A program made the translations under genes and the position numbers. Of a stretch of DNA of 64,000 bases, positions 1-64,000 are shown piece after piece. Below the pieces are notes generated by a model. It was not told the DNA's origin. It did no database searches and saw only the letters and a program-made list of their open reading frames with translations. The number at the start of each line of letters is the position of its first letter. The first letter of the stretch is position 1. The stretch comes from Sporopachydermia quercuum (taxonomy: Eukaryota): positions 186,001 through 250,000 of the forward strand of contig BCGN01000001.1 in NCBI GenBank assembly GCA_001599295.1. The letters run 5' to 3'.

Positions 1-2
1 CT

Positions 3-656
3 GCTTCCGAGAACTTCTTGAAATGGATAGAATCCCGAGCTTATTTAGTAAAAAGCTTATCGGAGTTCAAATTCATCGACTGTAACGGTATAGATCAAGG
101 AATAAATATACGGCAGAAAGCATTAGATATCTGTGTGCTACTATCGAATGAAGAGGCGCTAGAGAACAAACGGGTAGAATTTCACAAGCTGCGGTCACGG
201 ATGTCTAAACCAGGAATTCTAGAGTCTGCTCGGAAAACTCCGGGTAGAAATAGTATAGATGTGGCAGGATGTAAACGGATAAGAATGGGAATGGCAGATA
301 TAATATCGGAAGAAAACGGAGACTCGGAAGAAGATGAGTTGTATCAGGCGTTAGGAAGTTCTCCGTTAATGGCAAATCCAGAAATGCTTACATCCGATCG
401 GCTTAATGAGGTGGTTTTGCCGGTTAATTTGGATTGGGATGCGTTAGCTCGCAGTAAATCGGGAAGTTCTCGGTACAAAAATAAGGGCAAGAATCGGAAT
501 ACTGTAGATTCAGTAATATCTCCGGCTTATTCCCGGGCTACTCCCTGGGCGGGAAGAATGACTTCGGCTTCATTGGATATTCCTCGGGATCAATTCACCC
601 GAAGCTTTAATTTATCAGAAAACCCGATCTCTGAATCGGAAGAACGCAGGTTGTAG
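3..656 (+). CDS. ENTH/epsin-family protein (Ent4-like), 5'-truncated by window edge
   Basis: Frame open from position 3: ASENFLKWIESRAYLVKSLSEFKFIDCNGIDQGINIRQKA matches the C-terminal ENTH helices (GSENF..W...F.YID..G.DQGINVR), followed by a disordered tail. Confidence 0.75.
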   Translation, partial: ASENFLKWIESRAYLVKSLSEFKFIDCNGIDQGINIRQKALDICVLLSNEEALENKRVEFHKLRSRMSKPGILESARKTPGRNSIDVAGCKRIRMGMADIISEENGDSEEDELYQALGSSPLMANPEMLTSDRLNEVVLPVNLDWDALARSKSGSSRYKNKGKNRNTVDSVISPAYSRATPWAGRMTSASLDIPRDQFTRSFNLSENPISESEERRL

Positions 657-1194
657 AATAGTTTGGGCGGAAAGAGAAGAAACATGGATAACTCTAGAGG
701 AAAGACCGGAAAAAGTAGCGGAACATCGGGTTGAATTACGGCGCTAATATATAGAAATTAAGAAGAATCTTCAGAAGCTCGAAGTATTGCTTTTCCGGAA
801 ATGGGGTTGCATAATAAATGAGTAATTATGGCACAAAAGCATATTATGAAGTATAAGCTAAAGATTTGCAATTAAATTAGGTAATTGTATCCAAATTCAG
901 TAGTCAATTTAGTTATATTCCTCAAAATGAAACAAGTTTTTGCTTATTTGAAGCATTTCATTTACTTTGGATCATACTTTCCGTCCTTACTCGAAATTAG
1001 ATACGAAAATCACCTTATTTGAAATCATTTACTTTCTAGTCAACCAAAATTATCCTAGTTCAGCAATTCTACTAGTTCTCTTCTTCCTGAAACGATAAAA
1101 TATCTCAATTTGTTTGCCTCTTTCAGCAGAATATGAACAAACATGATTAGCTTTATATACATAACTTACTCCTCTTTTCAACTTTCGACTTTAC

Positions 1195-2883
1195 TTACTC
1201 CACCACATCCAACCCGACGATCTCCTCAAACAACTCGGCACAAGGGACATTAGCATTCATTCGTGCACACAATAAAAATGATCCCGAGAATTTCCGGTGT
1301 AAACTATACGTCTCCTCTGGTGGAGGGGTTAACCGTTGCTGTAACATAACACCGATATTAGCCCGAACCCTATTGGTTATATCCTGATTACTGAAATCAA
1401 ACCCTTTCCCGCGGTTCTCCTTACTGAAGGGTTCACCTAGTACAAGCATGGAATCCACATGAGCATCCTTCATAGTTTCCGTTTCCATTCCAGTGAGATA
1501 TCCGAGTTTTAACGAGTACTTTTCACATAAGACTCTATCCTGTTTTACTGCGGCTCGGAGACAGTTTAGGTAATTGTGAATAAACTTCTCCGAGAATTCT
1601 CGAGCAGATCCGAAGTCCAAAAGCTCGATCTTACCCGTTTTCTCATTATACAAGAAATTTGCCCAATTCGGATCAGTTTGCATAAACTTGAATTTAGCTA
1701 TTTCAAGCAAACAAAGTCTCATTATATTTGTGGCAATCCAATTCTTTGTGGCTTGGTTCCAATCTCCTTTCACAATCTCAGTTCCTTCCATTTTCTCCAT
1801 GGTAAGCACGTTACTACCCGATAAATCATGAANCACTTGAGGAACCACAAATACTTCGTCCCGAGATTCCAAAAGTAAGTTTCGGAACCTTTCAAGATTT
1901 TGTGCTTCTCGGATATAATCACATTCCCATTTCAGTTCCATCCGGGCGTTATCTACCGATTGTCGGAGAAACAGCCCATCAGGGAGCATCCGAGAAGCAG
2001 TAAGTAACATCAACAGGTTATTCAAATCGGAATCAATGGAATCAGCAACTCCGGGATATTGGATTTTTACTACTACTTTAGAATGGTCTTTTAAAGTTAC
2101 TGCTTCGTGAACTTGACCGATAGAAGCCGCGGCGAGCGGAATATCCGTAAACGAGCTAAAATACTTGTTACGCCATCCGTGTCCCAATTCAGATACCATA
2201 ACTCTTTCCAACTGTCCTCTCGGCATATAATGAGCCGAGTTTTGAACCCGTAACAGGATTTTCTGGATTTCGGGAGGGAGAACCTTATTTTCCTGGAAAC
2301 TAAGCATTTGACCTAGTTTTAACGCAGCACCCCGCATTTGGGAGAACTTCTTAGCCATCCGTTCGATGTTTGCGGGGGTGAAGATAAGAGACCGGGAGGA
2401 GTTTTCCGAATGAGAATTGTCCCGAGAAGCTAATCTCCGTAGAGATTCTGAGACAACTCCAACGCCCAAGCCTGTTGCTAAAGAGCCATAATGTACTAAT
2501 CGGCTTAATCTTGAAGACGGAACTTCCGATGATTCTAATTCAAACTCTGGTTTTACTTTTTCTCCGATAACTTCTGTTGGTTTTTTACCTGATTGGGAGT
2601 CAGAAGAGTATTGGCGAATTTGGCCAGTTGCCATAGATTTGCCGGGTTTTCGGGCGTTTACCCGAGGTCTTTGTCCTTTGATAGGTGATTCACTGNACCC
2701 CTCATTAGTAACGGCTGAAGATGGTTTGTGTACAGCACTGGCCGCCAACGAACAACCTTTGGTCAGCGAAGAAGTTTCCACAAAACGGGTTACAGCTTCG
2801 GCTTGAATTTTTAAGCTTTCGGAGGCCACTTTTGAGATTCCGAGAGCCAGAGATCCGAGCTCATATAGTCGAACGCCAATCAT
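1195..2883 (-). CDS. COQ8: ABC1/ADCK3 atypical kinase, coenzyme Q biosynthesis
   Basis: [13 protein letters not shown] (KxGQ), [55 protein letters not shown]. Confidence 0.95.
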
Positions 2884-3160
2884 GGTACCAGGAGACGTTG
2901 GGACTTTCCAAGGATTAAGGTTCTTGTTGCGAGTTAGAAGTAAATACGCTAGTGCGATCCAAAGTCTTAAATCCGGTTCCCTGTAACTCCGGTTTTCTGA
3001 AGTTCAGATCAAAACGGAAAACAGGAGTCGTGATTCATCGAAGTAGCAGATAAATAAAAAGAATGGATTTGTATTTGATATTTGATGATTTTCTGTGGTT
3101 TTTTTCAACCGTCAATTGAGGATGATTAGTTGATTATGTGATATATATATATATATATGA

Positions 3161-3167
3161 TCACGTG
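3161..3167. promoter_or_regulatory. TCACGTG bHLH (Cbf1/Tye7-type) site next to an (AT)n tract in the divergent COQ8/PRP43 promoter
   Basis: Exact TCACGTG immediately after an (AT)n run at about 3142-3158; function is inferred. Confidence 0.4.
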
Positions 3168-3792
3168 GAAATGGTTTAATGTGATTAGGTGATCATATAA
3201 TAAGAGGATGATAAACAAAGGTACGTATGAGTTCTTACATGTATGCGGATAAACCTGATTGAAATTTGTCATAATATTCGTATTATTGTAGCTAATCCAT
3301 TGAATTTAGACATATCTCGAAACAATAACTAGTCTTCATAAACTGTATGTGTTCTTCTTTATTCACTCCTCTGGCTACAATCAATTCCTCGGTATCACAT
3401 CATTTCCTTTTTATGAGTATCATCCCCGTATTAGCCACCATTGTCTCCGGGAATATCTGCCTACCCGAACAGGTACTTTATTCCATTTTAAGTATTGTTT
3501 TACCTAAACAGTATCTCCCTTCCTATTCAATACTCAAACTTTCACTTACTTTTAAAAAAATTTATATAGAGAGAGACAAATTGCTGCTTATTTCTCATTC
3601 TCTAGTCTATCAAAACAATGAAACAAAACATCTATCAACAGCTTTTCTCTTGTTTCAGCAAAATTTCCCTCATATTATTCTCCCATATAACGTTGGATTG
3701 TTTGGATTGTCTATATGTATANATCTACTATTTCATCAGAAGCCACCAATCCCCACATTGTATCCGCTTTAAGCAATACCTTTTTATCANAC

Positions 3793-6141
<2,349 letters not shown>

Positions 6142-8001
6142 TTCATTTGATTGAAAAATAGGAAGATCTAGTTAGTTTATTAGGTCACTAGTGATTTATA
6201 TGAAGAAGAGTGACATTTAGCTTAAGAGTTGTATAGTACTTCTACTTGGCATATATGATAGATATACATAAGGAAATTTGAATGATTTATTTTCAAGCAC
6301 TTAAAGAGAATCATCGGTAGAAACTTATAAGAATCAAATTTATTGAAGTGCTGAATAGTTTTATTGCTTTTATTTCAATGCTTATCTTTGTAAATAAGCT
6401 GTGATAGAATACCCATAGTAAACCCTATCGAGAGATCAGTTACTTAAAGCGGTAATAATGGAGATAATTTATTATGCATTATAATGTATTTTGAATTTAA
6501 GGTTCAGGGCTAGCTCTGTAACTGTAATTCTTCATTTCCGGTAATGAGTGTTTTATTAAAATTTATTAAGCTTTCTTGTATTAAAACAAGTAGTTAATTG
6601 TAATAAATTCTCCTACTACTCAATTATCTAGGAATTTCAATTCTTCATAATAATTCAATCGCAATCATCTCAGTAAACCGTATTGTATTACCATCCATCC
6701 ATACAGCATAGTTTTAGAACTTTATTTGATATTTACACAGACTAGTATGATAAGTAGGTTTCCCTCTTAATTTTGATACTACTCCATTTGAGTAATTATT
6801 ACTATTTTAAATCTTTCTACATCGGGATTCCTTCGCATGCAAATTTTCTTCGGCTTTTCCTGAGTTATTTTTTGCAATAAAGAAGTGAATCATTATAGCA
6901 ATGAAACTTGAAACTATTAGCGTACTGCTTTAAGAAGTTTCTNTATTCTATCTAAAAAAGTATAGATTTTGATTATTGCTCGCCTCCATTTCGTGGGCTT
7001 CCATATCGAGGAAATAAGGTCCACCGACTATGTATAAATCATGCAATCTTCATGCAATTGTTATGCAATCATTATGCGAATTTCCTACTGTATTGTTATA
7101 GGGTATACAGCTATCAATCATTACACTATTAACATTAACACTGACACAAAGTCTACATGTTCTCAGTAGTATCTGAAATATTCATACATTTGCCACATCT
7201 CTATAAATATCACTAGTATGAAATTTTCTTCCACCTACGATTAGAATAATCGTCAACATCACTTTATACCTTCATATAGCTATCGTATCTTCAGATATGC
7301 CCACAGGTAAACCCAACTCCTAACCCTGCATAAAATCATGCACTGATTATGCACATATCATGCATAATCAGCGTATACTCGCAAAACCTTATTGTCCCAT
7401 CAGATCTCTTCGCTTCTTTTTTGTTTTCTGTAAGTGTTTGCCTTTTTTCTTCCTCTTCATCATTGTTTGTTTGTTCTCCATAATTGCTGAATTTTTATGT
7501 TACTATCGCAGGTGACTGTTTAATTTATTGCTGTTATCAGGCTTCACTTTGTTCCTATTATAACTCTTGCTACTGGTCTCTTTTCTGCGATTCATAACCG
7601 CATGTTTTCAGTGGAACTGCTGTAGGTAGATCAACCATATAGTAGCAGAAGAAGTAAATTAAATGTTATAGTAGCAGGAGAAGAAAGGAAATACAAATAT
7701 ATATTAAGCAGAACGGTGGAGGTTATTAATTTTTGGATATTATTTGATCAAAAGAAGTTTAGTTATTTATTTTAGAGCGTCGATTCTTTTTTTGGAGGAT
7801 TTTGAGCCGATAATGGTGGCTCTGTTACATCAGTTGCAATTGTGTGTTTGTATTGTTGAGGAAAGTGGTTCCTCTAGGATTTGTTTTTGAAACGTGCTCA
7901 AGAAGCTGGGACAAGACAGTGTAGCTTGGGAAGCTGTTCAGGTAGATCAGCTAAAGTTTTAACCAGAATTTCTGTGGCTCAGCTGATAGTTTTAGGTCGC
8001 A

Positions 8002-11000
8002 ATGGTCACAATGGATAACAATTTACAAACAAAAGATAGCACACCTACGCCTAGTGGCAATCACCATAGCAATAATAATAATAGAAACAATATCAGAAAC
8101 AGTGAATTGTCTGCCACACAAGATCCCAATTCGTCAACAAGCTCGACACAGACTTCCGGTTTGAACTTTTCGGAACGACTAATGAAAAGCAGAAGCACTA
8201 TCCTTTCCGCTATTTCAAACCTATCGCCTATAAAACCTCAATCAGGGTCCAACAATTTCGGAGATGATGAGTCGAATATAGGAAATGATATTTCTTTTGA
8301 CGAAGACGCTCGTTTGTACAATCAAAGCCAGGAAATCCTAATTTCAGCCGACATAAATCGGCGTCGGATGCAATCTCCGCTCCCGGCCCAGCTCCAAGAT
8401 CAACTTCCTCTTCCTGTTTCTGCCGGTTCCGAGATAGGACCCGAAGAGTCATACATTTCATTAAATCAGGACCATGACTTCGAAGACCGGAAGCCGAACG
8501 CTGATCAGGAACAATTAAATGGAAGCGAAGAAAGCATTTACTCCGATGCCGAACTCGGCTCAGATTTGGAATCTTCCCGAAAGCCACAAAGACCAGGTCT
8601 GGGTAATAGGTTCCCTTCTGAAGCCAGAATGGGTAACTCGGAATCTAAAGTTGAAAATATGTGGTCTTCAACTTACAAATTACCTCATAGGCTTATCCGT
8701 CAAGGATCTCTGATATGGGCAGAAACCGGAGAAAGAATTCGACGAGTAATAACGCTATCTCAGCATCCTATTCTACCCGATATCTCTTCCAGTTTCCCTT
8801 CCGAGCATACTGCATTACTATCAACATCTTCTCGGCAATCAACTGTTCGGCCTGTAAATTCCTCTCATTCGGCCTCCACTTCCGTGCCAGCAGCTCTCTC
8901 AACTTCCGCTAACTATTCCGCCATTCATTCTTCTTCCGACTCTTATCCGTCAGCTCCCAATCTTCCCCATTTTCCTCTCACTACCCCGCCAAACAACCTT
9001 TATATGAAATCAAAACAACTCTTCTCCGATTCTATCCACAACCCAAACACCAAATTAATTTTAAAGTGCGCTCTTACTTATCTTTTAGCGTCACAAGCAG
9101 TTTATTTCACCCCGCTGTCAAAACTATTTGGTACAAGTGATCAAAAGCATTTAGCGTGTACAACTGCGGTTTATTTCCATCCAGCAAGAACCAAAGGCTC
9201 AATGCACGAATCAGTTGGGTTTGTCGCGGCTTCATTACTCTTTTCTTTCACTATAAGTACCCTTACAATGCTGCTTTCTGCTTCTTTTTACCGAAATGGA
9301 AACGTCTCAATAAGCATTTTCACCGATGTGGTATCTACCGCTGCCGTTTTAGGATTCATCTCCTACATGAAGCAAAAAGTAAACAAACCTACTTTCAACA
9401 CCGCTTGTTCGTTGGCGGCTATTACGCTTATTTCGGTCGTGGTGAAAGAAGGTTCAACCAATTCCGATTCCGTTCCTTTTGATAAGCTACTAGTTATCTT
9501 CCGATTAGTACTGTTCGGGGTTGTTCTAGTTATCATTATATGTTATATTCTGTGGCCGAAGAATGCAACGAGAGAATTAAGAAAGAATCTTAATAACTCT
9601 ACAGAATTACTATCGGCATTACTATCAATCATACCACAAAAGTTTCTTAATGGCGAGAGCATTGATAGTAATGAATATTATGTAATAGAGAACAGGTTAA
9701 AAGTGTCAATTAACTCACTGAATATGCATTTAATGGATTCAAGGTATGAGTTATTATTGAGAGGCCGAGAAGATGAGTATGAAATGTTGGACGATTTAGT
9801 TGATTCTGTCAAGAAGATGAGTTTACATGTTGGAGGTCTAAAATCGAGTGTTGAGATGCAGTGGCGGTTATTAGCAAGTGCAGCAGCAGAAGCGGAAGCG
9901 AAAGTGAAAGCACGTGCTGAGACGAGATTGAGCTCTAATAATGGTAGTGGTAATAATTCTAATCTCGAGATAATTACCGAGGATCCTAAAAGCAGATCTG
10001 ATGCTCGTGTTGACTCGGAACTGAGATCAGAAACAGATAGCAGGTCCGAAAAGGAGATGGCCAATTCAACGCAAGAGGACTCAATTCCGGATACAAATAT
10101 TCAAATAGAAAGAAAACAGGGTAAAGTTTCAGAACCTGAATTGGAAGCTAACCCAACAACGGAAATAGTAATGGATAACGCTCCTAATTTTTCATCATAT
10201 GGAAACAAAGTTCGCGATATTGAAGCCAATTCGGAACAAAATTCAACCCGAACTTCTCAATTAGGAAGTCCGGCATTTCCACAGAAATCCGTAAAGGGTA
10301 AAGAATACCCTTCGAACCACAATCCTACCATCCAAGAATCCATATTAGGAAATAATTCCGAAATCTCGGACGTTTCACCCGATTCAGATATTTTCAATTC
10401 TATTGGGATATCAACTGTTTCCGAAACGGAAAATATTACTAATTCAGGTAACCCCAACTCTAACATCTATAACAATGTTCCTAAACGGCAAATCATTAAG
10501 GCTCCTTCCACATCAAACTCCGCCAAGCTTCCCAATTCAGCTGCTACCGCCACACCCACTACGTCTTCGGCAAACCTGAAATCCCCGCTTCCAAATCAAG
10601 CAACCGACGCAGCACAGCTCTTCGACCTTTTCGTTTACTACCTCGGTCCACCCATAAAATCGTTCTCTTTCACTTTGAGAGAGATCCTCTTAGCTATCCC
10701 TTTTGGGACCAAGCCTAATTACTCAATTAGGAATAATAACCAATACAAACTATCGCTGAAATTAGCTAGAAACTTGTATCATGAGGCGAGAGACCAAGCG
10801 TTAGGGAAACTCTACTCCCAGAATTTATTCACTAAAGCCAAACAGTTTGGCATTGTTGAATATGAGGAGGAAGTTGTGGCTAGTTGTGGTAACTTTTCAT
10901 GGGTTTTAGGAGATTTTGCTGATGAATTAGATGCTTTTTTAGGGATACTGAATGAGTATGAAGAAATGAAATGCGGAACTGGAGACGGAAGCGGAAGTGA

Positions 11001-13008
11001 AAGTGAAAACAGAAGTGGAAGAGGGAAAAGAAGCTGGAAATGGCTTCGGTTTTGGGACCAGAGTTACCAGTTAGGGAAAAACACGGATCGACTGAATGTG
11101 GACGATATCTTGAACACCGGAGGGGGAATTGGGGACACTGGGTATAGAAACAATAAGAAAAACATGAGAATTGGTGTCGGTAACGAAACAGATTATCTCC
11201 AGAGTTTTAACTCCGAATACAACGGATCTGTCGGATCTGTCAGATCTGTCAGATCAACTAACTCGCCCTATAAAGCATATAGCATGTTCGGGAACTCACC
11301 GATAAACAAAACAACCGGAATTCAAACAACCCGACCGACCGGGGACGCAGAAAACATCAATGNGGAAATCTCAAAGCTCCAATTGGCTTCGATAGAGAAA
11401 ACCGCGGCCTCCTCGACTTCAAATAACCGAAATTTCCCACTTTCTCTCTCGTTCCAACTATACAAATTCTCCCTTATCCTACGGAAGGCGGAAGTACAAT
11501 TCGGTTTCCGAGTCGGCCTAGGATCATTGGTTCTGTCACTATTAGCTTTCCTCCCTGCTACGAAATCATACTTCCGTGCTATGAGAGGTGAATGGGTACT
11601 GGTTACCTATTCAATTATCATGAATAAGAGCCTTGGAGGTACCTCCATGACTGTAAAGTTCCGAATCTTCGGAACGTTTCTCGGAGCGTTTGCCGCATAT
11701 TTATGTTATAATCTATTCAACGGGAACCCTGTTTTACTATCAATCTCGGGCTTTCTCATCGCTATTCCCTGTTTTTACATAATTTTGGTATGGAAAGCAA
11801 ACAATGCATTTGGAAGATTCATTCTATTGACGTATAATCTGTCTTGTCTATACAGTTATTCAGTTGCACAATCAGACAATGAAGATAATGACGAAGGTGG
11901 AGATACACCATACATTGGGGAAATTTCTGTTCACAGATTCATTGCAGTGTTATTAGGAATTGTATGGGCATTGATGATTACGTTAACTATTTTTCCAAGT
12001 ACTTCTAGAAGCCGATTGAGAACAGGATTATGTATTGTATGGTTAAGATTAGGAGTTACCTGGAACCGGAATCCATTGAGTTATTATGAGATTTTACCAC
12101 CAAGAGAAGAGTTTTCATCGTTTGCTGATTTGGAAAGACAAGAAAGGAAAGGAAGGAAGGAAAAGAATGGGAAAGACAAAGGAAAGGGAATAGGAATAGG
12201 AATAGGAATTGGGAAATGGAATAGTGGATTATTTGGGTATAAAAACGACCATCAACAAGGAATAGGTAATGGTTTGAATTATTCATTAGAGGAGAGCTAT
12301 AAAAATGGAAAAAGTCCCACTATCAGACACGTTACTGGCAATATCAATAATACCATTCCTTGTCCTAACGGTGGTTATAGCCCTGCTTCTGCTTCTTCGA
12401 AATACCCTGTTCCTACCCCTAATTCTCACCATCATCCGAATCATGTTCCTACTCTGAAAACGTATGGTCTGGTTGGAATTGGTAATCAAAAAGCTATTCA
12501 GCAGCTAATGTTCGAACTGGAAACATTACTTAAATTTGCCCCGAAAGAGCCGAGATTGAAAGGACCCTTCCCTACGGATAAATATCACCAACTGTTGAAA
12601 TCAACTCAAGCAATAGTTGATGCGTTCCAAAACATTAGTGGACTCATTTCTGTCGATCCTGTATTGACTGAGAATGAAATAAAAGTACTTAACTACACAT
12701 TAGCAGAGAGAAAAGAACTGGAAAACAGATTATTTCTTATCTTTTATATGGTTGCATCAGCATTGAAACTAGGATTCCCATTGCCCAGGTCCCCAGCATC
12801 AATTGAGCATGCTAGGAAGAGAATGCTGATGAAATTGAATGAAATAAGAATAAAAGACTCTGATCATGCTTTAGATGAAAGTGATTTTATCCTGTTATAT
12901 TCATATATATTAGTTACCAGTATAATTTCTGATGAACTGCAGAATATAGCAAAAGTTGTCCAGGAATTATACGGTAATGTTGAAGAAGATATGTTGGTTC
13001 TACTATGA
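8002..13008 (+). CDS. Large multi-pass membrane protein, aromatic-acid-exporter/FUSC-like (YGL140C/Bre4 superfamily)
   Basis: 1668 aa with two hydrophobic TM clusters (YFHPARTKGSM; RGEWVLVTYSIIMNKSLGGT..FRIFGTFLGA) and C-terminal APKEPRLKGPFP, separated by long S/N-rich linkers. Confidence 0.8.
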   Translation: MVTMDNNLQTKDSTPTPSGNHHSNNNNRNNIRNSELSATQDPNSSTSSTQTSGLNFSERLMKSRSTILSAISNLSPIKPQSGSNNFGDDESNIGNDISFDEDARLYNQSQEILISADINRRRMQSPLPAQLQDQLPLPVSAGSEIGPEESYISLNQDHDFEDRKPNADQEQLNGSEESIYSDAELGSDLESSRKPQRPGLGNRFPSEARMGNSESKVENMWSSTYKLPHRLIRQGSLIWAETGERIRRVITLSQHPILPDISSSFPSEHTALLSTSSRQSTVRPVNSSHSASTSVPAALSTSANYSAIHSSSDSYPSAPNLPHFPLTTPPNNLYMKSKQLFSDSIHNPNTKLILKCALTYLLASQAVYFTPLSKLFGTSDQKHLACTTAVYFHPARTKGSMHESVGFVAASLLFSFTISTLTMLLSASFYRNGNVSISIFTDVVSTAAVLGFISYMKQKVNKPTFNTACSLAAITLISVVVKEGSTNSDSVPFDKLLVIFRLVLFGVVLVIIICYILWPKNATRELRKNLNNSTELLSALLSIIPQKFLNGESIDSNEYYVIENRLKVSINSLNMHLMDSRYELLLRGREDEYEMLDDLVDSVKKMSLHVGGLKSSVEMQWRLLASAAAEAEAKVKARAETRLSSNNGSGNNSNLEIITEDPKSRSDARVDSELRSETDSRSEKEMANSTQEDSIPDTNIQIERKQGKVSEPELEANPTTEIVMDNAPNFSSYGNKVRDIEANSEQNSTRTSQLGSPAFPQKSVKGKEYPSNHNPTIQESILGNNSEISDVSPDSDIFNSIGISTVSETENITNSGNPNSNIYNNVPKRQIIKAPSTSNSAKLPNSAATATPTTSSANLKSPLPNQATDAAQLFDLFVYYLGPPIKSFSFTLREILLAIPFGTKPNYSIRNNNQYKLSLKLARNLYHEARDQALGKLYSQNLFTKAKQFGIVEYEEEVVASCGNFSWVLGDFADELDAFLGILNEYEEMKCGTGDGSGSESENRSGRGKRSWKWLRFWDQSYQLGKNTDRLNVDDILNTGGGIGDTGYRNNKKNMRIGVGNETDYLQSFNSEYNGSVGSVRSVRSTNSPYKAYSMFGNSPINKTTGIQTTRPTGDAENINXEISKLQLASIEKTAASSTSNNRNFPLSLSFQLYKFSLILRKAEVQFGFRVGLGSLVLSLLAFLPATKSYFRAMRGEWVLVTYSIIMNKSLGGTSMTVKFRIFGTFLGAFAAYLCYNLFNGNPVLLSISGFLIAIPCFYIILVWKANNAFGRFILLTYNLSCLYSYSVAQSDNEDNDEGGDTPYIGEISVHRFIAVLLGIVWALMITLTIFPSTSRSRLRTGLCIVWLRLGVTWNRNPLSYYEILPPREEFSSFADLERQERKGRKEKNGKDKGKGIGIGIGIGKWNSGLFGYKNDHQQGIGNGLNYSLEESYKNGKSPTIRHVTGNINNTIPCPNGGYSPASASSKYPVPTPNSHHHPNHVPTLKTYGLVGIGNQKAIQQLMFELETLLKFAPKEPRLKGPFPTDKYHQLLKSTQAIVDAFQNISGLISVDPVLTENEIKVLNYTLAERKELENRLFLIFYMVASALKLGFPLPRSPASIEHARKRMLMKLNEIRIKDSDHALDESDFILLYSYILVTSIISDELQNIAKVVQELYGNVEEDMLVLL

Positions 13009-13709
13009 TGTGTTTTGAACTGGAAAACTACATATATTAAATAAGTACACAATGATTTTCTCTTATTATTCTTCGTTCTTCTAATGTTCCTTCCGCTTCC
13101 CTTGGTGTTCCTAGTATGGTATATTGATGTGTAGTAATGTGAAATAGCTTAGGGGAAAAATCACAGCTAACTGTCCATTGTAGGAACAGATTCAGCTTTT
13201 CCAAGCACCAATGAAAGGTCTTTGGTCTTAGGAACAAGTGAAAAAGTGCATTATAGATGATTTTAAGTTGCAGTATCGTTCTCAATCTCTATTTTCCTTA
13301 TGTAGTATATTCCTAGTATAACTATATTTGATATATAATAAATAATAATGATACTATTGTGTTCTATGCATTCAGTACTTTTATGATTCATTCTACATTT
13401 TCAAAAAACCAAAATACCATAACACATCATGCAAATGTTTATTGATATTTCTAACACAATAAGTCGATAATATATAGCAGTTAATTTCAATGAAAACATA
13501 ACAAATATTCACATTGTCATCATACACTGCCATTATCTGCCTCCATTGCACAATAACGCAGTTATAAACATATTTACCAATCGCTTGATGCTTAATGTTT
13601 AATGCTTATCATCATAAAGTCAAAACTTCCATCAATTCTTTTTTCTAATCTCAAGTCACATTTAAATTCACATTCTTTTCAATTCACAATTTTGTTTTCA
13701 ATTGAATGT

Positions 13710-14608
13710 TTACTTCTTTTCCTCTCCATCAACTTTTAAACCTGTTGAATCAGAAACGAATTTCCGGATTTTGCCAACAGTCATTTCCATATGTGATACA
13801 CCAACGTCATAAACAAATTCTGCTTCATCAGCTGCACTCTCCACAGCATCATAAATCCTTTGATGAGTATCAGCAACAATAGGTGACTTCTGTTCTAATT
13901 TCCATACAAAAGCACTAGTGTTGTTGAATGTTGATGGTAGGAAATATTTGAAAGCTGCAGCACCAAATAATAATGGAATGATTCCGCGAATAAGAATATT
14001 CTTTCTACGAGTTAAAATTGTTCCTGATAATGCTGCAGTTAAAATGTAGATTCCACCAGGTAAAACATCCTCATTAGAGCTCTTCAATCCTGCCACTGTA
14101 CTTGTAACTTTCTTTTCAACTTCGTTATAATCATTTAGATACTCATTTATTTTATTTGTTGCTATGTCAATGATTCCCACGGTATATTTTCTTGCGGTTT
14201 TAGCGTACTCTTCTAGGATAGGACTAGTACGAATAGTAACGCCAGAAACAATTTTGGGAGGAGCCAACTTGGCTTCTTCTTCTTTNGTGGCTGGTACAGT
14301 TGTTCCTGGAACAATTGTTACTGACGAGGTTTCCTCTTCGTCGTAGAAGCTTCTCTTGGATTCGTTGTGGAGATTTGGAGAAACAATGAATGCTGCGCCA
14401 GCCATGAATGTAACAATTCCAGCCTATTAGTAGTAGTTAGTATGTACATTAAGTATGGAGTCGGAGTTCGATTCAATTTTAAAGGCAGTCGTAATAATAT
14501 CTGTTGCAATGATAGTAGCAAGTGTTTAAGAGCACCACTTCTTAGCCACACAACATCATCTCAATATAAACTTGTGAAACTTACTTGTAGAGAACGTTGG
14601 GCCATCAT
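13710..14608 (-). CDS. MIC26: MICOS subunit Mic26/Mic27 (apolipoprotein O family), 2 exons
   Basis: Exon 1 14608-14585 (MMAQRSLQ); intron 14584-14424 (GTAAGT...TACTAAC...TAG); exon 2 14423-13710 in frame. EDVLPGGIYILTAALSGTILTRRKN..R...P...G....YFLP.TF.N is the ApoO signature. Confidence 0.85.
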
Positions 14609-15370
14609 TTTTCTTACAATCTCGAGTTGGCAAATCGGTTCTTCAATTTCTAGTAAACAAAAAGATAAAGCCTTTCGTCTTAGAATTAATAAGCAGAGGA
14701 AGCAAACGCGAAAATGAAAAGTAAAGCACAATTGATCGTACTCTATCTGTCTCNTTCACTACTCCCTTAGTTACCTGTTTGTACTTTGTACAATGATTAA
14801 CTCCAATCTATGGTTTGAAAGGCTTTAATTGGGCAATGGGTGTATTGATTGATATATTGATAATGTAATTAGCTATTTATCTGTGACAGGAGACTTCAAG
14901 TCATATTATTATTGTTCCTCGGCTTCTAGGGAATTGTTTCCATATTGGGTAGTGTCGGTTATTTCTTCAGAGGCAAAAAGCGGAATAGATATATATCTCT
15001 TGAATGTGTTGTACCTCACATCTTTTTATTAACATAAGCAAAGAAAACTGTGGGTGAGTTCATGCGGTATGAGACTCAATTAACAAGGGGGGAATTGATG
15101 AAAGGTTTGAGTCATTGGACACATAGAATCAAATATAAATGGTGACGATAAAATAACTATTGGTAGAGGAAGGCACGTTTAAGGAATGGTCTGAATAATA
15201 TATTCTTTTATGGATATTGAGCCGATGGAGTATAGTAAGGAATTCTTTTATTGATATAGAGAGATCAAAACGGATCAAACAGTTAGAACCAAGAAGGCTA
15301 AAACATATTGAAGCTTAAATAAGCATACATAAAAGTTAGGAATCAACTGCATATTAAGAAGACGCACAAA

Positions 15371-16540
15371 ATGTCTGGTATCTTTCCCGGTGGTGATAAC
15401 TGTGGACCATCAAATCCTCTGCAACAACTACAGAAGCATACACAACAAGATAGAACGTTGCAACAAGAAAGCTCAGGAAGATTCAACCAGCAAGGCTTCC
15501 GCTCAGAAGCTCATAGTGTGAATTCAAGACTAGAACGAGAATTTTCACAATTTAGTAATAACAATGATCCTATGAACAACGCAGGATTAGGTATGAAACC
15601 TGTTCAGNACCAAAGTGTATATGCACAACCAGCAACCCAACAGAGACAACCACTAACCAATGATTGGTCTTCAGATTTTGCGAAACTGCAAATAGGCCAA
15701 CAATCTCAAAGAGCACAATTAGGAATCCCTGTTCAACATCGAGAGCCTCAGCAAGCAAACAATCAATGGCAAAATGAATTTCTGGTTCGGTCAACAATAC
15801 AGCCAACACCTCAAACGCAATTCTCAGCTCCTGCACACATGCCTATGATGGGTAACTTGGCATATGGTCAAATGAATTCTACATCACGGTTTCAAACAAC
15901 TCCTGGTATCGCCCAACAAACGGAACATCAACAGGTCCATTCATTGGAGAAGCAAGAAGCCTTATTTGAAAAGGCTTTTGCTCAAGTGGAAGCGTCATTG
16001 GCACCTACGGTTGAAACAAGAAACGACACGACGGAAGCCGAACAGAAAAGAACTCCACAGATAAATCATATACCTACGCAAGAAGAACAACAGCAACAAT
16101 TACACGATAATCCTGATAATGAACAGTTAGCTAAAGTTGCTGGCCATATTGTTCAGGCAATGAATAATCCNAACGTAGGAGTTTCTACAGAAACATTTGA
16201 AAAGTTCAAACAAAGCCAATTTCTAAGTTTAATGCAGCAGGTAAGTTCCCGCCAAATCAAATTAAATGAAGAAGGATCAGATTTGGTAGATAATGAGGGA
16301 AAATCAGCTGGTACTGCGGAACCTGTGGAGGCTCCTACTATTACTCACGACAAAGCTCACCATTTACTTCCAGACACAATCCATGAAAATACACTAGGCG
16401 ATCCTTTGGCAAATGTTCCTCAAAATAACAATCTTTCATCCTTTGCAATAGCTCAACAGGCAATGAAAGGTGAAATCAAGTCAGATGCTTGGGATGAAGT
16501 CTACAATGACTATGCAAATGATGATAATATGATTATATAA
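15371..16540 (+). CDS. PEX20: PTS2 co-receptor peroxin (Pex20/Pex18/Pex21 family)
   Basis: N-terminal conserved Cys (NCGPSNPLQQLQKH..QDRTLQQE), WxxxF/Y motifs (WSSDF, WQNEF, WDEVY), Pex7-binding segment KFKQSQFLSLMQQV; no TPR domain, so not Pex5. Confidence 0.85.
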   Translation: MSGIFPGGDNCGPSNPLQQLQKHTQQDRTLQQESSGRFNQQGFRSEAHSVNSRLEREFSQFSNNNDPMNNAGLGMKPVQXQSVYAQPATQQRQPLTNDWSSDFAKLQIGQQSQRAQLGIPVQHREPQQANNQWQNEFLVRSTIQPTPQTQFSAPAHMPMMGNLAYGQMNSTSRFQTTPGIAQQTEHQQVHSLEKQEALFEKAFAQVEASLAPTVETRNDTTEAEQKRTPQINHIPTQEEQQQQLHDNPDNEQLAKVAGHIVQAMNNXNVGVSTETFEKFKQSQFLSLMQQVSSRQIKLNEEGSDLVDNEGKSAGTAEPVEAPTITHDKAHHLLPDTIHENTLGDPLANVPQNNNLSSFAIAQQAMKGEIKSDAWDEVYNDYANDDNMII

Positions 16541-19415
16541 TCATGAGAAGATGTTTAAAGGGCTGTACACAACATGTATTAACTCATAGACCAAAAAAGA
16601 GATAGTTTTTAGTCTGAGACAACGAGGTAGCTAACCTGCAACGTATAGTAATATCTCGATGAGAAATGTCAAGTTATTGCTTGCTGTTGCTGAATATGAA
16701 CTGAAAAGAAATCATGATTAGTATACTATTTGGATTGCTTAATTATTGCTATGCTGGCTTGCTGTCCTTACAATGAACTTGGAACTTATAGCAATTAAGT
16801 TTTCTGTTTCATTTCTTATTCTTGATTATGGAGAGTTTTCATTGAGTATGGGAATGAAAGCTACGTAGTGCAACCATTTTTTAATGATTGTATAACTTTA
16901 TGACTGAAACTCGCTCGCGCACTACAGGTTTTACATACCTGGCTCGGTTAGTATTCCTGTTGACGAAGTCAGAATAGGTGGTTCACCCAGCAGATCGATT
17001 TTATTGCTAAGTCAGTATTACATTTATATAATTATATCAAGAATCACTAGCCAATGATTTATAAGAAGAAAAAAAGTTAAATTGTTACAATATGGCAAGT
17101 ACACACATACTCTCATATGTGTGAGAGGCTCTATAAATACTATTTACAATAGTGCATATCCTAGTCATCGTTAAATTCTTTCGCCTTTCTGGCACTATTA
17201 TTTTCACTTATTAATGGTGCGATCACAAGATATTAGAATTACCATCGTTATTCGTACTTCAAATGTAGGTCTCATTCCACACATAAATTCTGTCTATATC
17301 CGTTTTATTTCACATAATATGATGCTATGTATTNTTTACAACGACAACCGCAAATTAGTAAATTGTCGTCTAATAGCGTTTCTGAAACTTCAAATATCTG
17401 CTTTCCTTTCTTTTCAACTCATCAAGTAAACACTTTCAGAACCTGATAAATGTCATCTCCAATTCATTCATCAGTTGTTCATTGCTTCAGTACGATCGCT
17501 GTCATTACTATTATTTCCTGTTTCTATCACATGCTTGCTAATTAATTGAGCTGCCTATTTCCAAATTGGGTAAGTAAATATAGTCATTGGCTTTCTAAAA
17601 AAACTGGGCAAATAACGTTTGAAGTTTAATTAAACATTTTAGCTATAACTGAAGGTTAGTGTCAAGGGTGAAATTTCTAATGAAAATATTAAGCGAGTTT
17701 CGTCTGTCATAATATTACATCAGAAGCCAGTACTATATTAGATCTAATCAATAAGTCTAATGCTGACAAACATGCGGATTACCAGGCGGAAAAAAAATAA
17801 AAGTGATTGTTCTTCCCAAATATAAATGGTGAAGAAAACGGGTTGAGGTTCAAGGTTCAAATTTTTTATCTAATCTCCTTGACTGTGAGATTGAATATTC
17901 CACATGGGCAGTAGTTGTTACGCAAGGAAGGTAGGTGTTGAGAGAAGTGGATTAAACATCAAGCATATCAGATATTCTCACATAATAAGTAGCTAAAACT
18001 AAATTCAACTGGAATGGAGTATCTACCACATTATTCCTAATGGATTACAATAAAGATTACCACGGGCATCTATTGTCAAGGAGTTCATCTGACTTGATAG
18101 CAACCATAAATTTCCACTCTAGAAATGATATAGAAATATATACGTTACAACCTAGAAAACATAAGCGATCAGTTTTCGTTTAAGAAAAAAGTAGCAATAG
18201 AATCACTATATATATTGAAGTGAAAGCAAAGGGTTGCTTATACAGGATCATATATTGCTCTAACTTTTGTTAACCTCGTTTTGGCTCATCAGTATTTCCC
18301 TAAAAAGTAGCTGTTAANTTCAAGTTTGCTTCGGTTGCTATTGCTCAAATTCATATTTTCAAATAGTTTTACGATAATTATTTTACAACACTAGGATACA
18401 TTATATGTTGCCAATAACTATCGATAACTTCATTAATCCATCGATTGTCTTCTCACAAACGAGTAAACTTCAAATCAAATCAATTTCACAACAGCTTTGA
18501 TCTTTTTCATGTAATTTTCCTTCAAGATAACTTCTTACTCCTGTGAATTCATTTCTCTATCGTATTTCTTCTTCTATTCTAACAACATTAACATTCGACC
18601 TCACCCTATGCCAATTTCTCACCTCCTGAGAGTGCAATACCAGCCCCAAGTGAGAACGAAATTGAGGTTTATTACCCAATTAGGTAGTACTCTCATTCTT
18701 ATTACTACCTAAATGAGTTCCTTGCTTCTGAACCTTGATTTAGAGTTTGAATAATGTTTCTGAATTGGAATAATTGCAGGGAAGCTCGTCAACCTAATTG
18801 GCGACAAACTTTCCGAATTTCAACTCAAAGATTCAAAAAGATTTGACAGTTTCGCTAAAACTAGCAGTTACATTGCTCATGTAAAATTTCGCCAACGGTC
18901 AACAGAAGTCTTTTGAAAATAATAATGATAAGACAAATGAAGGCTTATAGCTATAGAGAAGGTTCTCTAGCAACGTTAACAATGCTCCTCAATAAATTTC
19001 AAGAATCTGGCTACTTCTAAAATCAGTATCGTTGCTATATATCATCATCTACCCTATTAATTATGATGGATTTGACTTGGGAATTAAGTTATTCTAAATA
19101 ATCTAAGTTTATCCAGCTTCATCATTAATCAACTCTATTTCTGCTAGATGATGGTTTTTTGTAGCAATCACCTTTCATATTCTTTTCATATAACTAAATA
19201 ATAGAATTATCAGGTTTCATATATATACATCATCAATGCCCATTTTGCTAAAATGCATTCAAACCTAATGATGGGACTTGTCATGAAATGCCCGCCCTCC
19301 TTCTTAAAAATTCCCCTCGAAATGGACTTCGTTTACATCAGCAGTTGTTCTGTACTCTCGTCACCTGTCAAATAACTATTTGATTGATCCATTCATTAAT
19401 TATATATACAGAGTA

Positions 19416-21872
19416 ATGGAAACTGTTAATGCTATTCAAGATCAAGTAATTGATCCGACCGTTTCAAAATCAGGTAAATTTTCTAGTTTTTTCAAAAGAT
19501 CACCAAGTTCCAAGAAAATAACCTGTCACAATATTAGAATTGCCAACTTATCACCAAACGAATACGAAATGCCGAAAGATCCAGTTAATGGAAAACTGAG
19601 GGCCATTAGGTATATAATTCAAGCTCATCAAACGTATAGAACATTTGATTCTGATGAGATCTCCTATATGAAAGGTGATGCATTTCTTGTGTATGATGAA
19701 GATATAACCAAACCTGAATATTTCATTGCTGAGGACCCTTTAAGGAAAATCAAAGGTTTAGTGAAAAAAGCGGATTTCCAAATCAAGTACAATGGGTGGA
19801 AATTACACATTTTAGGACCCCAAGGGAAGAATGCTTCTNTAGACAGTGAAATGAGATCAAAACAATTTATTCGTCGCCCGTCAATTGAGAACACCAGTGA
19901 AAATGGAGATGAAAGCGACCACAATTCAGCTAATGAATCTTCAGAATCTGCTCTGAATATTAACGAAATTAACAGATCTTCAATTTCATCATCAATCTAT
20001 TCTGATGAGGATTCAAATACAAGTTCAAGTTTGAGCTCAAATTCAGATACAAGTTCACCAGCAACTGATAACTCTTTTGCTTTCCATAATACAAAGTACA
20101 CACTAAAATCATCACCCTCTATTTACACAGCAACTAACTTCTTTTTTCCCACTCCTAAAGTCAAGATGTCAAACCAAGCAAATAGTCCAAATTCTCCATC
20201 TAATTGTTCAACAGCATCTTCTTCATCTTTGATTTCGTCAAGAGAAATGTCATCTCCAAGTTGTAGTTTTACAAGTGAAGATGAATCAATTAGAACTTCT
20301 CCTTTGAATCTATCAAAGCCTTTCAGTGCTTCTGAATCTCGTCAAGTTACTCTGAAGTTACCACATGAAGATATTGAAGTTCAACCTCATTCTGAGATTG
20401 AGAAACCTATTGAAACTCCCACAAAGATTCAAAATAGGGTTTCCACTACTAATAAGAACGTGCCGAGATCTTTCAGTATGCCTGTTTTCCCAAGGTTACC
20501 AGGTTTGACACCTAAACCAAAAGTTTTAACTGGTAAAGTTAAACACAACTGGGTAGCTGAATACGACAATGAGTTGACTGCAAACATTGGTGAATATATT
20601 CAAATTGTCGCTAGAACTGAAGGCTGCGATTGGTTATTTGCNAAACTGATCTCTCAAATTCCTTCTGCTACAAGACAGGAACCAAGATTCATTGGTACCA
20701 AATTTGTTCAAATCATTGATCATACAAAGAATCAAAAAGGTAGTATTCAATATGTCAAAGATCGTGAAGTTGAAACCTTTTTGAACGATTTTGGTTTACC
20801 AACTGTCGAAGAATGGTGTGATGAGAACAGAGCTTTACAAGAATCTTCAATTCCATTGCAATCGATCAACAACAGTAGTAATAATGATACTGGAAGTAAA
20901 AAGACTTTCCATACTGTTATTGATATAAAATCACCAGTTAAGAATCAAAAGAAACAAAGCAGTTTTGGTCGTCGTATTACATCAATGATGAACTCTTCGA
21001 GTGCTAGCTCAATTATTCCAACATCCAATTATAAGAGCAGCAGTTCACACAACTCATTTCATTACTATTCATCATTTGACTCTTCTTCATCTTCATTGAT
21101 ATCATCCGTACCACCAANGACTTTACCTGCAACTCCTTCAAAATCTGCTAACAGCTCAACTAGCAATATTCCAAGCATTTCTTCTAGTGCATCCTCTGTT
21201 AACGTCTCAGGCGCATCATCATCTACTATTACTATCACAACAGCTCCGAAAGTTCACGTTAGTGAAGCTATAATTAACAGTTGTATTGTCAATGATGGGA
21301 TCCATTTTAACACAAGAGCTCCTTTCATTTACAACATAGCTGTGAATATGTCTAATGGTGAAGTCAAGCCAATCATTAAAACTAAGTACGATTTTGAGAA
21401 ATTTCATGAAATGCTCAAAAAGTTAACTCCTGCTTTCATGAAAGATGAAACTTTGCCAGACTTTCCCAGTAAATTCACTCAAGAAGCTGAATCAGTTCAA
21501 TCAATCAATGACTATCTGTTCAGTGTGTTGACATTGTCACTGAGCAACTATAGAAGAATTGTTGAGTTTTTCCAGACTAATATCTGTCCAGTTGACTATC
21601 CACCATCAGTTAAAGACAAACTGAAAGTGAAGTACTATTATAACGAATTATCCAAAGAAGCTATTGTTTTCAACATCAATAGATATTCTAATAATCTATT
21701 CAATGATATTAAAAATAACATTGAAACAAGATTAGTGATATCGTTGAATCAGCTTTACTATAAGAATGGAATTGACAGTGACAAGAAGTCGATTAAGAAC
21801 AACGATGATGTTTTGAATGTTCTTTCTATTCAAAGTGAAAACAACTTGAACAATTTAGTTCTATATGGTTGA
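19416..21872 (+). CDS. Divergent Bem1-like polarity scaffold (SH3-SH3/CI-PX-PB1)
   Basis: SH3a (YIIQAHQTY..DEISYMKGD..KGLV), SH3b (AEYDNELT..GEYI...DWLF), CI region LPTVEEW....LQESSIPL, PX-like segment, PB1 start KLKVKYYY; first ATG at 19416. Confidence 0.75.
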   Translation: METVNAIQDQVIDPTVSKSGKFSSFFKRSPSSKKITCHNIRIANLSPNEYEMPKDPVNGKLRAIRYIIQAHQTYRTFDSDEISYMKGDAFLVYDEDITKPEYFIAEDPLRKIKGLVKKADFQIKYNGWKLHILGPQGKNASXDSEMRSKQFIRRPSIENTSENGDESDHNSANESSESALNINEINRSSISSSIYSDEDSNTSSSLSSNSDTSSPATDNSFAFHNTKYTLKSSPSIYTATNFFFPTPKVKMSNQANSPNSPSNCSTASSSSLISSREMSSPSCSFTSEDESIRTSPLNLSKPFSASESRQVTLKLPHEDIEVQPHSEIEKPIETPTKIQNRVSTTNKNVPRSFSMPVFPRLPGLTPKPKVLTGKVKHNWVAEYDNELTANIGEYIQIVARTEGCDWLFXKLISQIPSATRQEPRFIGTKFVQIIDHTKNQKGSIQYVKDREVETFLNDFGLPTVEEWCDENRALQESSIPLQSINNSSNNDTGSKKTFHTVIDIKSPVKNQKKQSSFGRRITSMMNSSSASSIIPTSNYKSSSSHNSFHYYSSFDSSSSSLISSVPPXTLPATPSKSANSSTSNIPSISSSASSVNVSGASSSTITITTAPKVHVSEAIINSCIVNDGIHFNTRAPFIYNIAVNMSNGEVKPIIKTKYDFEKFHEMLKKLTPAFMKDETLPDFPSKFTQEAESVQSINDYLFSVLTLSLSNYRRIVEFFQTNICPVDYPPSVKDKLKVKYYYNELSKEAIVFNINRYSNNLFNDIKNNIETRLVISLNQLYYKNGIDSDKKSIKNNDDVLNVLSIQSENNLNNLVLYG

Positions 21873-22380
21873 AATAGAGAATTCCAAGGCGGCTTTAGCA
21901 TACGATCATATGATCACTTGCATTTATACTCAGCATAAAGTATCGATTCTGGCACGAATAGAAATCGTACACTTATTGAAACTCAGGGCTTATTGGTTTC
22001 ACTGCTAATTGTTATATTATTATTAAAGTTTTTTTTTTTTGAATTTTTCTTCTTTTTTTCCTTTAAGAATGATTCTTGAATGATAATTGACACTACCCTT
22101 ATTTTGCTTCTACTAATTACTACTATTATTCCACTTTTCACTTCATTATTGACAGCTTTATTGTCATCTACCTTCCGTTTATTAAGAAGTGTGTTATTTC
22201 TGATTTCTAATCTGACTTCGCTTACAGTGATTAATGATATGGTCTATCATTGATTACGCTTTGATTCGTTTCATANTAAGAACTTGTGTTTAATTGTCTT
22301 TCATTGAATGATTTATGGATTTTTTTTTCGTCAGTTAGTTATATAGGTTATAAATTATAAGTATCTGTCATCAAATTACG

Positions 22381-22418
<38 letters not shown>
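22381..22418. repeat. (ACT)12 trinucleotide microsatellite
   Basis: Perfect ACT run in the convergent 3' region of the BEM1-like and GPR1-like genes. Confidence 0.95.
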
Positions 22419-22635
22419 GATAAATCAAATCAGATTGATCTTACTACATTAGTCTTCTATTAGTTCTACTATCGTGCATTAGTTAAATTGTAGAACTAAA
22501 TAATATATTATAACCCTAGAATTAAAACTACTTAATAACCCATTTCTCTTCATTTATATTAAACATTAAACCTATCCATGCCATTATCAACACAGTCATT
22601 CCCATTCATAGTATCCAGAGTACTCAAAATTCTTG

Positions 22636-24276
22636 TTATCTCTTAACTCCTTCAGGACCTTCTCGTAAAAACTCCCAAAAGTCAATCTCTTTATCAGAAG
22701 CTGAACCAGATTCACCTTGTTCTGATTCATAATTATAGTCATTTATTGGTCTGTCTTCATCATCAATACCACCAACCTTACTAGTAGCAAGAAATGATTC
22801 AGAATCTGGTAGTGAACTTCCCCTATTATTCATTGAAGTGCCGTCACCATTCTTCCTGTTCTTATTATTACTACTATTATTACTGCTGTTATTACTACTA
22901 TTATTACTGCTGTTGTGATTATCACTATCATCTTTCTTCTTATTTTTACCTTCTTCCAATTGGGTTTGAGAATTCATTCGTTGAGAAGATCTTGAAGAGA
23001 AGATGATTTCCCTGATAACAAAAATCGTAACATCGATAGTACAATTAAACGGCCTCATCCACGCAGTTAAATACCATAGCCAAGTTACNTTCCCATAATA
23101 ACCAGATAATCTAATACAATACGCAATCAATGGGAATAGCCATAATAACGTGTATGATAAGGGATACAACAGTACTGTAGTTGTTTGAGTTGTTATTCTT
23201 CTTTTTCTAGCAACAAATTTATCAAGTGCCTCATTATGTAAGTGTGCCCTTAAGTGTGATAGCTCTGTCAACTGACTTGCCTTATTACCGGCTTCAAAAG
23301 CTACATCAATACCTTCTATTTCGACGGGCGAACTTGATTTCTTCTTCAAAGATGATGAAGATGCTGATATCCCATCAACGGTCTCTGTTTCCGTTTCTGC
23401 TACTATTATTCCTTCATTCCTTGCTTTAACGGCTTCTTCTTCCTCTTTAGAAACTTCGCTTTCTAACTTATATAATGAGTTATCTGATATTGAGACCAAT
23501 AACCATGCTGATTTGATGATTTCAACCAATGAGTGGAACTTTTTCTTAATAAAGCTTGTTATTCTATATTTTGATTTTTCTGTATTTTCCGTGTCAATGG
23601 TTAACAAACTCTGCTGCTGAGCAATATGGAATTGGTGCTGTAGCTTGTTAAACTCCAAAATGACATAGCAATAGATAGAAACATAAACTAGTATTACCAA
23701 GGTAAGAATGATGAATCTTGGGATCCAGTTGAGGACTAGATTATACCATAAAGGACGAGTAGGTAAAGAACAATATGTTTCCCTCATAACATAAGCCTGT
23801 CCTGGATTTATAAATGCTAATGCTGCTAATGTTGGTGGCATAAATCCAAGAACTGCATACATATAATATCTGAATTCGAATAAACCAGTTGACATCGAGA
23901 AGAATACTGTACAAGCAGAATGCAAAGCTAACGCTAAATTTGTAAAATCACCACCTTCAACTGCGTATGCCTGAAAAAATCCACTTATTTCACAGTTGAT
24001 AGGACGCCTTAATTTATACATAATAGTAAAGCTTAGAAACACAACAGCTTTTAAGAAGTCATAGAATACCAATATTGAAATGATGTAAACTCTGAACCGT
24101 AAATTCGTATCTTTCAAATCTAATTTCCATTTCAATTTCCATACTGATATTATGATTGCAATAAATACTAAACCTGACGCTATTGATAATGAGCTTGATA
24201 CTATGCTTAAGATTTTGATTGTGTTCTGTTGACTACCAGTCAATGCTGCAATTTCAGGACTAGTAATTGAGGACAT
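22636..24276 (-). CDS. GPR1: Gpr1/Git3-family G-protein-coupled glucose/nutrient receptor
   Basis: Seven hydrophobic helices; WYNLVLNWIPRFIIL...YVSIY (Git3 domain); long third loop; RKRRI..Q..VLLYPLSYTLLWLFP (Git3_C); NNSS repeat tail; ATG 24276. Confidence 0.8.
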   Translation of the reverse strand: MSSITSPEIAALTGSQQNTIKILSIVSSSLSIASGLVFIAIIISVWKLKWKLDLKDTNLRFRVYIISILVFYDFLKAVVFLSFTIMYKLRRPINCEISGFFQAYAVEGGDFTNLALALHSACTVFFSMSTGLFEFRYYMYAVLGFMPPTLAALAFINPGQAYVMRETYCSLPTRPLWYNLVLNWIPRFIILTLVILVYVSIYCYVILEFNKLQHQFHIAQQQSLLTIDTENTEKSKYRITSFIKKKFHSLVEIIKSAWLLVSISDNSLYKLESEVSKEEEEAVKARNEGIIVAETETETVDGISASSSSLKKKSSSPVEIEGIDVAFEAGNKASQLTELSHLRAHLHNEALDKFVARKRRITTQTTTVLLYPLSYTLLWLFPLIAYCIRLSGYYGXVTWLWYLTAWMRPFNCTIDVTIFVIREIIFSSRSSQRMNSQTQLEEGKNKKKDDSDNHNSSNNSSNNSSNNSSNNKNRKNGDGTSMNNRGSSLPDSESFLATSKVGGIDDEDRPINDYNYESEQGESGSASDKEIDFWEFLREGPEGVKR

Positions 24277-26293
24277 TCTTAATAGTTGGTTCTCATGAAT
24301 GATCAAGAATCAATCTAACAATGAATATAAAAGTTAATCCGGTAGTATCTTCAATTTGGCCATTATGACCAACTATGGTAATTGTGATTTGATTAAAATT
24401 TCGGCAGAATCAGTATGATCGATTGTTGTGTCGTCCTTGTATATACTATGTTATGCATACTGCATTCTGTATTGCCTTCTTGTAAATAATTCTTTTATGA
24501 TTTTGTAGTTCCGTTTAATGTATATTCATTGATCTTCTTCCAAACGTTTGATCTTCTCCTCTTTTGTCTTCATTTGCTCTCACAAGCACCAGTCTTTTAC
24601 ACGATACTCTGTTGCTTCGACAGACTGTTGCAAGTGATTGGTAGTCGAATCTCTATATCTTTACGCGGGACTGGATATTTTCACACTTTCAATGCCTGCT
24701 CTCTTTTTATATCTGTCGCAGATACATTGATAATAAGTTGGGAAACAAAAAACCACTACTGCTGGAACATGAACATTCTCTTTTCCATGACTGGTGAAAG
24801 TTGGCTAACTTCCATCGCTCTAACCGCCTCTTTTCCTTACTTTTTCTATTTATTATTATTACTATTATTATTTTTTACTTTTTTTGTTTTTTCTCCGTTC
24901 TATTTTCTCTTGCACGTTTTGTCTGTCCAATGTGGAAAATACAGTCAAATTATGCAAGCCATGATGCATAATAATTAGGTTAGGGAAATAAGGTTTTACT
25001 ACCCAGATGAGATATACCGTTAAGAGCGACTAGGCTGTGAGTCATCTAGGACGGGGTTGACAGAAAAGAAGAGATTGAATGGTAAACCCTTCTGAAAATA
25101 AAAAAAAAAAATAATATAATAATTCAATTTAGTTTGGGTTACTAAAATTTTGAGAAGAAAAACAGAAAATTAATACGTTATTTGATGCTTTTTCATGATT
25201 TGATGGTAGCTGAAACTGTCGTTTCTTGGGGGACCTTGGTGTAAGGAACGTAGCTAGACTTTAGTGTACATGTCTAATAAAAGAAAAGAATGAATTATCC
25301 AGGTTTGGGGATTAAGTTACCTCACTTGATAAGCAGGGTTCCTGGTTTCAGTAATTATGGTATTGAAATTTTCCCGCGACTGGAACTTTAAACTTCGAAA
25401 GCATCCCGTTTGGGAACAGTGATTGATGCACCATCAACGAAGCAGATCTGGTGATCCAGACAGAATGGAACCCCGCTGGATATGTAGATAGGATTTCTTA
25501 ATAGAAAACATTTGATGGCGGAAGACGTAGTTGGGAGGTGTGGCATCGAATTATTAGATTGAGTTTTATTGAAATGTAAAAGCAAGCTCGGAGAAAATGA
25601 AGATGCTGTAGGACTATTGAAGGACTATTGACAGTTGAGAAGTAGTTTGATGACTGAATGACTGATTATGATGAGTGAATCGGCAGGGAATCCTTTCAAA
25701 ACATAGTCTGGGCAAGTTAGGTAGCCTAGTCGTACGGCGTGTACGACTATAATACTGCTGCACAGAATACTGATTGTTCCATAGATATACATATAATTGC
25801 TTGCGATACATAGTATTCGAGCTTCAGGTTCATATTGGTGAACGAAACAAAAATTTAATTAATGGTGCTCGATTACCAGTGATATTAAGTAAATTTTTTT
25901 TTTTTCGGCGAATGTTATTGGAATGGCTAGACGGATGAAGAGAAGAAAGCGAGAGCTNAGCTATAATTCAATTGCGTCGTAATCGTTATGGTTCTCATAA
26001 ACCTNCTTTTGATAGAACGTGGAAGAAAAGAAGGAATAGGCATAGATACAATACTTTTCATACATTTAAATACATATCCACTCGCTATAGGATCAATCAA
26101 GGGATCTTTCGAAAATCTGTTCAGAGCTTGAATTTGTTGGTCTACTATCAAATACAATCAATTCTTTATACACGCAACCACTATTTTCTACTTTACGTTT
26201 CTATTTCCTTTTTTTGTCCTTGCTGTGTTCACCAAACCTTGAGTCGACTTTCCGTTCGGTTTCCCAAATATTGTTTTTTTCTCACAATGAAAA

Positions 26294-27010
26294 TTATTTC
26301 GATGCTGAACCTAGAAGACCAATTTTACCGTAAATGTTTTTGGTGAAAGCATACCAAACCAATGCCAATTGAACAACACCAGAGAAAATGAAAACCCTTG
26401 GTATTAACTCTACCTCTAAGAATGGATATGGGAATGTTTGGTTGAACTCATACAAGTAATGAATCCAGAACCAATAAAGGGAAGCAATTGTGAATATGAT
26501 TAGTGCACCAATCTTCAAACCTACTTTTTGAAAAGGTGGTTGTTCAGTAAATAGACCTAATACAAACAAGGCAATTGTAGGGAACAAGTGTAGTTCCATA
26601 TCAAGGAACAAAGGAATTAATGGCTTATCAGGAGGGATAATATACTCCAGAAGAAATATTCTTAAAGGCCAATAAACACTAGATACTACTAATTCCATAG
26701 GCAATGCAATCAAGTGTAAACCATTTTTGATCTTGAACAGAGTCGATGATTTGTGAGAGTTGATCAAACCAAGGAACTTCATAAGATAGAACAAAGCAGA
26801 CAAAATACAAACAAAAGTCGAAACAATTAATGATAACACTGTGAGGTATTGAAAATGGCCCCCAACAGGCTCATTTGCTTCAAGTTCTCCATCAACAAGT
26901 TTCAAATCACTCAAAGGCAAATCCCATAAAAATCTTAGGGCATGTATTGAAGTTGCTGATACTACTGATGAAATCAACAATGGTGCACTATTTTCAATAC
27001 TTAAAATCAT
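26294..27010 (-). CDS. FAR-17a/AIG1-like membrane protein (YHR140W/ADTRP-like)
   Basis: GGHFQYLT (catalytic-type Thr), VSSVYWPL, DMELHLFP (His), FPYPFL; first ATG 27010 after TATATAAA. Confidence 0.85.
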   Translation of the reverse strand: MILSIENSAPLLISSVVSATSIHALRFLWDLPLSDLKLVDGELEANEPVGGHFQYLTVLSLIVSTFVCILSALFYLMKFLGLINSHKSSTLFKIKNGLHLIALPMELVVSSVYWPLRIFLLEYIIPPDKPLIPLFLDMELHLFPTIALFVLGLFTEQPPFQKVGLKIGALIIFTIASLYWFWIHYLYEFNQTFPYPFLEVELIPRVFIFSGVVQLALVWYAFTKNIYGKIGLLGSASK

Positions 27011-28294
27011 ATTTGCCAATTTTATATATTCTCTTATATCAATTCTCTGGAACAAGGCCTCCACAAAGTAAAATTTTCTTTCTGTTGTTTTATCAATCGA
27101 TATGATATTACCGCAATCTCTTTTGATGCCTCTATACGTGGTACTCTATAATGACAAATGCAAGCACCACTGTAGCTGAGAAAAGAAAAGAAGAAGAAAA
27201 ACCAATCCGAAGATGAAAAGATCGAAGTCTATTTCAAAGTAGTTACTTAACTAATCAGCAATGTAATCGATTACTGAGTAATGACAACTAATGACAACTA
27301 ATTACAACGCTATCATTCAATATCTGGACTGACAATACCCAACTAGTAGAAGAATAAGCAAGTGTAGTTTGAACTCATTTATATTTCCAAATGTACGTCA
27401 AGTAAAGGATTCGTTTACTGACGATTAACAATAATGAATTAATCAATAAAATTTTGTTACCTCATCACTATTATCGCACGGGACTGAAATTTTATTTCTT
27501 TATATATATGACCGATATTTCCTATTAGTCCCTCCACAAATGATCATCTGTCCATCTTAACTATGATACAACATCACAGCTCCGCTCCGCCTTTTCACTT
27601 TCTTAAAGTTTTTTTTTCTTCTTTTTTTTTTTTCCTTTTTTGTTTCCTCCTTTTCATTTCTTTTTTTTGATCATTAATCCGTTAGAGAATGATCATAATA
27701 TCTATTTCAAGTAAAATTTGTATATGATTGTACTAATTCGGAAATGAAAATTTTCATGTGAAAGTTTTACTATAGCAGAATGATTGATTGATCTTACAAA
27801 GTGAGAATATTAGGAGAAATCAATTGTTGTAGGTGAAAGCAGCTCAACATTCTGATAATTTCTTTTATAATTAAGTATGCAAAGTAGTAACAGGCGAATC
27901 GCTTAGGATGTGAGAGAAAGTAGGAGAGCAAGTCTATGGAGAAGAAATAGCCGATGAATGACCAGTGATAAGGAGGTTGAGTGAAAATGGATTAAAAAGT
28001 GAGTAGAGAAGATTTGTTTGTTTTACCAAGAATTTTAATAAATGTATGATAGAAGTATACATCTAGTGAATGAATAGATAGATAAACAGGAACATTGCTT
28101 GAAGAGCTTGTAAGTTTTAATTAGTTAATCATTAAGTCGCAAATTGTTCAAAAGCATGCATGATATGAAAGATGATGAATTAGTATACAAATTGTTGGAA
28201 GTGCAAGAAAAGAAGTAGTTGTATAGTATAGTCAGTTCAAAAGTCTAAAGAAAGACTGCGACTAAACATTTTTGCTGTCGAATTGAGCAAGATT

Positions 28295-29344
28295 TTATAC
28301 TTTGATATATTTAGTGCCACATCGAAAAGGAAATGAAGTAGTGTNTTCTGTATAATTCGTAGTCAGATCAATGACTTTGTATGATACAGGAGCCACAGAA
28401 GGACATTTGTTTTTTATAGATTTGAGTCTACAACTTTGAATTAAATCCTGTAAAACCGCTTCAAAATCGACTCTGCCGTGTTTACCAATTGAGAATCCTA
28501 TAGCAGCAGAAGCAACTACTAACAACGATACGCCAAATACAGCCGTTGTTATTGTCAGTGGTGTAATATCAACTTTCAGTTTCCTTCTTGTCTTACTATG
28601 TCTTTTTTGACGATGTTTCTTTTTTGATTCTGATCTTTTATGAATAATTATGTTATCAAATGAATTTGAAGAAGATAAGGATGGAGATGAATTAGTAGAA
28701 GCCCTTCCTGAATTAAAACACATCTGAGAGTATAATGAATCTAGCTGGTCTTCCGTTAACATCCTGATGTCATCAACATCTCTCGAAGATTGAGATTTCC
28801 CATTTCTCCATGTTACTCTTTCTCTACCAGCGTTTTCTAGGTTGATGATAGTGCTGAGAGATTCATTCAGTTCAAATGGTTGCGTTCTCATTTTCTGGTT
28901 TATGTCCTTATTCTTTTCTTGCTCCTTCTTCAAATCAATCCAGGAATCTGTTCAACAATACTTGTCAGTAGTTTGCTCAGTCTAAATTGTACTGATTTAA
29001 CAGTAATTTCAATCCTTTCAAATAATCTTACCTCCCAAATCTCTTTCATTGTTCTCTATTCTGAAGTTAGTTTGATTGTAATAAATAATTGAATTGATCA
29101 TGAGGACATTCTTTCTATACCAAAACATACCAATGGCCTTTCTTTCATCCCTNTCAATTGACATCATTGAAGAAGAGTAGTCAAAGGCCACATCTGATCT
29201 TGTAATATCAATGCCCGCCTCCTCTTCAACATAACCATTTTTATCCACAGTACTAGACATCGCCATTATTGTTGAGACATCAAGACTTTCACCCATAAGA
29301 AATTCCTCTGGGGATGCCTCCTCGTGCCATCTTTGATTAGCCAT
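28295..29344 (-). CDS. Uncharacterised 3-exon protein with AIM/LIR-like motif and one C-proximal TM helix
   Basis: Exons 29344-29131, 29055-29032, 28947-28295. Introns GTATGT..ACTAAC..TAG (29130-29056) and GTAAGA..TACTGAC..CAG (29031-28948) join the two ORF-track pieces in frame; TM TITTAVFGVSLLVVASAAIGFSIG. Confidence 0.75.
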
Positions 29345-30603
29345 GATTATTTCACTTTGAGCAGACTGTTAGTAGTTGTTGCAGTGTTGTTGTACCACTT
29401 TTTTTATATCACCAATACAGTCGTACAATTTATCTGTATCTAACAACGTATTATATTAAAGTGGAGTTTATTACTTCATACAAAGAGTAATAACTATTCA
29501 TACGATTGTCAAATTATTCAAGAAAAGAGAAGAAAAAGAAACCATATTCTATTTCCCATTTTCTAAACTGCGATGTATTTGAAATATTAAACAAATNAAT
29601 CTATTTATAAGTGTGCCATATTCTCCACACTTCCAACACATCGATTATCATATCTTACTTGTAGGGCTACCCCATAATATTGCATTATATCATAGTTAGA
29701 ATACCCAAAACTCATGCGCGGGAACTGTTTCTTCTTTAATCGCTATTGCTCGATTAAAGCAATTGTAAACTCAAATTATGTAATAATTCTATAATCACTA
29801 TATTTGTTGCCAATGAATCAATGATCTTTTCTAAATAATACTAAACATCTTAGCTCAACAAAGTGCCAATTGCTATTGTCTATCATGCGTCATTCAAGCA
29901 CTTGAGAGATCTTATCAAATGACCAAATGTGGCAATTTTATCAAACGGAATGCGTCAAGTTCTTATCTAATTAAGTGACTAAACTTGTTCCACAAAATGG
30001 AACAGTAATTCTCATGTAAGGATCTGTGACAATAACAGGAAATAATTGATGATTGCTTCTGTTTAAAGACAATGTATCAAATCAACAGAAGCTATACTAT
30101 GTCATGCTAATCAATTCATATAACTCTAAAACATATTCCAGTCTAAATCTGATGAATGTGTTAGGACCTTACTGTTCTATTATAATAATCTCTAGTCAGC
30201 AAACTAGAATATACAAGCCTTGAAACAACATCAAGAGCAAACAGAATAATCAAGACCGAATAGTAGTGTATTGGCGTCTCTGGCCTATTGTATCAATTGT
30301 GTTTGGTAATTGTATGAACTATTATATGTCATCTACATATTTTTATACCATAAAAAAAAGAAAAATAAAAAAAAGTTAATTCAATCGGTCATTCATGGTG
30401 AGGAGAAACAGATATCTGTTTTGTGCCCACAAAAGCATACCCACCAATGTTTCTTGACTATGTAATTAGAAGTAATATGATAATTTTCACCAATAAAAGG
30501 ACGAGTATGAAAATGAAAGATGATAGATGAACGGTGTTAATGATACATTTTAGTTCAATAATAGATGCTCGATTATGAATTACATAGGACATGTACTGAG
30601 TAG

Positions 30604-31328
30604 CTATATATATTTTGAAACACTTATTTGTTTTATAGACCTTACCAGAAAAACCACTAGAAGTATAGAGCCAAGAAGTAGGGATGAGAGATAGTTGATG
30701 AGAGGAATCAAATCTGCTGGAACTCCAACGTAAATTCTATGAAGACCTTGTAAAAAGTTGTCAGTACGATTGACGAATGGTATTGTAATGGTTGGCTTAA
30801 TCACATACTTATTATGTGGATGAGCAAAAAGTGTATAAACAAGAAACTTACTTAGCAAGGCTTTTATTTTTAATGGCTCACTCATGAGAGTCTCATTGAT
30901 TGAATAATAATAAGTACCGTAATAAATTTTAATTGTTGAATCATCTTGTCTTATTTTGAATTCAGCTGGTGTCTAAATAGATTGTTAGTAAGTGAATCAG
31001 CAGGTATACAGCATCCAAAGAGCAGTAGGTTTTGAGGATAACATACGTTGGCAGGCCAGGATAACCGTATTTCATATTGACCAGGTTGTGCATCAATAGC
31101 GTATTCAATTGACTTCCAATTTACAATTTTCTCGTCCCTTCTTGATTTCAATACATGTGTTTTAGATGGAATTAATTCTATTAGTTCTTCTGATGATGAT
31201 CTGATGACTTTTCTTGGTTCTTCATCAGATATTTGCGAAGGGTGGTTAATGAAGAATCTGATTTGTTCAGTATTGCATAACACTGACACTATGAACAAAA
31301 AGTAGAATAGCAAGCTTTGTCGCATCAT
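30604..31328 (-). CDS. PGA1: Pga1-like GPI-mannosyltransferase II co-activator, 3 exons
   Basis: Exons 31328-31047, 30972-30852, 30746-30604 (546 nt). Signal peptide + NTE, YEIRLSWPANTPAEF, YYSINETLM, C-terminal TM; introns with TACTAAC/TACTGAC. Confidence 0.7.
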
Positions 31329-32236
31329 GAATACTATAATTTGATTACCATATTAGATTTCCATATTAATCTCTTTTCGGTTAATATAACAATGACAGAT
31401 CAATGATTGGAGAAATACTGTGATAGTGAAGTGAGAGATTGATTGAGTTGCTGATCCACCTGTCTTTTAGGGCAGTTGAAGAATTAATTATATTGAACGA
31501 ATATATAACCNAGCAGAATTGAAATTATGACCGCAATGACAAACTAAATGATAGTTAGAGAAGGGAGTTTTATTTGAAAAACTGAGCTAAGACTAATTAT
31601 ATTGATGATTTGAGATGTTGTGGGAACTTTTTTGTTTTCGGTTAGCCAAGGAGAAACTCAATGGTGCAGATCGAATGTTAGGACTACTGTGATTACTCGT
31701 TCAAGAATACATTACTAGGAAAAGCTACAAACAAAATAAAAATAAAAAGCTACAATATTCGGACCATATATTTCAAAAACGAAATATAGAAAAAAAAAAA
31801 AATATTTATTATTTGCAGAGACTGTTATTTATTGGTGCTGAAGAAACAGAATCAAACGGATGTGCCTAATTCTGTATGATATGTTATGCTATGTCCACCA
31901 TCAGGTATCTGAAGACGTCTACGGATACGGCACCTTAATAACAGTTGAGGTTGCATTTATTGAGTCCAGTTTGTGAAAAGGAGAAATACGAGATTCATTA
32001 CCAAGTTTGATGATTATGGAGCACCTATCAAGGGTCAACATCCTCCGATGCGGTGTTGCTGTACATTTTGATCAAATGCAATGTAATATAAATATTGATA
32101 TGCATAACTCTATTTATTTGAAGAAAAAACATGCTTAACAAAATAGAAACCCACATAAGCAGAAAGTAAATGAAACCACAAACATTCACTATGAAAAAAT
32201 ACACTTGATACTCCACTTCAAAATTGACATCTCAAC

Positions 32237-32991
32237 TTAAGTGAAAATACGGCATGGATAATCTTCTGAGTACATACCTGACTTACTTTCAGGAATGATA
32301 GTCCACTTTTTAGGTTTAAATGCAGGTGCTACAGGTGGTTCACCAGTAGCTGTTAAAACTTCTCCAAATAAAATTTTCTTATCCACACCTTTAAGCTCTT
32401 TAGCCAAAGAGATTTCCTTCTTCTCGACAACAGACAACTCTTGTGAACCCTTTTCCCCAATAGATATACGAGGATTTGCAACGGAGCCCAACTTCAACAA
32501 ACCAGCAATTTGGTACTGATCGTAGCCTGCAGTCTTGGGATAATTTCGTCTATGATCTCGCTTGTGATATGGATTATGGATAATATCGCCAGCCGGTACA
32601 GTATGAGGATCCTGATAATGTTCATCAGGTATTCTTGAACCTGGGGGTACAGCTCTGTATAACTTGACAACAGGATTACCGCTGGATCGGTTCGGAACCT
32701 ATACCGTTTAGGAGGTTAAAATCAGTAATATAGGTGATAATATAGAAAAACAAATTTGTCGTCCTCGCTTAAGATGTACTTACCAACATCAACATTTTTC
32801 TTAGAGACTCCCAGATTCCCTTGGAACCGGTAGTATACTTCTATTTGAAAGTTAGTTACCCATGTTATCTTCCAATTCCAAGACTTCATTATTGCCCTTA
32901 GTTCATTCCTAATAACATTGTTTCACCACCATCCATGTATCTCTTCAACGAATTCACATACTTTCCAAACTGGCACCGGACCTCCTGACAT
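32237..32991 (-). CDS. Mitochondrial complex I accessory subunit NDUFA7/B14.5a (NUZM, fungal 21.3 kDa type), 3 exons
   Basis: Exons 32991-32962, 32840-32784, 32698-32237 give MSGGPVPVWKKYTTGSKGIWESLRKMLMLVPNRSSGNP...P.GDI.HNPYHKRDHRRNYP; donors GTATGT and GTAAGT. Confidence 0.9.
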
Positions 32992-33549
32992 TTTGACCGA
33001 AAAACTATTACTATTAATTAAATACTATCTTCAATTAAAGCAAAAAGTCCAAAGTGAATTTTTTCTTCTTTAAGATAAGTCGATCACAAAGTTACTACAA
33101 TATGAAGCTTTAGTATCTTTATTCATACCTTTCGAAAGAAAACATATAACACTTGGTTCATTAGAAATCTATGCAGCGATTGGGCCAATCATATGGGTAT
33201 AATAGAAATATGTGCCTGAAGATCTTGAGCAAAGTTCCGGAAAATAAAAATAAAAGCGTATTACATAACCATTAAATAAAAAAGTCAGATGAGCTTCTGA
33301 ACACCCGACAGGCCAGAATTACCCAAAATGCATTCTTGTTGGGGAAATGANCACAAGGTTGCAATAAAATGTGCTATTAGTATCTCCACTTCATTGATTT
33401 AATATAGGATAAAAAATACCTTCTATTATCAGGAAATCTACTTCCAAAAGGCTCATATATCGGAGGGTTTACAACCAGAGTTTGTGCTTTTATGCCAATA
33501 CCTACATATTGAAGCCTAGAGATGTTTAGATTNCCATTCATTATTTGCA

Positions 33550-34332
33550 ATGACAGATGTTGTCTTAAATTTAGTGATTGGTCCTGGGGACCAACGTACT
33601 TTCAGAGGTCATCTTGGTCGTGCCAGTGTTACTAGAACTCAAGATAGATTAACTAGAGAGAGATTGGTACATCAGTCTAGCGTTAGAATCAGTCTTGAGC
33701 CAAACCATAACTATGTAGTGCTCAACGAACAAGAATTGCTTGCAGAAGGAAGTATGATACGAGTTGCATTCAACCCAAGTGATGAAAATGAGCTGATATT
33801 TGAAGTTATTCAGCCAAACATATTCTATAGAATTATAAGAGATCAAAACTGGCTGGATGAGTTTGCTTCAAAACTGAAAATGTTTTGTTTTGCGATGACA
33901 TTATCTATGTTGCTATCGCGACTGTTCAAAACAATTATAGAATATGTTTCATTTTCAGAGGATCTTCAAGGTGACTTTAAAGCATTAATATATGCAATGT
34001 CACAAGGACTAAGGGATTTAAATGAAACTACCAGTAATACGACGGAGACAAATCAGAATCAAGAAATTTTTACACCTAAAGTATTGAACTCATTGCTGTT
34101 TCGGTTTTGGAATGTTCTGACTGTTGATGGAGGAATGGATGCAGATTGGTGGCTTACCAAAGCTACAGCGTTTGCAGTATATTTTTCATATGCATATACA
34201 GCATCAACCATAGTCGCAACATCTGCATTATTCTACTGCTGTTGTTTTGGCCGAGTAGCTTTGAAGCGATGGGGACACTTACTAAGATTTGTTGCGCAGC
34301 TTTACGAGGAAGAATGGAGACGACACCTTTAG
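33550..34332 (+). CDS. Membrane protein resembling Asi2 (inner nuclear membrane Asi ubiquitin ligase subunit)
   Basis: Intact 260-aa ORF with TM segments; motifs SFSED, LLFRFWNVL, K.....VYFSY....T..T...FYCCC...V.LKRW recalled as similar to S. cerevisiae Asi2 (by eye only). Confidence 0.55.
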   Translation: MTDVVLNLVIGPGDQRTFRGHLGRASVTRTQDRLTRERLVHQSSVRISLEPNHNYVVLNEQELLAEGSMIRVAFNPSDENELIFEVIQPNIFYRIIRDQNWLDEFASKLKMFCFAMTLSMLLSRLFKTIIEYVSFSEDLQGDFKALIYAMSQGLRDLNETTSNTTETNQNQEIFTPKVLNSLLFRFWNVLTVDGGMDADWWLTKATAFAVYFSYAYTASTIVATSALFYCCCFGRVALKRWGHLLRFVAQLYEEEWRRHL

Positions 34333-37300
34333 GATATGTTTTGATAGGATTGAAACAGTTCTTCCTTAATCTGCCATTTTATTTTTAATTTGTGGTTTTG
34401 TTGTTATTTTTTTATTTAATTTTTTTAATTGTTTTGTAGTTCAGCTATTTATTTCATGGGATATGGGTTTTTGTTAGGTTTGTTTAATACACGAGAAGAA
34501 TTATAGTATAATATAATTCCTCAGATAGCTTCATGACTTGACTGCTAATATTTACCTGAGTAGCTTCGGATTTAATTATCAGTTACATTGCTGATAAATA
34601 GTACAAATGCTTGTAAATACCCCACATCTCAACACAAATATTGTCAAGTTTTCATAAGTGTTATAGATAGTAAAGCAAGTATATCCATCGATAATACCTC
34701 TTATATCCAAGACATTACCTGCAAATAAATTTCCTTGACAATTGAGTCCGTCTTTAAACCCATTGCTGATTTAGCAATACTGTTGGAAACCTGCATGACC
34801 TTGATCCCACTCAGTGTATATATGTATATAATCTTGGCAAACTAGAATAACTCTACTGTCTACAGTAACAAATATAGTCAAACGTTCAATTCTCAGTTCT
34901 AATAATTGATATATTCGCAACTNNCTCATTATTTTATCTTTTCATCGTATCTAACAAATACCAANCGTTAAGCATTTGCTCTCTTTCATTCCAAGATGGT
35001 GACTTTCAATGGGCTTAAGTAGAGTTAGCTCGTTGTGGGTTGATGCATATCTTCAGTCACCAACATGCTCTATGGTCATAATTCCATAATCGCTTTTGTC
35101 CATTTTCTTTTCAAGTTATATTTTTAATCTTATCATTATCTGAATAACAGTCCTTGTTATTATATTTAACAACATGGTCGAATGGTCATCAGTATTTATT
35201 TGCGGGTCAATTGTAGTTTCATCGACTTTCACCCTAATCCAAACTTTAACTTCTCCACAATGAAACATGAGCCCTTTTAGTAACATAATTAGCACGAGAT
35301 ATAAAGATCTGTTTCCTAAAACAGTTAATGAGAACATTATTGGAAGATCAGCTCTTCAGTTATAGGTCAAAATGAACATTAAATCACACTTTAATCTTAA
35401 TCTAGTGAACTTAAACCACTAAGATTCTATCCCTTAATCTCCATATTGCTCACAGTAAAGAATAAAAGAGTATTATAGAATTTGAGATCAAAGGTTAGAA
35501 ATGTTCATTCTTCCTTTGTATAGGAGCCAGAAAGTTATTGAAATGATAGCTTGAGTGAAATACTTCAAAAGCTCTCTATATTGAGATGGTCATAGGACAT
35601 AAATTTTTATTATCATTAGCAAAACACGAACAATCTAGGATTAACTAGGCACATCCGTTGCTGAAAGGTCAAGNACAATAACGTTACAATATGATTTCAC
35701 AATCGAAACCTGAAGAAGGATTACCTTCAACATCTATAACACATCTTTTCAAAGAGACGGGACCTCATTTTTTATTATCTAATGTTGCTACGTCGTTCGC
35801 CCTATTTCTTTTTATACTAATACGTATGTTAGCGCCACTGTTTAGCTATATGGGGTAGAATATTCTACCTTAGGGGTTCAGAATTGTGAATGTATTCTAA
35901 CATGATTTTTTTTATAGTAGTACATACCACATCTTATGGTAATATGAAAACCGATACGAGATACATACCGCAATTTCACTCTTCTTTGAATACACACACA
36001 TCAAACAAGATATTTGAAACACCGATGCGATCACCGCCTTCCAGGTTCAATCAGGATGCAAATCTGCCGTTCACATACACAATAGTTGCTATTGTAATGA
36101 CAGCATTGTCAGTATTGATGATGTAGCTTTCTCAAAAATCATACTCTCAGCTTACAAAGGTAAAAAGGGCCAACTGTGATCTGCCGTTGATAGGCAGTAA
36201 GTACTCCTTTTCAAGAAGAAAAAAAACGTTTAGGCTATATTTGATCACCTGGCAAAAAAGACTACAAAGATATATATATGTACATAATTTCCTTCCTTCT
36301 TTTCAATCGATCATTCACTGAAAGTGATTTCGATAGAACTTCTTTCACCCTTCTACTCAGTTGATCAGCAGGTTTGATACGCTGTCAGTATTTAAACTAG
36401 CTGGAAGAACTATATTCCCTCATCCTTCTTCCATGGTACTTGCAACGATTTAAATACGACTTTATGACTTTTTATTACATTCTACATGACACTAAGTACT
36501 TCAAGCGTAAGAATACAAAGAAAAAGTTTTACTTTATGTATGGATAGTTTGATAGCTTTCTATATCTGTATAATCATTCTTACATCATCTCATCTCATCC
36601 TTTCACTCCTTATTCAATAATGAATCAATATACTTTCACCATATCTGATTAGATAGATCCTCATTAAATTTATACAACTATTTCATTGAATTCGTTATCA
36701 TTTTTCATCTTCAGGTAATATTCTCAACTTTTTTTTTTTTTTTTTTTCATTACTACAAATGGATCTAGTAGGATATAGCGGACTCCGTATTAAAGTTCTT
36801 TGTCTTCGTTCGTAAATAGTTGAAAACTTTCCCATCTGCAAGAAACGTTAAAACCGTTGAATCATGTGACTGGAACTTCTTCAGTGGAAATGGCAGCACT
36901 AGGGAACTTTGTACACTATATAAAAAAAATATTATCCGAAGAGTTCGGAAATGATCTATTGAAATTAACGGTGTGGTTAGGATCCTAAAATGGAAGATGT
37001 TATCGAGCTCAAAGGATTTTGAACCGACAACCGATGTGTAGATAGAGATGTATCTGAATAATAAATCTAGGCGGTTTATAACGTTTAGAAGGAAATTCCA
37101 TAATAGAACAACACATTCTCTGAGATGGGGCCTTCCTTGAACGATAATATTGTATCTAAATTTTATTATGCAGCTATAGAGGAATACTTGAATAGGAAGT
37201 AGTACTTCTTATTAGCATCAAAAAGTAAACATGAGAGAAAACGAAGAGCTGTGGTTTCAACATTACTGAGCAACAGAATGTATGGTAACAATATCAACAA

Positions 37301-37780
37301 GTTCGTTGCCTGAATCAAGAAACTCTCCAATATTATAATATTCAACTAGGATCAATGAGAACTTTCAAATATTGTAGTTATTTTGCGATTTATTCTACTT
37401 TCACCAATATAATTTTGGCTCTCAATCTTCTCTCTTACTGCGAGATGATTCTTTTCTATGGAAGTTTTCACCTGCCGAAGTTATGCATGATAGTACATAA
37501 ATTTGCATTCACGCTGGCAGTTTCCTTCTACCCAAATAAGTTATCGACCCCGAGAAACTGAGTTTGAATATTGATAACGATATAAAGAATTGACTATAAG
37601 CTGAAAGAGCTGGTAGCGAAGCCATAAAACAGAAGAACTGGTTGGTAAATATAAATAGGAATAAATTTGTCAATACTAGACTTTGTGCTTAAAATGTTTA
37701 GTCTTTTTGTTGAAAAAGATGGTTTTGATTTTGAACAGAATATGGATTACCAGCTCACTCCTGTTTTGTAAAACTTCAAA

Positions 37781-38950
37781 ATGAAAATTTCCACCTTATT
37801 AACGACAACTACAACTTTGATCTCTCTTGTCTCAGGTCATGGATATCATCAATATCGGTCTAGTGACAAGATTCCTGACGAGAAGCTTGCGTCTTTAGAA
37901 GCGAAATGGGCTGGAGATTGGCCTTTTACTGGTATCAACACATTTGCACATCTTCCACATACAAAATGTATTTTGAACCCAACATTGATGTACGACATTG
38001 CCATCATTGGTATGCCCTTTGACACAGCTGTGTCTTATAGACCAGGTGCTAGGTTTGGTCCCAGAGCTCTTAGACAAGCCTCACAACGTCAAACATCTCT
38101 CAGAGGTTTCAATCCTAGAGCTGAAATAAATCCTTATCAAAATTGGGCTACTATCTACGATTGTGGAGACGTCCCAGTTACTCCTATGGACAACGAATTA
38201 GCCCTTAGACAAATGAGTGAAGCCTATGGTGAACTATTGGCACACCCAAGTTCTGAAGAAGGTATCCCACCTAGAATTGTCACCCTTGGAGGTGATCACT
38301 CAATTGCTCTAGCTGCTTTAAGAGCCCTAAAAAAGATCTATGGACCAATTACTGTCATTCACTTCGATGCCCATTTGGATACTTGGTTACCCGCTAAATA
38401 CCCAAGTGCATGGGATTCTTTAAACAATCAACAAGATTTCACACATGGAACTATGTTTTGGATGGCAAACCAGGAAGGCCTATTGGCCAACGACAGTTGC
38501 ATTCATGCTGGTTTGAGAACCAGACTAAGTGGTACTGATTTCGAAGACTATTTAGATGACTCCCAACAAGGATTTGAAAGAATTGCATCTGATGATATAT
38601 TTCTGAAAGGAATTGATTATGTTGTTCAAACCATTCTAAATAGAGTTCCTGCAGATAGACCTGTATACCTTTCAGTCGACATTGATATAATTGATCCTGG
38701 TCTTGCTCCAGGCACTGGTACTCCTGAGGCAGGTGGCTGGCAAACAAGAGAATTGATTAGTGTTATCAGAGGACTAGAAGGTTTGAACATTGTTGGTGCT
38801 GATCTCGTCGAAGTCTCCCCTGCGTATGATCATGCTGAAATGACGGCCTTGGCTGGATCTCAAGTTATCTACGAAATTATCAGCAGTATGGTTAAAAGGG
38901 GAAAACCCTTGTATCAACCTCCAACTGTTGATGTACATGATGAACTCTAA
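37781..38950 (+). CDS. Agmatinase/guanidinobutyrase (ureohydrolase) with signal peptide and C-terminal HDEL
   Basis: [58 protein letters not shown]; hydrophobic N-terminus; ends VHDEL. Confidence 0.92.
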
Positions 38951-41714
38951 GCAGAAACAAGTAAAGCATTTTAATGACCAAACAAGAGACGTATTGAGCA
39001 TACCAGAATGGATTCGAAATCAGTGCGTAATGACAAATGTGTGATATTCATTCAATTCTAATTTACGGGGAATTTTAACCCTCTCGATTCGAAATGACTT
39101 CCAGTGTCACGAGTAGAATGTGCCTGAATTCAAACTCATTCAATAAAAAGAAAACTATTCTACTACATTTAGATTTAAGATAATTATTAGTATCAACAGT
39201 AGAAATAAAAGTGAACTGACATAGTTCAGTTACTACTCATCCACTTATTTCCATAATGAACGGGCGCTACTATGTTAAACCAAGCGAAGCACTGTAGATA
39301 AACTCCTATCAACTACCATGCACCTAGATGTAAAATGTAAAATGTAAACATATCTAACAAGATTTATGTTTCTGCCCCGTTGTCGAGGTTTTCTTTATTA
39401 ATAGCCAACAACTACTTCTTTGACTGCCCCCTGCTTTTTCCTAAACAAAGAAGCTTGTATACATCTTATCTCATCATATCTGACATATTCCCAAAAATTA
39501 TTTGCTTATCTTCAATATAGATTCCTAATTGAAATGGAGCTTATCAAATTGTTTGTTTTCTATTCTCCTATGTTGAATTTGTGACCATACTCATAATTTT
39601 CAAATAAAGTTAAGGTTATGGAGCAAAAAATCAATAAACGAAAAATACAGTTTGCCTGGTCACGACAAGTCTCAAAGGTAATGGTGGAATTAACCATAAA
39701 ACCATTAAGAAAAACAAAAAAGAAGTTGATTTATGAATTCGCTACTTATTTGTACCTCCTAAGTTTTCTCCTCTTGCAAAATGATTGTATCTTGTTTTGA
39801 TATTTTTTATTATAATAAACTCAAGCATGGATAGAAGATATAATGTAGACAGAGTTTGAGAAGAATGAAGTCTGGTCCTTTTGACAGAAACTTTAATAAC
39901 AGTTTACTAGACATTATAAAACCTTGGAATTGAGTAGCATGGAACTTTAATTACTTTGAATTGCAATCAATAAAGTTTGATGCTTTCTTTGAGTGAATAT
40001 ATGCTTTCGGTATGAGAGTTTCTCATCAATTGAAACATCTGTTTGTCATGTGAAAACATTCTGTTACCGCAGAAGCACACATTTTAGGTTCTTTATATAT
40101 GGAAATAAGCACTTATTGTTAGATAATTGTTGATAGTAGACAAATTAATGATGTTTTGACCATAAACCTGTGCCCAATGATAACTGACTTCCGCCTTTTC
40201 CCTCTGAAAACAACGCTGACTGGATCAAGAATACTTGTTTGCAAAATTTCCTACTCTTTATTTCATTCTATTCTATTTTATTTTATTTTATTTTATTTAT
40301 TCTCTTCTTTTCCACTATTCTGGTTTTCCTTCAGTTCCGGAATATTCCTTTGAATCTATCGACTTTCAACCAGAGATGACCTTACCCTTCTTGGTACATG
40401 TCATACCATTTACTGAAATGAAAAATATAAAGTTAAGCTTCCTCTGCAAAATAAACTTTTTTCATTCCAATAAAATCCACTAGTAAACAAACCCTATAAT
40501 TAACACCAACCGATGAGGTTGGTACCTCAATGATGAAAGTTTTTTATAAAATCAACACATTTATTTACTAATGAACCGGAATAGCATCCAGGTATGATGT
40601 TCAATAAAGAAACAAAGGATGTATTTGATATAGAAAAGCTCAATAACGCAATAGAATATACCATTTACTAACCCCACAAGATTTGAAAAACATCAAACTT
40701 ATTAAACAGTGTTTGAATCCTTCAATTGAGGAGCGAGTACTTTTAGAGCCCAATTCACATGAGGCTGAAACTTCCCGTAAACGATACCTGCAANTTTCTT
40801 ACCAAAATTGGTAAAGAGAGAAAAAAAAAAACGGGAATTCCTGTTACAAAGAAATGATTTAATGACAATTATTTTTTCCCTTTCATCCTTCAAGAATGCC
40901 ATTGAATGACAGTAATGGTGATGTACCTAACTGTTGACTCATTTCCAAGGGGGCAACGAATGAATAGGATTCCTGGCTATGATATGAGCAATATCAATAA
41001 TGAATGTACGTTTAGATTTTGATAGTAGACAAGTTTGATTTCCTCTTTTACCACCGTAAAATACTCGAGATGCTACATAGAGCGACTTTTTTTTACAGTT
41101 CTATTTATATCCCCCAACGGTCCAACTTTTTACGTCTTAAGAAAGAGCTAACAGTATTATTTCTCTCAATTTATCACTATCATTTCAATTGGAGCATTGT
41201 AATTGTTGATTGATGGCAAAGTATCTGGACCTGGATATTCTTCTATATATATAATTGAATTAGCAACACCAACAACTGTAGAACATAGTTCTATAAACTC
41301 AATAGACATTTGATTCAATAAACGAAACCAATGCAAAATAGTAGTCCTGGTTTTTATAGTTCCTATCCTGTGGAGAGTTTATCTGTACACGTAGTGATTG
41401 TAAAAACGAGAGGAAAAATGTATTAGAAGTAGGTAATACGTAAAAATACACTAAGTAGCGTCGTCTAAACAAAGGCTAAGTAATATAAAAAGAATCAAAT
41501 CCCCCTATATTGTTTGGTTTTTTTTAAACTTAATCATTCGCTTTCTCTTCTCTTTGGTTTTTCTCTAGTTTTTCCTTTTCTTCTCCTTATATTGAAGATA
41601 TATTTAGGCAACTGTTAGATTAAATTGCTTTGATTCTAAGTATTCTTTATAAATTGTCGTTAATTTTTATCTCTGAACAGATAACCCATTTCTTCATCAC
41701 TATCCTTATCAAAC

Positions 41715-42033
41715 ATGTCTGAAGTAAGTTCTTTTTGTGACGTTGTTCCTGTAGCAATGTGCTAGGACGAGTTTGTTTATAGATTACTAACAAATTTAAT
41801 AGACTGCTCCTAAGGTGGAAGAAACTGTCAACAACGCTGAGGAAGTTGCAAAGACTGAAGTTGAGACCCCTACCGAAGCTGTTGCTGAATCAACTGGAGC
41901 TGTCACTGAAACAGTTGAAACCCCCGCTGCTGAAACCCCTGCTGAAACTCCTGCTGCACCAGAAGAAAAGACTTCCATTCTCAAGAAGATTACTAACAGC
42001 TTGAAGAAGCTCGTCAAGTCTGTCACCAAATAA
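41715..42033 (+). CDS. 79-aa acidic protein with basic amphipathic C-terminal helix (Zeo1-like), 2 exons
   Basis: Exon 1 41715-41723 (MSE); intron 41724-41802 GTAAGT..TACTAAC..TAG; exon 2 41803-42033. E/T/A/P-rich body ending SILKKITNSLKKLVKSVTK; biased codons (GCT, ACT, AAG). Confidence 0.85.
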
Positions 42034-44101
42034 GCAATTTGAATGAAAAATATGGCAAGTTCATTCATTCAAGCTCAACGAGATGTACTATACTTTCACC
42101 ATGACAATTTCTATTACTACTCTTACAATTTTTAACCATAATATTTAACTTTACCAGTAATCGTGTTTGATTATTGAACCAATGAATTGTCTGCTAATGT
42201 ACTTTTATTTGCTAGTATTACGATAGAGTTTCCATTCGTTTATTCTACCAGTAACTCTTATGTACTATTTGTAATACGATTTTCTACATTATAGAGTCAA
42301 TCCTTTCTAAGCTTCAGTCCAATTTGTGTAGATTGGAATGAAGATAACTACTTTCGGACTATTCCACTACTGGTTACTAGGAATTTGCACGACAGTTTGT
42401 ACATGATTTATTTTTCTCTCGCTCTTTTCTAATAGCAATTTGTCACTAATGATACCATACCCAAAAAAGCAAAATTCTTTTGAAACGTCATTCTTGCAGC
42501 TTCAAAAGTACATGATCGTGTCTTTGTTTTTCTTTTGCTGAAGTCGTATATCGTTTTGGTTGAAACCACTGACCATTGCTACAATTATCAACTCATTCAT
42601 GTGAATGAAGATAGTTAACTGTAGGTTAGCATTCATTTAAAAGGTCATATTTTTCATTATCAGTAACTCACTGATTGTTAAATTTGATGTATAACAATCT
42701 AAGCATCTAGTTTTTCTAGTTTTTCTAGTTTTCCCAACTTTGGAACAAATTCACCAACTATGCAAGTGTCTGCCGGGTTTTAGTTACTAGTCAGATTAAC
42801 ATCGTGTTGCTAGTTAATAATTATCTCAATTATTATCATTTTTATAAATACACTAGATTTCCAAAGAATATATTCTGTAGGATGAGATGCTAAAGTTATG
42901 TTATACTATCGATCAGATTGGAAATATCACGCATGTCGTCTGTTCAGATAAAATCACACCCCATTCCCAAGCCGTCAGTCCGATTATCGCTGAAGTCAGA
43001 ATTAAATCACCATATTGTAGTTGTAACTTCATGAATATCTCCATACTAATTCCTTTATTTGAGTCAAAAATCTACAATGATATGAACGTTATAGATCCAA
43101 TAACACACATCGCATTCTGACATCCTGTGCAAGAAGTGTCATTAACCAATAGTGTCTATTGCTATCTCACTCCTTCTTCAAATGATCACTCAACTAACAA
43201 TTCCTTCAAAATAGACTTTATATGGGTATATCTTTGTCAGACGTGAATAATACCTTACAATAGAAAAAAAAAATTTCTGTAAATCCATTTGACCATAATA
43301 TGAACAATTTATTCACCACGATCATTACTCCATTTTTCCCCATTGAAACGTAATTAATAGAAGAGCCACAAAGAATTATTAATAGACTGATTCCACATAC
43401 ATGGTACACACATCACACATACTTACTTTATTCAATTCACTCTGTTCTCTCAATCAAGTAATCACATTGCCATTTGTTTTATACAATAGAGCCCTATACT
43501 TACCTATGACTATCATCCACTTTTACTTAGAAAAGAAATATTTTTAAAAGTCACTGCTCTTTCTCATAATACTAAATATTTTTGTCTTCTTTTCACACAA
43601 TATCTTCATCAATAAGAAAAATCAAATTCTGATTGTTGATAATCATTTGTGTTTAGACTTTTTTGTTTTCTCTGTCACAGTTGCGGCAAACCTTACTACA
43701 TCTGACGCCCGCTATTTCCCATTACTTTTTTCTTTGCCCTCTGTTGTCATTCCCCTTTTAAAAATCTTTCTCCCAATCAATGAAATAAGATAAAAGGAAT
43801 ACTGGGAAACAAAGAATAGAAATAAAGGCTAGATATTAATTATACACAGAAGGGAAAAGTGGGACTGTATAATACAGCATAAGTAATTGATTAGCAGTTA
43901 ATATCAGATACACTACATCGATTGGCTGAATCAACCATATTACAACGTTTCACACAAATAAGCTAAGTAAATCAGTGATTGACAAAAAAAGCAGTTGACG
44001 AAAAAGAGCACCAGTAAACTAATTGTATTGTGTTCTTGATTAACTAGGAACAAACGATCTCGACTTTCAAGTGAGAAGAGCGATTCATTATTTTTTAACT
44101 G

Positions 44102-44125
44102 TTGATTGATTGATTGATTGATTGA
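44102..44125. repeat. (TTGA)6 tetranucleotide microsatellite upstream of HRR25
   Basis: ttgattgattgattgattgattga. Confidence 0.9.
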
Positions 44126-44567
44126 GAAAAGGAATCGACTAATCGCATGGTGGGCATTTGATGATCTCATAATTTATATGGGACTGAAAATAATACAAAC
44201 ACTTCTCTGATATTTATTTTATAACCATCAAATAACATTAATCAAAGTTAAGGCATTAATACTTTTTTTATTTTAATTTTTCTCTCTCTATTTTTCATTA
44301 TTATCTGAATACACTGTATCTTGATAGTACTGATAATTTGAGCTTTNATATTTGGAGTACGGGAGATTTCGGGATAGGGAACAACACACATTTGCAAAGC
44401 ACATCAACGACAGAGATAGAAAGTCAAAACTAAGACAATTTTATCTGTGATAATTCACTGTTTTATTCAACTACATCGACTCTTTTCCGCTCTTTCGTTA
44501 GTTTTATGGCGGGTCACTATTTGGGCAATTTGGACAAGAACTAATTCATAAACAAAATTAAGTAAGA

Positions 44568-46129
44568 ATGGCATCGAATAATATGGCTATGGATCTTCGT
44601 GTTGGAAGAAAATACAGAATTGGCAGAAAGATTGGAAGTGGGTCTTTCGGTGATATTTATCTAGGTAAGTAATAGTTGGATAGGATCGGAGTTTTTTGAA
44701 ACTATTCATTCTTCTTGAGCCAAAAAGAAAAAGTACTAACTTATCTATTTCAGGAACAAATATAATTTCTGGTGAAGAAGTTGCAATCAAGTTGGAACAT
44801 GTCAGGGCAAAGCATCCTCAGTTGGAGTATGAGGCTAAGGTTTATCGTGCTCTCAGTGGTGGCATAGGCATCCCTTTCGTTCGCTGGTATGGTACTGAAT
44901 GTGACTATAATGCTATGGTCATTGATCTTTTGGGTCCATCTTTAGAAGACCTTTTCAATTACTGCAATCGAAAATTCTCATACAAAACTGTGTTACTATT
45001 AGCAGATCAATTATTATGTCGTATCGAATATATTCATGCTCGATGCTTTATTCATCGCGATATTAAGCCTGACAATTTTCTCATGGGCATTGGAAAACGA
45101 GGAAATCAAGTCAACATCATTGATTTCGGTTTAGCCAAAAAGTTCCGTGATCCTAGAACTCATTTGCATATTCCTTATCGTGAAAATAAGAATTTAACTG
45201 GTACTGCAAGATATGCAAGTATTAATACTCATTTAGGTATTGAACAGTCTCGGAGGGATGATTTAGAATCGTTAGGATATGTCTTGATTTATTTCTGCAG
45301 AGGTTCTTTACCGTGGCAAGGATTGAAAGCTATCACAAAGAAACAAAAGTATGATCGGATCATGGAAAGAAAAATGTGCACATCAGCTGAAATGTTGGCA
45401 AGAGGGTTACCTAGAGAATTTGCTACCTATTTAACTTATTGTCGCAGCTTGAGGTTTGAAGATCGCCCCGATTATAATTACCTCCGTAGAATTTTTAGGG
45501 ATTTATTTATTAGAGATGAGTTTCAATACGATTACGTTTTTGACTGGACAATTTTCAAGTATCAACAATTGAAACAGAAGGCAAATTCAGGTGCAATTAC
45601 TGGTAATAATGGTAATGATAACGAAAATAGCAAGAATTCTAACAACCCTGCCAATATTGAGAACAACAATAATCCCGGCAACAACGCAATTAATAATAAC
45701 ATTAGCTCCAACACAAATCCCAATAACAATAATATGAATGAAAGAGAATACCGTTCCAGATTGGATGAAATTCGATCTTTGTTACCCCCATCGAAAGATG
45801 AACAAATTGTCATGAACCGACACAATGATCAAGAGATCACTGGTGAGCTGAGAATGAACGCTTTCGAAGGTAGAACTGACGACGCGAAGAGTCAGCTACC
45901 CAATTCATATGGTGGAGATCCTTCAATTCTTAAGGCTAGTGGCGCGGAAAGTGGTGGTCAACAACAAAGCAATATCTATGGAAATAAGAACGCTTTTGTT
46001 CTTCCAAACACATCTCCCTATAAGAATAAGCTTTATAAAACGCCAGCGGCTAGTGGAAACTCAGCTAATATGAATTCAGCCATGCTGGACATTCACGGTG
46101 TGAATAAAGTACAAAATGAGGAGTTGTAG
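44568..46129 (+). CDS. HRR25: Casein kinase I delta/epsilon-type, 2 exons
   Basis: Exon 1 44568-44664 (..[26 protein letters not shown]); intron 44665-44753 [37 protein letters not shown]; Asn-rich tail; no terminal CC as in Yck1/2. Confidence 0.96.
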
Positions 46130-47336
46130 TCACACCTAGGAAACAACTTTGAGACAAATTGGTTTTCAGTAACACAATTCATTTTATTCTATCAATGATG
46201 CAGAGTTTATTGCTATTTGGAAATATGGAAGTACGGGATAAACTTGAATAATCTTGAAGATATGTTTATTTGGAGAACCAATACACATATACGGGAACAT
46301 TTGAACAAGTGAGATGAAACTTAAGAATATACTTAATTGACTGGTTTCAATTGACTAATCAATCTCCAAACATATTGATAGAATCAGCAGTCATTTCCTG
46401 TTGTTAAGAGTAGAAAGAAACCTCTTACGCGGAAAATTTAATCAATAAAACACCAATAGTTGATAGTACTTACACTAAGAGAATGCAAACTGCTTTGTGC
46501 TTGACAAAGCCAGAATAAAATGAACTTTGAAGTTTTTTTGCTAAAATTTCCTGTTTTCTTTGATCACACTCACCAAAAGTTGCATCTATTTTTATAACCA
46601 CGTTTGTCTACTATTATACTATACCATTATTTTACATTAGCCGTCATTATTAGTGATATAATAAGCGCAGTTTCATAGGTTTTGCTCCTTTTATGTTTCT
46701 AATATTTATGGGTGGGTTTATGATTGTTTCTTCTGTTGTTTTTATAATTTTTCTTTTTTCGTCTCTTTAGCTAGAATCTCATTTGTTATTTCTATATTTT
46801 ATTGTAGGGTAGACTCCTCTTGTCGTTGTGAGTCATTTCCTCAGTTTCTACTATCATAAACGCCAGCTATTCCAGAAGACTTTTCACTCCAAGCTATCAT
46901 CAGTCTGACGAACTTAGTGATACAATGTCCCATATTAGATGGCTAGAACTATTTTCATATCACCAAGCTTGACAGTGAATCTCGGACCTTTGATTTCCAA
47001 AACTTTTTACAATCCGGAAAATAAAACCTGCGAAAAGGGTCTGAAATATTAGTAATGCTAGAAAGAAAGTTACGATTCATAAGTGCGAGTAGTAGCTGAA
47101 TCAAATCAGAACCCTAATAGAAAGGGAGACTGAGTTGGAAAATTGGGGAAACTGTTTGATGTATTGATTATTTCAATAGTAGTTTNCAAATGCTTTGTAG
47201 TGCGATTCATCTAGTTAGTCGATAAGCTGACTGTCAATTGAGCCTGGGTAACAACTATTGTTAATTATAATAATTGTATTTCAAATCGCATAAAGCTAGG
47301 GGTATAAACAAAAAGCAGATTACATAAGCATTGACC

Positions 47337-48662
47337 ATGGCAAATCATTTGGCTAAGAAGTTTGGGGAAGATGTGTTCAACTATTTTGGTGGAAGCCCAA
47401 TCAATAGATTATCTTTTCTAAGAACTAACTATGAATTTTTGAACAAAGCATATCGACATCCAGGAACCAGGTTTGTTGCTTTCCGGGGTGCTAATTTTAC
47501 AGTAGCGTATTCTAAGCATGTTCCAAATCAAAATCAAAATGTTCTCGGTTGTGAAAGACATGATACTATGATTGGTCGTCATACTTGCGGTGGACTTCAT
47601 TATCTAAGTACAGAAGAAGTAGTACCGGTGCTGGGATATCCTTTTGATAAAGATGAAGATACTACTATCATGGAGTGGAGCAGTAATTTATTTTACCCTC
47701 ATCTTGTTTTTTTAGGAATTGATGAAACTGTCACTGATGAGAAACAGGTAATGAGTTATTCAAATATCAATTCCAGAACGAAGAAGGAACACAAATACAC
47801 TGGTCAGGCATACTTTGCAGTTGATCTTTCTGACGTGGAAGCTGCAAAATACGATAATGAAGAAAATGTCCAGGACAGTTTGAATGAATTGTTGAAATCT
47901 CTAAAGAAAGCTGAGGTAGAGTTCTACCCTGCTCAGTTCATGTCATTGGATTTCGAAAATGGAGAAGCTAGTATTTTTGCCCATGCTAGAGCATATCTTG
48001 ATTGGATCAAAAGAAACAGGTTCTGTCCTGGTTGTGGTAACCCTCATATGTTAGTTAATGGTGGAAACAAGCTATTGTGTGTGAAAAGTCATCAAGAATG
48101 GATCGAATCTGACAAAAAGGTTATCAAATGCCCCACTGTGAATCAAGTCAGTAATACTTCTTTCCCAAGGACCGATACTGTGATTATTGTAAGTGTATTG
48201 AACCATGATGCCTCTAAGATTCTTCTTGGTCATAATGCCAGGTTTCCTGAAAAATTGTATACATGCATAGCAGGATTCATTGAGCCTAGTGAATGTATTG
48301 AAGATGCTGTTAAGCGAGAGGTTTGGGAAGAAACCGGGGTTGAAGTTGATAAGGTCATTGTTCATTCTACTCAACCGTGGCCTTATCCAGCTAACCTGAT
48401 GATTGGATGTGTTGCACAAGTAAATGAGGATAATTGGGTGGCAAAAGAAACAGTGAACTTAGATCATGATAAGGAGTTAGCAGATGCCAAGTGGTTTGAA
48501 TTTAATGACGTGAAAGATGCTTTGAAGTTATCTGTTGGATTGAAAGATCAAGTTAAAGACCCCGATAATGTACCATTACATGTCCCTAATGCTACTGCAA
48601 TTGCTCATACTCTTATTGATGCTATCGTCAACAAGAAGGTTCATGTGCAAAGTAACTTGTAG
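47337..48662 (+). CDS. NPY1: NADH pyrophosphatase (NudC-type Nudix), probably peroxisomal
   Basis: RFCPGCG zinc ribbon, FPRTD, Nudix box AGFIEPSECIEDAVKREVWEETG, QPWPYPANLMIG; C-terminal SNL (PTS1 variant). Confidence 0.92.
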   Translation: MANHLAKKFGEDVFNYFGGSPINRLSFLRTNYEFLNKAYRHPGTRFVAFRGANFTVAYSKHVPNQNQNVLGCERHDTMIGRHTCGGLHYLSTEEVVPVLGYPFDKDEDTTIMEWSSNLFYPHLVFLGIDETVTDEKQVMSYSNINSRTKKEHKYTGQAYFAVDLSDVEAAKYDNEENVQDSLNELLKSLKKAEVEFYPAQFMSLDFENGEASIFAHARAYLDWIKRNRFCPGCGNPHMLVNGGNKLLCVKSHQEWIESDKKVIKCPTVNQVSNTSFPRTDTVIIVSVLNHDASKILLGHNARFPEKLYTCIAGFIEPSECIEDAVKREVWEETGVEVDKVIVHSTQPWPYPANLMIGCVAQVNEDNWVAKETVNLDHDKELADAKWFEFNDVKDALKLSVGLKDQVKDPDNVPLHVPNATAIAHTLIDAIVNKKVHVQSNL

Positions 48663-48760
48663 GTCAACAGAATGTATAATACATAATATGTAAACCTGAG
48701 AAAACCATAATAGAATCTACATATATAAAGGCAATACAATTTATTATCTTTACATGTCTA

Positions 48761-49834
48761 TCATTCAAAGTATTGGCTGTTGAAGTACACATAGGATTTG
48801 ATAAGTACAGAGTTCACTAAACAGTAGAGCCAGTATCCCAATTGAGTTTTCCAAGGTAAGCTAGTAATTCTAGAGTAATTCTGAAATGTTTCATGGTCAG
48901 GGTTAGCAATCATCTCTCTCAATATATCAGGTGAATCCGTAACACAGCCAGAGAATGAATTACCGATACAGTACTTCATCATCGATTTATCGTTCACGGT
49001 CCAAGAGTATATATCTGTATCATGTTCATGTAAATACAATATAAACTTAGCGCCACTTTGACCCCATAAAGCAAACTGAAGCATAGAAATACCAGAAACA
49101 ACTGTTCCTTCTTTTGTTAATTCGGTGTTCAAGAACAATTTTGCGTAGTCAGGGTTTACACCAATGTGAATCAATTGCCATTCATTTGAAGGAAAATACT
49201 TCCCGATTTCCCTTAAGTAAGGTAAAGACCATATACCAATAATAAGACGGTCTTTCCAAAACTGAAACGGTTTGGTATTCAAGTCTGTATCAGTTGTTAG
49301 CAACTCAAACAATAATTTCAAAGATACGATGGGAACAGTCCACTTAATATCAATCATAAGTTTCACATCATTGTCAACATATAAAGGATTATTGATCACT
49401 TTAAGCAGAGCTTCCTTCAGCAAAGGCATATGCTGTACTGGTTCTCTAACTGTTCTTAATCCCCTCAGTATAGGCTCATAATTATTTTCTTCGATTATCA
49501 GATTTTCACCAAAGCATCGTTGAGTATTAGCATCATGGCTGATCACTAGCAAATTGTCCTTAGATACGTGAATATCTAATTCAACTACTTGGGCTCCAGC
49601 TTTAACTGATTCGTCAAATGACAGAATTGTATTTTCAGGAAACTCTCTTCGAAATCTGTTTGATGTCAGGTTAGGACAAATACGTCAAATAGTATAACAA
49701 TTTAATGGAACAGCATATGACACGTACCCTCTATGTCCAATATTCAACAACTGACGCTTCAACCCGGCTACCAATGGCGTGGTCTCGTTTGATTGCAATT
49801 GCGTAGTGCTTTCAGATTTGACACTAGGATACAT
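48761..49834 (-). CDS. PGC1: Glycerophosphodiester phosphodiesterase, Pgc1-like phosphatidylglycerol phospholipase C, 2 exons
   Basis: Exon 1 49834-49728; intron 49727-49656 (GTACGT..CCTAAC..CAG); exon 2 49655-48761. Splicing restores IGHRGFRREFPENT..VELDIH.SKD.LLVISHD; also WTVND, TDSP and a hydrophobic C-terminus. Confidence 0.85.
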
Positions 49835-50835
49835 GGCGATTCAATACTTATTATGGCTCTCTCCGGTTCTACAGAAAAGAGATAACAATAATCTCTCAAT
49901 TGCTGACGGAATACAATCAAATTTTCATACCAGTCTGACAAATTTACACTAACAGCAAACAGACAACAAAAACAGATGAACATCCTCTATAACAAACATA
50001 TAATATAGACAGTCTTTGATGTCGATTCTCGTTCAGGCGGACCAAATGGAGTTAATGGCACATAACAATGTACAACGAAAATAGACTTTCTCTTGATATC
50101 ATTCTTACGTTGGTAAGTTTGGTAATGATAGTACTATTATATCCGCTATCATTATTTCGGTACGATTGCTTACGTATGTTCACAAGGATTATTTCTCTTT
50201 ACAAGGCCAAAGTCACGTGTTATTTGAAGGTTCCAATTTCATCTCAAAAACAGACCGCCAATTTGAAACGAGATGCAAAGTATTATATCTTTCGCTTTTC
50301 TTGGTTCAACACAGATATCCTTCTCTGTTCATCTTTTTAACGAGTTGTGTGTACAGGTATTATCATGAAGCGATAAATGACAGATAGAGATTATATGAGT
50401 TATATGAGGAGAACCTGATTTATTGTTGGTACTACAAAACTGTTGTGATTTAGTGTTGATAGATTTTGGATTGAAATTGGGCAGACGTTCGGAGAAAGAA
50501 AAGGAATACAATGATACTTTGAAGATCATAAATCATTCACATAGAAATTAGCAAATAGTATTGGGCATTCGACAGTATATCTTTCGTTCATTACATTTAC
50601 TAGTCAAACAGATACTATACAAACAATAGTAGAGTAACTCTGAGTTACCCAAGAGCTTTAACACATCAGCAGCATCCAGTATATCTGGTTCGTTCTTTTT
50701 GATAGTACTAGAAGAGCAGGGCAAGGAATTATTCGAAAGTAAGAAATACCATACATTTTCTTTCCATAGTTTGAAACAGGAATTATTGTATCCACATAGC
50801 GTCAGCCTTTCTCAATTTCAACAATAATTCCAAAA

Positions 50836-52536
50836 ATGTCTAAACGGGTTAGGACGACTAATAACAGTAAGTATTACCTTTGTTTGATTCTAATCCATCT
50901 ATTTGTTTCAGACGTTCTACTCATCTTGTTTCATTGATTTATCTCTATCGCACCTTCTTTTCTGTTGTACACACAACGACTATTATTTTATTCCGTTTTG
51001 CTGAGGGAAGTAAGATTGACGTTAATCAACTTCATGTTAAATGAGTAGAATACGTGGATAACTGAGATAGTTGAGATAGTAAGTCGAATGATCAGCAATA
51101 CATTTTTAGGCTGTCAGGCATGGATGACAAGAGAAAAAGATTAAGAAGCTAACGGTTACCTTTATTGAATTTTCAGACAATGGATTAAGAATAGATGCAA
51201 ATATTCGTAAACAGGTATTTGGAGACTACAAGAAATCAATTAGTTCATCACATGTTAATACGAAAGGGGAAACTGATGATGGAAACAGTAAAACGATTGT
51301 TTGGAAAGAATTCGGGAGTTATATTGATCAGCTTGGTATGATTTTGATTTTCTGTTCTTTATGTCTATCTTCAATAAGTTTCTTCTATCCTTGGGTTGGA
51401 AATTTCTTTTTCAATGTTGGCTCCCCATTTCTCTACCTCTCTCTTAATCCACTGTAAGACTATTGATATTTATGCTAACCATTTAAGAACATACATCGGC
51501 AAAAGTTGATTATGCAGCTCCCTCAATAACAAGTGGTAAAACTGGCGTGCCAGGTAAGACACTTCCTCAAAACAACACCCTAAGTGCTCCTCTTGATTAT
51601 AGAATATGCAACCACTGCGGCAAACCTATCCTAAAAAGCAGTTTTTCCAACCATTTGGATTATTGCCTCTCTAAGAAGGATAAACCTTCACATACAAAGT
51701 ATTTACGGAAATCAGTTCAAGGTAAACCCGCGCCAACACCAACGCCTGATCCTCAGCCTGATATTACTCCTACTGCTACTCCTGAAAAGGAGATTAAGAA
51801 GATGGGTACAACAAAGAAAAGGAAGAAGGCAGCAACTGAAGGAAACAAAGAGCTCGCTACAGGGACTGCTAAACCTAAAAAGAAAAAGGCAAAAGCAGCT
51901 CCAAAGATCAAAGGACCAGTGGATGTTGAGAGACAATGTGGTGTGCCTTTACCGAATGGTGGATTCTGCGCTCGTTCTTTGACCTGTAAAACACATTCGA
52001 TGGGAGCCAAAAGAGCAGTTCCCGGTCGTTCTGCTCCTTACGATGTATTGCTAGCTAATTATCAACGTAAAAATCAAGTTAAGCTTGCGTCATTGTCAAC
52101 AGCTCAGCAGCTGGCTTCGGAAAATGAAGAACATGGAGTTGCCTTAACTGAAGAAGAAGAAGTTCAACAAGTTTTAGATGGCATCAATAGATCAAAACCA
52201 TTCCCTCTGGAACCCCCCAAAGTGATTGTTCCTACTGCCGTAAAGACCAGGTTTTTCCGAATGAGGGAAATGTTTTCTAGTGCATTATTACCAAGGATTA
52301 ATGCTGGAAGTCCTGCTGTGTTTGGTGGTATTTTATCCAGGTCAGCATTTGTTGATGTCAATAAACCCAATTCATTGATATTCCGAAACAGGCCTATAAT
52401 GACACCGCAACAGTTGCAACAGCAACAGGAAGCAAATGCTAGAGCTCAAGCTCAGGCTAGAGCACATGCACAGGCTCAAGCCCATGCGCAATTGCAAGCT
52501 CAGAATCAATTAAGCCATCAACAAACATCGACGTAA
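50836..52536 (+). CDS. SGF73: SAGA deubiquitination module subunit (ataxin-7/SCA7), 3 exons
   Basis: Exons 50836-50866, 51177-51335, 51488(or 51518)-52536; zinc finger CNHCGKP...HLDYC; SCA7 domain PVDVERQCGVPLPNGGFCARSLTCKTHSMGAKRAVPGRS. Confidence 0.92.
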
Positions 52537-52905
52537 TTTTGTTGCAGCTCATATTCACATTTAACTACATGTTATCAACAGTGAAATTATCTAAATAAGA
52601 TTGTCCCCGCATCCAATTATGTTCATACTCTCTATCTTTCTTTTTTGCAATTATTTAAGCAGGTCTTAATATAAGGCATCAAGCCATCATCTCTGATCAT
52701 ATTTCGTTTTGTTTTTCATATCTCCCCCTATGATGAAACTAACCATGTATTATTTATATTTACCATATACTTTCAACCGTAGTACAACCATGTACTTCTA
52801 TCATCACTACATATTAACATACTACTGATATCCATATTAAACAATATTCACAAGCATATGCTATACTTCTCGCTTCCTGTTAGTTCATCATTAATCACTT
52901 CATAT

Positions 52906-54640
52906 CTACATATCTCTTAATTTTCTGAGCACAATAAGTGGTGCTGCTATAATGCCAATAACAATGAGAGTTAGGATACTAACAACCAATGCTTGTCCTT
53001 GAAATGGCTTTCTTGGTTGTGATGCCAAATCGTTAAAATTCTCTTCAATAGCTGCTGCCATTTTACTTCGAGAAAAGTTCCCGACAACATATTTCTTTCC
53101 TGATTCACCAAGTTGAGCTAATTTATCCTCTTTCAGTTTATACAATGCATAGTCCAACATTCCAAACCATTCGTTTTTATCCTCTGGTCTTGAAAACCCT
53201 GTTTTTCTATCCAACACCGTTTCAAGAGGTCCACCGTTATTAATAGCCAATACTGGTGTCTTTTCCAGCATAGCTTCTAAAGGAACAATCCCAAAATGCT
53301 CTCTGGAAGGGGTATATAGTAACAAAGAAGCCTTACGTAGTAAAGCAGTCTTAAGAGAAGATGATACACTAGGAAGGAAGAACACATCAGTTGAAGAAGC
53401 TCGTGCTGGCGGAAGCTCACTTTCGATTACAATTGATGATAGAGATAACGACTCACATAGTTTTCCTAATTCTCGTAAATATTGAACATTCTCTGTAACT
53501 CTTGAATCATATCCACCCGCTATCACCAACTTCACAGGGAATTCATTGGTCTCTTTATTAATTCGTCTGTCTTTTAATAACTTGAAGCTTTCAATAGCTA
53601 GCTCGATATTTTTCTTACGTTCAAATCTGTTGATGCTTAGAAGTACTTTGTTCCTGTAGAAAAAGTCATTCACTTCTTCCTCGGCAGCTTGAATCTTTTC
53701 ATTGTCTTTCTCAGTATAATTGACATCAACACATGGATAAACAACATTAGGACGTATTCTTAAAAATTTGAAAGTCTTCCGGAAAACCAATTTGGTAAAA
53801 TTGGAATTCACAACTACTCGATCAGACGCACCAGTAGTCCATTGCTCAAAATAGTCAAACGGTAGTCTATATAGCTTTCTCAGAAATCCATCATGAGTAG
53901 CTAAGAGTTGATCAGGAAAATGACAATAGAACAAAATTCTGCTTTTCACTACTACAATCCGTATTAATGGAACACATGCACTCAGTTGATCTATAAAAAA
54001 TGCGTCATACTTGAAGATCTCTCCTGAGAAGATTAATGATAATGTCAAATGAAGTTGTCGTAGGATTGAGCAAACTATGAAGAATCTGCCAAAGACTGAA
54101 CTAGGGACAACTGTATTGCCTCCTACTTCAACTTTCAATTCATTGTTTCTCACCTCTTCAAAACAATGGCTTCTGTCACAATGCGATGTGTAGATACGCA
54201 CTTCGTGCCCTCTTTTCTGTAGACCTAGTGCAGCATCGACCACTAGCCGCTCAGCACCACCTAAAGATTGGATACGTCAGTATGTCAGAATAGATATAAC
54301 AACCATCAAGAACGAAAAATAGAGATAGTCGATTTAAATCAACAATAGATACATTAGGTACATAAATCCGAAGTAAGCAAATGAATTTCCGCGAATCACT
54401 GAAAAGCGGAGAGCATCTTGGAACGCGTAAATGATAAACGATTGAAACACTCTTCAAACCTCTTTCATGTATATGATTCTATCTCCAATCTACCGTACGC
54501 GGTTGAGAAAACTGTTGTTATACAGCACTTTGAATGCAACAAGTATAATCACAGAGATTAATATATCATATCAAAACAGACAATCGTCCAGACTCCTACA
54601 TACCTATCCCTAGATCTGGGTGGAGAAAAGCAATCTTCAT
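52906..54640 (-). CDS. ALG2: Alpha-1,3/1,6-mannosyltransferase, 2 exons
   Basis: Exon 1 54640-54604 (MKIAFLHPDLGI); intron 54603-54261 GTATGT..TACTGAC..TAG; continues GGAERLVVDAA; FYCHFPD, SINRFERKKN, EHFGIVPLEAM. Confidence 0.96.
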
Positions 54641-55225
54641 AGTGAAAGGGTTTAGAATACTACCTGCTTTCTCTTAGACTGCTTGTAGAGCTTATAGAAG
54701 GTCAATCAATTATTAAGTTTCTGTTGTTAAATCATAATGTTGGGAAACTAGTTTTATTAAACTATTTGTACTGTCAATTGTCTACATGATAAGATAATCA
54801 TAAGATAGTCGAATAATATAAGCCTTCCTGGGTCAGTCTTATAAGGAGACGTAAGACAATCAGTCCCAGGTGTCCGGTAACCTGGGCTTTGTAGTATTTT
54901 AAAAAAAAATAGTTCGTATGAGTGTCTTCGGGAAACAGGACCGAAGTATATCGTTATGTTACTGTATGATTATGAAAGAAATCAAAATTATTTTCTGCAA
55001 TTCATTCAGGACTACCATAGTATAGCTAAGAAATATATTATGATAACATTATAGACTACGTTAATAAATAACGTAGTTGTTTGAGCATGAGAGTATCTAT
55101 CTCAATGCCGTTACTAGTATAGCTGGATGGTGTGGTAGATATTGGTTACATAGTAAACCAATCTAGATCTATTTATATATCTGTCTTTTCACCTATAAAA
55201 TACATATTATATATACAGAGTATAT

Positions 55226-56896
55226 TTATTTCAGTTTCCCAAACATTTCCCGAAACATATCGGTCAAGCCATACATCTTATCTTTACTCTCAGTTCGTAT
55301 CTCTGTTGCTTGATATATATATTTCTTACCTTCTGGCAAATTAACAGCCTTCGGACCATTCAAATGTCTATCTAAGGCATCTTCAAGAGTCTCAGCAACA
55401 GTCGAATAACATTTTTTCAACTCTTGCTCCTTGTTCAAATAAGGCCATCGTGATGGGCTAGGTGCTTGTAAATTATATCCCCGAATAGAGTCATTGAGCT
55501 TTCTAATAGTCAAATCTAAATATTTATCTTCTTTAGCAAGCCATTCATCATCCCTTAACAAAGGATTTCTACCAGCTTTCTCATTAGATGCATAATACTT
55601 TGCTAGCTTCAACTTTACCTCATTTGACTCATTTGCATGTTTCCTATCCAACAATATGATAGCCCTTCTTCTCCAATCATTACGGAGAGTTTTCTGGAAA
55701 TTTGCCAGTTCTGAGTTCAAAGACGCTTGCTTTTCTATCCACGGAGGTGCCAAGTCCTGTCTTTTCAACATATTGTTCAAGAAGTACTCTGTAGTTTCAA
55801 TATAAGCTGAATTTGCATGATGATCAGTCTCCAATGGTTTCCCTCTTGGTAACTTGTCAAATGCTCCATTCTGACGAGCGTCTTCAATCTTTCTGTCTGC
55901 TAGTGCTTTGATTGAGTTCATAGCACTAGAAAATGAAGTTGGCCCTAACAACTCGGGTCCAAGAAGCCTTTCTCTGTACATTTCTTTGAAGCTTGGATCT
56001 TCTTCAAACGTTGTATTAAACTTCGTACCAGTACTAGGATTTTTACCATTACCACCACTTTTTGATATCTCGTGTTTCTTCAGACTATAGTTCAAAGAGC
56101 TTTCCCTGGCATTTGTCAGTCTTTGTCTTATATCAGGCTTGATACCAGTGAAAGATTTGGGAGGAGTAACAATTGCCCCTGGTTTCCTTTTCAGTAATCC
56201 GTTCGTAGCTGAACGCTCTTTTCTCAGTTTATACTTATCTATAAGCATTCTTAGTGCTGTATCAGCCACTTCTTCAGTACCAGTCCACGGTTTAGTACCA
56301 GCAATCTCAACTGAAGCTTTTGGAGCACTTAGGGGCATTTTACTCATACTAATCTCTGCTCTATACTTTTCCTCAAACTGTAGTTGCTCGAATTTGGCTA
56401 TAATCTTTCGGATCTGTTCAGAGCCGGATAATCCAAATTCCATCAAATCTTTCTCTAGTTTTTCCTCCAGGATTGGTTTTGACAGTTCAGACTTCCTTGC
56501 TATTTCTGGAGTGTCGAATGATATTTCAAGAGCATCGCTAAGTTTTCCTGCTTTAGGATCAGCTGAAGTGTACGCAGCATCTTCCGCCAGTTGGTCCAGC
56601 CTTCTTTTCATATAGGACTCTTCATTATGGGAAGTAGCTAACTTAGAATGAGATGAAAAAGTACAAGATTCACTAGTGGAGGATCCATGAGATGATGATG
56701 CTGATTCCGCAGCTGATTTCGTCGCTGACACTAATTCTGATGAAAACCCCAAAGATTGGTTTATAATGCCACTTTGCTTGTCAGCGTGTGCTCTTTTCCT
56801 AGTATTCAATTGTCTAAGGAAACAATAAGGATGCCTTATTTTGACTTGATACTTGGTTGATCGACGAATTGATTTAGAAGTATGTCGAAGAATCAT
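55226..56896 (-). CDS. DUF1992 (DNAJC28-like C-terminal domain) protein, probably mitochondrial
   Basis: LADRKIEDARQNGAFDKLPRGKPL, TTEYFLNNMLKRQDLAPPWIEKQ, LNDSIRGYNLQAP; Arg/Lys-rich, acid-free N-terminus. Confidence 0.8.
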   Translation of the reverse strand: MILRHTSKSIRRSTKYQVKIRHPYCFLRQLNTRKRAHADKQSGIINQSLGFSSELVSATKSAAESASSSHGSSTSESCTFSSHSKLATSHNEESYMKRRLDQLAEDAAYTSADPKAGKLSDALEISFDTPEIARKSELSKPILEEKLEKDLMEFGLSGSEQIRKIIAKFEQLQFEEKYRAEISMSKMPLSAPKASVEIAGTKPWTGTEEVADTALRMLIDKYKLRKERSATNGLLKRKPGAIVTPPKSFTGIKPDIRQRLTNARESSLNYSLKKHEISKSGGNGKNPSTGTKFNTTFEEDPSFKEMYRERLLGPELLGPTSFSSAMNSIKALADRKIEDARQNGAFDKLPRGKPLETDHHANSAYIETTEYFLNNMLKRQDLAPPWIEKQASLNSELANFQKTLRNDWRRRAIILLDRKHANESNEVKLKLAKYYASNEKAGRNPLLRDDEWLAKEDKYLDLTIRKLNDSIRGYNLQAPSPSRWPYLNKEQELKKCYSTVAETLEDALDRHLNGPKAVNLPEGKKYIYQATEIRTESKDKMYGLTDMFREMFGKLK

Positions 56897-57413
56897 TGAG
56901 GATTTCTAGATAAATATCAGCAACTAAAGATGGATTTCTAGATGTAGGACAGATGACGTGATAGATGTAGTTACAAAAAAAAGTAGAGAGATAACAGTGA
57001 AAACAGGTGATACAATGTAGGATAAGCGAAACAGATACAGAAATAGATGAATTAAGAATAGATAAGGCGAGAGTGATTTGTGCTGATACCCGATATCTGA
57101 AGTATATTTCGGAGATGATGTGAACCGAAAGTCGATAATCATCTCCGAAATATGATAATAATGGGGAGTTGTTTGTGTAAGAGCCAACTTATCATGGAGA
57201 ACTCGTTGCAATTCATTTAGCGGAACAATGAATGTTTGTATTGTAATCACATTGCCTCTGTACTTAATTTACTACTACTATTCTTTGAACTCTACCCTCA
57301 TATTACATTAACTGACTATCCATATTCCGGAAATGATAGTTATCTGCCTACACGCTATATAATATATGCCAGTACAGATACGAATACACAAATGAAACCC
57401 ATGCTTCCCATAT

Positions 57414-59789
57414 CTATTTCAGACTCTCACTATCGGTAGCTTCCACCATCTTCTTTTTCCTCGAAAACTTCGTGTCTTCAGGGTTGAATCCTGCCTGTTC
57501 AGATCCCCAGTAAGCCCATTCAGGAGTAGGAGCCAAATAGTCCTCAGGTCCGAACTTCACACCATCTTTCAATAGCTGGAAAAACCTTTGATAGTCAATA
57601 TGTGTATACCAAACCCCATTCTTTTTGAACTTGTTTTGAGCCATGAGAATACAACAACTATGAGCATGTTCAGCAGCGATATCATATTCTAAGCCACGTT
57701 GGGCAAGCTTTTCGTTCAATGATACGACGAAATTCTTGCATTCTTCGTAAAATGGTATGTTTTGCATAGTCAAAGGATTACCATTACCACTCGAAGATCC
57801 ACAGAAAGTTGCCCCTTTGATTTCAATGAAACAGGGTAATCCTCGTTCAACCAAATCAACATAGCCATCTACTTCTCTCATGTTAAACCCTTTGACAAGC
57901 GTGAGTCTGAAAACTGTTCTTTGAGTTTGCTTTTCTCGTAAGATGTCTAAACATCGATTCAGACGCTCCCAAAAATCTCTATATAAAGGTCTATCGACTT
58001 TTCTTAAAGAATCCTTGGTGCTAGCATCGATGGAAACATATAACTGAGTCACCTGTTTCATAGCGGCTAATTGATCAGGATGTTGAGCATTGCATACAAG
58101 GAAGCTAGATATTCCCTTCTCATGAAGCATATCAACAAATCTGTTGATATGAGGATAGAAAATAGGTTCACCTACTAGAGATAACGCACAATGCTTCACT
58201 GTAAAAGCTTCAGCAAATCTACTAGCATTAACACCAGGAACCCCACGCATTTGTTTGATCTTCCTATAATGACCTTCTAAAGCTCCAGCGAGAATATCTT
58301 CAGGTTCATCTACTTGCCACCGCCAAGTAGTACCAACAGGATTGGTACCATGTCTCCAACAGAACACACACTTATTGGAACAGGATAAACTTGGAGTCGT
58401 TTCCATACATAAATGTGATCTAATTCCGTAGAAAGCAAACTTGTAGCAAGATCCACGACCTCTCAAAGCAGACTTTGTCCATCTACAGATTTTCACACCA
58501 GAATGAGATCCCACAACTGTGTACCCTTGCTTGGTCAGTGACTTGTATGTAGGAGAGTCTTTGCTCACCATTTCTTTTACGACTCTATCACCATCATTGT
58601 TGGTATCACCAGGAGCTACATTGGCATTTGGTTTGATCATTTTACCCATGTCCTCAACATCAACTAAATCCTTTCCGGTGTTGTTAGTACTATTAATTTC
58701 CTCTGCTTCATACTCATCAAACTCTTCATCTGACTCGGAAGATTCAATCACAACATCTGTAACTTGGCTTGGATCTTTCAAGCTATCAACGAGCATGCTG
58801 CTCCATTCATCAAGCACTTTCTGTCGATGGGTTTTGAAACAAGTCATGCCAATAGGAAATATTCGCTTACAGCCAAGTTTCGCCATCCATTTATCAACTT
58901 GTTTAGCTTGATAGCAAAATTTTTGCTCGTCGGGCCATCCTTCCAGATCACCTAAACCAAATACTGCAAACCCTTGTAGCTTTCTTAATGGTTTGGAATC
59001 AACACGAAAATCATTATAAGTTTCCTGCAGCGTTTCAATAAAAAAATCTAACGGAGATTCTGTTTCATAAGAAGGAATAACAAACAAATATATTGAATTC
59101 GTCACATCTGCTACAGGGGATAAGAAAAAATCGTCAAGATCTTGTATGTAGTCAACATTACGTAGAACAGCCTTGAATTCGAGCACCTGATCCAGTTGTT
59201 GCTTCAAGTTTTCAGCAAATCTTTGCGAAGTTCCTGTTAATGTAGAATAGAAAATGTTTACTTTTGATGACAAAGAAGGAATTGACGAAGGCTTTTGATT
59301 TGCTTTTCTATTAGAAAATTTAGACGAAGACTTGATGTTGATTGACTTGATGTTGAATCTCTTAGGTTGATGCTTTGATTGAGGTTTTGAGAGCTGTTTA
59401 GGTTTAGTGGATACAGTAGTGAAATCAACTTCCAAAATTTTACTGGAAAGTAACTTGGAAGCTGTGTTTATTTTCACTGATTTCATTTTGGTTGATGTAG
59501 CATCTAAAGTGTCGGTTGCATTAGATCTTCTACAGGCGTTCTTTGACTGATCCTTGGTGTCCATAGAGTCATTACTACTCGGCGAATCTGCTTCTTTAAC
59601 AACGAAAATCTGATTAAAAAACGTCTTATTATCTACCAGGAAAATACTCACGGTGATAATAAATACAGTAAACAGCACTGCTGATCTTATATCATGCCAA
59701 TAAGTAATAATCCCATATCTTTCATCCACAGAGCCTATAGCTTGCGGAGAAGGCAAGCTATTACTAAGTAAACTATTATTTCCACCCAT
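57414..59789 (-). CDS. TYW1: tRNA 4-demethylwyosine synthase (flavodoxin + radical SAM)
   Basis: N-terminal TM, flavodoxin YSTLTGTSQRFA, GSHSGVKICRWTK, CSNKCVFCWRH (CxxxCxxC), HCALSLVGEP, EHAHSCC. Confidence 0.96.
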   Translation of the reverse strand: MGGNNSLLSNSLPSPQAIGSVDERYGIITYWHDIRSAVLFTVFIITVSIFLVDNKTFFNQIFVVKEADSPSSNDSMDTKDQSKNACRRSNATDTLDATSTKMKSVKINTASKLLSSKILEVDFTTVSTKPKQLSKPQSKHQPKRFNIKSINIKSSSKFSNRKANQKPSSIPSLSSKVNIFYSTLTGTSQRFAENLKQQLDQVLEFKAVLRNVDYIQDLDDFFLSPVADVTNSIYLFVIPSYETESPLDFFIETLQETYNDFRVDSKPLRKLQGFAVFGLGDLEGWPDEQKFCYQAKQVDKWMAKLGCKRIFPIGMTCFKTHRQKVLDEWSSMLVDSLKDPSQVTDVVIESSESDEEFDEYEAEEINSTNNTGKDLVDVEDMGKMIKPNANVAPGDTNNDGDRVVKEMVSKDSPTYKSLTKQGYTVVGSHSGVKICRWTKSALRGRGSCYKFAFYGIRSHLCMETTPSLSCSNKCVFCWRHGTNPVGTTWRWQVDEPEDILAGALEGHYRKIKQMRGVPGVNASRFAEAFTVKHCALSLVGEPIFYPHINRFVDMLHEKGISSFLVCNAQHPDQLAAMKQVTQLYVSIDASTKDSLRKVDRPLYRDFWERLNRCLDILREKQTQRTVFRLTLVKGFNMREVDGYVDLVERGLPCFIEIKGATFCGSSSGNGNPLTMQNIPFYEECKNFVVSLNEKLAQRGLEYDIAAEHAHSCCILMAQNKFKKNGVWYTHIDYQRFFQLLKDGVKFGPEDYLAPTPEWAYWGSEQAGFNPEDTKFSRKKKMVEATDSESLK

Positions 59790-59978
59790 AATGGAAATGT
59801 GACATCAACAGTAAGAGATAACTAAACCAGATGACAATGGAGACATACGGGTGCCTCTTCTCGGATATGACTTTATGATGGAGATATGAATATTTAACGT
59901 ATGTTTCTAAGGTCAGCTACGTTTGGTAATAGCAGAGAAAGGCATTTTTTCAAATGACAAACAATGCATTGGTCAAGG

Positions 59979-59990
59979 TGAAAATTTTCA
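59979..59990. promoter_or_regulatory. RRPE-like element TGAAAATTTTCA upstream of TYW1
   Basis: Matches the ribosome-biogenesis RRPE consensus about 190 nt upstream of the TYW1 ATG. Confidence 0.5.
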
Positions 59991-60055
59991 TTTTGCGGAG
60001 AGAACGTCTTTCGATTATGTCATATGTAANGAATGGTGTGAGAGGGTAAGAAGAG

Positions 60056-60253
60056 AGATCTGTTTGAGACGGTGGCATGAACCGAGCTGGAGCTAGTAGC
60101 TCCGCCCAACGGCTGGTTGAACTCAGAGAGAGCTGCCGATTTGTTCAAGGTTTGCAACATTAATAGTGGAGGATGTTAACACAGGTGTGCCGGCATTTGA
60201 TTTTTGACAGAAAATGATGATTTAATTCCTACGGTGTTTTCATTATAATAGTT
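60056..60253 (+). ncRNA. Candidate box H/ACA snoRNA
   Basis: GC-rich hairpin (CGGUGGC/GCUGCCG, inner GGAGCU/AGCUCC), ANANNA box ACATTA 60157-60162, second stem AUAGUGGAGG/UUUUCAUUAU, terminal AUA+3 nt; G-U pairs favour the + strand. Confidence 0.4.
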
Positions 60254-60327
60254 GAACTAACAGAGAGTTTTTAGGAGTGCACTTTCTGCAACTTGATGTT
60301 GTCCAAGGCTTGAATGAATATTGATGT

Positions 60328-60369
60328 CCTGTACCAGACCACATGACCTGTACTAGATCACATGACCTG
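60328..60369. repeat. 19-bp tandem duplication
   Basis: CCTGTACCAGACCACATGA / CCTGTACTAGATCACATGA / CCTG. Confidence 0.85.
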
Positions 60370-60522
60370 ATTATCGACAACTATGACCGCCTGTTATTTA
60401 TATCCACTCATTGATTATATGAACAGGCATAATGTACAGAAAATACGACTTGAATGTATGAATTATATGCAACAGGAAAAATGCTCCAGCTCTAAGTTTC
60501 TAAATATTTATCTCTAGCGCAT

Positions 60523-61236
60523 CTAAATCTTAGTACTCTCTGTATTCTTGACAGGTTCTCTCACCATCAAATCAAAAGCAATTGGACCAGTTTTATAGGC
60601 ACCATCAGCATTGAGATATATTCTGTCTTTGACTTCAAATCCAAACTTGTTATAAATGGGAATATTATAGGAACCTGAAGACTCCAAATAACAATATTCT
60701 CCATTCTTATCTGCAATATCAGTGACGTATTCAATCAGTTTCCTTCCATAACCTTTACCTCTTGAGGATGGTAATGTACCTATGTATATTAGATACCAAC
60801 TGTTATTATCATTTTCACCAAGGACTCGTTCTTTTGCTCTTCTAACTATTGGTAAGAACTCACTAAAAAATCTCCTTCTACCTTCTTTTCCATACTTGTA
60901 ATAGAGTCTCCACATGCCACTTCTCAGTATCGTCCNCCAATCGTCCATATTTTTTCCTGGAGGCATCCAACAGCTGATTCCTTCAAAGTCACCAGCAACT
61001 AATACTAGACCATTGAGCAAATGTGCATAAACAATATAATCAAAAATATCTAAATCTAGTTTGGCCATTTCCTCCTCAGTTCTGCCATCACAATCGATTA
61101 GGTAGTTTGCCGATGAATCTGTTGAGAACGCATCAGCAAGAGTCTTACTGGCCTTCTTGTACTCGTCGAATCTTAGTTTTCTCACGACAGGTTGACTGTC
61201 GGCAGAAGTCTTTGCTATCTCATCTCGTTGTTCCAT
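60523..61236 (-). CDS. GNAT-family N-acetyltransferase
   Basis: WYLIYIGTLPSSRGKGYGRKLI (acetyl-CoA motif A), CYLESS..NIPIYNKFGF. Confidence 0.9.
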   Translation of the reverse strand: MEQRDEIAKTSADSQPVVRKLRFDEYKKASKTLADAFSTDSSANYLIDCDGRTEEEMAKLDLDIFDYIVYAHLLNGLVLVAGDFEGISCWMPPGKNMDDWXTILRSGMWRLYYKYGKEGRRRFFSEFLPIVRRAKERVLGENDNNSWYLIYIGTLPSSRGKGYGRKLIEYVTDIADKNGEYCYLESSGSYNIPIYNKFGFEVKDRIYLNADGAYKTGPIAFDLMVREPVKNTESTKI

Positions 61237-62333
61237 TATGTATGTGTGCGTAGCAGTACAGGATTTCGTTGGTGATGTGTAGAATTCAGTATTAGGTGCA
61301 GAAAATATATTGTTGATCCTTCAAGTTATAGTAAACCATACAATAATTGAAATGTGCTAGTTATACGACAAAAACATGTTCGTATTCGGGCAAGAATAAT
61401 AAAAAGTAAATGGTTACAAAAATCAGACTTCAGTTAGTTCATTAAGGAATACCAGTAGTATTTATTCCCTTTATAACTGGATCAGTAAACGGCTTCTTCT
61501 TATCATGAATTAAAGCAATCCGATGCAGGTAGAAAGATAAAACCCCAAAAAGCTACCTTTAGCGGAACTTAAGGTTTTGTAATTAAGGTTAACGTTTATT
61601 CTTTAAAAATTGTTCCTTGACTGAAACTGCTTACCTGATACCTGATGATAATCGCTTATTATGAGGGAGACTTTGTAAAGTTGATCAGCAAATCTTTAAA
61701 GCACATTAAAGAATTCCTTAGTTTACAATAATGTCTAGTGCTTAAAGGAATCTGGTTTTTCAAGAACTGGCTCTGCAATGAGTTCAAGATCTGAAAGTGA
61801 AAGGCATTGATAGAAATAAGCTTTATCTTACTTTTTTAACTTGGAAAGTTCTAAACTTTAAATGACAAAGTTTATAAAAATAAAACGTTTTTTTCTTTAT
61901 TCTTTGAATTCTATGGGTATTTTCAGGTTTCCTGTTCCGGCTTAACCGATGGCTATTTTCAATATAATTACTATTCTCAATGAAATATTTTACTACTCCT
62001 ATTCCTCGTTTTTTTTATTGCTATAATTCATAACTTAAGCGGATATGTCGTTTTGAACCAATACGGTAATACTAACCCAAAGTTGCGGCCAACTCTAAAA
62101 TACTTCGCCATAAATGGAAAATGCATGTAATACTCTGTATGTGATACATAATTATGCATGTAAATCGCATGTGCTTTCCTATTTTGGATTTATTACCAAA
62201 CTAACAGTTTTCTTCGGTTCTTTAATCAAGTTATTGTATATTATAGTTGAATATCAAACAGTAAGTATAATCTAAATAGCAACCCTATTTACGGTAGGCT
62301 TAAACAAAGTATAATATCTCAGCTATTTCTAAG

Positions 62334-63856
62334 CTATTGAACCAAGGCCAACAAGGTCTTGCCATCTCTATACAAAGTACAAGTTTCGAGATCAACTATG
62401 TTTGCCAGAACTTGTAGAATTTCAATACTCCAATCACCTTTACAAAGATTGAAAACATGAGGACATTCTTCTTTTAAACTAGGTAAAAGTTCTGAATGCA
62501 TTTCAGCAATTGAATCATCAATTTGAATACCAAAAATCGCCATAATGTGAACAGGAAGCGTATCACTGAAGATCCATTCATATACTGCAAGATCAAGCTC
62601 ACTATGATTCATAGCAACAAGAAGAAACAATAAAAATACTTGTTCTTCATAACCAGATTCTTGTAGAGCTTGAATATCAGCAGTACCAAAACATCTTTCA
62701 ACGGCTTTACAAAATTCTGGAGATAGCTCAAATGCATTCTCAAGAGTAAACACGGCATCCCTATTGGATTCTGCCAAAAGATGCAATTCTTTCTTCAATA
62801 CCATTGATGTCATGTCAAGGATCTCAACTTGAGATTTTCTGTACATCATAACACATTTTTGCTTGAAATTTGATGGCTCGGGAAGATTATAATCCAATAA
62901 CTTCTGTCTCTTCAATGATAATGAAACAAGCAAGTTGTACAAGCCTTGTAACTGACATCTAAGTCTCATATAATCCTCAGTGGGAGACCTCGTAGCCGTT
63001 ACTTGAAAAGCTTGCTTGAGTTTATCAAATTTGGGTTCATTTCTGGTGATATAGAATATTTGATCCTCGGTTATTTCAATACCTTTGGTTCTAGCGTACT
63101 GAAAAATAGACTCTGGAATGTGAATTTTCAATGCAACTTGATCACCAATGTTGTTTTCCAGACAGAAGCCATATCCCATCAATAATTCTTCATTGCCCTT
63201 CGCACCATAGTTATTATATATCTCAATGTTTGGTCCTGCCACTTCAGCGCCATAAATATACTTAAACTTACCCAATTCCTCAGTATTCCAGTTGACTTTG
63301 GTCAATGGATAGTGATTGGTGGCATCAGCAATAGGAATCAACATGGCCTGTCCAACACCTTCTTCATCGTGGAATGAAATATAAGAAGGGAACGACCTAG
63401 AAGTGAAGATTGTACTAGCCCACTTATACAAATCCCATGTAATTGGGTATTTGTTTTTGAACTCTTCGCTTAAATGCTTATTCTCCATAGCTTCTTTAAA
63501 TTCATTTTCCCAATAGGTTTTTCTGGCGGCAATAGATTCATTAATATTAGTACCAACCAGAAATTTCATATCATCTTCGTTGAAATAAAAAGGAGTAGTT
63601 AACTCGTCTTCTTTTGGTAAAGTATCAATGTAAGGGGCCCAAAAACTATTGAGTCCCTCTAAACGCTGGACAACTAGGAACAACTTCAAAGCAATTTTTT
63701 TGTCTGACAACGATTGCATGAATTGATCGGTGAAGTACTTGAATTCTTTGAATCTCCTATTGGTTATATGAAAAAGAATATCATTAGGAATTGTCATTAG
63801 ATTCGTATCGGCAGGGAATGCTTCACTTGAAACCAAAGTAGATCCTGCATCACCTT
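62334..63856 (-). CDS. SET-domain protein lysine methyltransferase (Efm1/Rkm1-like), last exon; 5' exon(s) unresolved at window edge
   Basis: SFWAPYIDTLP, YKWASTIFTSRSFP, MLIPIADATNH, IYNNYGAKGNEELLMGYGF; acceptor TACTAAT...CAG ending at 63857. Confidence 0.88.
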
Positions 63857-64000
63857 CTGTAGCAAATATTTCATATTAGTATTTCAGTCGTAAAAGAATC
63901 TTCTTAGATCAATTCAAATTAACTAGATAATCGACAATATATGATACACCCATAACAGGGTACCATGCTTCATCTATCACAACGAAATCAAATTCCTAAT

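What the first reader, a model, noticed from the sequence alone, without database searches (positions are those of the whole stretch)
28295..29344. Candidate BNIP3/NIX-like selective-autophagy (mitophagy) receptor hidden by splicing
Seen: three exons join into a 296-aa protein reading ...ENNERDLG-DSWIDL-KKE..., and the Asp codon of DSWIDL spans the exon 2/3 junction, so the ORF track misses the motif. It is followed by Ser-rich and basic disordered tracts and one C-proximal TM helix with small-residue spacing (ASAAIGFSIG). Established: acidic/Ser residues followed by W-x-x-L form the Atg8-interacting motif, and an AIM plus disordered linker plus C-terminal membrane anchor is the layout of BNIP3/NIX (SWVEL), Atg32 and S. 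pombe Atg43. Inference: an uncharacterised organelle-autophagy receptor. From memory it resembles an unannotated filamentous-fungal family with SWVEI, LRASLSTLL and a similar TM.
Basis: partly seen in the sequence, partly recalled or inferred. Interest (0 to 1): 0.72.

Follow-up and report, generated by a model that had tools for sequence, protein, structure and literature searches.

The report
Candidate fungal membrane-anchored autophagy receptor
A spliced yeast gene looks like a distant relative of an unnamed protein family of filamentous fungi that keeps a docking signal for the autophagy protein Atg8 plus one membrane anchor, making the family a testable candidate for an organelle-recycling receptor, though binding and target organelle are unproven.

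Summary
The three-exon, 296-aa model is in the sequence; splicing is not RNA-verified. The yeast protein has no direct database hit. Its profile ranks this gene first of 905 own-genome ORFs (22.0 vs 6.2 bits). Homology is probable, not certain.

The family keeps D/E-S-W-[IV]-[ED]-[IVL] almost invariantly, and 32 of 41 non-redundant loci have an acceptor-type YAG inside that D/E codon, where the yeast intron 2 ends (6.7% at other D/E codons; one intron proven by a genomic/spliced pair).

Best reading: a single-pass, cytosol-facing Atg8-binding organellophagy receptor. It works like BNIP3/NIX or Atg43, but no homology to them was detected. The organelle is unknown. An Atg8 complex prediction gave only weak support. 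The yeast copy lacks the family's acidic linker and any (I/V)LS Atg11-type motif.

A Sordaria protein with matching motifs (SMAC_02823) was listed in 2021 among 27 motif-picked Atg32-like candidates and called euascomycete-only; I found no follow-up.

The parts
29131..29344 (-). Exon 1 (aa 1-71 plus 1 nt); acidic, Ser-rich N-terminus with no hydrophobic leader; one N at 29153
   Evidence: coding-like codon score in frame only; hydropathy
29056..29130 (-). Predicted intron 1, 75 nt, in frame and stop-free (retention possible)
29032..29055 (-). Exon 2, 24-nt micro-exon giving the N-terminal flank of the motif
28948..29031 (-). Predicted intron 2, 84 nt, phase 1 inside the Asp codon of DSWIDL; same place and phase as an intron in the filamentous-fungal family
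28295..28947 (-). Exon 3 to the stop codon; one N at 28345
28931..28947 (-). Candidate AIM/LIR (also fits the FIR consensus): DSWIDL, aa 80-85
   Evidence: consensus in PMC7615515; weak complex support
28844..28870 (-). LNESLSTII (aa 106-114), aligned to the family's LRASL[ST]TLL block; L, S, L, T kept, the following Cys-Ala run not kept
28742..28768 (-). IRMLTEDQL (aa 140-148), aligned to the family's LRLVPES block; leads into a predicted helix
28574..28639 (-). Basic tract (aa 183-204) directly before the membrane helix; net +11 in the 30 residues upstream of the helix
28484..28555 (-). Single predicted transmembrane helix (aa 211-234), followed by a 62-aa tail of net charge +5

Best explanation
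The gene encodes a divergent budding-yeast homologue of an unnamed, widespread Pezizomycotina family of single-pass membrane proteins, and the family works as a membrane-anchored selective-autophagy receptor. Shown here: gene layout, family, motif conservation, intron position. Inferred: the basic tract before the helix and the lack of a leader put the long disordered N-terminal part in the cytosol; the W and the +3 hydrophobic residue dock in Atg8's two pockets (possibly also the Atg11 claw, as a dual AIM/FIR); the Ser at -1 is a phospho-switch as in BNIP3/NIX; clustering on an organelle then recruits the phagophore. My split for the organelle, given a receptor: mitochondrial outer membrane about 55%, ER/nuclear envelope about 25%, peroxisome about 20% (judgement from a moderately hydrophobic helix and positively charged flanks; not tested).
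For: Family: 105 loci, 1,874 proteins at E<=0.01 among 8,000 scored, named ones hypothetical or uncharacterised, no Pfam family. Motif, which was not part of the search pattern: 71 of 105 loci, the other 34 having only 59-654 nt upstream; S and W invariant in 38 aligned loci; 207 of 247 database proteins with enough upstream sequence, 1 more reads S-W-F-E-I and 39 look N-truncated by eye. Homology: HMM from filamentous-fungal loci only ranks exon 3 first of 905 ORFs in 664 kb (22.0 vs 6.2 bits), 0 of 1,955 scored global shuffles reach it; hhalign pairwise E=3e-5, probability 73; colinear blocks. Intron: YAG at the D/E codon in 32 of 41 non-redundant loci vs 103 of 1,543 other D/E codons; L042/L059 show a 75-nt intron removed exactly there. 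BNIP3 and NIX LIRs read S-W-V-E-L with a phosphorylated Ser at -1 (PMC7615515, passages and Table 1). ATG8 and ATG11 are present in this genome. Complex prediction: weak support, 0.41 vs best control 0.02, partner pLDDT >=46, runs agree in >=52% of contacts; the mark was reached by 51 of 78 solved and 2 of 108 mismatched pairs, but at <=0.60 by only 5 of the 78 and by all 4 mismatches that passed of 180.
Against: The homology signal is modest: 21 of 2,000 locally shuffled copies reach the HMM score, so much of it is layout and composition; a spurious antisense ORF scored 30.7 vs 33.5 in the block test, whose blocks I chose with the query in view, and blocks 2 and 3 alone score no better at their aligned place than in the membrane helix; the membrane block alone has hhalign probability 8.9. 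Only 4% of the genome was sampled. The yeast protein has 26 residues between motif and block 2 against 121-216 in the family, lacks the Ser run after the motif, and has no (I/V)LS. No other yeast homologue and no synteny were found. The complex used a stand-in Atg8 without alignment, and AIM-Atg8 is a textbook pair that can pass from memory. WolfPSORT for SMAC_02823 was nucleus 14, cytosol 6, mitochondria 3.
Confidence: 0.55

Rival explanations
1. Homologue of the family, but the conserved Trp motif binds something other than Atg8 (a trafficking adaptor, motor or nuclear-envelope partner). The basic tract could be a nuclear localisation signal and the near-invariant LRASL block the main functional site.
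For: The LRASL block is at least as conserved as the Trp motif (partly by selection). WolfPSORT favoured nucleus for SMAC_02823. Atg43's fungal-wide part has a mitophagy-independent role (PMC7609059 passages), a precedent for non-autophagic functions of such proteins.
Against: The pattern of conservation (W fixed, +3 always I/L/V, acidic at -2 and +2, Ser at -1) matches AIM/FIR rules position by position.
Confidence: 0.2
2. The filamentous-fungal family is a receptor, but this yeast copy is a reduced form that has lost the Atg11-type site and no longer drives selective autophagy on its own.
For: The acidic linker is absent; a loose D/E-x-[IVL]-[LM]-[ST]-S-S pattern is in 39 of 61 family proteins but no (I/V)LS is in the yeast protein; block 2 is eroded.
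Against: The six-residue motif is kept exactly while its surroundings diverged; identical DSWIDL occurs in 4 family proteins. Atg43 did not efficiently bind Atg11 and works through its AIM alone.
Confidence: 0.13
3. The yeast gene is an unrelated orphan membrane protein; resemblance to the family is convergence of low-complexity layout plus a chance motif.
For: No hit by phmmer over 1.84 billion representatives, none; a family member as query found nothing in this genome; best BLASTP E=0.015 in a small database; local shuffles 21 of 2,000; no synteny.
Against: First of 905 ORFs by a wide margin; the fuller motif occurs in 1 of 528 ORFs; intron at the same codon and phase, about 2 in 890 positions by simple arithmetic, ignoring splice-site bias.
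Confidence: 0.12

Closest known systems
SMAC_02823 of Sordaria macrospora (Kueck & Stein 2021, PMC8226480, Table S1)
   Same: Listed with LIR SWVEI, acidic clusters EED and DDD, A11BR SSSS and a C-terminal helix; these motifs match the Sordaria brevicollis family member P0080. Identity with the family is inferred from motifs; I did not see its sequence.
   Different: One of 27 motif-picked candidates, untested; the authors favoured SMAC_04227. It was marked 'exclusively in euascomycetes'; this gene suggests a budding-yeast homologue.
BNIP3 / NIX (BNIP3L)
   Same: N-terminal S-W-V-E-L LIR with phosphorylatable Ser at -1, one membrane helix, cytosolic N-terminal region.
   Different: No Pfam PF06553 match for the gene, the genome, 38 family proteins or 20 membrane segments, no PDB hit. 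62-aa tail after the helix; BNIP3/NIX end shortly after theirs (recalled).
Schizosaccharomyces pombe Atg43
   Same: N-terminal AIM, dispensable linker, C-terminal helix; works by tethering Atg8 (PMC7609059 passages).
   Different: PF08589 not matched. In Atg43 the AIM is limited to Schizosaccharomyces; here it is conserved across the family.
Saccharomyces cerevisiae Atg32 (and Atg39)
   Same: AIM in a cytosolic N-terminal region of a membrane-anchored receptor.
   Different: Atg32's Atg11-binding (I/V)LS is absent from the yeast protein. Sequence homology was not testable: no Atg32 or Atg39 sequence was at hand.
MoAti1 (Magnaporthe) and AeiA (Aspergillus oryzae)
   Same: Atg8-binding selective-autophagy proteins of filamentous fungi.
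   Different: MoAti1 is a SUN-domain peripheral protein and AeiA has no membrane helix and a C-terminal microbody signal; neither fits this family.

Membership tests
Unnamed Pezizomycotina family (SMAC_02823-like) | D/E-S-W-[IV]-[ED]-[IVL] near the N-terminus | tested here: met
   DSWIDL aa 80-85; family motif counts
Unnamed Pezizomycotina family (SMAC_02823-like) | Phase-1 intron inside the D/E codon of the motif | tested here: met
   32 of 41 loci vs 6.7% control, proven in L042/L059; in the yeast gene predicted from splice signals only
Unnamed Pezizomycotina family (SMAC_02823-like) | LRASL[ST]TLLSC block and following LRLVPES block | tested here: inconclusive
   Aligned in order, hhalign E=3e-5, but each block alone is weak, 3.1 and 6.9 bits
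Unnamed Pezizomycotina family (SMAC_02823-like) | Basic tract, one moderately hydrophobic helix, 45-60 aa basic tail | tested here: met
   KD max 2.26 vs family 1.88-2.40; tail +5 vs median +3, 78 of 79 positive; sequence likeness of the helix itself is weak
Unnamed Pezizomycotina family (SMAC_02823-like) | 121-216 aa acidic linker between motif and block 2 (its internal motifs are also missing in short clear members such as L030, L070, P0188, so not strictly defining) | tested here: not met
   26 aa in the yeast protein; hence filed only as probable divergent homologue
BNIP3/NIX | Match to Pfam BNIP3 (PF06553) | tested here: not met
   the genome search had no positive control
BNIP3/NIX | S-W-V-E-L-type LIR with Ser at -1 | tested here: met
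BNIP3/NIX | Second, WIPI-binding motif (MER region) and dimer formation (PMC12339401 passages) | not tested
   no call addressed it
Atg43 | Conserved C-terminal region (Pfam PF08589) | tested here: not met
   the genome search had no positive control
Atg32 | (I/V)LS Atg11-binding motif | tested here: not met
   (consensus); a looser form is in 39 of 61 family proteins
Atg32 | Sequence homology; mitochondrial outer membrane location | not testable with these tools
   no Atg32 sequence or localisation tool in session
Membrane-anchored selective-autophagy receptors (functional class) | AIM-dependent Atg8 binding | tested here: inconclusive
   weak support, 0.41 vs control 0.02, stand-in Atg8
Membrane-anchored selective-autophagy receptors (functional class) | Cargo-specific autophagy lost on deletion | not testable with these tools
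   needs experiment

The most novel reading that the evidence does not exclude
This family is the ancestral integral-membrane mitophagy (possibly also pexophagy) receptor of filamentous ascomycetes and budding yeasts, a fungal counterpart or unrecognised deep homologue of BNIP3/NIX, kept across Pezizomycotina and surviving in reduced form in this yeast, and displaced by Atg32 in baker's-yeast-like lineages; its AIM was overlooked because a conserved intron splits the codon just before it and many gene calls lose that end.
Probability: 0.25. Interest if true: 0.85.

Novelty: new member of a known kind. Interest (0 to 1): 0.6.

Why it matters
A 2021 perspective states that no Atg32 or BCL2L13 homologue has been detected in filamentous ascomycetes (PMC8226480), and a 2023 note says their selective-autophagy mechanisms are largely unknown (PMC12005406). 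The Atg8-binding proteins described there so far in the papers I read (MoAti1, AeiA) lack a membrane helix. A widespread single-pass family whose AIM-like motif and adjacent intron are shared with a budding yeast gives one specific candidate that a deletion and a W-to-A mutant in a laboratory mould can test directly. It also lifts one entry out of a 27-gene motif list on evolutionary evidence.

Tried and rejected
Direct homologue searches with exon 3 found nothing: Pfam only noise, 135 candidates none at E<=0.1 for 110-350 aa, 0 of 1.84 billion representatives at E<=0.001, no usable ESM Atlas hit, 139 metagenome stretches none confirmed; single copy in the genome. A family member as query found no match in the genome. 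A search for short, bridging yeast homologues gave 288 hits of which 120 were shown; the named ones were all filamentous ascomycetes and 168 were not seen; that profile contained the yeast sequence, so the later 82-sequence HMM (27.6 bits, 3 of 2,000 local shuffles) is partly circular and is not my main number. ESM Atlas for a Neurospora member: only hypothetical Ascomycota clusters. PDB by sequence: only noise. Synteny: no window ORF hit the 105 loci within 1.8-kb flanks. AlphaFold2 of exon 3: mean pLDDT 57, pTM 0.25, mostly disordered with three helices; too poor for a fold search, which was not run. MoAti1, AeiA and SMAC_04227 (>730 aa by its phosphosites) were considered as published members and rejected. 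A motif word search of papers returned noise. The alternative intron-1 acceptor at 29061 and retention of intron 2 give early stops. Earlier finding e1-7554177 concerns a different family and was not used.

Full report
Setting. The window lies in a 16.4-Mb genome of 15 contigs, about 35% GC. Its Prp43 scores higher against PDB 3kx2 (875 bits) than against 5d0u (830 bits) (that these are baker's yeast and Chaetomium is recalled), and CTG sits at conserved Leu in 4 of 4 places. It is therefore a budding yeast read by the standard code. ATG8 and ATG11 are present.

The gene. On the minus strand, exons 29344-29131, 29055-29032 and 28947-28295 give 891 nt and 296 aa, with DSWIDL at aa 80-85 and the Asp codon split by intron 2. 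Both introns have the donor, branch point and length style of the genome's ATG8 introns. Exons 1 and 3 are coding-like only in the proposed frame. Intron 1 is in frame and stop-free; retaining it (321 aa) or skipping exon 2 (288 aa) keeps the motif, so only the 28948 acceptor matters. The motif is also visible in the raw genomic frame. Splicing was not checked against RNA. The protein has no hydrophobic leader, one helix at aa 211-234 preceded by net +11 charge, and a 62-aa tail. AlphaFold2 on exon 3 shows it mostly disordered.

Finding relatives. Five direct searches with exon 3 found nothing. A degenerate pattern for the recalled family's central block gave 105 metagenome loci that translate to one family. 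A profile of 38 of them found 1,874 proteins among 8,000 scored; the named ones among the 120 shown are hypothetical or uncharacterised proteins of filamentous ascomycetes, a few with automatic labels, and no Pfam family fits. The central block's conservation in these loci is by selection. The Trp motif was not selected for. It is present in 71 of 105 loci; the other 34 hold only 59-654 nt upstream, and two of them (517 and 654 nt) were not resolved. Among 247 database proteins with at least 110 residues before the block, 207 have it, one reads S-W-F-E-I, and 39 appear by eye to start downstream of it (redundant set). The form is D/E-S-W-[IV]-[ED]-[IVL].

Is the yeast gene a homologue? For: an HMM built only from filamentous-fungal loci ranks exon 3 first of 905 ORFs in 664 kb of the genome, 22.0 bits against 6.2, with no global shuffle above 8.9. 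hhalign aligns two internal blocks at pairwise E=3e-5. Motif, two blocks, basic tract and helix are colinear. The fuller motif occurs in 1 of 528 own ORFs, this one. An acceptor-type YAG ends at the first base of the motif's D/E codon in 32 of 41 non-redundant loci, against 103 of 1,543 other D/E codons; six of the nine exceptions look like spliced transcripts, and one of them (L059) is identical to genomic L042 minus a 75-nt intron at exactly that place. The yeast intron 2 ends at the same base of the same codon. Against: 21 of 2,000 locally shuffled copies reach the HMM score; a spurious antisense ORF came close in the block test, whose blocks were chosen with the query in view; the helix alone is barely alike; the acidic linker of 121-216 aa is 26 aa here; only 4% of the genome was sampled; no bridging yeast homologue or synteny was seen. 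I put homology at about 0.85.

How it probably works. AIM/LIR is W/F/Y-x-x-L/I/V, with acidic or phosphorylated residues just upstream; BNIP3 and NIX read S-W-V-E-L with the -1 Ser phosphorylated, and the FIR consensus D/E/S/T-D/E/S/T-hydrophobic-x-x-I/L/V is also met (PMC7615515, passages and Table 1; PMC5792711, passages). A motif that holds these positions across a family while its flanks drift, on the predicted cytosolic side of a single helix, is best read as an Atg8 docking site on an organelle membrane. That step is inference. A predicted complex of the first 36 residues of exon 3 with a stand-in Atg8 (L170, 63% identical to the genome's own exon 3) gave weak support: 0.41 against a best control of 0.02, partner pLDDT at least 46, contact agreement at least 52%; the mark was reached by 51 of 78 solved and 2 of 108 mismatched pairs, but at 0.60 or under by only 5 of the 78 and by all 4 mismatches that passed of 180; peptides are untested in that calibration and the pair is textbook. 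The yeast protein has no (I/V)LS Atg11-type motif; a looser one is in 39 of 61 family proteins. Atg43 shows that an AIM alone can suffice (PMC7609059, passages). Nothing here identifies the organelle.

Comparison with known systems. It works like BNIP3/NIX, Atg43 or Atg32 in layout, but PF06553 and PF08589 match neither gene, genome nor family (the genome searches had no positive control) and PDB gives only noise. Atg32 and Atg39 homology could not be tested. MoAti1 (PMC10938464, parts 1-2 of 8) and AeiA (PMC12005406, whole text) are different proteins. Kueck & Stein 2021 (PMC8226480, passages and whole supplement text) state that no Atg32 or BCL2L13 homologue was detected in euascomycetes and list 27 motif-picked candidates; SMAC_02823 (SWVEI, EED, DDD, SSSS, euascomycete-only) matches the motifs of Sordaria member P0080. 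They pursued another gene.

Novelty. The idea that a family member might be an Atg32-like receptor is in print as one table row. SMAC_02823 occurs in no main text of the library. Ten searches and passages of three reviews (PMC9980689, PMC13377003, PMC13208281) showed no functional study. I lacked Neurospora and Aspergillus gene ids to search with, subscription journals are mostly missing, bioRxiv supplements were closed, and I did not read the MoAti1 interactor table, so prior characterisation cannot be excluded. PMC12339401 and PMC8175908 were seen as passages only. The scan's own notes showed no look-alike. What is added here is the family-wide conservation of motif and intron and a probable budding-yeast homologue.

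Verdict. Observation confirmed; interpretation partly supported. Probable divergent homologue of an unnamed ascomycete family that is a good candidate membrane-anchored selective-autophagy receptor (0.55). New member of a known kind. Interest 0.6.

Noticed in passing
L003-L082 and P0002-P0303 (family genes): Many public gene calls of the family start inside or after the conserved intron (e.g. P0056 starts at a Met in the presumed intron; 39 calls look truncated before the motif; P0087 seems to read through the intron), so the motif's true N-terminal flank is often wrong in databases.
   Followed up: partly
window 29056-29130; L042 intron: The yeast intron 1 and the proven family intron in L042 are both 75 nt, in frame and stop-free, so retention isoforms are possible.
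   Followed up: partly
L171-L250: 85 stretches of the viral contig collection, many on giant-virus bins, encode ATG8-like proteins 49-70% identical to this yeast's ATG8 exon 3, many open across the whole fold.
   Followed up: no
L169 445-846; L170 403-879: ATG8 genes on contigs titled as bacterial genome bins: L169 has fungal-type introns, L170 is intronless; both look misbinned.
   Followed up: no
window 22636-24309 (-), 26294-27145 (-), 30604-31352 (-): Neighbours: Git3-type glucose receptor, FAR-17a/AIG1 protein, and a weak Pga1-like split ORF; none is found beside family loci within 1.8 kb.
   Followed up: partly
window 33520-34332 (+): 270-aa open frame with hydrophobic C-terminal half and no Pfam match at E<=1.
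   Followed up: no
window 15323-16540 (+): 405-aa Gln-rich ORF whose start (Cys near the N-terminus, W-x-x-x-F motifs) recalls Pex5/Pex20-type peroxisomal co-receptors; label recalled, not tested.
   Followed up: no
L030, L070, P0188, P0247, P0299: Short family members (named ones Tricharina, Sphaerosporella) lack the FxPQPNAFSHPP and SSQEEYEE linker motifs but keep the Trp motif, central block and helix, showing the linker can shrink.
   Followed up: partly
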